Assembly (NCBI GenBank): GCA_965240325.2
Contig: OZ251232.1
Coordinates: forward strand, 1 to 64,000
DNA from: Rebecca billardiae RCC1528
Lineage: Eukaryota > Protista > Haptophyta
Length of the DNA: 64,000 bases
Reading direction: 5' to 3'
Shown here one piece after another: positions 1 through 64,000 of this stretch (the first letter of the stretch is position 1; each line of letters begins with the position of its first letter). The notes beneath the pieces were generated by a model, which saw only the letters and a program-made list of their open reading frames with translations, was not told where the DNA came from and ran no database searches. A program made the translations under genes and the position numbers.

Positions 1-349
1 CCCTAACCCTAAACCCTAACCCCCTAAACCCTAACCCTAACCCTAACCTAACCCTAACCCTAACCCTAACCCTAACCCTAACCCTAACCCTAACCCTAAC
101 CCTAACCCTAACCCCTAACCCTAACCCACCCTAACCCCTAACCCTAACCCTAACCCTAACCCTAACCCCTAACCCTAACCCTAACCCTAACCCTAACCCT
201 AAACCCCTAACCCTAACCCTAACCCTAACCCTAACCCTAACCCTAACCTAACCTAACCCTAACCCTAACCACCTAACCTAACCCTAACCCTAACCCTAAC
301 CCTAACCCTAACCTAACCCTAACCCTAACCCTAACCCTAACCCCTAACC

Positions 350-390
<41 letters not shown>

Positions 391-637
391 CCCTAACCCC
401 TAAACCCTAACCCCTAACCCTAACCCTAACCCTAACCCCTAACCCTAACCCTAACCCTAACCCTAACCCCTAACCCTAACCCTAACCCTAACCCTAACCC
501 TAACCCTAACCCCTAAACCCTAACCCTAACCCTAACCCTAACCCCCCCTAACCCTAACCCTAACCCTAACCCTAACCCTAACCCTAACCCTAACCCTAAC
601 CCTAACCCTAACCCTAACCCTAACCCTAACCCTAACC

Positions 638-678
<41 letters not shown>

Positions 679-824
679 CCCTAACCCTAACCCTAACCCT
701 AACCCTAACCCTAACCCTAACCCTAACCTAACCCTAACCCTAACCCTAACCCCTAACCCTAACCCTAACCCTAACCCTAACCCTAACCCTAACCCTAACC
801 CTAACCCTAACCCTAACCCTAACC

Positions 825-865
<41 letters not shown>

Positions 866-891
866 CCCTAACCCTAACCCTAACCCTAACC

Positions 892-923
<32 letters not shown>

Positions 924-929
924 CTAACC

Positions 930-970
<41 letters not shown>

Positions 971-1187
971 CCCTAACCTCCTAACCCTAACCCTAAACCC
1001 TAACCCTACCCCTAACCCTAACCCTAACCTAACCCCCTAACCCAAACCTAACCCTAACCCCTACCCTAACCCTAACCCTAACCCTAACCTAACCCCTAAC
1101 CCTAACCCTAACCCTAACCCCTAACCCCTAACCCTAACCCTAACCCTAACCCCTAACCCTAACCCTAACCCTAACCCTAACCCTAAC

Positions 1188-1218
<31 letters not shown>

Positions 1219-1536
1219 CCCTAACCCCCTAACCCTAACCCTAACCCTAACCCTAACCCTAACCCTAACCCCTAAACCCTAACCCTAACCCTAACCCTAA
1301 CCCTAACCCTAACCCTAACCCTAACCCTAACCCTAACCTAACCCTAACCCTAACCCTAACCCTAACCCTAACCCTAACCCTAACCCTAACCCTAACCCTA
1401 ACCCTAACCCTAACCCTAACCCTAACCCCTAACCCTAACCCTAACCCTAACCCTAACCCTAACCCTAACCCTAACCCTAACCCTAACCCTAACCCTAACC
1501 CTAACCCTAACCCTAACCCTAACCCTAACCCTAACC

Positions 1537-1577
<41 letters not shown>

Positions 1578-1712
1578 CCCTAACCCTAACCTAACCCTAA
1601 CCCTAACCCTAACCCTAACCCTAACCCTAACCCTAACCCTAAACCCTAAACCCTAACCCTAACCCTAACCCTAACCCTAACCCTAACCCTAACCCTAACC
1701 CTAACCCTAACC

Positions 1713-1753
<41 letters not shown>

Positions 1754-1836
1754 CCCTAACCCTAACCCTAACCCCTAACCCTAACCCTAACTAACCCTAA
1801 CCCTAACCCTAACCCTAACCCTAACCTAACCCTAAC

Positions 1837-1867
<31 letters not shown>

Positions 1868-2084
1868 CCCTAACCCTAACCCTAACCCTAACCCTAACCC
1901 TAACCCTAACCCTAACCCTAACCCTAACCCTAACCCTAACCCTAACCCTAACCCTAACCTAAACCTAACCCTAACCCTAACCCTAACCCTAACCCTAACC
2001 CTAACCCTAACCCTAACCCTAACCCAACCCCTCACCCTAACCCTAACCCTAACCCTAACCCTAACCCTAACCCTAACCCTAACC

Positions 2085-2115
<31 letters not shown>

Positions 2116-2224
2116 TAACCCTAACCCTAACCCTAACCTAACCCTAACCCTAACCCCTAACCCTAACCCTAACCCTAACCCTAACCCTAACCCTAACCCT
2201 AACCCTAACCCCTAACCCCTAACC

Positions 2225-2265
<41 letters not shown>

Positions 2266-3107
2266 CCCTAACCCTAACCCTAACCCTAACCCTAACCCTA
2301 ACCCTAACCCTAACCCTAACCCTAACCCTAACCCTAACCCTAACCTAACCCTAACCCTAACCCTAACCCTAACCCTAACCCTAACCCTAACCCTAACCCT
2401 AACCCTAACCCTAACCCTAACCCTAACCCTAACCCTAACCCTAACCCCTAACCCTAACCCTAACCCTAACCCTAACCCTAACCCTAACCCTAACCCTAAC
2501 CCTAACCCTAACCCTAACCCTAACCCTAACCCTAACCCTAACCCCTAACCCTAACCCTAACCCTAACCCTAACCTAACCCTAACCCCTAACCCTAACCCT
2601 AACCCTAACCCTAACCCTAACCCTAACCCTAACCCTAACCCTAACCCTAACCCTAACCCTAACCCTAACCCTAACCCTAACCCTAACCCTAACCCTAACC
2701 CTAACCCTAACCCTAACCCTAACCCTAACCCTAACCCTAACCCTAACCCTAACCCTAACCCTAACCCTAACCCTAACCCTAACCCTAACCCTAACCCTAA
2801 CCCTAACCCTAACCCCTAACCCTAACCCTAACCCTAACCCCTAACCCTAAACCCTAACCCCCCTAACCCTAACCCTAACCCTAACCCTAACCCTAACCCC
2901 TAACCCTAACCCTAACCCTAACCCTAACCCTAACCCCTAACCCTAACCCTAACCCTAACCCTAACCCTAACCTAACCCTAACCCTAACCCTAACCCTAAC
3001 CCTAACCCTAACCCTAACCCTAAACCTAACCCTAACCCTAACCCTTAACCCTAACCCTAACCCTAACCCTAACCCTAACCCTAACCCTAACCCTAACCCT
3101 AACCTAG
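1..3107. repeat. Terminal telomeric array (CCCTAA)n
   Basis: Continuous CCCTAA hexamers from base 1 with scattered 1-nt indels; C-rich strand at the 5' end, as expected for a left chromosome end. Confidence 0.99.
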
Positions 3108-4295
3108 CAGGTTAGGGTTAGGGCGCAGGTAAGGGTTAGGGCGCAGGTAAGGGTTAGGGCGCAGGTAAGGGTTAGGGAAATGGTAAGGGTTAGGGAAATG
3201 GTTAGGGTTAGGGTTAGGGAAATGGTTAGGGTCGCCGGTACTAAAATGAGAATTTCTCGAGATTGACCAAACCGATTTCAACGAGACTTGGGCTCTGCCA
3301 TGGAAATGGAAAGGGCTAGGGACCCTCCAATTTTGAGAGGATTCGGCTCGGGCAATCTCGAGAAAACATACTTCTAACCCCAACCCTAACCTAGAAATGT
3401 ACAATGTATCCAAATGTACAATGTATCCAAATGTACAATGCACATTTCCGAATGTACAATGTACATTCCGAATGTACAATGTACATTTCCGAATGTACAA
3501 TGTACTACACACCAAATGTAAAATTTACATTCCAAATGTACAATGTGAGGGTGAGGGTAAGGGTTAGGGCGCAGGTAAGGGTTAGGGCGCAGGTAAGGGT
3601 TAGGGCGCAGGTAAGGGTTAGGGAAATGGTAAGGGTTAGGGCGCACGTAAGGGTTAGGGCGCAGGTAAGGGTTAGGGAAATGGTAAGGGTTAGGGAAATG
3701 GTCAGGGTTAGGGAAATGGTAAGGGTTAGGGAAATGGTAAGGGTTAGGGAAATGGTTAGGGTTAGGGTTAGGGAAATGGTTAGGGTCGCCGGTACTAAAA
3801 TGAGAATTTCTCGAGATTGACCGAACCGATTTCAACGAGACTTGGGCTCTGCCATGGAAATGGAAAGGGCTAGGGACCCTCCAATTTTGAGAGGATTCGG
3901 CTCGGTCAATCTCGAGAAAACATACTTCTAACGGGTTAGGGCGCAGGTAGGGCGCAGGTAAGGGTTAGGGCGCTGGTAAGGGTTAGGGCGCAGGTAAGGG
4001 TTAGGGCGCAGGTAAGGGTTAGGGCGCAGGTACGGGTTAGGGCGCAGGTAAGGGTTAGGGCGCAGGTAAGGGTTAGGGCGCAGGTAAGGGTTAGGGCGCA
4101 GGTAAGGGTTAGGGCGCAGGTAAGGGTTAGGGTTAGGGTGGTGGTTAGGGTCGCCAGTACTAAAATGAGAATTTCTCGAGATTGACCGAACTGATTTCAA
4201 CGAGACTTGGGCTCTGCCATGGAAATGGGAAGGGCTAAGGGCCCTCCAATTTTGAGAGAATTTGGCTCGGTCAATCTCGAGAAAACATACTTCTA
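3108..4295. repeat. Subtelomeric array: inverted 18-bp telomere-variant repeats plus three 145-bp modules
   Basis: Units GGGTTAGGGCGCAGGTAA and GGGTTAGGGAAATGGTAA, G-rich on the + strand. Near-identical 145-bp modules (TCGCC...CATACTTCTA) at 3232-3376, 3786-3930 and 4151-4295. Confidence 0.95.
3394..3546. repeat. AT-rich short tandem repeat (AATGTACAATGTA-type)
   Basis: Repeated AATGTACAATG units containing TGTACA palindromes, lying after module 1 and before the next telomere-variant array. Confidence 0.85.
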
Positions 4296-7200
4296 GGGCG
4301 CGCGCGGCGCAGCCGGCGGCGGCTCGGCTGCGCGAGCGGTCCGACGCCGCACGCCTCGCCTGAACCACTCGAAGCACGTCGCACCGCGCACCGCACACAC
4401 ACACGCTCTCGGCGCGCGCGCTCGCATCCAGCGCGCCGGGACGGGCACCGCGCGGCCGCCCGCCCGTGGAGCGAGAGGCGGCGGCGCGACGGCCACTGCC
4501 GTGGGCAGCGGCCGCAGCGCGCGCGCGGCGTGCGACGGGCCAGCCGCACGCGCCGCCGCTCGTGCCGCCGCGCGGCACTCGCGCCAGACGCGCCGCGTGC
4601 GCTCAGAGGCCCAACCTCGGCGCGGTTGAGCGGGCCGGCCGCCATCCGCATTCCCAGTTCAGACTCTCAGACCTGCCGCCGATCTCGCGACGGGCGATGG
4701 CGGCGCCCACCCGCCTGCCGTCGCCTCGGGCGTCTGCGGCAGACCGACCGCGCGAGGGGCGCGCGGTCGGTGTCCTTCGTGGGCCGTCCGAGCGCGCCCG
4801 CCCACCGGCTCGCTCTGTCCGCGAAGCACAGCCACACATAGCCCCCAGGAACAGCACGCCCGCGCCCGCGCCCGCGCGCGCGCGCCACAGTCCGCGCGCA
4901 CCGCAACCGCAGGGCCGCTCCGACGGGCGCCACACGCGGCACACACCCCGGGGACACGCATAGGAACGTCACCGCGGCGGTTGCGTGAGGGTCGGCCCGA
5001 GCCGCGCTCGCGCGCCCTCGTAAGAGACTACGCGACGGCCGTCGGCTGAACCCCGTTTCTCTCCTAACGTGGCCCACTCGGCCGCCACAGGTCGCGCACT
5101 GTGCAGCAGGGGCTCGCCGGGCAGTGGGCATCGGCCACCGAGGCTGCGCAGGGCCAGGCAAGCGTGCACGCCCGCTGACGCATTGCAAGCTAGCCAACGA
5201 CGGATGCGAACCGGCGCTGATCAATAGTACGCGTACCCCTCCAACTTTCCGAGGACCGAGGGTGTACCACTAACTAATCAGCGCGGCGGTAGGTTACTTT
5301 TATGCCGCACCGATTCGCGAGGCCGAGGAGGAACGGCGAAACACACGCGGACGCCACGTCGTTGCAGGGCGGCCGCGCTCAGCACCGCGCCGAAGCAGGC
5401 CGACGCGCTGCTCGAACCTACGTGCCATGTGCACCACGCGGCGCCACGCGCTCGGCGGGCACGCCCGGCCGGCCGTGTGCGCACGCACCTCGAGCGTCCC
5501 GTCGCGCGGTGCGCAAGTAGCTTCTGCGCGGACGCGCGTGCGCGCGGACGGTGGCGCGCCGTCGGCGGCGGAGGGAGCTTGGCGCCGTGCGCGGCGCTCG
5601 TGCGCACAGGCGCCGGGAGGAGCTGCGCCCGCTCCGCGCTGCGCGCGGCGCTGCGCCTCCGCCGCACGCGCCCTCGGCGCGCTCCCCGCTGCCTGCCCGG
5701 CGCTCGCTCGCATGCGGCGCACCGCGCACTGGTCTGCACGCGGCGGCGGATCGTACGTTCAGTACACTGGTCGGGCCGGTCGAAGCGCGAGGTTCGATCG
5801 CAGGAGCGGGCGCTCGTGGCCCGCCGGAGCGAGCACAGCGGCGGCGCGCGGCCGCGGCCCGCAGCCCGTGGCTCCTGCTCGGCAGCTGGGCGCTGCAGCG
5901 GGCGCGCCCCACCCCGGCCTCGCGCGAGAGCAGCGGCGATGCGTTGGGGTGCGCGGCGGTGCGTTGCGCCGCGGAGTGGGCGCGTTGGCCACTCCGGGCC
6001 CGCACCGGGCGCACGCACCGGGCAAGCACTCGAACGCACTCGAGCCGGCGCGAGCTTCGACGCGCGGCCGCAGCCGGCACATCACAGGGGGCCAGCGCAC
6101 AAGTCCGGCGGCGCGGCGTGCGCGCGAGCAGCGCTGCATTCAGCAGTTGCCGCTCACCGGGGTCAGGTTGGACGAGGTGGAAGATGGGGGGCCGGGGCGG
6201 GGCCAGCTTCAGACGGTGCGAGGCGCTCGGACGGCAGTGGGGTGCCATGCGCGCGTCGCCCCCGGCGCGCGGCCGCGCCGCCGTCCGACGCCCAACGCAG
6301 CCTTGGAGAGCCGCCACTCCGCGCAGCGGCATGCGCGTCGCAGAGCGTGCGTGCAGTCGCGGGCAAGAGGACAGTCCAAGCGCGCAGCACGCACCCCGCG
6401 CGAAACCGCAGTGCGCAGGCTGCTGCTCGTCGGCGCGAGCCTCGCCTGCCAGGCCGCTGCGGCCCGAGCCGCGACGCCCGGCGGTCGCGAGCCGCCACGC
6501 GGCGCGCAGCTACGCCTGCGCCGAGGCAGTGAGCGCGCACGCGCGCGTAGCGGACGAGGAGCACGCATACGCGCGTGCGCGCGTTGCTGACCCGCCGGCA
6601 CCTCCCGCCGTTGTCTGCAAAGCGAGACCCACCCCGCGGCGAGCTCGGGCTGCCATAAGCAGCTGCCGCGATTTGACCCCTGTTGGAGCCTAAGTTTGGC
6701 GGCTTGGCGAGCGGCGGTGGGGGGCGGGGGCGCGCCACGAGCGGGTTGGAGGCGTCGCCGGGGTCGAGTAGCCTTGCCCACCACGACGATTCCCGGGTGG
6801 GAGGGGCGGACATTTTGGAGAAGTTCGAATCGGCGGTTTCCGTCCCGATGTCTATTTCACAAAGCTACTCGCGGTACCGTCGGAGTAATGTAAGTACGTA
6901 TTTCGCGCGGGTGCAAATCATTAGTGGCACTTGATGAAGTCGTTCCTTCAATTCCTCGAATCACCTCCGCCCGCACTATTCACCTACCCCTCGACCTTCG
7001 CGTTCCACAAGGAGCGCCCCGGCAAAGGGCGTCCCGGCGCGAGAGCCGCTGCCAAAGCCTCGGTAGTCGGTGGGCAGTGGGCTGGGTCTCGGCGGACGGG
7101 TGCGAGTCGAGTCGGGGCCGCGCGGGGGCCGAACGGGCGGGGGAGAGACGCGGCGTCCATGGCGTATTCGCGTGCGCGCATGGATTGCTCGAACCGCCCG

Positions 7201-7849
7201 AGGTAGTGTGCGCCACATGTGCGTGCAGACGGCACGACGCCGCGCGAGTCAGCCAGACTGAGAGCTCGTGGTGCTCGCGCCGCACGGCGCCCGCGCTGCC
7301 CAAGCAGTGTGCGCCGGCGGAGAAGAGGAAGCTGGCGTGGGTGTCAGAATGTACGCGCGAATGCACCGAGCCCAACGCACGCATCCGCGCACGCATCCCC
7401 TCGTCTGTGACTTTGTTCACTCCGGCGGCTCAGGCCGCCGATGCGTGCCAAGTGAGGTTGCCGTCGCTGCGCCCACATCGCAAGATCGTCTTGGTCCATC
7501 GTGCTCGCGACTACCCACTGCTTGGCCCGTGATGTAGCGTAGACGACTGCTCGCCGGCTCTGGCACTCGCCGGGTCTATGCGACGGCCGGGTGCGGCGCG
7601 CCACGCGGCCGAGTGGACGGCCCGGGCAGTGGGGCCACGCCGGTGGCCCGCGCAGCGCTCGCGCACACCGCGTGCGTGCCGCAGTGCCGCGTACGGGCAC
7701 CACTGCGCTCGCGGCTGGGCGCAGTGCAGCTAGCGGTCTGCCTTATTCTAGCACTCGCTACACACGGCCTGCTCCCTAGACTTGATGGCATCTGAAATGG
7801 TGCTGGAAGTCGAGCGTCCACACCGGCGTGCCGGCAGACGCTCGTTGCG

Positions 7850-8345
7850 GTCAGGTGTTGCGCGGGCGCAAGCCGTTGGCAGCTAGAACCCAGCTGACCT
7901 CGCGGACGCTGTGTTGCTCTCGCCAGCAGCCGAGCACGTGCCCTTGCTTGATCGCCGTGAGAGACGCGATCGCGAAGAAGTCTCAGCCGGCGCCGCAGAG
8001 CGGCAAGCGGCACATGAGATAGGATGTCGAGCTCGCGCAGCCAACACACTGGCGGTCCTCAGCAACGAGGCCGATGGCAGTGACGTCGAGCGCGCTGGCC
8101 TCGACCTGGATATCGGTCCGCTTGGTCGCGTCCACGGCTCGGTAGTGCGCTGCGACGCGCGTGAGCAGCCTCCCGAAGATCGCCGCGTGCTGCTGCTCGC
8201 GGATGTGGGGGACGGGTCACTGGGGTTGGACGGACCACAGGATCTTGCTGTACCGCGCGACGAGGGTGGGCACAGCCTCCGCCGGCGGGTGATGCAGCTT
8301 CGCGCTGTGCTAGATGGCAACGATGGCAACGTGGTGATGTACTGA
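7850..8345 (-). pseudogene. Possible decayed coding fragment
   Basis: One minus frame reads protein-like with mostly G/C third positions (..VPTLVARYSKILWSVQPQ*PVPHIREQQHAAIFGRLLTRVAAHYRAVDATKRTDIQVEASALDV..) but has in-frame stops at 8310-8312, 8217-8219 and 7983-7985. Confidence 0.3.
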
Positions 8346-8583
8346 TTAAACTGCGAGCGCGGCAGCCCGCAGCAACGCTTGGATTCGACGCACGCCAAGC
8401 GTGTCACGCCGATGCTGCGTGGGCGTGCCGCGCGCGGCGCGCGCTGCGCCCCCGCGCCTTGCTCGGGGCAGCGGGGCTCGCGCGCCGCGCCCGGAGTTGT
8501 ATATTTATACCTGCTGACTTGGCCTCGCCCGCGCGCGCGCCACCGCCCGCGCTGTCGCGCCGTCCGGCCCAGCACGCGCGCAG

Positions 8584-8770
8584 GTGATGGCGACGATCGG
8601 CCTGCCGCACAACGTCCAGTTCTACAAGTCGCAGGGCACACGGTACGATGGCTTCCGCGAGGCGTTGCTAACGGGCCGCGACGTGTTCGTGCAGTACGTG
8701 ATGCCGTGGGTCAGACATCCGCAGAGCTGGGTGTCGGTCGGCTGCAGCACCGTGCGCGACGTCGAGTGTG
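8584..8770 (+). pseudogene. Orphan exon-like fragment
   Basis: Preceded by a GC-rich intron-like tract ending GCGCAG; encodes VMATIGLPHNVQFYKSQGTRYDGFREALLTGRDVFVQYVMPWVRHPQSW; no convincing flanking exons found. Confidence 0.3.
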
Positions 8771-9262
8771 TGTGTGCTCGGGCACATCAAGGCCTGCGGT
8801 GCACGCGCGCTGCAGCCGTGCCACCGGCCCCGCGCGCGCCCGCCATGCGGGCGGTGTGGGCGGTGTGTGCGCCTGCCCTGCGCCGCGCCGCTCGCCCCGC
8901 CGCCTTCTCTCCAACCGCCGCCTGACGTTGAGGCTGCTCCCGCCCTGATCCTCCCCTCCCTCCCCGAGCCTCCTTCCGCCGCCTGGGCCGGCCGATCGAG
9001 AACTGGGCAGGTAGATTGAAAGGCGGCTTGTTCAAGCCGCTGGAGTTGTGTCCTACCAAAGGAGCCGCCTCTTTAACAATCGGGTTGTTTAGGGTTCAGG
9101 CTGGTGCCTTTTAAGTGCGGGTACGGACAGTCGTTTGAGATTCTCACGAAAATGACCGCCGTCCCCGTGGGGGAATCGTCGTGGTGCCCCGCCGCGCGCC
9201 AGCCTCGCGCGCGCTCCCCTCGCGCGTGAGCGTCGCCGGCGTGAGGGCGGTGTGCACCTTGT

Positions 9263-9437
9263 GGCGTGCAGAGCGAAGGGACGACCAGTCGCCATCTCAG
9301 ACAAACTACCAGTTCAGACGCGTGCGCTTTTTTAATCCGGCCTTTTTCCCGGAGCGGGAAACTCGACGTCCGCGAACGGCTGCCGGGTGCCAGCGCAGCG
9401 CAGCGGCACGACTGGTCGTCCCTTCGCTCTGCACGCC
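9263..9437. repeat. Perfect 29-bp inverted repeat pair
   Basis: GGCGTGCAGAGCGAAGGGACGACCAGTCG at 9263-9291 and its exact reverse complement at 9409-9437. Confidence 0.9.
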
Positions 9438-9814
9438 GTTCCGCTGGGGAGAAAAGCGAAGCGTCAGCTGCTTATGCTGATTTCTGAACAAGCGACGGAA
9501 TTCGGGAGGCGCGAGGGAAAAAAGGACCGCCCGGCGACCCACGCAAAAAAAAAACAGCCCTCGGCAAGCATGGCGGCCCTCGTTCCGCCTCGGCGTTCGC
9601 GGGGCCAAGACTCAAGGGCTCAAGGCGGACGTCGTGCTGTCCGGCGCGCACGCACGCCGACTCAGCGCGACTCAGCGGTGCGCGAGAGGGGCCCCGCGCC
9701 GCCGAGCACCATGCGCTCGGTGCACCCCCTCCGGCTCGCACCGCCCCACCCGTGGCCCTTGCGACTGCGCCCCCGACGCGAGCGCACTGCCCGCTCGCTC
9801 GGCCCGCGCTGAAA

Positions 9815-11940
9815 GCAAACGCTGCCGGCTGCGCGCGGCCGCGCGAGCGCACGGCCGAGCGGCCGAGCGCGCGTGCTGGGGGGATGCACTCGCGTCTCCG
9901 CCACTCGCACGCACGACGCCGCGCAGGGCGTGGTGCCCGCCAGCCACGCGTGAACAGCTGCCAAGTCTGCGCGCAGAGCTCGGTCGCGGCGCGCGCGCGG
10001 CTGTTGAAAATAAAGGCTGCGCGACTCCTGCTCGCCACCGCCGACCCGCGGTGATCATGGGCGCCGGAGTGTGCGCTCGTCTCGACCGCCACGCACCACG
10101 GCAAGGGACGGCCGCTCCCTCGAAGCGAGGCGCGTGCGCGAGCGTGCGCAGCGCGGCCGTGATGGCGCGCACCAGAGGCAGCTCGGACGAGGTGGAGGAT
10201 GGGGGCGCGGGGGCGGGGGCGGGCTGGGCCGTTGCGTTGCGCTGGACACGACCGCTGCTCGCCGCCGCGATGATCGCGCTCGACAGTGCTTCGACAGTGC
10301 TCGTCGCGGCCGCCGCGGCAAGGCGCGCCCGCTCCTTCGACGTGAGGCGCGCGCGCGCCCGGCCGCACCGCAGTGGGACGGCCGTGCGCAGATGAGCTGG
10401 CGCTCGCGCGCGATGAGGAGCGCCCTGATGCTTGCCGCGCTCACTACGCGGCCCACCAGGCGCAGGCTTGACGGAGGGTAAGACGGGGGGCCGGGGCGGG
10501 GGCAGCATCGACCGATGCGAGGCGCTGGGCCGGCTGCGGCGCTCCACATCCGCAGCGCCCGGCCGCGCGGCCCGCCTCTCCGGTGCGGCCCAGCCAGCAG
10601 CGCTCGGCGGTAGCTGCCACAGCAGCAGCGCCCGGCAGGCGGCGCCGCGCGCGCCGCGCGATCTGCTCGGGCGCGGAGCGGCAGCCTCGGCGCCGCAAGA
10701 GCGTGCGCGGCGGGGCTCACACACGTTCCACAGCGCAAGAGCCGCGCAATTGGCAGCCGTGACGCGCCGCTCGGCGCGGCTGCACTCCCTCCCTGACTGG
10801 GCCGCCCTTGCTGCACGCTGGGATGCCCTCGCAGGCGTGGCCCGTTCACCCCCCAGTTCGGCCGTCCGAGTGGCCCGACTGCCCGCGCACAGCCATGCCG
10901 TGCTGCGCCACGCGAAGCGCAACAGCACCTAGCCAGCCACAACGGCACAAGCCAGCTGCAGGTTGGCGGCGGTGGGCGGCGACGTGGGCGATGGCTGCTG
11001 ATTCGACGGTGTGCACAAAGCAGCCAAGGCTCGTCGATAGACGCCCGCCATCGCCGCCTGCCTCCCCAAACCGCCCAGCGCGGCTATCGGACGGCCCGCG
11101 CCGCTCGCCGGAGGCAGGTCGGATGGCGAGTGAGACTGGGCTGGGACAGATACGCACCTTGGGCTCGTGCGAGGCACAGGGGCGGATACGGCGCTCCACG
11201 TACGCGCCTCCAGGCGCACGACCGCCTCGTCCGACGCGGGCTCGCGCCCATCTTGCGCCGCGGGATGCAGACTCGTGGGGAGAGGCCATGCTGATTCGCG
11301 CGCAGCCGCGACCAACGGTCGTCGGTGACGTCGCGAAAAAAAGATTACCAACGTCGATATATTCCAGGCGAGGGAATTCAGGGAAAAGTCAACTGGGCCT
11401 CGGAAGCCAGCATGGCGGCGCCGCTTCCCGGCCGTCCGCCGGAGGGCGGCTGTCGTGCGCGTCGCGTGCGCGCGCACGGCGGCCCAGTGGTGCGCGAGAG
11501 GATCCACGCGCCGTCGAAGCACGCGCCCGGAGCGCCTCGGCCAGCTCACCACGTCCCACGCGCTGCCATCGCGACAGTGCGCGGCGGCGCGAGCGCACCG
11601 CCACTCCCCTCGCTCGGCCGCGCTGCCACGCAAACGCTGCCGGCCGCGCGCGGCCGCGCGGGTGCACTGCCGAGCGGTCGAGCGCGCTTGCTGGGGGGAT
11701 GCACTCGCGTTTCCGTCGCTTGCACGACGCCGCACAGTGCGCGGTGCCCGTCAGCAACGCGTGAACAGCTGCCAAGTCTGCGCGCAGAGCTCGGCCCGGC
11801 GGCGTGCGCGGCCGTCCAACATGTAGAATGCGCTCCCGCTGCTCGCCACTGCCGACCCGCGCTGACCGCGCTCGAGTGTGCTCGTCTCGATCGCCACGTG
11901 CACGCGTCCCTGCACGGGGCGCCCGCGCCTTCGACGTGAG
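9815..11940 (+). repeat. Degenerate direct duplication in the subtelomere
   Basis: ~9815-10090 matches ~11630-11900 (shared GCTGGGGGGATGCACTCGCGT and CGCGTGAACAGCTGCCAAGTCTGCGCGCAGAGCTCGG); related shorter motifs near 6170, 10185 and 10480. Confidence 0.85.
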
Positions 11941-13175
11941 GCGCGTGCGCGACCAGCGGCATGCAGCAGCTGCGCGTAGGCCGCTCGCGGCCGTGATGGC
12001 GCCACGCCTTGCGCCCGCGCGGGCGCGCGATGGTCAGCCTGCGACGGCCGCGCGCGCTGCCCCAGGCCCAGCATCGGTACGGCCGCGACAGCCCGAGCCT
12101 GGGGCACGGGCAGCCCGTGCGGGCCCGCGCGGGCATAGTCGCGGGATGCCACGCCTCGACCTCGGCACCGCGGCGCCGCGTGCTGCGCCGAGGTCAGACG
12201 AGCCGAGCCGAGCCGCACTCGACGCGGGCGCGCTCGGCGCAGCCGGCACAGCTCCGGACGCCTAGGTTAGGCGCTGCAGCCGCAGCCCGAGGCTGGCTCG
12301 AGGTCGTCGTGTGCGCCTTCGTGCGGGTAGCCCGGGGGGTCCCACGCCTCGCGCTCGGCTTGAACGCCGCGTGCTGCGCAGCGGTTCATCGCACCTCGCC
12401 AGCCAGACCTGCAGCTGCCGTGCGGTCAGAGCACTCGGCGCAGGCCGCGCGCGGCAACTGCGACTACTACAATGGCGGCGGCGGCGGGCGCGGGCGCGGG
12501 TGAAGGCTGCTTGGCTAGACGATGCGCACGGAGCGGCCAAGGCTCGCCAGCAGACGCCCGTCGTCGCTCGTCCGCCGCCCAACCTGCCATCCCCCGAGGC
12601 CGTCCGAACGTGTGCCGGCCGCCGCGCTCGGGATTTTCCGGTCGTCGCGCGCCGGCGGGGCGCGCAAAAATAAAAATAATGGGGCGAGGTCCGCGAGGAA
12701 CGACATCTGACATCAAGTGCATTTTCGTCGATCGTTATTTTTATTTTAGCCGCGCCAAAAATCGCTCTGCCCCCATGCACTCAGTCGAGCGCGCCGCGCG
12801 GCGGCTCAGCATGACGATTAAGTGACTAAGCCGCGTAGCGGCAGGCGGCCCGGCTGCTGACAGCTGATGCGCGGAACTGGGCGATCACTAGCGCGCGTCA
12901 AATAGGTAGCTTGCGCATGCCGCGCGGCGGCCGCCGGACCGCAGTGCAGCAGCAGCTGATGAATCTACGTTAATGGGCGGTCCGTAGCCACCGCAGCGGC
13001 CGCGCGCCCGTCGACAGGCGGCGTCCTCGCCGGGACTCCGGGCCGCCGTGCTGCAGCACTCAAGCTGCGCCGCGGTGCTCCGCCTCGACAGCACGGCCCC
13101 GGGGTGAGTGCGCACGCGCGCGAGCGCTCCAAGCCGCGCCGCCACCCGCGACGGCGGCGGCAGCGGCGCCTCGGC

Positions 13176-14554
13176 CTAGCCGAGCAGGAGCGCGCGCGCG
13201 GCGGCGCGCAGCCGCGGCGCGCCGAGCGCGAGCCCCTGCAGCGCGGCCGCGCACAGCGGCGCGCACGCGGCGAGCAGCGCGCCGCCGCTGAGCGCGGCGT
13301 GCGGCCCGGCGCGCGGCAGCGCGGCGAGCAGCGCGGCGTGCCACACCACGCCCGCGCCCACGATCGCCGCGAGCCGCGCCGCGGCGCGCAGCGCGGCGCG
13401 CGCGTCGGCGGCGGCCGCGTCGGCGGCCGCGCCGCCGGCCGCGCCGCCGCCGCCGCCGCCCGCGCTCGCGCTGCGCGCGCGGCCGGCGGCGCGCGGCGGC
13501 TCGTCCGCCGCCTCGCCGCCGCCCCACGCCGCCGCCTCGCCGCCGCCCCACGCCGCCGCCGCGCCGCCGCCGCCGCCCCGCGCCGCCGCCGCCGCGCCGG
13601 GCGGCGGCGGCGCGTCGAGCAGCCGCGGCGCGTCGGCCGCGTGCGCCTCCGCCTCGCGCGCCGCCAGCCACGCGCGCCCGCCGCCGCCCGGCGGCGGCGG
13701 CGGCCCGAGCAGCGCGCCGGCGGGCAGGCCGGCGTCGCGCGCGGCGGCGAGCGCGCGCAGCCGCTCCGCCAGCCGCTGCGCCAGCGCCGTCTGCGCGCGC
13801 GCCACCTCGCGCGCCACGAGCGCGGGCACGGCGGCCAGGCCGGTGGCGCCGCCCAGCCGCATGTCGAGCGCGTACGCGAGGCTGCAGCCGCCCGCCGGGT
13901 GCGGCCGCACCACCCAGCCGCCCACGCGCACGGAGGCCTCGACGCAGCCGGCGAGCAGCGGCGCGCCCATCGCGCGCAGCTCGGCGCCGCGCTCCGCGAG
14001 CAGCGGCACCGCGCGCGCGTCGCTCGTCGCGACCGCGGCGAGGCCGCCGCCGGGCAGCGGCAGCGTCGCGCTCGCGAGCAGCGCGCCGCGCGGCGCGAGC
14101 AGCAGCGGCACGCGCCGGTACGCGAGCGCGCGCACGCCGCCGGCCCAGCCCGCGCCGTCGAGCACGCGGCAGAGCGCGCGGCAGGCGTCGAGGTCCGCGT
14201 CGTACGCCGGCGCCTCCGCCGCGTGCAGCAGGTACGCCGCCACCTCCCACGGCGTGAGCGGCAGCGCGTGCTCGGCGCCCGCGCCGCTCGAGCACAGCGC
14301 GCGCACGCGCCCGCCGCCCGCCGAGCCGCGCCCGCCCGCGGCGACGCAGCGCACGGGGCCCGCGGCGTGCACGCTGCTCGCGCCGCCGGGCGTGGTGGGC
14401 TCCCACTCGCACGCCTCGCCCTCCACCAGCGCGAGCAGCTCGCGCGCCTTGCGCCCCATCGCCTCGCGGTGGCTCGGGCGCGCGCCGGGCGCGGCCGAGA
14501 CCGAGACCGGCTCGGCCGCCGCGCCGTCCGCGCGCTCGGCCGCCTCGGCGGCCT

Positions 14555-14589
<35 letters not shown>

Positions 14590-15071
14590 TCGGACGGCGC
14601 GGGGCCCACGACCTCGCCGCCCCCCAGCGCGCGCGCCCAGCGCGCGCGCTCGGGCGCGGAGGTGGCGGCGAGCCTCCACGGGCCGAGCAGCATCGGCCAG
14701 AGCTCGAGCCCCGAGCCGCCCATCCGCAGCGGCTCGAAGAGGAGCGGGCGCAGCGCGGAGACGTCGAGCGCGCCGCGCGCGAGCGCGCCCGGCCGCTGCG
14801 TCTCGAGCCCGTAGAAGAGCGTCGCCTCGCCGCCGGCGCCGCGCGCGAGGTAAAAGTGGCGCGGCCGCCAGCCCGCGTCGGTCGCGAGCGCGAGGTCGCG
14901 CTGCTTGAAGAGCACGCCGCTGCAGAGCACGCTGCCGCCGCACAGCGCGGGGGCGGCGGCGCCGTCCGCGCCCAGCGGCGAGCCCGAGCTCGAGCCCGCC
15001 GACGTCGCCGCGGGCGACGAGTACGTGTGCTGCAAGCCCGGCGGCGAGCGCCGCGGCGGCGTCGCGGCCAT
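13176..15071 (-). CDS. PH domain + START-like lipid-binding domain protein with C-terminal hydrophobic helices
   Basis: ATG at 15071. PH signature SGVLFKQ..WRPRHFYL..LAATSAPERARWARAL; START-like segment AYDADLDAC..LLAPR..VGGWVVRP..CSLAYALDMRLGG; hydrophobic C-terminus. Confidence 0.75.
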
Positions 15072-15136
15072 CCTCGCTCGGCTTGTCAGTCCGTCCCGGG
15101 TCGGGATTCGGGAGTGACGGAACTCGGGCTGGCGCG

Positions 15137-16898
15137 ATGGCGGACGCGGCGCGTCTCGACGCCGCCGCGGCCGCCTTCCTCGCGCGGCCGCCGCGCGAGC
15201 AGCGCGCGGTGCTGCGCCGGCTGAGCGCCGCGGCGGCGCGCGACGCGCGCGCGCGCGCGCACCTCGCCGCGCTCTGGGAGCGCACGCCGCCCGCCGTGCG
15301 CGACGCGCTGCTCGCGCCGCCGCGGTGCGCGTGCGGCCTCGCGGCCGGCGCGCTCGGCGGCCGGCTCGCGCTGGCGTGCGCGCGGTGCGGCGCGGGCGTG
15401 CACGCGCCGTGCGCCGCGCGCTGGCCGCCGGCGCGCAAGCGCGCGCGCGACGACGGCGCGCCGGCGCGCGCCGCGCTGTGCGGCGCGTGCGAGGCGGAGG
15501 CGGAGGCGGAGGCCGCGTGCGCGCACGGCGCGCCCTCTCCGCTGCTCGAGCGCGTGGCGGAGATCGCGTGCGCGTACGGCGCGGCGGGGCTGCCGCCCGC
15601 CGACGCGCCCGATGGCGACGGCCTGCGCGCGCGCCTGCCCGCCGCGACGGCGGCGGCGCTCGCGCGGCACGCGCGCGCGTGGGCGCGCTGCGCGCTCGCG
15701 GCCGCGGCCGGGCGCGCGCCGGGCTGCGCGCCCGAGGCGCTCGCCGAGCTGCTGCCCGCCGAGGCGGCGCACTACGCACGCGCGGTCGCCGGCGCGCGCC
15801 GCGCGCACGCCGCCGCGCGCGCCGAGGCCAAGGCGCGCAGCCGCGCGGCCGCGGCGGAGGCGGCGGCCGCCGCGGCCGCGGGCGACGGCGGCGACGACGA
15901 CGACGACATTGGCGGCGGCAGCGGCAGCGGCAGCGGCAGCGGCAGCGAGGGCGAGGGCAGCGCCGACGAGCTCGACGCGCTGGACGAGCCCGACGTGGAC
16001 GCGCCCGCGCCCGCGCCCGCCGCGGACGGCGGCGGGAGCGCGCTGTGCGCGCGGCTGTGCGCGCGGCGCTCGGTGCGCGCGAGGCTTGGGGCTGCGCTGG
16101 GCAGCGGGCGCGCGTACGCAGACTGGGTGCTCGCCACGCGCGCGGCGCTGCTGCACACCACGCCCAGCGTGCACGCCGCGCGCGAGATGCGCGCGTTCCG
16201 CGCGTGGCTGCACCCGGACGGCGCGGCGCAGTGCGCCGGCCTCGCGTGCGCCGCGCTGCTCGCGTGGCTGGCGCGCGACCGCATCGGACAGGTGAGGCAG
16301 CGCGCGCCGCGCACCGCGTGCGGCCGAGGGGCCGAGGGGCCGAGGGGCGGGGCGGGGGCAGCGGGACGGGGGCACCGCCGGCGAAGATCCGCGCGCGAGG
16401 CTGCGCCCACCTCGCGCGCGGATAGAGTCCGGCGCACAGCACGGGGCGCGCGCGCGCGCGCGCCTATTGATACGGCGCGCGCGCGCGCGCGGCGCCGCGC
16501 GCCGGCACCCCCGCGCGGCAAGGACGGCGGGTGGCGCGCGCCCCCCACGCGCCGCCCGCATCAATGCTTGCGCGCGCCACCCGCCCGCCCGCCCGCCCGC
16601 GCCGCCCGCGCTGCCCGCGCCGCCCGCGTCGTCCGCGCCGCCGCAGGTGGTGGAGGAGGCGCTGCGCGCGCGCAGCCCCGCGCGCGAGCTCGCCCCCAGC
16701 GACGCGCCGCTGCGGGCGGACGAGTGCGACAACGCGGCCGCCGCGCTCGGGCTCGCGCCCATCGACGCGCGCCTGTGCCGCTGGGCCGCAGACGCAGAGG
16801 CCGAGGGCGGCGGCGGGGACGACGGTCCGCAGCCCCTGCCGCAGCCTGGCGCGCCGGGCGCAGGCGAAGGCGGCGATGCGGTGCCGACGCCGAGATGA
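15137..16898 (+). CDS. SPT3: PHD-like zinc finger + Spt3-like histone-fold protein; exons 15137-16291 and 16647-16898
   Basis: N-terminal CAC..CARC..H..C..CGAC. C-terminal YADWVLATRAALL..FRAWL..LLAWLARDRIGQ|VVEEAL..PLRADECDNAAAAL parallels the Spt3 C-terminal fold. GT-AG intron 16292-16646 joins in frame. Confidence 0.55.
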
Positions 16899-17109
16899 CG
16901 CCGCGTCAATGCTCGCAGCAATACGACGAGTGATATGAGCGTCGCTTTAGCATCGGATTCATCGTCATATCGATGTTCTGCATGACGTGACCCATCATTC
17001 ATCATGGATCTCCGCTTGCCAGCCGCCTGCCCACCGCCGCCATGGCTGACAACGATCGAGACAGTGATTCTGACCACCCGTTCCAGAAAGGCGATATTAG
17101 TTCGGACAC

Positions 17110-17158
17110 GGTCCGGGAGCTCAAAAGGTGCAAGTTGCACCTTTTGAGCTCCCGGACC
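17110..17158. repeat. 49-bp palindrome (perfect 24-bp arms, 1-nt centre)
   Basis: GGTCCGGGAGCTCAAAAGGTGCAA-G-TTGCACCTTTTGAGCTCCCGGACC. Confidence 0.95.
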
Positions 17159-17250
17159 ACAGTGGGAGCACGCGGGGCCGCGGCCGTTGAGAGGGGCGGG
17201 GGCGGGCGGGCGACGTCGACGTCGCGGCGTTCCACGCGCTCTGCTGTCGA

Positions 17251-18256
17251 TGACTTGCTGTTGGCGGCGCGCGCCGCGCTGGCGAGGAGGCTCGGGCCCA
17301 TGCGTGCCTTCGAGCGCCCGGCGACCGCGCGCGCATCGGCTTCCTCCGCCTGTGAGCCGCCCGCGGCCGCGACCGCCGCGCCCTTTGAGTGGGTTGACCG
17401 CGCCCGAGCCTGCTCGCCGCCGAGCGCAGGGATGAGTCGAGCGCGGCGCGAGGCGGCGATCGTGATCGGGCGATCGCATGCGCCCATATGCGCCCCATCT
17501 GCCACGGCGCGACCGCTTCAGCGTGCGTATGTCACCCCACTTGTCAGGGATGTCGAGTAGCAGGCGAGCACCGTCGGCCAGTGTGTCCGCCCGCGCCGCG
17601 TGCGCACAGGGCCATACGACGCGGAAACACGTCACAACCGGCATCAGTGCATGGCCATGGCCGTGTACAGCCCCGCGTGGGCCACCAAGGTCATGCCATC
17701 CACTGCTCTGCCAGCTCGCAACGTGCGTCAATGCTGACGACAACTCTGGTCGAGAAGAAGTTGCTTCTTGAGTTCTGTCACAGTGGTGCACACGGCATCA
17801 GTGGACGTCCCCATGACTACGGATGCGGACCAACCGTGCCCGCCAGCTTGCGTAGCGAAGACATCACGAGACGCCACGGAGCGACATCCGACGCGTAGAG
17901 CCCTTCGCGCACGCGGCGCGGGCGGACACGCTGGCCGACAGAGCTCGCCCGCTCCCCGACATGCCTGACAAGTGGGGTCACATACGCACGCTGAAGCTGT
18001 CGCGCCGTGGCGAATAGGGCGCAGATGGGCGCATGCGATCGCCCGATCGTGATCGCCGCCTCGCGCCGCGCTCAACTCATCCCTGCGCTCGGCCGCGAGC
18101 AGACTCGGGCGCAGTCAACCCCCTCGAAGCGGGCGGCCGCCGCGGGCGCGGGCGACTTGCAGGCGGAGGAAGCCGATGCGCGCGCGGTTGCCGGGCGCTC
18201 AAAGGCGCGCATGGGTCCGAGCCATCCCGCCCGCGCGGCGCGCGCCGCCCAAGTCA
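17251..18256. mobile_element. Foldback-like non-coding element with ~370-bp diverged inverted arms
   Basis: ~17251-17625 is the reverse complement, with scattered substitutions, of ~17885-18256; no transposase and no TSD identified. Confidence 0.7.
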
Positions 18257-18467
18257 CGCATATCTCGGTCCGCACGGCCACGCGCCCACCTGTTCGCCAT
18301 CCTTCCGCCAGTCCGCCACCAGCCGGGGCGCCTGGCGGCGGAACAACACCCCGTGGAACGGGTGGACGGCGTCAACGTTTCGATGAACGGTACTTATTTT
18401 CCGGCCACAGCCTCCGGCAGCCGCGGCCGCCATCCCGCGCATCTATCTTTCGTCGTCGACCGACGCG

Positions 18468-19268
18468 ATGCGCGCGGCGGCCCTTGGCGTGGCGCTGGCG
18501 CGCGCGGCCGGTCCGGCGCTGGCGCGCGCGCCGCGCGCGCGGCTCGCGCCCGCCGCGCCCGCCCTCGCCGGCGCGCCGCGCCGCCGCCTCTCCTCCTCGG
18601 CGCACGCGGCCGACGCGGCCGCGTTCGTGGCGTCGCTCGGCCACAGCGAGGAGGAGGCGGCCGCGGTCGTGGCCGCGCTGAAGGAGTCGGGGCTGGGCGG
18701 CGCGCAGCTGCTCGCGACGGTGAAGGCGCTCGCCGGCCGGCCCGAGGTGGGCGAGGACGGCGGCCTCGCCGACCTCGTCGCCGCCGTGCGCGAGGACCTC
18801 GCGCGGCGCGCGGGCAAGCGCGTGGTGAGCTTCACCGTCGTGCCGCCGCGCGTGTGGGAGGCGGCGGACGCAGCGGTCGCCGCGGGCGAGCTGGACGGCG
18901 CGGCGGCGCGGGAGCGGATGGCGCGCGACGGCATCACCGTCGAGGCGCTCGAGGGCTTGTCCATCGCCGACGTCGCGCGGCACGGCTCGGGGCGCGGGTC
19001 CAATCTGCTGCGCGAGCTGCTCGAGTGCGCGTGCTCGGGCGTGATGGCGTGCTCCACGTGCCACGTCGTCGTCGAGCGGGGCTGGTTCGAGAGGGTGGGC
19101 GAGCCAGACGAGGACGAGCTCGACATGCTCGACCTCGCGTACGAGCCCGCGCCCACCTCGCGGCTGGGCTGCCAGCTGGTGCTCTCCCCGCAGCTCGACG
19201 GGCTGCTCCTGCGGCTGCCCAGGGGCGCGCACAACATGATGGACCACATCCCCTTCCCGGACGCGTAG
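18468..19268 (+). CDS. Mitochondrial adrenodoxin-type [2Fe-2S] ferredoxin with N-terminal extension
   Basis: ECACSGVMACSTCHV..EDELDMLDLA..TSRLGCQ motif; Arg/Ala-rich transit-like N-terminus. Confidence 0.93.
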   Translation: MRAAALGVALARAAGPALARAPRARLAPAAPALAGAPRRRLSSSAHAADAAAFVASLGHSEEEAAAVVAALKESGLGGAQLLATVKALAGRPEVGEDGGLADLVAAVREDLARRAGKRVVSFTVVPPRVWEAADAAVAAGELDGAAARERMARDGITVEALEGLSIADVARHGSGRGSNLLRELLECACSGVMACSTCHVVVERGWFERVGEPDEDELDMLDLAYEPAPTSRLGCQLVLSPQLDGLLLRLPRGAHNMMDHIPFPDA

Positions 19269-19447
19269 GGAGCCAGGGGCGCGCACAACATGATGGACCA
19301 CATCCCCTTCCCGGACGCGTAGGGAGCCAGGGGCGCGCACAACATGATGGACCACATCCCCTTCCCGGACGCGTAGGGAGCCAGGGGCGCGCACAACATG
19401 ATGGACCACATCCCCTTCCCGGACGCGTAGGGAGCCAGGGGCGCGCA
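19219..19447 (+). repeat. 54-bp tandem repeat (4 copies plus a partial) of the ferredoxin 3' end
   Basis: CCAGGGGCGCGCACAACATGATGGACCACATCCCCTTCCCGGACGCGTAGGGAG at 19219, 19273, 19327 and 19381; partial copy at 19435. Confidence 0.95.
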
Positions 19448-20134
19448 GCACGCGGGGCGCGGGGCGGCTGGCGACTCGCATTGCGACCCGGGCGCCCCGC
19501 GCCGCCACCGCGCGCGTGCGCCCTGGCCACTGCCGGCTGATGAGCCGGACTCGTCAGACTCTCCTGCGGCGGTCCGAGGCGGCATCGGCTCGCCGACTAC
19601 CGCCCCGTGTGACTGGACTCGGCGCCCGTCGGCGGCGGTCGTCGTATAACCGACGACGACGACGACGACGACGCGGGTACGGTACGCGGCGAGTGTATCG
19701 ATCGTGCGCGGCGTCCGGTCATCGGCCTCGAATAAGCCTGCCGCGTCTACGCTGCTAGTGATAGTATATATACGTCCCGCCTGCCAGGCCAACAGTCCGG
19801 CCGTGGGCCCTGGCTGGGGCTGGATCCCGCGTCACAGAGTGAGTGACAGACACAGTGACAGTGACCGTCACACTGAGTACTGGTATACATCACTGGACTG
19901 CGGCACTGGCGGGCGCGCATGCGACTATAACGCGGACACGGACTGCTGTCACTGCGCTGCTGCGCGGTGCGACAAGCCATCGTCGTCGCCGGTCCTGACG
20001 CGTGCGCCCGCGTCAATCATCACTGCTCATCAATCAATCAAAGGCGGACGAGTCACGTGTCACTCCGCGATCAGATAACGGTAGTCTGCTCAGAATGAAG
20101 CAGACCGCGCGCGCCGCCGGCGTCAGGCCCGGCG

Positions 20135-21034
20135 TCAGCCGCGCCAGCCGCCCCTCCCCGTCGCCGGCGGCGAGCCCGCGTGCGCGCCACCCCGCGCCGA
20201 CGACGGCGGCGCGCGCGGCGGCGGCGAGGGCCGCCCGCCGCCCTGCAGCTGCGCGAGCAGCGCGGGCGACTTGAGCTTGAGCAGCCCGTTCACGTCCTGC
20301 AGCCGCGCCTGCATCAGCGCGCAGCGCGCGCGCAGCGCGTTGTACCGGTACGTCACCGCCTGCCGGATCACGTCGTCCGGCGACTCGCCGAACTGTATCG
20401 ACAGCAGCTCGACGAACTTGTACTGCAGGTTCTGGATCACGTCGAGGTGCGAGCGGCCGTCCGCGCCGAGCGTGAGCACCGCGAGGTGCGTGTGCGGCTC
20501 GCGGATGCACGCGTTGAGCATGCGCACGAGCACCGAGGGGTACTCGGCGAAGTCGACCATCAGCTTCTGCGCGCGCCGCCGCGCGCCGCGCGCGCGCGCG
20601 CGCGCCCGCGCGGCGGGTCGGCGGCCGCGGCCGCGGCCGCGCGCGGCGCGGCGCGGCGCGGCGCGCACCTGCGTGTCCTGCACCGCGCGGAAGGCGCGCG
20701 CGTCCATCGAGTGCACGTGGTGGAAGAAGAGGTCGGCGTCGGAGGTGAGCTCGATCTGCACGCGCGAGAGCTCCTCGTCCTCCCCCAGCGTGAGGATCTT
20801 CACCTTGATCGCCTCGAGCGTGCCCACGTCCTGCGGCGCGCCGTCGTGCGCGCGCGCGCTGCTCGCGACGCGCAGCTCGAACGGGACCTCGCGGTCGTAC
20901 GCGACGCGCTGGCCGGCGGAGAGCGACGGGTCCATCTCGTCGATCGCCGAGAAGTCAAAGTGCGTCAGCGCGCCGCCGCCGCCGCGCTCGTGCGGCTCGG
21001 CGTACGGCCAGCTCACGCCCGGCGAGGCGGCCAT
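20135..21034 (-). CDS. SAS6L: SAS-6-like protein (SAS6L type); intron 20567-20668
   Basis: YDREVPFELR..VGTLEAIKVKIL..IELTSDADLFFH..Q|KLMVDFAEYPSVLVRMLNACIREP..IQNLQYKFVELLS..VTYRYN matches a SAS-6 head domain with a short coiled coil. A 102-nt in-frame GT-AG intron removes an Arg/Ala junk stretch. Confidence 0.9.
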   Translation of the reverse strand: MAASPGVSWPYAEPHERGGGGALTHFDFSAIDEMDPSLSAGQRVAYDREVPFELRVASSARAHDGAPQDVGTLEAIKVKILTLGEDEELSRVQIELTSDADLFFHHVHSMDARAFRAVQDTQVRAAPRRAARGRGRGRRPAARARARARGARRRAQKLMVDFAEYPSVLVRMLNACIREPHTHLAVLTLGADGRSHLDVIQNLQYKFVELLSIQFGESPDDVIRQAVTYRYNALRARCALMQARLQDVNGLLKLKSPALLAQLQGGGRPSPPPRAPPSSARGGAHAGSPPATGRGGWRG

Positions 21035-21235
21035 CCTGAGCGAGAGAATGAGTGAATGACGGTTTCGAAAAAGCTGTTTGTCGACTTCGTCGCTCATTCG
21101 TCGGCGATCGAAAGTTCCGCCGCGGTTGCGACATGCAATTCGAGCCGACCTCGTCTGGCGGGGCCGCACGCGTCACGGGCGCGCGCGTCACGTCGCCACA
21201 GCCTGGGCTCAGCCGGCGCGCTCGGCGGACGAGCG

Positions 21236-22389
21236 TCACGTGCCGTCGCCGTGCGCGTCGAGCGCGCTGAGCGCCGCCGCCAGCGCGCGCTCGACGGCGC
21301 ACGTCGTGCGCCGACGGTGCGGCCGCGCGCCGACGGCCGCGCGCGCCGGCGGCGGCGGCGGCGCGCGCACGGCCACGGGCGAGCGCGGCGCGCGGTGCGC
21401 CGGCGCGGCCGGCTCGTCCTGCGGCGGGAGCGGCCGTGCGCGCGGCGACGCGCCGCCCGCGGCCGCGCGCGCGCGCCGCGGCGACGGCGGCGCGAAGGGC
21501 GGCGCCGCGCGCCGCGGCGCGAGCGGCGGCGACGCGCTCCGCCGCAGCGCGCGGTGGTGGGGGCGGTGGTCGGTGCTGCTGCTGGTTGTGGCCGTGGCAG
21601 CCGCGGAGGGCTCGGCTGCGAGCCGCGCCTCGCTGTCCAGCGCGCGCAGCTCGGCGCACAGCGCGGCCGCGGCGACGCCGTCGGCGGCGGCGCGCGCGCG
21701 GAGCGCGCGCAGCGGCGCGCGCGCCGCCTCGAGCGCGTCCGCGGCGCGCGCCGCGTCCGCGGCGACGGCGCCGAGCGCGGCGCCGGCGCGCGCGGCGTCG
21801 GCGCGCGCGGCGTCGGCGCGCGCCACGCCCGCGGCCGCGCCGCGCCACCGCCACAGCGCGGCCGCGGCCGCGTGCGCGCGGCGCGCGCGCAGCACGCCGG
21901 CGCAGCGCGCGGCGCGCACGCGCGGCGGCGGCGCGCCGAGCAGCCGGCGCAGCGCGAGCGCGGGCTCCGCCGCCGCCGCCGCCGCCGCCGACCCCGCCGC
22001 CGCCGCCGCGCTGCGCCGCGCGTCGGCGCGCGCCGCGTGCAGCGCCGCCTCGAGGGGTGCGCACAGCGAGCCCAGCGCTGCCGCCGCGCTCGCCGCGTCG
22101 GCCGCGGCCGCGGCCACGTGCGCCTCCGCCTCGCGCGCTAACCCGCGCGCCTCGCGCTCCGCGCCGCGCGCGGCCGCCGCGTCGGCGGCCGCGGCCGCCG
22201 CCTGCGACTCCGCCTCGCGCAGCGCGCCGCCCAGCGCGCCGCGCAGCGCGCCCGCGTCCGCGTCCACGTCCGCGGCCGCCGCGCCCGTCTGCGCGGCCGC
22301 GTCGCGCCGCCGCGGCGGCGCGGCCGTGGCGGCCGCGGCGGCGCGCGTGCTCGGCGCCGCCTGCACGCCCGCGCTCGCCTGCGCGGGCC

Positions 22390-22432
<43 letters not shown>

Positions 22433-22865
22433 CAGCGGTGCCGTCTGCGCGCTCGCGTGCGCCGCGCGCCACGCCGTCTGCGCGGCCGCGTCGCGCGAGC
22501 GCGCGCTCGCGTGCGCGGCCGCGTGCACGGCGCGCGCCGCGCCGGGCGCGGCGGTCTGCGCGGCGGCGTGCGCGCGCGGCGGCGGCGCGGCGGCGGGCTC
22601 GGCCGCGGCGCGCGCGCCGCGCGCGAACTGCGCGCGCGCCGCGCCGTCCGCGCCGCGCCGCCACGCGTGCAGCGCGCGCGCCGCCGCCCACGCCGCCGCC
22701 GCGTCGCGCGCGCGCAGCGCGCTCGCCGCCGCGGCGGCGCGCGCCGCGTCGCGCGCGCGCGCCGTCGGCGTGGGCGGCGCGGAGGACGGCTGGCGCCCGG
22801 ACTCGCGCCGCCGCGCCACCGCCGCCTTGGCCTCGGCGAGCTGCGCGCGCAGCGCGCGCGTCGCC

Positions 22866-22897
<32 letters not shown>

Positions 22898-23665
22898 CGA
22901 GCGCCGCGCGGCCGCGGCGGCCGCGCGCGGCGAGGGTGGCGGCGAGGGCAGCGTGCTCGGCGTGCCCGCCGGGCTGGGCGTGCGCGTGCGCGCGGCGCGC
23001 GCGGCGCGCGCGTCGGCGGTCTCGAGCGCGCTCAGCCGCGCGCCCAGCGCCGCCAGCGCGCCCTCCGCCGCGGCGGCGGACGCGCGGCCGCGCTCGGCGG
23101 CGGAGGCGCGCGGCGCCGCCGCCGCCTCCGCGCGCGCCGCGCGCGCCTCGGCCGCGTCGCGCTCGGCGCGGAGCGCGCGCGCGGCCTCCTCGTGCGACGC
23201 CGCCGCCTCCTCCGCCCGCGCGCACTCCGCGCGCGCCGCGCGCGCCTCGGCGCCCGCCTGGCGCGCGTGCGCCTCCGCCTCGGCGAGCGCGTCGGCGAGC
23301 GCGGCCGCGTGCGCGCGCCACGCGCCGTCCGCGTCGACGTGGCGCTCGCGCGCGCGCGCGAGGGCGAGCTCGAGCTGCGCGGCGCGGTCGGCGTGCGCGA
23401 GCGCCTCCGCCGCGCGGCGCGCCTCCGCCTCCGCCGCGCCGGCCTCGGCCGCGTGCACGGCGGCGCCGAGCGCGGCCACGTGCGCGCGCGCCGCGCTCAG
23501 CTCGCGCCGCAGCTGCGCGTCCACGCGCTGCGCCGCGCCGAGCGCGTGCGCGAGCGAGGCGGCGTCGGGCTCGTCGGCCGCGCCCGCCCCGTCGTCGGGC
23601 TCGGCGGGCGCCGCCCCGTCGCTGCTGCCGGAGAGCCGCGCGCGGCGCGGCGGCGGTGCGAACAT
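21236..23665 (-). CDS. Ala-rich coiled-coil protein, hypothetical
   Basis: Long frame with Glu/Ala/Arg heptads; ATG at 23665; contains repeated A-Q-T motifs and L-x2-W-R motifs. Confidence 0.65.
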
Positions 23666-23938
23666 GCCGCCGCCCGCACGGCGGGCATCGCCCACCCGCA
23701 CGATGCCTCCCGAGGCCCAACGGACGGCACGGAAGTCTCATTGGTTCCGGCGTCCCCGTCCGGCTGACTCCACGCCACGGCAGACCACCAAGAACTCAGT
23801 AGAAGCCGTGCAGTAGCGTAGCAGGCGGCTACTGTCTGTGTCACTGACCGTGCGCAGTGCGCTACAACTACAAGTACTGCCACAGCGACGGTGTCAGCCC
23901 GCGATGCGCGCACGCCGCCTGCAGCGCGGCCCCGCGCG

Positions 23939-26403
23939 TCAGAGCGCGTCGTAGTCCAGCTCGGTGAGCAGCACGGACAGGTCGGCGGGCGAGAGGTTGG
24001 CGCAGAGCGACGCCAGCTCCGCCGCGTCCAGCCCGCTGCCGGCGGGGCCGCGCGCGGCCGGTGGCGGCTGCGCGCACGCGGGCGGCGGTGGCTGCTGGGC
24101 CGCGCCAAGGACGCCTGCGCCGCCCGCACCCGGCCGCACGGGCGGCCCGGCGTCGGCCGCCACGGCCAGCGTGCCGCCGAGCGCGCGAGGCGCGTGCAGC
24201 ACGCCGCAGGGCAGCACGGCCGGCAGCGCGGACGCGCCGCCCCAGCCGTGCGCGTGCGCGGGCGGCAGGCCGCACGCGCGCGCGGGCACCGCGCCGCCGC
24301 CGCCGCCGAGCAGCGGCACCGCCGGCAGCGGCGCCGCCCGCCGGGCGCCCGCCGGCTGTGCGTGCGCGGCCGCGAGCAGCGCGGGCGGCTGCTGGCGCGG
24401 GTGCGCGGGGCTGGGCTGCGCCGCCCTGCGGCCGCGCGCCCTCTTCTCGGGCACAGCGCACTCTGCGCCCAGCCGCGCGCACCGGTGGCACGGCAGCCCG
24501 CCCTCGCACGCCGCCTTGGCCTGCGCGCGCGGAGGCGGCGCGCGGCGCGGCGGCGCGCGCGGGCGCGCGTGAGCCCGGGCGGCGCGCGCCCCGGCGCCCC
24601 GCGCGCCGCGCGCCGCCGTACCCGGTGGCAGCGCTCGCACGCGCGCTTGCGAGGCCCGCTCGCACCACCGACGTCGGCGGCGGGCGACGCGGCGGGCGAC
24701 GGCGGCGAGCCCGCCGGCGCGGGCGGGGGTTCGGGCGGCTGTGCGCCGGCCGGCCTGCGCGCGCGGAGCAGGCGCGCGGCGGGTGAGCAGGCGGCTGCGC
24801 AAGCGCGCGGCCGCCCCCCCGGGTCGCGGCGCCGCGCACGCTGCGCGCGCGCGCGCACCCGCACGCGCCGCCACGCGCCGCCGCCTCGGCCTCGCGCGTC
24901 GCGGCGGGCGGCGCGCTCAGCTGCAGCAGCCCGAGCTGCGCGGCGCGCGTGCGCGCGTCGAGCTGCGCGGGCGCGCTGCTCGCGCCGCGCCGTGCCGCCG
25001 CGCACGCGCCAACGGTCTCGCCGTCGGCGGGCGCCGCCGCGGGCGCGGCCGCGGCGGCGCGCAGCCGCAAGCGCACGCGCACGCCGCCGCCCGGCGGCGG
25101 CGGCGTCGGGCCCAGCCGGCGGCGCTTGCGCTCGGGCTGCTGCTGCGCGGGCGCGCACCCCTCCGCCGCCGGCGCCGCCGCCGGCGCCTCGGCCCCCGCC
25201 CCGGCCGCGCCCAGCTCGAGCGAGGCGCGCACCGACGCCGGTGCCGGCACGGCCGCGGCCGCGGCCGCGCACGCCGCGCGCTCGCGGCACGGCGCGGGTG
25301 CGCAGTGCGCGGGCGCGGCCGCGGGCGCGGCCGCGGGCGGGAAGTGCTCGCCCAGGAAGCGCTGCAGCACGCCGTCGATGTGGTAGTTCTCCGGGTTGAG
25401 GTCGGTGTCGCGCTTGCACAGCGGGCAGTGGTGGTCGAAGAGCGACGCCTCCCGCAGGCAGCCGTAGCAGAAGCGGTGCGTGCACGACAGCACCACCGGC
25501 ATGCTGAGCACGCTCAGGCAGATGCCGCAGCTGTAGTCCACCAACGACGGCTCGCGCCCGCACGCCGCGGAGAGCAGCTCCGCCACCACGCACTGCGCGT
25601 GCGTCCACAGCGCGCCGATGTGCGTGCCGGAGTAGAAGGGCTGCGCGGACACGTGCCGCACCAGCGCCGCGCACAGCGGCAGCGAGGCGCACTGCTTGTC
25701 GTGCTTCTTGCCGATCTTGGAGACGGCCAAGAAGTTGACAAAGCAGAACTTGCGCAGCGCGTCGATCTCGTCGCACAGGCTCACAAAGTCGCGCAGCGCG
25801 AGCAGCGCGGCGCGCGGCACGTGCGCGTCCGCGTCTGGGCGCGCGTCGTGCTGCGCGCGCGTGGGGTCCTCGGTGGGCGCCTCGGCGCTCGTGCTGCCCA
25901 GGTGGGCGCTGCCCAGGTGGGCGAGCACGGCCGGCAGCGAGCAGCACCCGGCCTCGGCGGGGAGCGGGTGCGCCCTGAGCGCGGCCAGCAGCTCGGGCAG
26001 CTGCTGCGAGAAGGCGTCCAGCCTGCGCGTGCACGCCTGCCGCCGCTCGCCGAAGAAGGCGTTCACCTGCTCGATGCACGCACGCGCGCACGCGCGCGCG
26101 CACACACACACGCGCGCACACGCGCACACGCACGCGTGGGCGGCGGGGAGGGCAGGGCGCGGCGCACAGGGCGGCGGGGCGCGGGCGCGCGGCGCGCGGG
26201 CGCGCGCGGCTGGGCGGGCCTCGCGCGCAGCCCACCTTGTGCACCTCCTTGAGCGTGGCGGCGAGGAAGCGCGCGGTGGCGTCCTCCCAGTCGGCGCCGC
26301 CCTCGGCCGCCTGCTTGAGCAGCTGCTTCAGCCGCTTGTAGTTGACGTACTGCTCGGCCCACTCGGGCGTGGCCGCGTCGAGCAGCTTCTTGCCGAACTT
26401 CAT
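23939..26403 (-). CDS. SPX + C3HC4 RING + Zn(II)2Cys6 protein; exons 26403-26236, 26066-24859, 24754-24622, 24520-23939
   Basis: SPX motifs MKFGK, YVNYKRLK and VNFLAVSKIGKKHDK; RING CGIC-x11-CTHRFCYGC-x10-CPLC; spliced CERCHR|AKAACEGGLPCHRCARLGAEC. Three GT-AG introns with compatible phases. Confidence 0.85.
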
Positions 26404-26732
26404 GCCGCGCCGCCGCGCCGCGCGCGCAGCCCTGCGCCCGCGCGCGCGCGGCGCCGCGCGGCGAACGGCCTCGCGGCGGTCGGGCCCCAGCACGCACGCC
26501 GAGGGAGCGCTGCTGCGCTGGGCACACAAACGCCGACGGCGAACTTCAGCAGGGGCTCCGTACTTGAAGGTATGATACACGAGGCGGGTAGTTTCGTCAG
26601 ATTCCGAGCAGATTCCGCCCGGTCGATCCGTGTATTGTCATCGTCACGTCTATTAAATATTGACATGGTGCTGGCGGCCCGGACGGGAGAGCGGCGCGCG
26701 CGCCCGGACCGCATTCATCGCGCGTCAGAGTG

Positions 26733-27820
26733 TCAGACGTTGTACGCGCCGGGCCCGGGCACCTGCCGCGGCGCGGCGCTCACCGGCCGCCGCCCCGTGC
26801 GCGTGCGCAGCGCGTCGAGCGCGGGGCCGCGCTCGCCGCGGTCGGGGAAGCGCACGGCGCACCCGAAGGGCTGCGCGCGCGAGGAGCGGCCCGCGCCGCC
26901 GAGCAGCCGGCGCGCCGCGTCGGAGGGCGCGCCGTACAGCGCCGGGCCGGGCGACTCGAGCTGCCCGGCCTCGGCGAGCGTCGTGACGCGCGCCGCGCGG
27001 CCGAAGCCCACGGCGGGCCTGGAGCTGCGCTCGGAGCAGCACTGCGCGCCCAGCGCGGCCGGGCTGCTGTACGCGCCTGCCGCACACACGCGCACAGGCG
27101 CGCGCACAGGCGCGCGCACAGGCGCGCGCACAGGACGGGGGGTGAGGCGGGCAGCGGGGCAGCGGGGCACGAGCGGGGCGGGCGAGACCGCGCCGCGCGC
27201 GCACCCGGCTCCGGCTGCACGCCCACGCCCGGCCTGTGCGGGCGCAGCGCTCTTCTCTCGTGCTCCCACCGGGGCGTGCCCGACCACGCGTGCGAGACCA
27301 CGCCGCGGCCCACGAGCCGGGAGGCGCCCGGCGGGCCGAGCCGCCCGGGCGCAGGGGGCGCGGCGCTCGCCGGCCGCCGCCGCCGCTCGCGCGCCGCCGC
27401 CGCGCCCGTGTCGTGCCCGGCGCCGAAGGCGAACGAGTGCGCGCGCGCCGCGCTCGAGCGCGAGACGCCGAGCGCTCGCAGGTCGTCGTACGCGCCGGGC
27501 GCGGGCGAGTCGTCGGCGGGGGGCGGGGCGCGCGCGGTCGTCGTGCCGAGCACCGCGCCGCGCCCCTCCTCGCCCAGCCAGCGCGCCGCCCCCGACGGCC
27601 CGTGCGGCGTGTACGTGCCGACGCCCGGCGAAGCGTCGCCGCGCGCGTGCACGCGGCTCGAGGCGCCGAAGCGCGCGTCCGAGCCGAAGCCGAAGGCGGG
27701 GCCGGAGGCGTGGACGCTCTGCGCCTGCCAGCCGAACGTCGACTTGAGCACCGCGCCCTCCAGCCGCAGGCTGCTGCTCGCGTCGAGCACGCTGCCGCGC
27801 CGTCGCGGCCGGTCCGCCAT
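26733..27820 (-). CDS. SHIPPO/PGP-repeat (ODF3/STPG-like) axonemal protein; intron 27077-27204
   Basis: Repeats SPGVGTY, SPAPGAY, PEP|GAY, SPGPALY and VPGPGAY interleaved with FGFG/FAFG motifs. Confidence 0.8.
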
Positions 27821-28045
27821 CGCGCCCGGGCCCGCGCGCCCGCGCTTGATTACCGCGCGGGCCGGGCCGCCGAGGTAACGACAAGGGCGTTATTTGGCGC
27901 ACGTAACGATGACGAGCTGTAGCTGTACCACTATCTCAGAGTCGTAGTCAATGACAGCGCTACGAGTTACTTGCTGGGCGGATGAGCTCGACGCCGCGCG
28001 CGCCGCTGAGCGGCCGGCGCGGGCGGCGGGCGAGGCACGCCCTGA

Positions 28046-29937
28046 TCAGGCGGCGGCGCGCTTCGCGTAGAGGCGCTTGAAGAGGGCCCTGTACTGCTCG
28101 ACGAAGAGGAACATGGCGACCGTGTGCCCGCCGCTGCGCGCAAAGTAGGCGGGGAAGCCGCGCCTGCGGGCAGCGGAGCGCGCGCACGCGGCGCCGGCGC
28201 GCGGCGGGTGGTGAGCGCGGCGGCGGGCGGCGCGCGCGCGGCGGCGCGGCGGCGCGCGCACCACAGCGCGAGCACGCCGTCGGTGCGCGCCACGTGCAGC
28301 AGCGCCTGCGGCGTGCTCGTGAGCGCCATGGTGCCGTCCGCGCGCGCGCGCTGCGACTGCATGCGCGTCTTTGCGTTGTCGAGCGGCAGCGAGGTGGCCG
28401 AGTAGAGCAGCCCCGAGCAGAGGGAGGCGGAGAGGTGCAGCCGCACGCCCTCGCGCAGCCCGAGCGCGGAGTGCAGCACCGCCTTCGCCTGGTCGTACGT
28501 GCCGAGCTGCACCATCGACACCACCATGCCGCGCGCCACCGTCGGGCCGAGGCCGCGCCAGCCCGCCGCCACGCCCTCCTGGGGCAGCGGCGCGCAGCAG
28601 CGCGCGCACGCACGGCCGCGCGCGCACGGTTGGGCGGGGGCGGCGGGCGCGGCGGCGGGCGGCGCGGCGAAGGGGGCGCGTGCCGCGCGCGCGCACCTCC
28701 TTGACGAGCGAGTAGAGCGCGTGCCCCACGTTGCGGTACCCCCTGCGCTGCTCGGGCGGCAGCGAGCCGTCGGCCTGCATGCGCACGAGCGCCACCTCGA
28801 CCGGGCAGGAGAGGGTGGCGGCCACGCAGCCCGCGCCCAGCCCGCAGCACAGCTTGGCGACGAACGCGCCCGCCGAGTCGGCGGGGACGGAGAGGCGGCG
28901 CAGCGTGGGCGCGGCGGCGTCGCGGAACACGTCGTACAGCCCGATGCGCATCGTCGTGTACGTGAGCTGCCGCGTGAGCGCCGCGCTCAGCCCCGCGTAG
29001 AGCGCGCCCAGCCCGCCCTGCGCCCAGAGCGAGCGCAGCGCGCCTCCCAGCCCCAGCCCGGCGGAGGAGGCGCCGCCCACCTGCGCGCGCGTCTTCGCGA
29101 CGTCGAGCGGGTGGACGAAGAGCCAGCCCGACGCGCCGCCCAGCCCGGCGACCGCGAACTTGGTCCACGCCGGCGCGTCCGGCTCGTCGGGCTGCGTGCG
29201 CGCCTGCAGCCCCAGCTCGCTCGCCAGCCACTCCAGGGACGCCCACGCGTGGATGGTGGACGCCAGCCGCGCGCGGCCCGCCTCGCCGCGCGCGCGCGCG
29301 GCGGAGACGCGCTCGTGGCGCAGGTCGACGAACTGCAGCCGCCGGCACACGCCGCGCGCACGGCGCGCAGAGAGGGGCGGCGGCGGGGGTGAGCGCGCGA
29401 GCGGTGAGCGCGCGAGCGGCGCGCGCGCGGCGCGGCGCGCACGAGTGCGATGAACTCGTCGAGCTGCAGCACGCCGTCGCCGTTCTCGTCGTAGCCCTCC
29501 ACCAGCGCGGTGAGCTCCTCCCGCGAGTTGTACGCGCGCGCCGCCTCGCGCACCGCCGGGTGCTGCGCGCTCCACAGGCTGTTGGCGACCGTGCGCAGGT
29601 GCACGTACCCGCGCCCCTTCACGTCCATGTTGGCGAAGGAGAAGCGCGCGGCCTGCAGCTCGGAGAGCGCGACGACGAGCTCGTGCACGCTCAGCTTCTG
29701 GTTGTCGTGCAGGTCCGCCAGCTCGATCAGCGTCGCGATGTCCTCCGTGGGGAACTGGTGGCCCGCGGCCGCAAACGAGCGCGACAGCTCGGACGCGGAC
29801 GCGCCGTCGCCCTCGACCGCGCGGCCGAGCAGCTCGGTGAGGCGCGCCTCGACGGTGCGGTCGATCGGGTACTCGAACGTCAGCGCGTCCGGGACCGTCC
29901 GCTCCGTCGGCATCGACATCAGCCTCTTGAGCGGCAT
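28046..29937 (-). CDS. EF-hand-containing mitochondrial carrier of the 2-oxoglutarate/malate or dicarboxylate type; introns 29333-29442, 28579-28696, 28164-28261
   Basis: EF-hand loops DLHDNQKLSVHE, DVKGRGYV and DENGDGVLQLDE; three carrier signatures PLDVAKTR, PVEVALVR and PLDNAKTR; subfamily motifs RQLTYTTMRIGLY, MQADGSLPPEQRRGY, QLGTYDQAK and FARSGGHTV. Confidence 0.88.
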
Positions 29938-31171
29938 GGCCGAGCGCGGTGTCGAGATCGGGCGTGCTGATGCGCGGGCCCGGGCGTGCGCACTGCGCAG
30001 CCGTGGGGATTCTGGGAAGCGCTTCCGATGGTGCGCACAGCGCCGAAGCTCGGTGGGCCCGGATCCACACACACGGCCGGACGGCTCAGCCGCAGCCGGC
30101 GGGAAGGGCGCAGCGACGAGCCCACCGGCTGCCGCAGCGCGCGGCTGCAGCCGCTCAGGCGCGCAGCGCCCAGCACGCTCGGGCAGCCGACGCCAGCGAG
30201 GGTACTGCATCGGGAGACGGGCGCTGCCAGTACGATCGCAGCCGCGGAGCCCCCTTGCGCGCCGCGCCCCCCTGCGCGAGCGCGGGCCCTAGCGCCCTGC
30301 GGGCGCGGCTGGGCACGCGAGGCGCGCCGGCCGCAACGAGCACCCTGGTGACGCTACCCGCCGTCCGCAGCGCATTGGGGGGCGCAGCCAGCCGTACCCG
30401 AGTCGCTGCCTTGGCCGCGTGTGGGCCGCCGCCTCGCGACGGCCGCGCGCCCGCCCCGCAGCAGCGCAGAGCGGCACCGATGGGCGTGGCCCGAGCTTGG
30501 CCGAGCGCGTCGAGGCGCCCCGGACCCAGCCGTTCCAGAACGGCGGCGACGCGACGGCCACGTTGGATGACAGCGTGTCCGCGCCCGCCCTGGCCTAGCA
30601 CGTATAGCAGCGCGGAGTGGTCACACATATCGGCGCCCGCACGCGGTGTCCGAGTGCAGCAGGACGCAGCCCGAAGCTGACGCGCAGTACCGGTAGTTGA
30701 TGTAGTCTTAGTTAGACTCATTCAGTGCACTGTCGCGGGTGGATGATGCCGTATCGTCGGGACGCGTCCGATTGGCGGTCCGCCGACGACTTTCACCGCC
30801 CCGACTGGCATCACCCCGTACCTGGCAGGCGGCCGACGCCCGGACCGCGAGGTGAACGATAACTCGCGGACGGTTCGGGCCCCGGACAGCGCGGCTGAGC
30901 AGTGTCAGCAGGCGGTAGTACTGATCGGCGTCGATATAGTGGCGGGCATCCCGACTCGGTCTGTCGGACGTCTGAGTAGTCGGACTACATTCATCCATCG
31001 TCGGCGCATACACTAACGGCCGAGCTGTCATCAGAGTAATAGTACGTGAGCGACACTCCTCCACGGTCCGTTCGGCCACTGCATCCAACCCGTGCTGAGA
31101 GTCTCACGGAACTCATGCCACGCATTGCCAGTGGACTATTACTAACTCGAGGCCGGACGAAGACAAGCCGC

Positions 31172-31612
31172 TCACTCGCGTGCCATGTCCATGGGCTGCT
31201 CCTTCTTGCCGTTTGCGATCTCCTTGATGTCGCCGTACGGCGTGAGGCAGCCAAACTTGGGGATGCACGAGATGCCAAAGCACGCAAGCGCGGGCGGCAT
31301 CGAGCCGCTGGGCGGGCACGAGTAGGCCGTCGCGCAGCAGCACTCGTGCCCAGCGGCGCGGCAGCAGCTGCGCGGCTGGATGCAGCGGCAGTCGCAGCAG
31401 AGGCAGCGCAGCTTCTCGACGCCCGTCTTGCAGCAGACCGTGCAGTGGCAGCAGCAGCACTCCTCAAAGTAGCCGCACAGGCAGCAGTCCGGCTCGAAGT
31501 AGCAGCCGTCCACGTAGCACACGCACGCCTCGCACACGCGCAGCTTGTCCGTGTCGAACACCTTCTTCTCGTTCTCCGCGAGGATGGCGAGCGTCTCGTC
31601 CGAGTTGGGCAT
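31172..31612 (-). CDS. Small cysteine-rich protein (146 aa, 28 Cys)
   Basis: Kozak-like GCCACCATG start; strong G/C third-position bias; CC, CCC and CCCC clusters. Confidence 0.8.
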   Translation of the reverse strand: MPNSDETLAILAENEKKVFDTDKLRVCEACVCYVDGCYFEPDCCLCGYFEECCCCHCTVCCKTGVEKLRCLCCDCRCIQPRSCCRAAGHECCCATAYSCPPSGSMPPALACFGISCIPKFGCLTPYGDIKEIANGKKEQPMDMARE

Positions 31613-32420
31613 GGTGGCCGGCTGCAGGGGTCGGGGAGTACCCGACCGCCGGCCGGCGAAATGAGCCTGGGTCGAGTGAATGGATTTGCCTCTCAAGTTT
31701 CGGTTCGTTTCGGTTCCGGCAATGGGTTACAAGTACCGTATGATAGTGGGCAGGCTTCCACGATGAGATACTACTCAAATGTACCCAATCCGTCTGTCGA
31801 CACTCGTCGTGACGAGGCGACACCGCCACACCGGCCAGTCCGACAGCCTGAAATGCCCTCAAATGGGCTGGATCCCAGCATGCTTCCGCGGCTTCCACCG
31901 GAATCGTTGATTCCTGCGTGCTTTTGGCCGGCTCGCGAGCCTCGGCAGCCGTCGCATGGCGACCGGCCGGATTTCCCCTCGACGAGGTTGCCACGCGCAA
32001 GCGCGACGCCAAGGCGCGATCGCTCAGGTGCCGGGACCCGCGCCTATCCAAGGGGCCGCTCAGTCACAGCACCACCGCCACAGACGCGCACGAGTCACGA
32101 GGAATTGCCGGCGTGCGCGCGATGCGCGGCTCGGCTCCCCGCGAAGCCTTGGCACGGGCCGGGCGTTCAGCCCCCCGCCCCCGCCCCTGACGGCATGCCA
32201 TCCGGCGTGCGACCCACGCGCGCATCGCACGCAGCTGCGACCGCCTGGGCGCCCCGCATGAAGGAAGCCCTGCTGCCTTGCGGCCGACGCGGCGACGACG
32301 AGCGCCCGCCCGCTCCGTCTCCCTGGCCGGTCGGAACGCGGGGAGCAAGTCGGACGCCGCCGTCACCGGCCGATGACGTGGGCGCCCCGGATCCACAGGT
32401 GCGTGCACGCGCCGCCATCG

Positions 32421-33663
32421 ATGGCAGCCGCCGGCCTCCGCCGCGCCGCGCCGCGCCGCCGCCCGCGGCGGCGGGGCGGCGCGCTGCTCGGGCTGGCGCT
32501 CGCGCTCGCGCTCGGCGCGCCGCGTGGCGCGCGCGCCGAGGGCGGCGCGCCCGCCGCCGACGCGCCCGCCGCGCGCGCGGCCGCGTCGGCCGCTCGGCGG
32601 CCGACGCTGCGTCGGCGCGAGCCGCCGCCGCCCGACGTGCGCGGGCGGCTGATCACGATCTCGGGCGCGATCCGCGGCACGGCGTCGGACGCGGACGAGC
32701 TGCTCGCGCGCACGGGCAAGGACGCGCAGGCCGTGCTGCGCGCGTGGCAGGCCATCACGCTGCTGTGCCTGTGCGCGTGCTACGTGGTCGGCATCGGCTC
32801 GATCGGCCCGCCGCTGCGCCTCGCCGCGCCCGGCGTGCTGCGCGCGTGCGAGGGGCGCGGCGCGGCGGAGGTGGAGCGCGGGCTGTCGGTGCTGCAGGGC
32901 GTGGGCAACCAGGCGTACGCCGCGGGCAAGGTGCTCGCCATCCCCGCGTACCTGCTGCTGGGCAACCGCGGCTCGCTGCTGCTCGCGCTCGGCCTGAGCA
33001 CCGCCACGTACGGCGCGCTCGGCGCGCTGCCGCCCGGCCCGCGCGCGGCGGGGCTGGGCGTGGGCACGGTGGCGCTCAAGCTGTCCTCCGCGTTCGCCTG
33101 GCCCTCGCTCAACCCCTTCGTGCGCAACTGGTTCGAGCGCGAGTCGTACGCGCGCGTGTGGGGCGCGATGCTCGCGGGCGCGCGGCTGGGCGCGATGGGC
33201 GCGCACCACCGGTACGCGCTCAAGCTGCACGCGTGCGCCGCGCGGCGGACGGGGCGCGCGTGCGCCACGCGGCTGCTGCTCGCGGAGGGCGCGCTGCTCG
33301 CCTGCGTGCTCGGCGCCACCGCCACGCTCCTCTTCGACTCGCCCCTCAAGGTGCCCGCCATCGCGCGCGCGGTCGCGGCCGACGCGCGCTACCGCGCGGC
33401 GCGGCGCAAGGAGGAGGCGCGCGCGGACGCCGCCGCCGAGGCGGGCGTGCCCGACGTGGCGGAGGCGCTCGCGGCGGGCGTGGCGGCGGGGGGCGGCGCG
33501 GCGCGCGCGATCGCGCCCGACGCCGCCGGCGCCGTGCGCACCGAGGGCACCTCGCTCGCCGCGGCGGCGCTGCTGCCGCGCGAGCGCGAGCGGCCGCCGC
33601 TGCGCGGCGCGGCCGGCCTCCGCACCGCCGCCGCCGCCGCCGCTACCGCCGCGCCGCCGCAGC

Positions 33664-33694
<31 letters not shown>

Positions 33695-34295
33695 GCCGCC
33701 CGCCAGGCCCGCCAAGCACGCCAAGCACGCCGCCGGCGGCACGGCGCGCGACGCGAGCGAGCGCGGCGGCGGCGGCGCGTCGCCCGCGAGCGGCGGCGCA
33801 GGCGGCGGCGGCGGCGCTCGCGCGGACGCGGCGGCCGCGGCGGCGGCGGACGGCGCCGCCGCGCCGAGCGGCGCGGCCGCCGCCACGGCCGCGGCCGACG
33901 CGGCGGCCGCGTCGGGCGCGAGCAACGGCACGGCGGCGGTGCTCGCCGCGGCGGCGGCGCCCGGCCGCGTGCGCGCGTGGGCGCTGCTGCGCAAGTGCGC
34001 CTCCCGCCGCCACTTCTGGCTGATGGCCGCGTGCTGCATGGCGTACACGCCGGTCGTGCAGTTCTCCGCGTACGCGGGCCAGTACATCGACTACGTGGAC
34101 GCGCGCTCCGTCAAGGCGGCGAGGGCGGCGCAGGCGGCGCGCGAGGCGGCGGCGCGCGAGGCGGCGGTGCGCGCGGCCGCGCACTCCGCCGGGATCAGCG
34201 CGCTCCTCAACGCCGCGGGCGCGCCGCTCGACGTGGGCGCGGCGTGGTGGGCGTCGCTCGCGCCGCAGCCGCTGCCCGCGCCGCCCGGCGGCGGC

Positions 34296-34328
<33 letters not shown>

Positions 34329-35510
34329 GCGGTGCGGCCGCCCGGCCTCTCGACGTTCGGCGTGGGCGGCGGCGGGCACCTGGTGTACCAGCTGAGCTAC
34401 TCGCTCGCGCTGCTGCTCGGCTCGGCGGTGTACGACTCGCTCGGCCAGGCGGACAAGGCGGTGCTCAACTGCGTGCTGCTGCTGTCCAACGTCGGCTGCT
34501 TTGTCGCGCTCGCCGCGCTCGAGCACGGCGGCCGCCGCGACCAGATCCGCGAGCACGACATGGCGGCGCGCACGGTGCTGCTCGGGCTGAGCGGCGCGAG
34601 CATGGCGATCCCGACGTGCCTCCCCTTCGCGCTCTTCTGCATGGACTTTGGCAAGGAGGGCGCCGCGCTCGTCGCGACGGTGCTGCAGGCGCTGGGCGGC
34701 GTGTCCGCGTCCGTCTTCTACGCGCTGCTGCCGCGGCTGCAGCGCACGCAGGGCTGGGTGGGCGTGCACCTCTACCTCGCGTGCCAGAGCGCGCTGGTGT
34801 GCGTGTGCATGGGCGCGATCATGCTCGAGGACGCCAAGAAGTTCGCCTCGGGCTTCGTCATCGAGCCCTCGCTCGAGCTGCAGACGTTCAGGCCGCGCGC
34901 AGGCCGGTGCATCGTGCCGCTCAAGCGGCTGCCCAAGGGCGGACACCTGCCGCTGCCGCGCGCGCGCGCGTACGGGCCGGGCGCGCTGCTCGTGGCGCAC
35001 AAGCTGCCGCGCGCGCAGCCGGCGCAGCCGCAGCCGCAGGCCGGCGCGCCGGCGACGGCGCACCACCCGTCGCCGCCGCCGCGCGCGCGGCGGCGCGGCC
35101 TCGCCGCGCGGTGGCGCGCGCTGCGCGCGCCGCGCGACGCGGCGACCAAGGCGAAGAAGGGCGTGGGCTCCGCCGCCGTCGCGCGCGCGCCCGCCGAGGA
35201 CGGCGAGCCCGCGTCGGGCTGGCACGAGGGCGTGCTGCTCGGCCGCGTCTGGCTCGGCCCGCGCGCGGGCGCGTACCGCGTGTACTACCCGACGCTGCGC
35301 GCGACGCGCACGCACGAGCTCGACCGCGCGCGGTACGGCGCGCACGACCTGTGGGTGCTGACCAACGTGACGCGCGCGGCGCGCGCGCCCGCCGCGCCGC
35401 CGCCGCCGCCGCAGCCCGCCGAGCCCAGCGCGGCGGCGCCGCCCGCCGAGCCGCCCGCCAAGGGCGCCGGCGGCGCGTCGAGCGGCGGCCCGGGCGCGAA
35501 GCCGCCATGA
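32421..35510 (+). CDS. MFS transporter (organophosphate:Pi antiporter GlpT/SLC37-like) with long low-complexity loops and a C-terminal domain
   Basis: Two bundles of hydrophobic helices; AYAAGK, FAWPSLNPFVRNWF..YARVWGAM and DFGKEGAALVATVLQALGG resemble OPA-family motifs. The subfamily call is tentative. Confidence 0.65.
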
Positions 35511-35682
35511 TGAATGACGCGTCCACGCCGCCGTGCCGCGTGAGGGCCAGCAAATATGACTAACGGCCGCCGGTCGCTGTACAGTTTACTAATAAGAATA
35601 AGAGACGCACACAGCTCAGCAGGCAGGCGAGATTACTGTACAACTGTCCGATTGTCGGGCACGCCGCAGAAACGGACGGAGG

Positions 35683-37422
35683 ATGGCGCTCGGCGCGCCG
35701 CTGCTCGCCGCGTGCTGCGCCGCGGCCGCGCCGGGCGCGCGGCCCAACCTGGTGCTCGTGCTCACGGACGACGTGGACGTGGACCTGCTCGCGCGCTCGC
35801 CCGCCGCGCGCCGCCTCGCCGCGCGCGGCACCTCCTTCGCCCACGCGTACGCCAACACGCCCGTGTGCTGCCCGAGCCGCGCGACGCTGCTGACTGGCCG
35901 GCACCTGCACAACACGCGCACGCTGAACAACTCGCTCGCGGGCGGGTGCGCCGCGCCGGGCGCGTGGCAGCGCGACGCCGAGCCGCACGCCCTCGCGCCG
36001 CGCCTCTCCGCGCGCGGCTACGCGTGCGCGTACCTGGGCAAGTACCTGAACAACCAGCACGACCCGCGCGCGGGCGGCGTCGGGCGCGTGCCGCCGGGGT
36101 GGAGCCGCTGGCTCGGGCTCGTGGGGAACAGCCGGTACTACAACTACACGCTCTCCGCCGACGGCACCGCCGAGCCCCACGCCGACGCCGACGCCGAGTA
36201 CCTGCCCGACCTGCTCGGCGAGCGCGCGGCGCGCTGGCTGCGCGAGCAGCGCGGCGCGCCGCACGGCCGCAGCGGCGCCCAGCGCGCGCCGCCCTTCCTG
36301 CTCGTGCTCGCGCTGCCGAGCGCGCACGCGCCGTTCACGCCGGCGCGGCGGCACCAGGGCGCCGCGGCCGGCGCGCGCGCGCCGCGCGGCCCCGCGTGGA
36401 ACCGCACGGCCGTGGAGGCGGTGGGCGGCGGCCCCGGCTGCCACGCGCCCGTGCGCGACTGGCCGCCGCTGAGCGCGCGCGCGGCCGCCACGGCGGACGC
36501 GGTGTGGCGCGCGCGGCTCGAGGTGATGCGCGGCGTGGACGACGTGCTCGACGGCCTGCACGCCGCCCTCTCCGCCCTCGCCCTCCTCCCCTCCACGTAC
36601 GTGCTGCTCAGCTCCGACCACGGCTTCCACGCCGGGCAGCGCGCCTCCCCCTTCGACAAGCGGCTGCCGTACGAACACGACACGCGCGCGCCGCTGCTGG
36701 CCGCCGGGCCGTGCGTGCGGCGCGGCGCGGTGCGGCTCGAGCCGGTCGGGCACGTCGACCTCGTGCCCACGCTGCTCGCGCTCGCCGACGCCGGGCTGCC
36801 CGCCGCGTGCGCCGACGCCGCGCCCGCGGCGCGCGCGGCGGGCGCCGCGCTCGGCGCGCCCAGCGCGCGCCCGCCGCTGGACGGCAGCTCGTGGGCGCAC
36901 GCCCTCTTCGAGCAGCAGCCGCGCACGCCCGGCTCGGCCGACGTGCTTTTCGAGTACCGCGGCGAGGGCTCGGCGGACGTGCCGATCACGCTCGAGGGCG
37001 CCGGCCGCGCCGTCGTGTACACCGCGGCCGCGCGCGCGCTCGCGGGCGCGCGCTGGGGCGTCGACTCGCCGACCGACGGGCTGAACAACAGCTACAGCTG
37101 CGTGCGCACGGTCGGCTGGGACGGCGCGCACCCCGGCACGCACGCGCCGCCGCGGCTGGCGCGCAGCGACGTGCTCTGCGAGTTCACGTGCTTCGACGCC
37201 GCGCGCGCGCCCACGCCGTGCCCCGCCGGCACGCCCGAGGGCTGGGGCGAGTATTACGACCTGCGCGCGGACCCGGCGCAGCTGAGCAACAGCGTGCGCG
37301 CGCTCGGCGCCGCGGAGCGCGCGCGGCTGAGCGCGCGGCTGCGCGCGCTCGAGCGGTGCGTCGGCGCGCACGAGTGCCGCGGCGGCGCGCCGCCCACTCC
37401 GGACGACGTGGCGGCACTGTGA
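35683..37422 (+). CDS. Secreted formylglycine-dependent sulfatase (N-acetylglucosamine-6-sulfatase-like)
   Basis: Signal-like N-terminus; RPNLVLVLTDD, CCPSRATLLTG (CxPxR), GKYLN, SSDHGFH, KRLPYE and EYYDLRADP. Confidence 0.93.
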   Translation: MALGAPLLAACCAAAAPGARPNLVLVLTDDVDVDLLARSPAARRLAARGTSFAHAYANTPVCCPSRATLLTGRHLHNTRTLNNSLAGGCAAPGAWQRDAEPHALAPRLSARGYACAYLGKYLNNQHDPRAGGVGRVPPGWSRWLGLVGNSRYYNYTLSADGTAEPHADADAEYLPDLLGERAARWLREQRGAPHGRSGAQRAPPFLLVLALPSAHAPFTPARRHQGAAAGARAPRGPAWNRTAVEAVGGGPGCHAPVRDWPPLSARAAATADAVWRARLEVMRGVDDVLDGLHAALSALALLPSTYVLLSSDHGFHAGQRASPFDKRLPYEHDTRAPLLAAGPCVRRGAVRLEPVGHVDLVPTLLALADAGLPAACADAAPAARAAGAALGAPSARPPLDGSSWAHALFEQQPRTPGSADVLFEYRGEGSADVPITLEGAGRAVVYTAAARALAGARWGVDSPTDGLNNSYSCVRTVGWDGAHPGTHAPPRLARSDVLCEFTCFDAARAPTPCPAGTPEGWGEYYDLRADPAQLSNSVRALGAAERARLSARLRALERCVGAHECRGGAPPTPDDVAAL

Positions 37423-37709
37423 TGCCGCCATGGTGTCGCTGACTGCCGTGACGCGACCCGGCATCACTGCGCTGTACTCCCGCTACGATATACTTAGATG
37501 AGTCGCGCAGATGTGAGCCGAGCAGGCCGGACCTGCAATGCGAGCTGCGATTATTATATTATTGCTATGCGCGCGACGATCGATGGCGATGATGCGTGCG
37601 CCATCACGATGTCGATGACATCAGACATGCTGACTCGCCGACGCGACAGTATGTATGAAGTGGCCGCGCATCATATATGCTGCTGCGCTGTCGCGTTATA
37701 TACGTCGTA

Positions 37710-37841
<132 letters not shown>

Positions 37842-38042
37842 ATTACGCGCTGACTACCGCGCCGTGCTTATCGGCCGTACGCCGCACCGCCTCGCAAGTG
37901 CGCGCGCGATAGCAGCAGAAGACCGTAGCGCGCCGGTAGCGTCGGCTGCTCACTACGACTACGCGCGATCCGCGTAGTGGCTAAGCAGTAACTGTCTGTA
38001 AGCGGCAGTCGTCCGCCTGACACCCGCGCCGCCAGTATACGA

Positions 38043-38372
38043 CCAAGGGGCGGCTTACAAAATGCCACTGGGGGCGAAACACACAGGCTGTCGGATGCGA
38101 CTGCGAGGCTCCTGAGACGGACAGTGTCCGGCCAGTGGAATAACTAACACTGTGGGGGAAGTTTTGAATCCGCGGGAAAGCTTAAGCGGGTAACCGCCGG
38201 TAATCTGTCGAGTAGCCATCTCGTAGTTCTTTCTGAAGGCATTCGTCCGGTCTTTATTTTTTCATACGAGCTCCCGGACGCTGTCTCCGTCTCAGGAGCC
38301 TCGCATCCGACGGGGCCGTCCTCACTGGCGCTTTCGCCCCCAGTGGTATTTTGTACAATAGCAGCCCCTTGG
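38043..38372. mobile_element. MITE-like element with ~90-100-bp imperfect TIRs
   Basis: Left CCAAGGGG..TACAAAATGCCACTGGGGGCGAAA..TGCGAGGCTCCTGAGACGG; right CCGTCTCAGGAGCCTCGCA..TTTCGCCCCCAGTGGTATTTTGTA..CCCCTTGG; lower-GC non-coding core; no clear TSD. Confidence 0.75.
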
Positions 38373-38434
38373 CCTTGTCAATGGCGACCGCGTACGACAG
38401 CCGGTCCGCGGACTCGTCGCCGCCCACCGTAGTC

Positions 38435-38435
<1 letters not shown>

Positions 38436-38472
<37 letters not shown>
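38436..38472. repeat. (CT)n microsatellite
   Basis: Pure CT run. Confidence 0.95.
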
Positions 38473-38474
<2 letters not shown>

Positions 38475-38654
38475 ATATCTAGGCGCGCGCGTTGATGCTG
38501 CGAGCATATATATGTAGTATGACTCGGTTGCCAGCAGGCGGCCGAGTCAGAGTGCCAGCGTCGCACGGCGCAGTCCCGGGCCCGCCTGCTGCAGAGTGCA
38601 TAGGCCGGACTGCCGTCCACTCCCGGCCACGGCCCACGCGTTCATCGTGCTGCC

Positions 38655-39950
38655 TCAGGGGGGAGAGGCGCTAGTTGGGAGACGCCTCCTGGCTGCTCTC
38701 CGGCGGGCGGAGCTCTCCGGAACCAACGCGGGCCGCACGCGCCACGATGAAACGTGGCCGGCGCAGCCAAAGCGCACGCTCGGCCCGGCCTCGAAGAAGG
38801 TGCACGCGCGCGCGTGGCGCGGGTCCTCGGGGCGCAGCGGGTCGCGCAGCGTGAGCACGCCGCTCGTCTCGGTCGCGCGCACGATCGCGCGGGCCTGCGA
38901 TCTGCTCCACCTGTGGTTGATGGGCAGGAAGAGCTGCTGCTGCGCGCGCGCGAGCAGAGGCCCCTCGGGGAGGCGCAGGTCGACCAGCTCGGCCATGTGC
39001 GAGAAGGGCGCGTCGTGGAGGGGCGAGGCGGACATCGCGAGCGTGTCGTACCCGAGCAGCCGGCCCAGCCCGACGATCAGCGGGTCGTGCATGTCACCGA
39101 GCACCCAGCCCAGCCGGCAGGCCAGGCCGAGCGCTGCGCAGCGCGTGCCGTTGAGTGTGGCGGCGACCAACTCGGGCGAGCGCAGCGCGCGCGCCACTTT
39201 GAACGTGAGCTGTGCGGCGCCGTCGCGCACGGCGGCGCGCTGCGACGCGTTCGCCGTGCGCTCGTACTCGCGGAGCAGCGTGAGCAGCAGCGTGTTCTTC
39301 TCCGGCGCCACCAGCATCCGGCCGGTGTTGTAGAAGATGCCCGTGCCCGGCGTCCACTGCCACCACCACGGCGCGGGCTGCTGGTCGAGCATGTCGCGCC
39401 ACCTCGCGGGCGGCAGGCCGTGCTGCGCCCAGTGGCTCACCTCGACGTGCGCGGTGCCGTCCACGGTGAACACGGGAGCGGACGCGCGCACGCCCCACCG
39501 CGCGGGCGGCACGAAGAAGCGCGCGAACGGCGAGCAGTCGCCGCCGGCAAAGTCGCACGCGCTACGTTTTGCGCGCTCCGGACGCGGCGGCCGGCCGTCG
39601 TACGCGCGCGCAAACCGCTGCCGCATGCTCGCCAACGCGATGAAGTCAGTGCAATTGCCACCGCCCACGCCTTCGACGCACGGCGGCCGCGTGACCACGT
39701 CCACGCCCGCCGCGCGCAGCACCTCGAGCGGCAGCGGCGGGCCGGTGGCGCGCAGGTCGTACCAGTACGCGGACGCCTGGAAGAGCCGCAGCACCGCGCC
39801 GTCGCTCGCGCGGCTGGGCCGCCAGTCGGCCGCGGGGTACACCGCGCTGAGGTACTCCCTGACCCGCACCACGTCCGCCGCCGTCGGTGCGAGCGCCCGT
39901 GCCGTCGCGGCGAGCGCGAGGGCGTGCAGAGCGGCACTGCTCCCCTTCAT
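38655..39950 (-). CDS. Predicted secreted hypothetical protein
   Basis: Signal-peptide-like start MKGSSAALHALALAATARA; globular composition with motifs VEVSHW, WTPGTGIFYNTG, LGYDTL and ELVDLR. Confidence 0.75.
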   Translation of the reverse strand: MKGSSAALHALALAATARALAPTAADVVRVREYLSAVYPAADWRPSRASDGAVLRLFQASAYWYDLRATGPPLPLEVLRAAGVDVVTRPPCVEGVGGGNCTDFIALASMRQRFARAYDGRPPRPERAKRSACDFAGGDCSPFARFFVPPARWGVRASAPVFTVDGTAHVEVSHWAQHGLPPARWRDMLDQQPAPWWWQWTPGTGIFYNTGRMLVAPEKNTLLLTLLREYERTANASQRAAVRDGAAQLTFKVARALRSPELVAATLNGTRCAALGLACRLGWVLGDMHDPLIVGLGRLLGYDTLAMSASPLHDAPFSHMAELVDLRLPEGPLLARAQQQLFLPINHRWSRSQARAIVRATETSGVLTLRDPLRPEDPRHARACTFFEAGPSVRFGCAGHVSSWRVRPALVPESSARRRAARRRLPTSASPP

Positions 39951-40186
39951 CCCATCGTGGTCCGGAGCCACCGGGCCTGACAATGACGATGCATTGACCG
40001 CTCAGCAGTGCTCAGAAAGTCCTGCCGGGCGGCGACGATCGAATACGAAAAAGGCGCCGGCGCGGCTACCCACTCGGGGCTGCAGCAGCAGGGGTGCCTG
40101 CACCCCGCCCCCCCCCCCCGCTGCCGCGCCGCGCCGCGCGCGGCAACCCAAGGGTCGGGCGCGCGGGCCGCCGGCCGCGCGGCGCG

Positions 40187-43100
40187 ATGGCGGCGCTGGC
40201 CGCCGAGACTGGCGCGCCGCCGCCCGGCGCGCCGCTCGGCCGCGTCGCCGCGCAGCTGCGCGACGACGCGCAGCGCGAGGCGGTCGCGCTCACGACGCTC
40301 AGCAAGCGCGCGCGCGGCTCGTCGGACGAGGACGAGGCGCCGCCCGAGCCGACGTACGCGGACATCGACGTGGACCTGGACCTGTCCGACGCCACCGAGT
40401 CCGAGCACGGCGAGGCCGCCGCGCGCCGCACGCTCGCCGAGCAGCTGCGCGGGCTGCTCGAGCACTTTGACGAGTGGGCCGACTTCAACTCGGCGCGCGG
40501 GCACATCCGGCTGGTGACGGTGCTGATGTTCGCGCTGCTGCTCGGCGCGGGGGCGATGATGATCACCGTCGAGGTGCGCGAGCTCACCTTCTTCTCCGAG
40601 GCCGCCGCCGTCGTGCTCGCGTACGCCGCGGTCGGGTGGGCTGTCTCGTGCTGCGGGTGCGCGAGCGTGACGCTGCGGCTCACGCGGCTGCTGCTCGCGT
40701 TCGCGTCGTGCGCGACGCTGATGGCGGTGCTGTTCGGCACGCTCGCGATGATCACCACCGCCGTCGCCCTCGCCGCGATCGGCACCGCCGCGCGGTACGA
40801 GCTCGGCGCGGGCTACATCTCGGTGCTCTCGGTCGGGCTGGCGCTGCTGTCGTGCGCGCTGGTCGGGCTGTGGAGCCTGGCCGCGCACGACGCGCGCGTC
40901 ACGCGGCTCAACATGCTGCTGCGCGGCATCCCGGGGACGGGCGAGCTGCCGCGCGCGCCGAACCGCGCGCGCGCGTGGTGGCGCCGCAGGCGCCGCCGCC
41001 CCGCGCAGGAGGCCGCCGCCGCCGCGAAGGGCGCGGGCGCGGACGACGACGACGAGGACGAGGCGGAGGCGCTGGCCGACGCGCAGCAGAGGCAGCAGAG
41101 GCGCGCGCGCGCGGGCCGGCGCGCGCGCGCGCAGGCGCGCGAGGCGCGGCGCGGGAGCGAGGCGGCGGGGCTGCGGCCCGCGGACGGCGCCGACGCCGAC
41201 GATGCCGACGCGCGCGCGGACGACGAGGGCGACGGCGCCGCCATCGCGCGCCGCGCCGAGCGCTCGGCGGGCGGCGTGCCCGCGGCCGGCAGCGCGGGCG
41301 CGCGCCGCACGCGCGGCCGCGGCGGCAACGAGTCGCAGTCGTGGTCGGGCGGGTCGGTGCTGCGCCGCGTGCAGGGCACGGCGGCGAACGTGCTCACGCG
41401 GCTGGGCTCGACGCGCATGGCGCGCGCCGAGTCCAACGTCGCCACGCGCCGCGACTCGACGCGCGCTGAGCGCGAGCGCGACTCTCCGGCCGCGGCCGCG
41501 GCCGCGCGCGCCAACGGGTACGCAGACGCGCTCGACGACGAGGAGGCGCCCAAGTTCGTGCCGCGCGTGGAGGAGCTGGACGAGCAGGAGCAGCGCAGCC
41601 GCACGCGCGCCCGCTGGCTCCTGCTGCTCGTCGGCCTCCCCGCCTTCGGCTTCGGCCTCGCGCTCATCTACCCGCTGCTCTTCTCGGAGACGCAGCAGGT
41701 GGAGCGCGAGCTCGTGCTGATCGGGCACAGGAGCGAGATGGCCGACTTCTACGTGGCGTGGGAGGGGGCGATGGGCGCGCTGGTGCCGGACGAGGACCAC
41801 AGGCCGGTGGCGCGCGTGCTGGCGAGCGGCGAGCGCGCGCACGGCGCGCGCCGCTTCCGCGGCGTCCCCTTCCTCAAGTCTCTGCGGCTGCTGCGCGACG
41901 CTGGCGTGCTGAGCGCGCCCTTCTCCGCGCCAAAGCAGCTGGTGCTGATGGTCACAAGCAGGGCGCACGCGCCCGCGCCGCCGCCGCCGCCGTGGCCGCC
42001 CGCGCCGGACGCGGGCGCGGGGTGCGACGACACCGAGCCCACGCCGTGGTGCGAGGCGCGCCGAGAGCGCCGCTGCGGCCGGCCGCTCTTCGACGCGCGC
42101 TGCCTGCGCACGTGCGGCCGGTGCGAGCCCAGCCCGCCGCCCGCGCCGCCGCCGCCGCGCCCGCCGCCGCCGCTGCCGCCCACGCGGCCCGACGGCAGCC
42201 GCGCGCTCGGCGCGCCGGTGGCGCTGGCGGGCGACTCTGCGGAGGACTGCCTCAACGCGCTCTTTGGCGAGCGCGTCACCACCGTCTTCGGCCAGGTGCG
42301 CACGCGGCTCGCGCTGCTCGGGCTGGCCGCCGCCGACGTGGCGGGCACCGCCTCGCGGCGCACGCGCGGCGCGCAGCCGGCGGGCGGCACGCCGCGCTCC
42401 GTCGCGCTGTCCGACTTTGAGCTGGTGTGCTACGAGGGCGAGCTGCTCTCCGCGCGCTCCTTCTGGGCGGACGCGCGCGCGCAGCTCGGCGCGGCCGCGC
42501 TCGAGCAGCCGTGCGCCACGCAGGCGGGCGTGGTGGGCGGGATGGGCCCGTTCGCAGGCTCGCTCTACTTCCAGAGTCTCACCGAGGGGCTTCAGGCGCA
42601 CGCGCAAGGCCTGCGCAGCAACAACGAGAGCGCGCGCGCGGACGCGGCGGACGCGTCGTGCGTCGAGGTGTACTCCAACCCGCAGCTCGAGGTGAACCGC
42701 TCGCAGCTGCTCCGCTCGATCGGCTCGACGGAGCGCCACCTGCTCGAGATCGCCTCCTTCCTGGGCAGGCCGCCCTTCCGCTCGTACGCGGGGCCGTCCA
42801 ACACGTGGTACGAGCTCTCCTACCGCACGCTGGTGAGTCACGCCCGAGCGCACCCGCACACACCGCCGCACACACCGCCGCACACACAGCCGCACACACA
42901 GCCGCACACAGCCACGGAGCGTGCGCGCGCGGCACACGCGCACGCGAGCGCGCGCTCACTCGCCGCCCTGCCCCCCTCCGCTGCGCCGCGCCGCGCCGCG
43001 CCGCGCCGCCAGACGGCCGAGCAGTCGCGCGACAGTGCGGGCAACGTGCGGCTGATCAACATGATCGCGGCGGTGGTGGAGCGCGCGCTGCAGGTCTCGC

Positions 43101-43660
43101 CGCAGGGCGGCAGCTACGGCATCATCGCCACGGCCGCCACGCTGGCCAACATCGAGCAGCGCGAGCGCCTCGACCCCGCGCGCGCCAACATGTACCGCCT
43201 CAACTGGGAGGAGCGCAACGCCAAGCTGGCCGCCATCTCGAGGGGCGAGCACGCGTACGTCGAGCTGGTGCCGCCGCGCGGGCTGCGCAACGGGCAGTAC
43301 CTGGGGCGGCAGGAGGCGCGCGGCATCGAGTACGTCAAGGAGGGCGACATCGACAAAGCGAGGGAGGCGTTCGCGCAGGTGCGGACGCGAACGCGCCGCC
43401 GCCGCCGCCGGGGCGCGCGGCACGCGCTCACGTCCGTGCCCCCCCCCCCCCCCCCGCCGCAGGTGTACCTGGGGTTTGGGCTCGAGGGCATCAAGCACGT
43501 GATCGCTGCGTGCACCGAGGTCGCGGTCGCCTTCACGCGCTCCGAGGTGGCGGAGCAGTTCAACATCACGATGCACGACTCGTCCGCGCTGCTCGCAGAG
43601 GAGCAGCTCGAGCGCATCGCCGACGCCATCGACGACGTGGCGGAGGCGGACGAGGACTGA
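40187..43660 (+). CDS. Multi-pass membrane protein with ShK-like domain and C-terminal Asp/Glu racemase-like domain; introns 42833-43012 and 43379-43462
   Basis: About 5+1 TM helices; six-Cys module CDD..WC..RC..RCLRTCGRC; racemase motifs GVVGGMGP, GPSNT, RLINMI, GIIATAAT, IAACTEV and DSSALLAE. Confidence 0.8.
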   Translation: MAALAAETGAPPPGAPLGRVAAQLRDDAQREAVALTTLSKRARGSSDEDEAPPEPTYADIDVDLDLSDATESEHGEAAARRTLAEQLRGLLEHFDEWADFNSARGHIRLVTVLMFALLLGAGAMMITVEVRELTFFSEAAAVVLAYAAVGWAVSCCGCASVTLRLTRLLLAFASCATLMAVLFGTLAMITTAVALAAIGTAARYELGAGYISVLSVGLALLSCALVGLWSLAAHDARVTRLNMLLRGIPGTGELPRAPNRARAWWRRRRRRPAQEAAAAAKGAGADDDDEDEAEALADAQQRQQRRARAGRRARAQAREARRGSEAAGLRPADGADADDADARADDEGDGAAIARRAERSAGGVPAAGSAGARRTRGRGGNESQSWSGGSVLRRVQGTAANVLTRLGSTRMARAESNVATRRDSTRAERERDSPAAAAAARANGYADALDDEEAPKFVPRVEELDEQEQRSRTRARWLLLLVGLPAFGFGLALIYPLLFSETQQVERELVLIGHRSEMADFYVAWEGAMGALVPDEDHRPVARVLASGERAHGARRFRGVPFLKSLRLLRDAGVLSAPFSAPKQLVLMVTSRAHAPAPPPPPWPPAPDAGAGCDDTEPTPWCEARRERRCGRPLFDARCLRTCGRCEPSPPPAPPPPRPPPPLPPTRPDGSRALGAPVALAGDSAEDCLNALFGERVTTVFGQVRTRLALLGLAAADVAGTASRRTRGAQPAGGTPRSVALSDFELVCYEGELLSARSFWADARAQLGAAALEQPCATQAGVVGGMGPFAGSLYFQSLTEGLQAHAQGLRSNNESARADAADASCVEVYSNPQLEVNRSQLLRSIGSTERHLLEIASFLGRPPFRSYAGPSNTWYELSYRTLVSHARAHPHTPPHTPPHTQPHTQPHTATERARAAHAHASARSLAALPPSAAPRRAAPRRQTAEQSRDSAGNVRLINMIAAVVERALQVSPQGGSYGIIATAATLANIEQRERLDPARANMYRLNWEERNAKLAAISRGEHAYVELVPPRGLRNGQYLGRQEARGIEYVKEGDIDKAREAFAQVRTRTRRRRRRGARHALTSVPPPPPPPQVYLGFGLEGIKHVIAACTEVAVAFTRSEVAEQFNITMHDSSALLAEEQLERIADAIDDVAEADED

Positions 43661-43974
43661 GGAGGGCTGGGCGGACGGGCCGGCGCGTCCGGGCGCGCCG
43701 GATGAGCGCGCGCCTGAGTCGGCCACCGCGCCGGCACAACCTCCGAGCGCGCACGGCTGCGACGAATGCCGATGCACAGCACGACGGATGCGTCGATGCC
43801 ATGTTCGGCGAGTGCCAAGCGCGACTCAGACTGCGTGAAGTAGGCTGCCCTCCTGCGGACGGCCCCGGGGGGAAGAATTTGCGGGCGCCCCGGCCGGGAC
43901 GCTGCCATGCTGGACGATCGAAAAAGGGCCGTGCAGCGGCCAGTGGCGATTGACGAAGCAGCGGGCGCGCGGCG

Positions 43975-44577
43975 ATGAAGTCCGCGCTGCAGACGCGGCT
44001 CGCGGAGAAGGAGGCGCGGCTGAAGGAGCTGTACGCGCTGGGCGGCGAGAAGAAGGAGTACGTCGGCGGGTACGGCGGCGGCCACCTGCACGCCTCGAGC
44101 TACGCCGAGGTGCAGTCCCTCGAGCGCGAGCGCGCCGAGCTCGCGCGCGAGGTCGAGCGGCTGCGCACCGAGTGCGCCGCCGAGCAGCGCGACGTCAAGC
44201 GCGCCGCGCGCGAGGCGAGCGACGTGGGCAACTGGACGAAGCGCGTGCTCGCCGCCGACGCGCACTTCGCCGCGAGCTCGAGCACCGCCGCGGACGAGGC
44301 CTTCACGCAGCGCACCAAGGGGCTGGTGAGCCGCACCGACTTTGCGCGCGAGCGCGAGCTCGCCGCCGCGGAGGCGGCGGCGGCGGCGGAGGCGGCGGCG
44401 GGCGCGGCGGCGCGCGCGCGGGCGGAGCGGGCGCAGCGCGAGAAGAAGCGGCGCAAGAAGGAGGCGAGCCGCCTCTCCTTCGCCGCCGAGGACGACGACG
44501 CGGACGCGGGCGCGGACGGGCCGGCCGAGCGTGCCGCGCCGCCCGCCGGCGCGCCGTCCGAGGCCGCCGCGAGGTAG
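43975..44577 (+). CDS. FAM50/XAP5 N-terminal-like protein
   Basis: F..SSTAADEAFTQRTKGLVSRTDF and KKRRKKEASRLSFAAEDDD resemble the N-terminal half of XAP5/FAM50. Confidence 0.55.
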   Translation: MKSALQTRLAEKEARLKELYALGGEKKEYVGGYGGGHLHASSYAEVQSLERERAELAREVERLRTECAAEQRDVKRAAREASDVGNWTKRVLAADAHFAASSSTAADEAFTQRTKGLVSRTDFARERELAAAEAAAAAEAAAGAAARARAERAQREKKRRKKEASRLSFAAEDDDADAGADGPAERAAPPAGAPSEAAAR

Positions 44578-44840
44578 CCAGCGGGGCGCGGAGTGCGCCG
44601 TTGATTGGGGCGCTCGATCAGCCTGCGCGCCGGTCGGCCACTCAGCCGAGCGTCAGCAGCATGTGCAGTGGCAGCCGTCTGGTACCGCCGGGTACATCCT
44701 CCGCCAGTCACTAAAAGCGCGGGCCCAGGGAACCGATGACGAAATTCCGCGCGATAAAAAAAAGGACACTTATTGCTGGAAAAGAGCGCGCGGCGGTGGT
44801 TTCCGTTGGCGGCGGGGGCGGGCTTCACCCTGCAGCGACG

Positions 44841-47800
44841 ATGGCGCCACCGGCGTGGCTGCACGCGGGCGCCCACGAGCCGCCGCCGCTGCCCGACGCG
44901 CCGGACGCGCGGCGCGAGGTGCTCGCGGAGCTGCGCCGGCGGCGGCGCGTCGCGCGCTTCGCGCTCGCGCGCCTCGGCGCGCGCGCCGACGCTGCGCACG
45001 GCGGCGCGCGCCGCGCGGTGCTGTGCGCGCTGCGCCGCGTGGCGCTCGACGCGGAGGCGCGGCTCGCGCGGCTGCTGGCGGGGGGCGGCGGCGTGGAGGT
45101 GGACGACGTGCTCATCGCGACGGCCGACGCCTCCGTCGCGCGCGCCTCGCGCCACCGCGCGCACGCCCTCCGCCGCGTCGCCGCGTCGCTGTGCGCCGAG
45201 CGCAGCCTGCCGCTGCTGGTGGACGCGGCCGCGCGCGACGCCGCCGCGGCCGCGCTGCTGCGCGCGGCGGACGAGCCGCGCGCGGCGGTGCGCGACGCGG
45301 CGGCCGCGGCCACCGCCATCGGCCGCGCCGTCGACGGCGGCGCGCCCTTCGCCGCCGCGCTCGGCGCGGAGCGCGCGGCGTGGGTGCGCGCGTGCGCGTG
45401 CGCGCTCGACTCACGCCCGTGGCTGCGCGCCGTGCGCGGCCGCGACCTGCCGCGGCCCGCCGAGTGGGGCGCGGACGACGCGGCGTGGGGCGCGGGCGCG
45501 GAGGCGGACGACGCGGGCCCTCCCCCCGCGTGGGCCTCCGCCGCGTACGCCGCGTGCTGCGCGGAGGTGCGCGCGCTGCGTGAGGCCGAGCCCTCCGCCG
45601 TCGAGGCGAGGCTGCGCGCCAACCTGCACGCTGAGCCGGGGGCAGCGGCGGAGGCGGCGGAGGCGGGGGAGGCGGAGCGGCTGCGCGCCGCGCGCGGCTG
45701 CGCGCTGCGCGCGCGCCGTGCCGTGCTGCGCCTCGTCCGCGCCGCCTCGGTGCTGCGCCACGCGCAGCGCGCGCTCGCGCTCGAGCGCTCCAGCGATGGC
45801 GGCGGCGGCGGTGGCAGCGAGGACGAGGCGGAGGGCGAGGCGGAGGCGGAGGCGGAGCTCGAGCGCGAGGGCGAGGCGGGCTGGGCCGCGTACGCCGCGC
45901 GCTGCCTCGGCACGTGCGCGCTGCTGCGCACGCCGCCCGCCCTCGCGTCCGCGCGCGCGGGCTCGGCCGCGCGCGCCGACGGCGGCTGGCTGGTGCAGCT
46001 GCCGCGCGCGCCGCGCGCGGCGGGCGCAGAGGCGGCGCTCGCGGCGCGCGCGGCGCACGCGCTCGCGCGCGCCGAGGACGAGGACGAGGCGGAGGGCGAG
46101 GCGGCGGGCGCGGCCCCGTGGCTGCACGGCCTGGCGCGCGCGCCGCCGTGCGTGCTCGACGGCTGCGGCCGGCGCGCGCTGCACGAGGCCGCCTGGGCGG
46201 ACGCGGCCGCGGCGTGCGCGCGCGCGTGCGCGGTCGGCGCGCGCGCGTGCTGCCGCGCGGCCGGCGAGGGCGCGGCCGACGGCGCGTCGGCGGCGCCGGC
46301 CGCGCTCGGCCTGTGCCCGCTGGTGCACACGTGCGCCGCCCTGTGCGCCGAGGCCGAGCTGGCCGAGGCCAAGGCGGCGCTGTGCGTGCCTCTGCTCGGG
46401 CTGAGCCGCGCGGCCGCGCACCCGCGCGGAGCGGCGGGCGCGCGCGCCGCGCTGCTGTGCGCGATGGGCGAGGGCGCGCGGGGCGGGGGCGCGGGGGCGG
46501 GGGCGGAGGCGGAGGCGCTCGGGCCGCGCGCGCTCGCGTCGCACGCGCTCGGCTGCGCGCGCGCCGCCGCCTCCTGCCGCGCGCGCGCCGCGCTGCTCGG
46601 GCGCGTGGCCGCCGCCGCTCTCTCAGACGAGGCGGCGGTGGCGCGCGCGCTGCTCGCACGCGCGGAGGCGGAGGGCGGCGCGGAGGCGGAGGGCGGCGGG
46701 CGCGCGTGCGCGGAGCTCGCGCCGCTGGCGTGCGTGCTGTGCGCCGCGCCGCCCGCGCTGCGGCTGAGCGCGGCCGTGCACGCCGCCCTCGACGTGCTGG
46801 GCGCTGCGCACGCCTCGGCGCAAGCACTGCGCGCGCCGCGCGCGCACGGCGGCGGCGGCGGCGGCGGCGGAGACGGCGGCGTGGGTGCGCCGCCGAGTGC
46901 GCTCAGCGTGGCCGAGGCCGCTCTCGCCGCGCTGAGTGCGGCGTGGGCGAGCGGCGAGCACGCGGCCGCGCCGGGCGTGCGCGTGCCTCCGCGCCCGCCC
47001 TCGCCGCTGCCGCGCCCCGCGCCAGCCGCCGCCGCCGCCGCCGCCGCCGCCGCCTCCGCCGCCTCGGCCGCCCCCTTCTGGGCCGAGGGGTGCTGGGCGT
47101 GGCCCCCCGCGCTGGACGCGGCCGTGCGCGCGGCGGCGGGCGCGGCGGGCGGCGGCGCGGCCGCCGACGGCGCGGCGGCGGCGGTGCGCGCGCTGGCCGT
47201 GCGCGCGGCGCGCGTGCTCGGCGCGGACGCGGCGGCGGACACGCGCAGCCTGCTAACTGCCGCGGCCACGCAGCGCGCGCTGCTCGCGCCCAGCGGGCCG
47301 CACGGCGGCGTGTCCGCGGCCGATGGCGGTGACGACGAGGAGGACGACGCGGTGGCGCTGCGCCCGCTCTCGCCGCCCAGCGCGCGGGGCGGCGCCGAGG
47401 GCCGCGCCGCCGCCGCCGAGAGCGCGGCGCCGCCCCGCCCGGGCCGCGCCTCGCTGCGCGCGCCCGCCACGCACGCCGCCGCCGCGCACGCCGCCGCGCA
47501 CGCCGCCGCCGCCGGCGCTACGACCGCCGGCGGCAGCGGGTGCGGGTGCGTGTGCGCCGCCCTGTCCGAGTACGCGGCTGCGCCGCGCGGGCTGCCCACG
47601 CTCGAGGAGGCGGGGCTGCGCGCGCCGCGCGCGCTGGCGGCGCTGCTGCTGCCGACGAGCGGCGCGGGCGGCGGCGGCGCGGCGGGCGAGTCTCGCGCGC
47701 GGCACGGCGCGCACGCCGAGTGCGCCCACGCGGCCGCGCTGCGCGCCGCGGTCGCGCACAACGCTCACGCGGCCGCGGCGGCGGGCGCGCGCGTGGCCGC

Positions 47801-48096
47801 GGCGGCGGGCGCGGCGCTGGTGGCGGTGGCGGAGGCGGAGGCGGAGGCGGAGGCGGAGGCGGAGGCGGAGGCGGAGGCGGGCGCGGCGGCGCGCGGCGCG
47901 GCGGCGTGGGCGCCCGGCGTGCTGCTCGGCGCGCGGCCCGCCGCGGCCGCGGCCGCGGCCGCCGCCGCCGCCGCGCGCCAGCCGGCCGGCTACGACGCGA
48001 GCGCCGCGCCGCACCGCGCGGCGCGCTGGCGCGCGCTGCGCGCCGCCGCGCGCGCCGACGGCCTCGCCGAGGCGGCGGCGGCGGCGGGCGCGGCGC

Positions 48097-48166
<70 letters not shown>

Positions 48167-50969
48167 GGCGGCCGCCGCGCCGCCGCCCGCCGGCCCGCCG
48201 CGCCCGCTCTCCGCCGAGGCCGCGCTGCTGCGCTCCGCCGAGCAGCTCGCGCTCGCGCGGCGCGCGCTGCACAGCCTGCGCTGCCGCGGCGCCGCGCTGC
48301 GCGCGCGCGCGGACACGTGCGCAGCGCTCGGCAGGCTGGGCGCAGCGCTGCCGCCCGGACTGGCGGAGGCGCTCGAGGCGCAGGACGCGCGCGAGGCGGC
48401 GGCGCAGGCTGCCCCGGCCGAGGCCGGCGCCGCGCCCTCCGAGCAGCAGCCGCCGCCCACGCCCACGCCGCTGCAGCGCGCGAGCGCGGCGCGCGCGCGC
48501 GCGTTTGCGCGCAGCCTCGTGCGGCGCGCGGACGCGCGCACGCACGCGCGCGCGCCGCTCGCGTGCCCGGGGTGGGCGGAGGTGCTGCCGGCGGACGGCG
48601 GCGCGGGCGCGCGGGAGGACGGCGCGCGCGCCGCGCTCGCGCGCGACCTCGCGCGCGCGTGCGCCGAGCTCGGCGGCTGGGCGGCCGCGGGCGGCGCGCT
48701 CGGCGGCGGCGGCGGCGGCGCGGCCGCGCCGCCCGCCGTCCGCGCGGCCGAGGGCACGCGCGCCGCGGCCGGCCGCGCGCTGCGCGCGCTCAGCGCGGAG
48801 CTCGAGACGCTGGCGGCGGCGGAGCCCGCGCCGGCGCGGCGCGCGGGCGGCGTGCCCGCCGCCGCCGCCGTCCGCCTCGCGCGCACCACCGCCGACGCGT
48901 CCGCGAGCGCGCTGCGCGCCGCGCTGCGCGGCGCGGCCGCGGACGCGCCGCCGCGCTCGGCCGCGCGCGCCGCGCTCGCGCGCGCCGCGCGCGCGCTCGA
49001 GCGCGGCGCGGCGGCGGCGGCGCAGGAGGCGCCGGAGCAGCCCGCCGAGGCGGAGGCGGACGAGGAGCGCCAGTGGCCCGCGCGCGCCGCCGCCGCCGCC
49101 GCCGCCGACGGCGGGCTCGCCGCCGCGGCCGAGGCGTGCGCGGCGCTGCGCGCGCTGCCGCCGTCCGCGCGCGCCGCGTGCGCCGCGCGGCTGCTGGCGG
49201 CGCAGCTGCGCGGCGCCGCGGCGGGCGCGGGGCTCGCGCCCGTGGCGCGCGCGGAGGCGGCGCTCGCGAGCGCGCGCGCGGACGACGACGCCGCCGTCGC
49301 CGCGCTGCGCGGCCCGCGCGCCGCATCCGCCGCCGCCGCGCGCGCCGCGCTCGGCGCCGCGCTCGGCGCCGGCCGCGCGCGCGGCGTGGGCGGCGCGCTC
49401 GCCGACGCGCGCGCGGCCGCGGCCGGCGTCGCGGCCGCGCTCGACGACGGCAGCGACGAGGCGCGCGCGGCGGCGGAGGGCGCGGGCGCGGCCGCGGCCG
49501 ACGCGGCGGACGCCGAGGCCGAGGCGGACGCCGACGCGGCGCGCGCCGCGCGCGCCGCCGCCGCGCTCGCGCTCGCGCGCGCGCGCGCCGCCGCCGCGCG
49601 CGCCGCGCACGCCGCGAGCGCGGCCGCGCCGCGGCCGCCCGGCGGCGGCGGCGCCGCCGCCGGCGGCGCGGACGCGGACGCGGACGCGGACGCGGAGGAG
49701 GGAGGCGGCGGCGGCGGGCGCGGCGCGCTGGGCGAGAGCGCGGCGGCCGCGCGGCTCGCCGAGGCCGACCTCGCGCGCCGCGCGCGCGCGCTCGCCGCCA
49801 CCGCCGCCGCGGCGCACACCGCGCACCGCGCGCGCGCCGCCGCCGCGCACGGCGGCGCGGCGTGCGCGCTCGGCGCCTCCACCGCCGCGGCCGCCGCGGC
49901 GCGCGCGGGCTATGCGGCGGCGGCGCGCGCGTCGAGCGCGAGCGCGCTGGGCGCGGTGCGCGCGGACGTGATCGAGGGGATGGCCGCCGCCGCCGCCGCG
50001 GGGGCCGAGGCTAGCGTGGGCGGCCTCAGCGCGCTGCTCGGCGGCACCGCCGCCGCCACCGCCGCCGCCGCCGCCGCCGCCTCGCTGCCGCATGCGCCGG
50101 GCGACAACGCACTCTCGCGCGCGGCGGCCGCCGAGGCGGCGGCGAGCGCGGCGCGGCGCGCGCAGCTGCGCGCGCGGCTGGCGTGGCGCGCGCTCGTGCG
50201 CGCGCGGCTGCGCGGCCTGCGCGCGCGCGCGCGCGAGCAGGCCGCCGCGCGCCGCGCGCGCGCCGCGGCCGCGCGCGACGACGCCGCGGCCGCGCGCGCG
50301 CGCGCCGCCGCGGACGCGGCCGCCGCGCGCGCGGCCGCGCGCGAGCTGCGCGAGCTGCGCGCGCGCGAGGCGGCGGCGCGCGCGGCGCTGGCCGGGCTCG
50401 CGGCGGCGAAGGCGGAGCAGCTGCGCGGCCTCGTGCACGCGCGCTCGCACGGCCGCGTGCTCGGCGCCGACGCCGAGCCGCCCGCGCCCTCGGCCGGAGC
50501 CGCGGCCGCGCCGCGCCGCGCCGCCGCGGCCGCGCCGCGCCGCCCGCCGTCGCGCGCCGCGGCCGCGGCCGCGGAGGAGGCGGGCGCGGGCGCGGGCGGC
50601 GCGCGCGGCGCGGAGGTGGAATGGGCCGCCAGCGCCGAGCACGCGCCCGACTCGCCGCCCGACGCCGACGCCGCCGACGCCGCCGGCTCGCCCGCGCCGC
50701 CCTCGGCCGCGTCCGCGCGCGCGCAGCTCGCCGAGGCGCGCGCCGCGCTGCGCTCGGTGCGCGCGCGCAAGGAGGCGCTGCTGCTCGCGGAGGGGAGCGC
50801 GAGCGAGGGGCTCGGCGGCGGGTGGAGTGGCTCGGCGCGCCCGTCCTCCGCCTCCGCCACCTTCGGCCCCGCCTCGCCGCCCTCGCCCTTCTTCTCGGCG
50901 TCGCTCTCGGCGGGCGGCGGCAGCAGCAGCGTCGGCACGCGCCGCGCGCCCGAGCGCGCGCGCGGCTGA
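44841..50969 (+). CDS. Very large, apparently intronless Ala-rich hypothetical protein (~2040 aa) with a C-terminal coiled coil
   Basis: 6.1-kb frame with GCN/GAG/CTG codon bias; ATG at 44841; no domain recognised. Confidence 0.7.
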
Positions 50970-51347
50970 GCCGGCGGCCGAGGGGCTAGGCGCGCGCGCG
51001 GGGGGGGGGCGGGCGGGCGCGCCATGCGCGCGGGCGGCGCGGCGCGCCCGTGCCACCTCGGCATGCCGACGCCCACATGTGTCGTGTGCCTGACCGGCGT
51101 CGTGCACGGCGCCGCCATCGTGCGGCCATGTTACCGCTCGCTCGCCTGTACAGTTTACTAAGGAATATGAGACGCACACAGCTCAAGGCAGGCGATCGAG
51201 ATCAACTGCATGTGTGAGTCAATACACATACAAAGATTGGACGCTTTAATAAGAGGTGTTTTGCGTAAAGGATCGTAGTCCGCGGACGGATCCGCCCAGT
51301 TCAAAAGTTGAGCGCAAATCCCGCGCGATGATCTGCGCCCTCGCACG

Positions 51348-53053
51348 ATGGTGACGGGCACGCCAGCTGCGGGCGGCCGCCCGAGGCGGCGCAGACGCGC
51401 GCGCGCCACGTCGGGCGCGCTGTGCTGCGCGAGCGTGGTGCTGCTCTCCGCCGCCATCGTCCTCGGCTCGACGCTCCTCCTCCTCGCCGCGCACGCACCG
51501 CCGCCCACGCCGCAGCGCCAGGCGGCGGCCGAGCCGTCGGAGCAGCTGGCGGCCGACCTGGGGAGCATCGACGTGAACGCGACGGTGGACGGGCTCTTCC
51601 GCACGCTCGACAGGGTGGTGAATGTGCGCGGCTGCGTCCAGCGCGCCGCACCGCAGCCCGCGCGCCCCGCGCTCGCGCGCGCGCCCTGCAGCGGCGCCGA
51701 CGCGTTCCGTCCGGCGCGTGCTGCGCACTGCCGTGCTGCGCACTGCCGCGGCGCGTGCTGCGCACTGCCGTGCTGCGCACTGCCGCGGCGCGCAGGGCAC
51801 CAAGCTCCTGGCGGGTGGCGTGCTCGGGCCCGATGGCAGGCTGGCCACGGTCGACCCGAGCGAGATGCAGGCGGCACTCGTCGGGATGCGCCAGGTGCGC
51901 GGCGGCGCGCGCGCGCGCGCGCCGCCGCGCGCAGCGCTGCTGACCGGCGGCGGCGACGCGGCTGCGCGGCGGCGGCCGCGCGCGCTTGCTGCACGCCGCG
52001 GCCGCAGGCGTCCACCGAGCTGAGCCAAGGCCTCGAGCTGCTCAGCGCGCTGCAGCACAACGAGACCACGGCGGAGGGGATGCGCGGCACGGTCACCACC
52101 CTCATGCACGTGCGCGCCACGCGCGCGCGCCGCAGCAGCAGGCCGCGCGCGGCCGGCGCGCCGGCCGCCCGCCCGCGCCGCCCACCCCCGCGCCGTCGGC
52201 GCTCGCCCCTCGCGCGCGGCGCGGCAGGACGAGGTGACCTCGGCGCTGATCCAGGAGAAGCTGATCGACCTGCGCGCCGCGCGGCAGCAGCAGGCCCAGT
52301 ACATCGGTGCGCGCACGCATCGCCCGGCCCCGGGCGGCGCGCTCCCCGGGCGGCGCGCGCCGTCGCCGAGCGCGGCCGCCGCGCGCTGGCGCGCGCCGCG
52401 GCGAGCGGCCCGCAGCGAGCCAGATCGCGCTGAGCCGCGACCGGCTGCACTTCTCGCTCGCGTTCTACATCTGCGCCGTGCTCGCCAACGGCCTGTGGGT
52501 GTGCTACGCGTGCCGGCTGGGCGCGCTGCCGCTCTCGCTGCTCGGGCTGGTGGGCGGCGCCGTGCTGCTGGCGTACAACGTGGACGCTGCGTACGGCACC
52601 AAGGCGGAGCGGCTCAACGTGGAGACGCAGACCATCCTGCGCACGGAGAGACGTGCGCGCGCGCGCGCCCAACCGCGCGCTGCCCGCGCCGCCCGCGCCC
52701 ACCCCGCCGCGGTGCGCGCCCGTCCGCGTCATGCGTGCGCGCTGTGCTGCGCTCCGCTGTGCGGTGTGCGCGGTGTGCGCGTGGGCGGGTCCTCAGACTG
52801 GTTCAACGAGCCGATGACGCTGCCGCCCAGCGTCGAGCCCGACTACCGCCACCTGATGGCCGAGGTGAACAAGCGGCGGGGCGCGCTCGGCTTCGGCCCC
52901 GAGGCGGACTGGGCGGTCTTCTCCGCGGCGCTGGGCGAGGAGGTGTGGCGCGACGCCAGCCCCCTCTCGCGCATCATGCACTCGAGGCTCAAGCAGCGAA
53001 GAGAGCCACAGCCGTACGCACACGCGGGCACCGCGCGGGAGCCGCCGCTCTGA
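51348..53053 (+). CDS. Six-exon hypothetical membrane protein; exons 51348-51623, 51796-51894, 52008-52109, 52228-52306, 52416-52652, 52797-53053
   Basis: Five GTGCGC..CAG introns with matching phases give one continuous frame with an N-terminal TM helix, a helical middle and two further TM helices. Confidence 0.75.
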
Positions 53054-53169
53054 CACCGGCCGTCTTACCTAGTCTGGCACGCGCGCACATGCATTGCAAG
53101 CGGGCCGCGGGGCTAATGACGCCCGCTACATCAAAGTGTAACTCTACTCGCCAATCGGTGCCCGGTCGG

Positions 53170-53295
<126 letters not shown>

Positions 53296-53764
53296 TCGCC
53301 CGCGCGCGCATGGCGCACGTGCGCCCGGGGGCACGCGCCCGCGGGGGCGCTGCATACGACGACTACTTCGAGACGACGGCTGACGACGCGTGGCACCGCG
53401 ACCACCGCGGTGGCGCGTGCGCGTCGACGCCAGACGGTGCGTCGAGCTTCCGCTCGGCGATGGAGTGATGGGCGACTATGAGGGGGGGGACGACGGCGAG
53501 GAGCGCTGATCCTGGTGTTTGTCTCTGCTGCTCGATCTGCTGCTACAGCTTGCTGACTCTGACGCCTGCCCGTTGCATACCACGTCGTTAATAATCACTC
53601 ACGCACCGCGTCTCGTCGACGGCGAGCGGCATGCCCACCGCATCTGCTGCCGCTCGCCAAGGCATGAGGACACGTAAATCCCACTGAGTAGGAACACACG
53701 CAGCCGCCTCGGCATCGACATGCCAGGCGGCGTGCCCACCTTCGGCCAGCAGTTGGCGTCGGCG

Positions 53765-54000
<236 letters not shown>

Positions 54001-54780
54001 GCGCCTGCGCCATCCAGATGCAGCGAGGAGGCGAGGCACACGCCGGGCAGGGCGGAGCCACGCTGCGAGATACCAGACTCTATACATTGAATATAATATT
54101 AATAAGGGATTTTTGTTCCTCGGAAACAAAGTGCGAGCGGCAGCCGCGCGGGCCGAGCGCGCGGCAGGACTGGCCGCTCGACGCCGACAGACGCGCGGTG
54201 TGAGATGGATCCCGAAAGCTCAGCTCGAGAGCCGCCATAAGCCGCACGAGAGCGAGGCACGAGGCACCATCGTGCAGAGGCGGGCGCCCTGAAAGATGCG
54301 GGCCCAGAACAGCTGCTGCAGCCATCAGGACAGTGGGCGCTTCCGAAACGAAGGGCGTCGTCCGCTGCGTGAGCGAGAGAGACCCAGGGCCGCGTCGGTC
54401 GGCTCGGCGCCAGATGAAAGAATCCAGGCCACCAATTGGCTGTCCAGAGCCACCATCACCATGCCAACCCGCTCAAAGGCTCAGGAGCAGCACAACGAGT
54501 TAGTTAGTTCTGGGCCGTTGTGCGCGCGCACAGAGCAGGCTCGAAAGACCCTCGTCGTGGCACGAGAAGAGGGTGGCCAAGATAGCAGCCGGACTTGCGC
54601 TCGGCCGCCTGCCTCGGGCCGATTGGCAGCGGCAGGTGTTGATACCATACACCTAGGCGCATTGCGCTCCCACCGTCCTCTTAGACAATCAGTTATTGTG
54701 CCAATAACCCCACATACATATATATATATATGTATATATATTATATATATATTATATATATATTATATATATATATATAC

Positions 54781-56221
<1,441 letters not shown>

Positions 56222-56380
56222 CACTACGTACTACGTAGCAGTCGTGCCGGAGTGACCGGACCGTACGCGATGAGTACGCCGTACCGCCGGCCGATAGTAG
56301 CAGCAGTCGGCGCGGGCCAGTCACTCTGTCGTCACGGACCGAGCGGTATGTACGACTGCTAGTCTGTATATATATATATA

Positions 56381-58091
56381 GAGCCGACGTCAGTTGTATT
56401 GCCGCTTTGGATAGTGTGGTCAGTTGTATTGCCAAAAGCACTTTATGACTACCGTGGTCAGTTTTATTGCCGTTTTCAGTAGTATGGGTCAAGAATATTG
56501 CCGCTTTTGGATAGTGTGTCAACAATATTGCCCCTCAAATACGGGTTTCAAACCAATGACCCTTTCACACTACTTGGTTCACGAATATTGCCGTTTTCGA
56601 GCTTGAACATAGTCTGCTCAGAAATATTGCCCTTTATTCCATAACTATGTGTCAGTTGTATTGCCGCCAGCAGCTGGTGGCTGGGGCACGACTCGCACTC
56701 AGACACTGAGAGACTCGCGCAGCCCGTGTGCGCGTGCGTGCAGAGCTGCGACTGCCTGCGCGCGGCATGCAGGATACGCGCCTGCAACCAACCGACATGC
56801 CATCATCATGCGGCCTGCGTAGCTCATCTTGACTTCCAGTAGCAGTCGGCGCTTCCCGTCGCCGTCGCGCTTGCCGCCCGCCGGCGGCCGGCCGCCAGCG
56901 CCATCGGGACTGCTGCTACTTCAGCGGCCACGTGAGCCGCATCGCGTCCCATGCCGCTGCACGCGCCGCCTCAAGCTGCGACCGCGCTCGCCAAGCCTGC
57001 CACTCGGGTTCCAGCAGCAGCAGGAAGCGTCGCCTGCCCCTCCTGCTTGCTGGCTCGTCGAGGCGCGCGCGGCGCACCGCCAGCCGGTCGGTGCGTTGTG
57101 TCCCAGCTGGCAGTACGCCTTGGACTTCCTCCTCCACGGGCCAATCAGCCTGCGTTGACGAGTGCGACTGGCGCACGGTCAGCCACCTGCACACGGTTGG
57201 CCACAGGGCAGTCTGCTGTTGGAGTGATGACAATCGCAAAAAGGCACGCGCCAGCAGTGTTCCACGAGCGAGAGCGACGCGCGTTGGTTGATCGCCACGG
57301 TGTGAATGACAGTCGATGGCAGGCAGTGAGGGGGACGCGCGTCGTGTTGGTCAAGCTCCTTGAGGCCGTTGAAGAGCACACGCCCGTCGTGCACGTTCGA
57401 CTCCCGCGAATCGGGGCGCAGCAACACACGCTCACCCTGCTTCACGCATGCACCTGCATGCGCTGCCGTCGCAATGTCATCGACTGCGCGCTTGACGGTC
57501 CCGGAGTCGACGTGAGCACGGAGCAACGCCGATTCGATAGAAGTCGCGACGGATTCTCGCCCGTCTCCGCGTAGACGGCGAGTAGCCCGAGGTGCACGCG
57601 CGTGTTGCACTGCGCGCGCATGCGGCAGCGTTTGTGCAGATTCCGGTCCACGGTTCAGCTCGTCGTTCGGCTTGATGATGTCGAGGAACACGGCGCTACC
57701 CCGGCAGAGATCGTCGTCGTTGAACGTCACTCTTCTGGCCTGGGATCAGCTAGGCCTGCTCAAGGGCACGCCGCGCGCGCCGGCGGCGCATGGGCGCCAG
57801 CGCCATCATCAGCGCGTGGGCGATCGCGGCAACAAACCTGAATTAAAGATGCGCAAACGGCAACACAACTGACCCACACTACGCGACGGCAATACAGCTG
57901 GACAATATAAAGTATTGGGCCATCATCCACGGCAATACACCTGACACAAGTATTCGACGTTGGCAACAAGATTGACACGTGATTCCCAAAGATGGAAAAC
58001 GGCAATACAACTGACCAAGGTAGTCAAAACGTGCGTTTGGCAATACACCTGACCACACTTTCCAAAACGGCAATACAGCTGACATTATCTC
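56381..58091. mobile_element. TIR DNA transposon derivative with arrays of subterminal repeats, inserted in (TA)n
   Basis: GAG..CTC termini flanked by TA runs; ~100-bp TIR similarity; ~8 GTCAGTTGTATTGCC-type motifs at 56389-56667 mirrored by inverted GGCAATACAACTGAC-type motifs at 57827-58083; decayed minus-strand ORF inside. Confidence 0.85.
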
Positions 58092-58545
58092 ATATATATA
58101 TATATATATGTAGTCAGCACGCCGGCAGATCAGTTAGAGGGGTCAGAGCCCCACTGCTGTGGGGTGTGTGGCCCAAAATCCAACTGCCGCTGTCTGTCGT
58201 CTTGAGATGACGAGGCTCTCATTTGACAATGTAGCTGAGCCGCTGCGTGCCGAGTGCCGCGCACGCGTGCCGCCCGGCGGGCCGCGTGGGCCCGGCTGCG
58301 CGCGGCAAGTCGGCGACTACGCCAGACGGCCGCTGCGGCCGCGGCTGCGGGGCGGAGGCTGGGCAGACGGAGCAGCAGGCGGTGCTGCGCGCGCGCCGCG
58401 CTGCGCCTTGCAAGCGTGCCGGAGGGCCGTCGTGGAGTAACTGGAGGCGTCGTGCCGCGCCCGCCTCCAGCCCCGGCGCCCTGTGCTGGCGGACGGGCGC
58501 GTGCCGTCCATCCGTCTGTCAGCGTCAGGGCGAGAGCCTGCTGGC

Positions 58546-61500
58546 TCAGAGCGAGATGGTGGCGGCCGCGGGCAGCGGCCGCGCGCGCGGCGTCGGCCCA
58601 GCCGCGCCGCGGGGCGGCGCGGGCGAGGCCGAGGCCGAGCTGCGCGCGGCGTGCCGCACGCAGTACCCGTAGGGCGAGCACGCGGTGGGGCTGCCCCTGC
58701 CGACGGGCGCGCCGCTGCCCGCCGAGCCGATGGCGTGCGGCACCGGCGGCAGCGCCGCGCGGTCGGGCGTGCCCGCGCGCGAGAGACTCAGGCCGACGCT
58801 CGGCCGCGGCGGCGAGCCGCCGCCGGGCGGGCCACCGGGCGGGCCGCCCGGCGGCGGGCCGTCGGGCGGCGGGCCGCCGGGCGGGCCGCCGCCGCCCACG
58901 TCGTCGTCGGCGATCGCGTCGATCGGGTCGAAGAGCGGCGGCGCCGCGTCCGCGGGCTCGGCGCCACCCGCGTCCGCGCCGGCGCGCGCGTGCGTGGGCG
59001 CGGACGGCATGCGCTCGGCGCGCGCAGTGAGCGAGTCGGAGGCGGAGGGCGCGACGCCGGTGCGGCCGCTCAGCAGCAGCTCGACGCGCGCCGCCGCTGT
59101 GTCCGGCTCGTCTCTGAAGCGCATGAAGTAGCCCTGCGCCTTGGCGGTGCTGATGTGCGCGGCCGCCAGCCCCTCGTCCGACGGCAGCGCGCTCACAAAC
59201 GCGTCCGCCAGCCGCTGCAGCGCGCGTGGGAAGCGCGGCGCGGCCGAGGGCGCGGCGCGGCCGCCCGCCTGTGCCGCCGCGCGCGCCTCTGCGCGCAGCG
59301 CCGCGTCCTGCTCCTCCTCCGCGCTGCCGCTGCCCTTGCCGCTGCCGCTGCCGCTGCCGTGGTAGAAGTGGAGGAAGAGGGCGCGCAGCTGGGAGCGCGT
59401 GGCGTACGTGAACTCTGCACACACACACGCACACGCACGGTGCACGGGGAGGGAGGGAGGAGGGTCAGGGAGGAGGGGCAGCGCGCGCTGAGCAGCCTCG
59501 TCCTGCAGCGCAGCGCGTGTGTGCGCGTGCGCGAGTGTGCGCGCGTGCGCGTCGGGCTGCATGCAGCCTGCCTGCCTGCCTGCCTGCCTCTCTCTCTGTG
59601 TGCGTGCGCGCGCGCCCGCCCTGCCCTGCCCTCACCGAGTGCGTAGTCGAGCCGGCCGGGCCTGCACAGCGCCTCGTCCTGCAGCAGCACGCCCAGCTCG
59701 TTGGTCGTGAAGACAACCACGCGCCCCTCCGGACTCTTGATGCCGTCGAGCAGCTGCAGCAGCGCGGAGAAGGACAGCTTGGACGACTTGAGGCCCGCGC
59801 GCTCCTTGCCGCCCGCCTTGGTCGTCGTCAGCCTGATGCACGGCGCAGCAGCGCAGCAGCGCAGCAGCGCAGCAGCGCAGCAGCGCAGCAGCGCGTGCGT
59901 GAGTGCGCACGCGCGCGCGCGCCGCGCGCCGGGTGCGGAGAGGCGCGAGGGTGCGCCGCGCGCCGCCGCCGAGCGGGCGGGCGCGGCGGGCGCGGCGGGC
60001 GCGGCGCGCACGTGAGGCGCGCGCCCTCGCCGATGCCGAGCTCGGCGAGCGTCTCCTGCTCGCTGTGCGCGAGCGCGCCCCCGCCCTGCGCGCCCTGCGC
60101 GCCCTCCGCCTCGTCCGCCGCTGCCAGCGGCTCTCCCTCCGCCGTGTGCAGCCGCACGTCAGCGCGCGGCACGCCCGCCGCGTCGGAGGCGAGGGTGCGC
60201 AGGTCGGCGAGCGTGTCGAGCTCGGGGTACACGCGCAGCGCGTACGCGTGCGCCCCCTTGCGGAACGCCAGCGTCACCGTCTCCGCCTCGGCGGTGCCGC
60301 CCACGCCCGCGGCGCGCGCGTCGGCGAGCCGCTGCGCGCGCGCGTCCGCGGCCGCGCGCGCCGCGTCCGCGGCCTCCTTCGCGCCCTGGCGCAGCTGGCG
60401 GCGCGAGAGGAAGGCGGCGTCGACGTCCTCGAAGAGGATCAGCGCGCGCGGCTCCGTCTCGCGGAACGCGCGCTCCAGCCACTCCCCGGACACGTCGCTC
60501 CTCGAGAGGTCGAGCACGTACACGGGCAGCCGCAGCGCGCCCGCGAGCGCGCACACGAGCGAGGTCTTGCCGCCGCCCGGCACGCCGTGCAGCACGTACG
60601 CGCGGTGGTACGGGATGCCGCGCGAGCGGTACCACGCCTCGCCGGCGAGGTACCGCTCCATGTCCGCGCGGATCCCCTCCACCTGCCCCTCCTTGAGCAG
60701 CACCGAGCCCAGCGGCCTGCTCGGCTTGTGGAAGGGCCGCACGGTCCACACGCCGCCGTGCGCGCTGTCCCAGGGGTTGTCCTTGGCGTTGCGCACGTAC
60801 ACGAGCGTGAGCGCGGCGGAGGACGCGTCGAGGCGCGCGCGGCCCTCGCGCAGGCAGTGCAGCAGCGCGCGCCGCGCGCGCGCGCGCGAGCCGAGCACGC
60901 GCACGCGCAGCTGCGCGCCGCCGTCGGCGCCCGCGCCGCCGGCGCGTTGCTCGGGCCTGCCGCCGCCGTCCGCGCCGTGCGCGCCGCCGCCCCTGGGCGG
61001 CGTGGCGTGCACCCAGAGCAGCGCGCCGCCCGCCCAGAGGCGGAGCGCGAGCGGGCGGCCGAGGTCGGGCGGCAGCGAGGGCGGCGCGAACGGCGCGTGC
61101 GCCGCGCCCACGCCCGGCCCCTCCTCGGCGCGCGCGCCGCCGTACATGGCCGCGTGCCGGCTGCGGTGCGCCGCGCGGAGCGCGGCCGCGTGCGCGCCGT
61201 CGAGCTCAGCGGCGGTGGTGACGCCGCCCTCGCCCGCGCGCGGCGGGCGCACGGCGAGCGCGTGGTGCGAGGCGGCGCACTCCGCCTCGACGAACGCCAG
61301 CAGGTACCGCCGGTGCTCGCCCGCCTCCGCCCCGAACGAGAACTCGGTCCAAAACGCTTCGGAGAGCCACGTGCCGAGCGCGTGCCGCGCCGCGCGCGCG
61401 AGCGCGTACGCGCCGGTCGCGGCCGAGCCGGAGAGGGCGACGACGAGGCCGGAGAGCACGAACTCGCGCTCGAGCGTGCGCGCGATCGCCGCGCTCGCCA

Positions 61501-61769
61501 CGCGCCACGCCTCGGCGCACGCGCCGCCCAGCCGCGCCGCCGCCGCCCACGCGCCCGCGCGCGCGGGCGCGAGCGCGGCGAGCCCGCCCGCGAGCCCGCC
61601 GCCCAGCGCGCACGCGAACGCGAGCGCGGCGCACAGCAGGCCGGCCGCGTGCGAGCGCGCGGCGTACGGCGCGGACGAGCCGCCCGCGCGCACCAGCGCG
61701 AGCGCCAGCGGCGCCGCGCACGCCGCCGTCGCGAGCAGCGCGCGCGCGGCGCCGCGCGCGGGCTGGGCG

Positions 61770-61806
<37 letters not shown>

Positions 61807-62134
61807 TGCGCGGCGGCCAGAGGAGCTCGGCGGCCGCCGCGAACGGCGGCGGCCTGGTTGGCTGCGCCGCCGGCGGCGGCGGCTCCGTCGGCTGCGCCGG
61901 CGGCGGCGTTGCCACCGGCGGCGGTGGCGGCTCGGCAGGCAGCGTGGACGAGGCGCCCGCGGGCGGCGGCGGCGCGCCGGCGCCGAGCGAGAGGTAGGCG
62001 ATGCACGCGAGCATGAGGGCGGACGCGCCCACGAGCGCCGCGCCACGCCGCGCGGCGTGCACGTCGGCCGCCGCCGGCGCGGGCTGCGGCGGCGCGTCGG
62101 CGGCGGGCGGCGCGGCTGCTCCTCGAGGCGGCAT
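58546..62134 (-). CDS. BCS1: BCS1-like AAA ATPase with an inserted ubiquitin-like domain; introns 59833-60011 and 59415-59635
   Basis: RPLGSVLL..WYRSRGIPYHRAYVLHGVPGGGKTS (Walker A); LFEDVD (Walker B); LSFSALLQLLDG..VVFTTN..ALCRPGRLD; ISTAKAQGYF; N-terminal TM helices. May be a paralog rather than the ortholog. Confidence 0.88.
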
Positions 62135-62362
62135 GCTGTCGGGCCGAGCTCCAGCACGACCCTTCTCAGCGAGCGGCTGCCCGCTCGCCAGCTGTTTGAA
62201 AAAAGCTGCTCTGCCGCGGCATGCAAGAGAGTCCGGGGCCGCCGCGCTGTTACGGTCCGGCCGGCGGTTTTCGCGCGGAAGGGCCCCCACCTATCAGGCT
62301 CTCACAGCGCGCGTCGTGCGCGCCCAGCACGCCGTGCAGCGCGGCGGCGGCGCGGCGGCGCC

Positions 62363-63025
62363 ATGCCTCGTCCGGGCATGTTCACGCAGGGCCACGTGGA
62401 GGGCCTGACGAACGAGCTCGCCGCGCAGATCACCGAGCAGGTCCGGCTCTCGGACAAGGTCGCGCTGCGCCACCCGTACAGCGCGTACAACGAGGAGCGT
62501 GTCGGCGCCTTCTTCGAGCAGCGCCCGCCCGACTTCTCGACGCACTTTGGGTACGGCTTCCCGCTCAAGGTGTTCGACCGGAACTCGGCGTACCGGCAGC
62601 GCGGCGGCGACGCCCCCTTCCCCCCCGGCTTCGCGGGCCACGTCCCCGAGAAGGCGCCCGCCATCGGCGAGACGTTTGGTCAGATCACCAAGGCCAAGGT
62701 CGACTCCAACATGGCGCTGCGCCCCGCCTCGCCCGTGTTCCAGAGCATGGCGCAGAAGACGTACCTGCACCCGCGCGACGCGGCGGCGAGGAGCCTCGCG
62801 CCGCCGCAGCTCGTGCGCGCCAAGCCGCCCCCGCCGCGCCACTACGACCCGTCGGTGTGGCAGACGTCCGCGCAGGCGTCGTGGCACGCGCCGCCCGCCT
62901 CCGCCTACCTGCCGCCGCGGCTGCGCGTGAACGAGATGGACGAGTACGGCGAGGTGGTGCCCACCGAGCGCACGTGCGCGGTCGACGAGCTCCCAAAGAC
63001 GAAGCCCACCGGCCGCCGACGATGA
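62363..63025 (+). CDS. FAM166/CIMIP2-like axonemal microtubule inner protein
   Basis: PPGFAGHVP..IGETFG motif plus short Mn-like motifs FQSMAQKTY and WQTSAQASW; GCCATG start. Confidence 0.6.
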   Translation: MPRPGMFTQGHVEGLTNELAAQITEQVRLSDKVALRHPYSAYNEERVGAFFEQRPPDFSTHFGYGFPLKVFDRNSAYRQRGGDAPFPPGFAGHVPEKAPAIGETFGQITKAKVDSNMALRPASPVFQSMAQKTYLHPRDAAARSLAPPQLVRAKPPPPRHYDPSVWQTSAQASWHAPPASAYLPPRLRVNEMDEYGEVVPTERTCAVDELPKTKPTGRRR

Positions 63026-63464
63026 GCCGCGCCGCGACTCAGTCAGAGCGCCGCGCGCCGCCGAGTCGGCCGTGTGCGCGCACCGTCGCACTGTCACACT
63101 GCTGTGCGACTGTGTGTGACTGCGTGTGACGTCACAGCGCGGCTCGTCAGCCACGCGGCGGCGGGCATCAGCGGTGCTGCGCCCCGCACGGAGGAGAGCG
63201 CCGCCGCCACGATGGCGTGGCAAACACGGTCTTGCGTGGTCGGTACGACGCTGATGGACAGGCCGAGCGGACCGAGCGGGCGGCCGCAGCGGGCGGGGCG
63301 GCGCCAGGCGGCCCGGGCGGCCGGCCCCGGCCGGCCCAGTGATGACGGCATGCTGCCGGGCGGCTGCCATGCTGACAATAATACTTGACGTGCGCTCGGA
63401 TGCGCGCGCCATATCAGACCGTCGTTGTTGATGACTCGTCGTCATATTTATATTATTAATATAA

Positions 63465-63468
<4 letters not shown>

Positions 63469-63559
<91 letters not shown>
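63469..63559. repeat. (AT)n microsatellite
   Basis: Pure AT run with an AT-rich left flank. Confidence 0.97.
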
Positions 63560-63562
<3 letters not shown>

Positions 63563-64000
63563 GTACATCAGTAGCGCGCGCTCGATAGGCTTAAGCCTAA
63601 GACTCTAGGCGCCGGCGGATGCCTGCTAACTGCTGCTTGATCTGATGCTGATGAGACGATATTATTTATTGATGTCGTGAGACGAAGGCGACGGCAGATT
63701 GGGCAGATCAAGATGGCGATGCACGGTCGGCGAGAGTCCTCGCCGTCGCGGTAGGCGTAACGGACGCGGCGCGCAGCCGCCACCACAGTCCACAGCAGCT
63801 CGAAGAGTGGCGCGTTGACACGGCGCGGTCCCGCCGGGCTCGCCCGCTGCAGCGCCGCCATCAATCAGCCAGCACAGTGCGCGCCGAGAGCCAGCAGCTG
63901 CCCGTGCGGCTGGCCTCGCACTCGCACCGTGAACGGCCGGCGGAACGGCCGGGCTCACTCAGCCAGTGGCACGCACTTGCCGTGTGCAGCCGACCCCCCG

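What the first reader, a model, noticed from the sequence alone, without database searches (positions are those of the whole stretch)
40187..43660. Membrane-anchored Asp/Glu racemase-like enzyme fused to an ShK domain, with the first catalytic Cys replaced by Ser
Seen: N-terminal TM bundle, one further TM helix, a Pro-linker-flanked six-Cys ShK-like module (~42020-42125), then a racemase fold (GVVGGMGP; GPSNT in place of canonical xCNT; intact ACTE). Established: PLP-independent Asp/Glu racemases are usually small soluble prokaryotic enzymes with two catalytic Cys, and one-Cys variants can be direction-biased; ShK domains are typically extracellular or luminal. Inference: a cell-surface or luminal D-amino-acid enzyme, or an amino-acid-binding receptor, possibly of bacterial origin and since intronised.
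Basis: partly seen in the sequence, partly recalled or inferred. Interest (0 to 1): 0.72.

Follow-up and report, generated by a model that had tools for sequence, protein, structure and literature searches.

The report
Membrane-anchored one-cysteine aspartate-racemase-like algal protein
A haptophyte alga has a real gene for a membrane protein whose outward-facing end is a diverged copy of the bacterial aspartate racemase enzyme with one of its two catalytic cysteines always replaced by serine; the family is unnamed and rare, and what it does is not known.

Summary
Window 40187-43660 (+) is one coding frame (third-position GC about 0.98-1.00). It encodes four N-terminal membrane helices, a long charged loop, a fifth helix, a six-cysteine ShK-like module and a C-terminal Asp/Glu-racemase-fold domain.

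Pfam sees no racemase in the window protein. Other evidence does:
- NCBIfam cysteate racemase CuyB, E 3.4e-11, in three collinear pieces.
- A profile of the few relatives hits solved aspartate racemases (1JFL, E 1.1e-11).
- An AlphaFold model superposes on them (Z 20.6).

Ser871 aligns with the first catalytic Cys (PCNT to PSNT). Cys1109 (ACTE) is kept.

Two stop-free, in-frame introns (42833-43012, 43379-43462) interrupt the domain. A spliced Pavlova sp. CCMP459 transcript product (846 aa) shows the membrane part and the racemase domain as one protein.

Only 10 relatives turned up among 1.84 billion representative proteins. All close ones carry Ser, encoded by both TCN and AGC codons. A euglenid relative keeps Cys. 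The ShK module occurs only in this gene and one other lineage.

It is not an Alma DMSP lyase, CuyB or YgeA equivalog. The most likely function is an extracytosolic one-thiol racemase or epimerase for acidic amino acids. That function is inferred, not shown. I class it as a new variant of a known kind.

The parts
40187..43660 (+). Whole coding region: ATG to stop, two in-frame introns included. Read-through is 1157 aa, about 1069 aa after splicing.
   Evidence: Third-position GC 0.92-1.00 in one frame. Collinear tblastn blocks with the Pavlova mRNA product P0015 and with P0011.
40187..40504 (+). Acidic N-terminal region with no signal peptide, taken to be cytosolic. It ends in the conserved SARGH motif.
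   Evidence: Translation; alignment A9.
40505..40885 (+). Four-helix membrane bundle (aa 107-233) with conserved motifs GCxxVxxRxxRxL and WxxxAxDARxTR. No family match.
   Evidence: Hydropathy. Conserved in P0001, P0007/P0015 and P0011. No Pfam or NCBIfam hit.
40886..41614 (+). Long Arg/Ala/Asp-rich low-complexity loop (aa 234-476). It starts with an RRRRRR run and is taken to be cytosolic.
   Evidence: Length and sequence are not conserved among relatives.
41615..41677 (+). Fifth membrane helix (aa 477-497), preceded by RSRTRAR.
   Evidence: Hydropathy 2.08. Aligned helix in P0001 and P0007.
41678..41971 (+). Conserved extracytosolic region 1, fold unknown (AWEGAMG, FRGVPM and QLV motifs).
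   Evidence: Alignment A9. Only weak VWA-like structural leads, TM about 0.4.
42023..42124 (+). Six-cysteine ShK-like module between proline-rich linkers.
   Evidence: Pfam ShK 11.7 bits, E 0.41, full profile covered. Best PDB hits are the ShK-type 6buc and 7l2g. A homologous module is in P0003/P0011.
42200..42520 (+). Conserved extracytosolic region 2, with invariant Cys688, Cys748 and Cys776.
   Evidence: Alignment A9, invariant columns.
42521..42832 (+). Racemase domain exon A: GGMGP, Cys825 (SCVE), SNPQL, and GPSNT with Ser871 (TCC, 42797-42799) at the first catalytic Cys position.
42833..43012 (+). Intron 1: 180 nt, GTGAGT...AG, in frame, no stop. It holds the (CCGCACACACAG)4.8 and (CGCCG)6 repeats.
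   Evidence: GC3 dip; sequence; repeats. The Pavlova spliced product aligns up to 42832 and resumes at 43016. Same donor position in L001, L002, L003 and L010. The L001 exons lie in different frames.
43013..43378 (+). Racemase domain exon B: INMI, ATAATL, the family-specific NMYRLxWE insertion, and the conserved Lys in YVKEG.
43379..43462 (+). Intron 2: 84 nt, GT...C-run...CAG, in frame, no stop.
   Evidence: Sequence. Pavlova mRNA L003 runs straight from GQ to VLEAF. GT at the same place in L001, L002 and L010.
43463..43660 (+). Racemase domain exon C: ACTEV with catalytic Cys1109 (TGC, 43511-43513), C-terminal helix and stop.
   Evidence: P0005 is the same sequence called on an independent Logan contig.

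Best explanation
This is one intron-containing haptophyte gene for a multi-pass membrane protein. The N-terminus, a conserved four-helix bundle and a long charged loop lie on the cytosolic side. A fifth helix takes the chain across the membrane. [quoted passage not shown]

That domain keeps the substrate-binding scaffold (GGMGP, SNPQ, NT, ATxxT, the VK lysine, CTE) and the second catalytic cysteine. The first catalytic cysteine is a conserved serine.

The most likely mechanism is that Cys1109 is the single thiol base removing or delivering the alpha-proton of an acidic amino acid or close analogue (Asp, Glu or cysteate type). The proton on the opposite face would come from Ser871 or a water it holds. 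That would make a slow or enantiomer-biased racemase or epimerase, as in E. coli YgeA/EcL-DER (Thr83/Cys197) and RacX (Ala79/Cys193). The Cys-to-Ser change may protect the site from forming a Cys-Cys disulfide in an oxidising compartment.

Shown here: gene structure, architecture, fold homology, residue identities and conservation. Inferred: topology, activity, substrate and the redox rationale.
For: One gene:
- Third-position GC is 0.92-1.00 in one frame over 3.4 kb.
- The Pavlova sp. CCMP459 MMETSP product P0015 (846 aa) joins the bundle, the fifth helix and a complete racemase domain, and aligns collinearly to the window.
- L001 and L010 contigs show the same order of parts.

Fold:
- NCBIfam racemase_CuyB, E 3.4e-11, in three collinear stretches matching the three exons.
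- Family profile against the PDB: 1jfl_A aspartate racemase E 1.1e-11, then 2dx7, 5b19, 3s7z and 2zsk.
- The Ploeotia relative P0010 passes Pfam PF01177 (39.5 bits, cut-off 31). Pavlova scores 28.9 bits.
- AlphaFold model pLDDT 70.4. Foldseek top hits are all aspartate racemases. VIA-align Z 20.6, rmsd 2.8 A over 223 residues.

Catalytic residues:
- Ser aligns with Cys82 of 1JFL, and ACTE with GCTE Cys194.
- Ser is present in all five haptophyte loci, encoded by TCC, TCG and AGC. Cys is kept in the Ploeotia relative.

Topology:
- Arg runs flank the cytosolic loop.
- The outer part has 11 Cys: six in the ShK-like module, four conserved (688, 748, 776, 825), and Cys1109 as the odd one.
- An N-x-S/T sequon sits at the same loop in four of five prymnesiophyte-type sequences.

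Precedents for active one-Cys enzymes: PMC12838360, PMC12661438.
Against: - No activity, ligand or localisation data exist.
- Pfam PF01177 gives no hit on the window protein.
- All named family models score far below their cut-offs: CuyB 43.6 against 190; asp_race 12-13 against 93.
- The Arg of the bacterial PDRT motif is not conserved, so the substrate may not be aspartate.
- The one-Cys enzymes YgeA and RacX have very low kcat/Km. A Ser/Cys site might be nearly inactive as a racemase.
- The AlphaFold alignment included five bacterial aspartate racemases, so the model is not independent of the sequence homology.
- No RNA run of this organism was listed, so the window's own splice junctions rest on comparison.
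- Helix counting in aa 165-198 is ambiguous. Five helices in the bundle would invert the topology.
Confidence: 0.5

Rival explanations
1. The domain is a pseudoenzyme. It would act as an extracytosolic amino-acid or organic-acid binding module that reports to the conserved four-helix bundle and the cytosolic loop, as a receptor or transport regulator, with no turnover of the ligand.
For: One of the two catalytic residues is lost in every haptophyte member. The membrane bundle has its own conserved motifs, more than an anchor needs. One-Cys relatives are very poor catalysts.
Against: The second catalytic Cys and the CTE motif are invariant. Cys1109 is the only unpaired Cys expected in the outer part. 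The Ser itself is conserved through codon-family switches rather than drifting. A pure binder would not need either residue.
Confidence: 0.2
2. The domain uses its single thiol base for chemistry other than racemisation. Candidates are beta-elimination, as in the algal DMSP/DMSOP lyase Alma1 of the same superfamily, or decarboxylation with protonation, as in arylmalonate decarboxylase (a one-Cys member).
For: Elimination and decarboxylation need only one acid/base. The host is a DMSP-producing haptophyte according to earlier scan notes. Alma1 belongs to this superfamily. Arylmalonate decarboxylase 2vlb is a structural match at Z 10.4.
Against: - The published criteria for DMSP-lyase homologues are not met: DCGF/NCGF and ECTE/ECTQ with both Cys. 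This gene has GPSNT and ACTE.
- None of the family's motifs occurs in that paper's supplementary data as held.
- Aspartate racemases score Z 16-21, far above arylmalonate decarboxylase.
- Amino-acid-type motifs (NT, ATxxT, the VK lysine) are retained.
Confidence: 0.2
3. The fusion is an artefact: two neighbouring genes, or non-coding DNA, read as one long ORF because stop codons are rare in 75-80% GC sequence.
For: Long chance ORFs occur on both strands here, for example 998 aa on the minus strand. The frame stays open through two introns. No RNA run was listed for this organism.
Against: Third-position GC stays near 1.0 in one frame with no intergenic gap. The spliced Pavlova transcript product has the whole architecture in one ORF. 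The same order of parts is found on three other contigs.
Confidence: 0.03

Closest known systems
Archaeal and bacterial PLP-independent aspartate racemases (P. horikoshii 1JFL/2DX7, Picrophilus 5B19, Salmonella 3S7Z; TIGR00035)
   Same: Same two-domain pseudo-symmetric fold (Z 18-21). Profile E 1.1e-11. Shared motifs: GGMGP, SNPQ, xNT, ATxxT, the VK lysine and CTE.
   Different: - First catalytic Cys is Ser.
- The PDRT arginine is lost.
- There are two family-specific insertions (NMYRLxWE and HxYVELxP).
- The domain is fused behind five membrane helices and extracytosolic regions.
- The gene is eukaryotic with introns.
- It scores far below the TIGR00035 cut-off.
Cysteate racemase CuyB (NF052483; Bilophila wadsworthia, PMC11193023)
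   Same: Best-scoring named family model: E 3.4e-11 for the window, 3.3e-16 for Pavlova, 5.9e-24 for Ploeotia. Its substrate is an acidic amino acid.
   Different: 43.6-85 bits against a cut-off of 190, so it is not an equivalog. CuyB is a soluble two-Cys bacterial enzyme encoded beside cuyA.
E. coli YgeA/EcL-DER (5ELL, Thr83/Cys197) and RacX (Ala79/Cys193)
   Same: They are natural one-Cys members of the same fold, with a hydroxyl or small residue at the first catalytic position followed by NT. They are active, but slow or enantiomer-biased. Structural match Z 16.7.
   Different: Ser rather than Thr or Ala. No specific sequence affinity: PRK10200 reaches only 14-15 bits in relatives. Those enzymes are soluble, cytosolic and bacterial.
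Alma1 / DMSP-lyase homologues of haptophytes, dinoflagellates and corals
   Same: Same superfamily, also found in haptophytes, and also eukaryotic multi-domain variants.
   Different: The defining DCGF/NCGF and ECTE/ECTQ motifs with both Cys are absent. This family is of the PCNT (aspartate racemase) type. It is not in the published dataset as held.
ShK/ShKT domains (PF01549)
   Same: Six Cys with ShK spacing and the terminal CxxTCGxC. The best PDB sequence hits are ShK-type peptides.
   Different: Below the Pfam threshold. Present in only two of the known lineages of this family. I found no report of an ShK module joined to a racemase-fold domain.

Membership tests
Asp/Glu/hydantoin racemase superfamily (Pfam PF01177) | Match to the Pfam profile above the gathering score (31 bits) | tested here: not met
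   No hit on the window protein or its exons, even at E 10. The Pavlova orthologue scores 28.9 bits. The Ploeotia relative P0010 scores 39.5 bits over profile positions 1-210.
Asp/Glu/hydantoin racemase superfamily (Pfam PF01177) | Significant sequence homology to solved members | tested here: met
   Family profile A2 against the PDB: 1jfl_A E 1.1e-11, 2dx7 5.8e-11, 5b19 5.4e-07, 3s7z 1.9e-05. NCBIfam CuyB E 3.4e-11 on the window sequence alone.
Asp/Glu/hydantoin racemase superfamily (Pfam PF01177) | Two pseudo-symmetric alpha/beta domains with the active site between them | tested here: met
   AlphaFold model pLDDT 70.4. Z 20.6, rmsd 2.8 A over 223 of 235 residues of 3s7z_B. Caveat: bacterial racemases were in the alignment used for the model.
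Asp/Glu/hydantoin racemase superfamily (Pfam PF01177) | Two catalytic cysteines, one from each domain | tested here: not met
   The first is Ser871 (TCC) and the second is Cys1109 (TGC).
Aspartate racemase (TIGR00035) / cysteate racemase CuyB (NF052483) / YgeA (PRK10200) | Score above the curated family cut-off | tested here: not met
   asp_race 12-13 bits against 93.1; CuyB 43.6 against 190. PRK10200 is seen only in relatives, at 14-15 bits against 417.
Alma / DMSP-lyase homologues | Both canonical Cys within DCGF/NCGF and ECTE/ECTQ (Shemi et al. 2023, PMC10349084) | tested here: not met
   The window has GPSNT and ACTE. The family's motifs are absent from that paper's supplements as held. 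Alma1 itself could not be aligned because no tool supplied its sequence.
ShK domain (PF01549) | Pfam score above 20.9 bits | tested here: not met
   11.7 bits, E 0.41, profile positions 2-37 of 37.
ShK domain (PF01549) | Six cysteines with ShK spacing and a terminal CxxxCxxC | tested here: met
   C613-x8-C622-x7-C630-x8-C639-x3-C643-x2-C646. All six align with 6buc and 7l2g. The module in P0011 has the same pattern.
Extracytosolic (secretory-pathway or surface) protein domain | Experimentally mapped topology, glycosylation or disulfides | not testable with these tools
   Only indirect signs: positive-inside charges, conserved Cys and sequons.

The most novel reading that the evidence does not exclude
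Haptophytes carry a dedicated ecto- or luminal racemase that makes or salvages D-enantiomers of acidic amino acids or sulfonates (D-Asp, D-Glu or D-cysteate type) outside the cytosol. Its serine-for-cysteine swap would be an adaptation that lets a thiol-based, cofactor-free racemase work in an oxidising compartment. That would give a eukaryotic enzymatic source or sink for marine D-amino acids or D-sulfonates, and the first membrane-anchored member of this enzyme superfamily.
Probability: 0.2. Interest if true: 0.75.

Novelty: new variant of a known kind. Interest (0 to 1): 0.55.

Why it matters
PLP-independent Asp/Glu racemases are known as small soluble prokaryotic enzymes. In algae the only studied branch is the DMSP lyase Alma1.

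This is a second, separate algal branch. It is of the aspartate-racemase type, fixed to a conserved membrane module, probably facing outward, and has a conserved Ser/Cys catalytic pair.

[quoted passage not shown] 2003, cited in PMC6965332). It would also bear on algal handling of acidic amino acids and sulfonates, and on how a two-thiol mechanism is adapted to oxidising conditions.

There is also a practical lesson for annotation. The two introns are in frame and stop-free, so naive ORF calling yields a plausible but wrong protein, and Pfam misses the domain entirely.

Tried and rejected
- Pfam on the whole ORF and on pieces: no racemase hit.
- phmmer of the read-through domain against the PDB: only low-complexity noise.
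- Word-index protein search, three times (domain; full length with exon B as the region; Ploeotia domain): all blank. The first was probably swamped by low-complexity words.
- Metagenome contig scan with exon B: no relative.
- Public RNA runs: none was listed.
- Single-sequence AlphaFold: useless, pLDDT 43.
- MAFFT alignments built from separate exon fragments misplaced pieces. In one, exon B was laid on the N-terminal half, probably because of the fold's internal symmetry. They were discarded in favour of A2, A5 and A8.
The N-terminal alignment worked.
- Alma1 / DMSP lyase identity: considered because of the host and the superfamily, and rejected on the published motif criteria.
- Phylogeny for a bacterial donor: not attempted. 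Only three full-length eukaryotic domains and six bacterial sequences chosen by pattern were available.
- ESM Atlas look-alikes gave only leads: Asp_Glu_race clusters at 0.85-0.86 and VWA-like hits at TM about 0.4 for the region of unknown fold.
Full report
**Setting.** The window starts with a telomere, (CCCTAA)n. It is extremely GC-rich, 70-90%. Earlier notes of this scan call the genome a haptophyte alga. The relatives found here agree with that: the only named close relative comes from Pavlova sp. CCMP459. In DNA this GC-rich, long stop-free ORFs occur by chance on both strands, so ORF length alone is not evidence of a gene.

**Is it a gene, and is it one gene?** In the frame of the ATG at 40187, third-position GC is 0.92-1.00 without interruption up to the stop at 43658-43660. 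It dips to 0.82-0.86 only at 42800-43024. There is no stretch that looks intergenic.

The exhaustive HMMER search of 1.84 billion representative proteins with 42200-43657 returned only ten proteins.
- Most are prokaryote-style ORF calls on eukaryotic contigs.
- The cluster look-up added P0015, an 846-aa product of an MMETSP transcript of Pavlova sp. CCMP459. In one ORF it carries the same acidic N-terminus, four-helix bundle, variable loop, fifth helix, two conserved regions and a complete racemase-type domain.
- P0015 aligns to the window in four collinear blocks in one frame.
- P0001 on contig L001 and P0011 on L010 show the same order of parts.

No RNA run of this organism itself was listed.

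**Introns.** Two segments inside the racemase domain are introns that happen to be in frame and free of stops.
- Intron 1 runs from 42833 (GTGAGT) to 43012 (AG), 180 nt.
  - It contains two microsatellites.
  - The spliced Pavlova product aligns up to 42832 and resumes at 43016.
  - All four other loci have GT at the same codon boundary.
  - In L001 the three exons lie in three different frames, so read-through is impossible there.
  - In Pavlova contig L003 this intron is retained and carries a stop.
- Intron 2 runs from 43379 (GT) to 43462 (C-run, CAG), 84 nt.
  - Pavlova mRNA goes directly from ...GQ to VLEAF....
  - L001, L002 and L010 have GT at the same place.

The mature protein should therefore have about 1069 residues. 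The residue numbers used here are those of the 1157-aa read-through.

**The racemase domain.** Pfam finds nothing in the window protein, and phmmer against the PDB finds nothing. The positive evidence is as follows.
- NCBIfam's cysteate racemase model (CuyB, a PF01177 member; PMC11193023) matches at E 3.4e-11. It does so in three collinear stretches: exon A to profile 2-26, exon B to 92-158, exon C to 184-222.
- A profile built from the window and its relatives (A2) hits solved aspartate racemases: 1JFL at E 1.1e-11, then 2DX7, 5B19, 3S7Z and 2ZSK.
- The euglenid relative P0010 (Ploeotia vitrea) passes the Pfam gathering score for Asp_Glu_race (39.5 against 31 bits). Pavlova reaches 28.9 bits.
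- I added five bacterial aspartate racemases found by pattern scan to the alignment (A8). AlphaFold then gave a model with pLDDT 70.4 and pTM 0.68, whose low-confidence parts are the two intron-coded inserts.
- Foldseek's top 15 hits are all aspartate or aspartate/glutamate racemases.
- VIA-align gives Z 20.6 (rmsd 2.8 A, 223 residues) to 3S7Z and 20.2 to 2DX7. Glutamate racemases follow at Z 13-15. Hydantoin racemase and arylmalonate decarboxylase are near 10.

The model is not independent of the sequence homology, because bacterial racemases were in its alignment. The sequence evidence stands on its own.

**Catalytic residues.** In the profile-to-1JFL alignment the family's 'GPSNT' lies on 'MPCNTAH' (Cys82), and 'ACTEV' lies on 'GCTEV' (Cys194). 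A8 shows the same against five bacterial enzymes.
- Ser871 is TCC, and Cys1109 is TGC.
- Ser is present in all five haptophyte loci. It is encoded by TCC (window, Pavlova), TCG (L001) and AGC (L002, L010). It is therefore held by selection on the amino acid, not by shared descent of one codon.
- The Ploeotia relative keeps Cys (SPCNTF). This fits the two-Cys state being ancestral to the membrane-anchored haptophyte clade, though no rooted tree tests that.
- Other scaffold motifs are kept: GGMGP, SNPQ, NT, ATxxT, the Lys of VKxG and CTE.
- The Arg of the bacterial PDRT motif is not kept.
- Two insertions (NMYRLxWE and HxYVELxP) are shared by the haptophyte and Ploeotia sequences but not by bacteria.

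**The ShK-like module.** Six Cys at 42023-42124 have ShK spacing and end in CLRTCGRC.
- Pfam ShK aligns over its full length but scores only 11.7 bits.
- The two best PDB sequence hits are ShK-type peptides with all six Cys aligned, at E 0.12 and 0.52.
- A homologous module sits at the same place in P0003/P0011.
- It is absent in Pavlova and in L001.

It is a lineage-restricted insertion between two conserved regions, not a defining part of the family.

**Topology (inferred).** Hydropathy gives helices at aa 107-128, 135-157, 165-198, 211-233 and 477-497.
- An RRRRRR run follows the fourth helix, and RSRTRAR precedes the fifth. By the positive-inside rule the loop is cytosolic and everything after residue 497 is outside the cytosol.
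- The outer part has the six ShK cysteines, four further conserved cysteines (688, 748, 776, 825) and Cys1109. That makes five possible disulfides plus one odd thiol, the catalytic one.
- There are three sequons. The one at N813 recurs at the same loop in three other species.
- The 165-198 segment could hold two helices, which would reverse the topology. The charge distribution and the disulfide module argue against that.

**Function.** No experiment bears on it. Natural one-Cys members of this fold are active:
- EcL-DER/YgeA (Thr83/Cys197) was reported to act on L- but not D-Asp and Glu.
- RacX (Ala79/Cys193) is bidirectional.
- Both are slow, and YgeA racemises both homoserine enantiomers.

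By analogy I favour a slow or biased one-thiol racemase or epimerase for an acidic amino acid or analogue, with Cys1109 as the base. A serine at the other position would also prevent an inactivating disulfide across the active site in an oxidising compartment; this is inference.

The rivals are a non-catalytic binding module, and single-base chemistry such as beta-elimination.
- Alma1, the algal DMSP lyase, belongs to this superfamily, and the host makes DMSP according to earlier notes.
- The published criteria for DMSP-lyase homologues (DCGF/NCGF, ECTE/ECTQ, both Cys) are not met.
- The family's motifs are absent from that study's supplementary data as held.

**Novelty.** Sources that name these proteins at all call them 'hypothetical protein'. 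I found no paper describing a membrane-anchored or ShK-linked member of this superfamily. The family is very rare in public data: ten representatives, of which about five are distinct species-level sequences. It is a new architectural and catalytic variant of a well-known enzyme fold, not a new kind of system.

**Not done.**
- A phylogeny able to test bacterial origin.
- A direct alignment with Alma1, because no tool supplied its sequence.
- Any characterisation of the four-helix bundle or the two conserved outer regions beyond showing that they are conserved and match nothing.

Noticed in passing
window 1-4300: The window opens with a (CCCTAA)n telomere. Around 3500-4300 there are arrays of an 18-nt telomere-derived unit (GGGTTAGGGCGCAGGTAA and an AAATGG variant) in the opposite orientation, interleaved with a repeated unit of about 150 bp and lower GC. 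This looks like a structured subtelomere.
   Followed up: no
window 42833-43012 and 43379-43462: Both introns of the racemase domain are multiples of three and contain no stop codon. The unspliced gene therefore reads as one 1157-aa ORF, and ORF-based callers in public collections emit read-through fragments (P0001, P0004, P0006, P0008). This is an annotation hazard in genomes this GC-rich.
   Followed up: yes
P0010 (Ploeotia vitrea, EukProt EP01006), 713 aa: This euglenid protein joins a two-Cys Asp/Glu racemase domain (PF01177, 39.5 bits) to a class 3 lipase domain (PF01764, E 7.6e-18) and a Cys-rich tail. It shares two insertions with the haptophyte family.
   Followed up: partly
window 42248, 42428, 42512, 42659 (codons of Cys688, 748, 776, 825): Four cysteines outside the ShK module are invariant in the haptophyte family. 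Two of them (776, just before the first strand, and 825, in SCVE at the second strand) are also present in the Ploeotia relative. They are candidates for structural disulfides.
   Followed up: partly
window 44736-50969: A 2077-aa alanine-rich ORF lies in 80-90% GC DNA immediately downstream. I did not check whether it is a gene or a compositional artefact.
   Followed up: no
L003 (JGI 3300016802, Pavlova-type mRNA contig) 2139-2345: The deposited transcript contig retains intron 1, which carries a stop, but has no intron 2. A second MMETSP transcript (P0015) is fully spliced. So intron 1 retention occurs in the Pavlova data.
   Followed up: partly
alignment A4: MAFFT aligned the exon B fragments (GIIATAATL...) onto the N-terminal half (GVVGGMGP...). 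This is probably a trace of the internal duplication of the racemase fold, and a warning for fragment-based alignments of this family.
   Followed up: no
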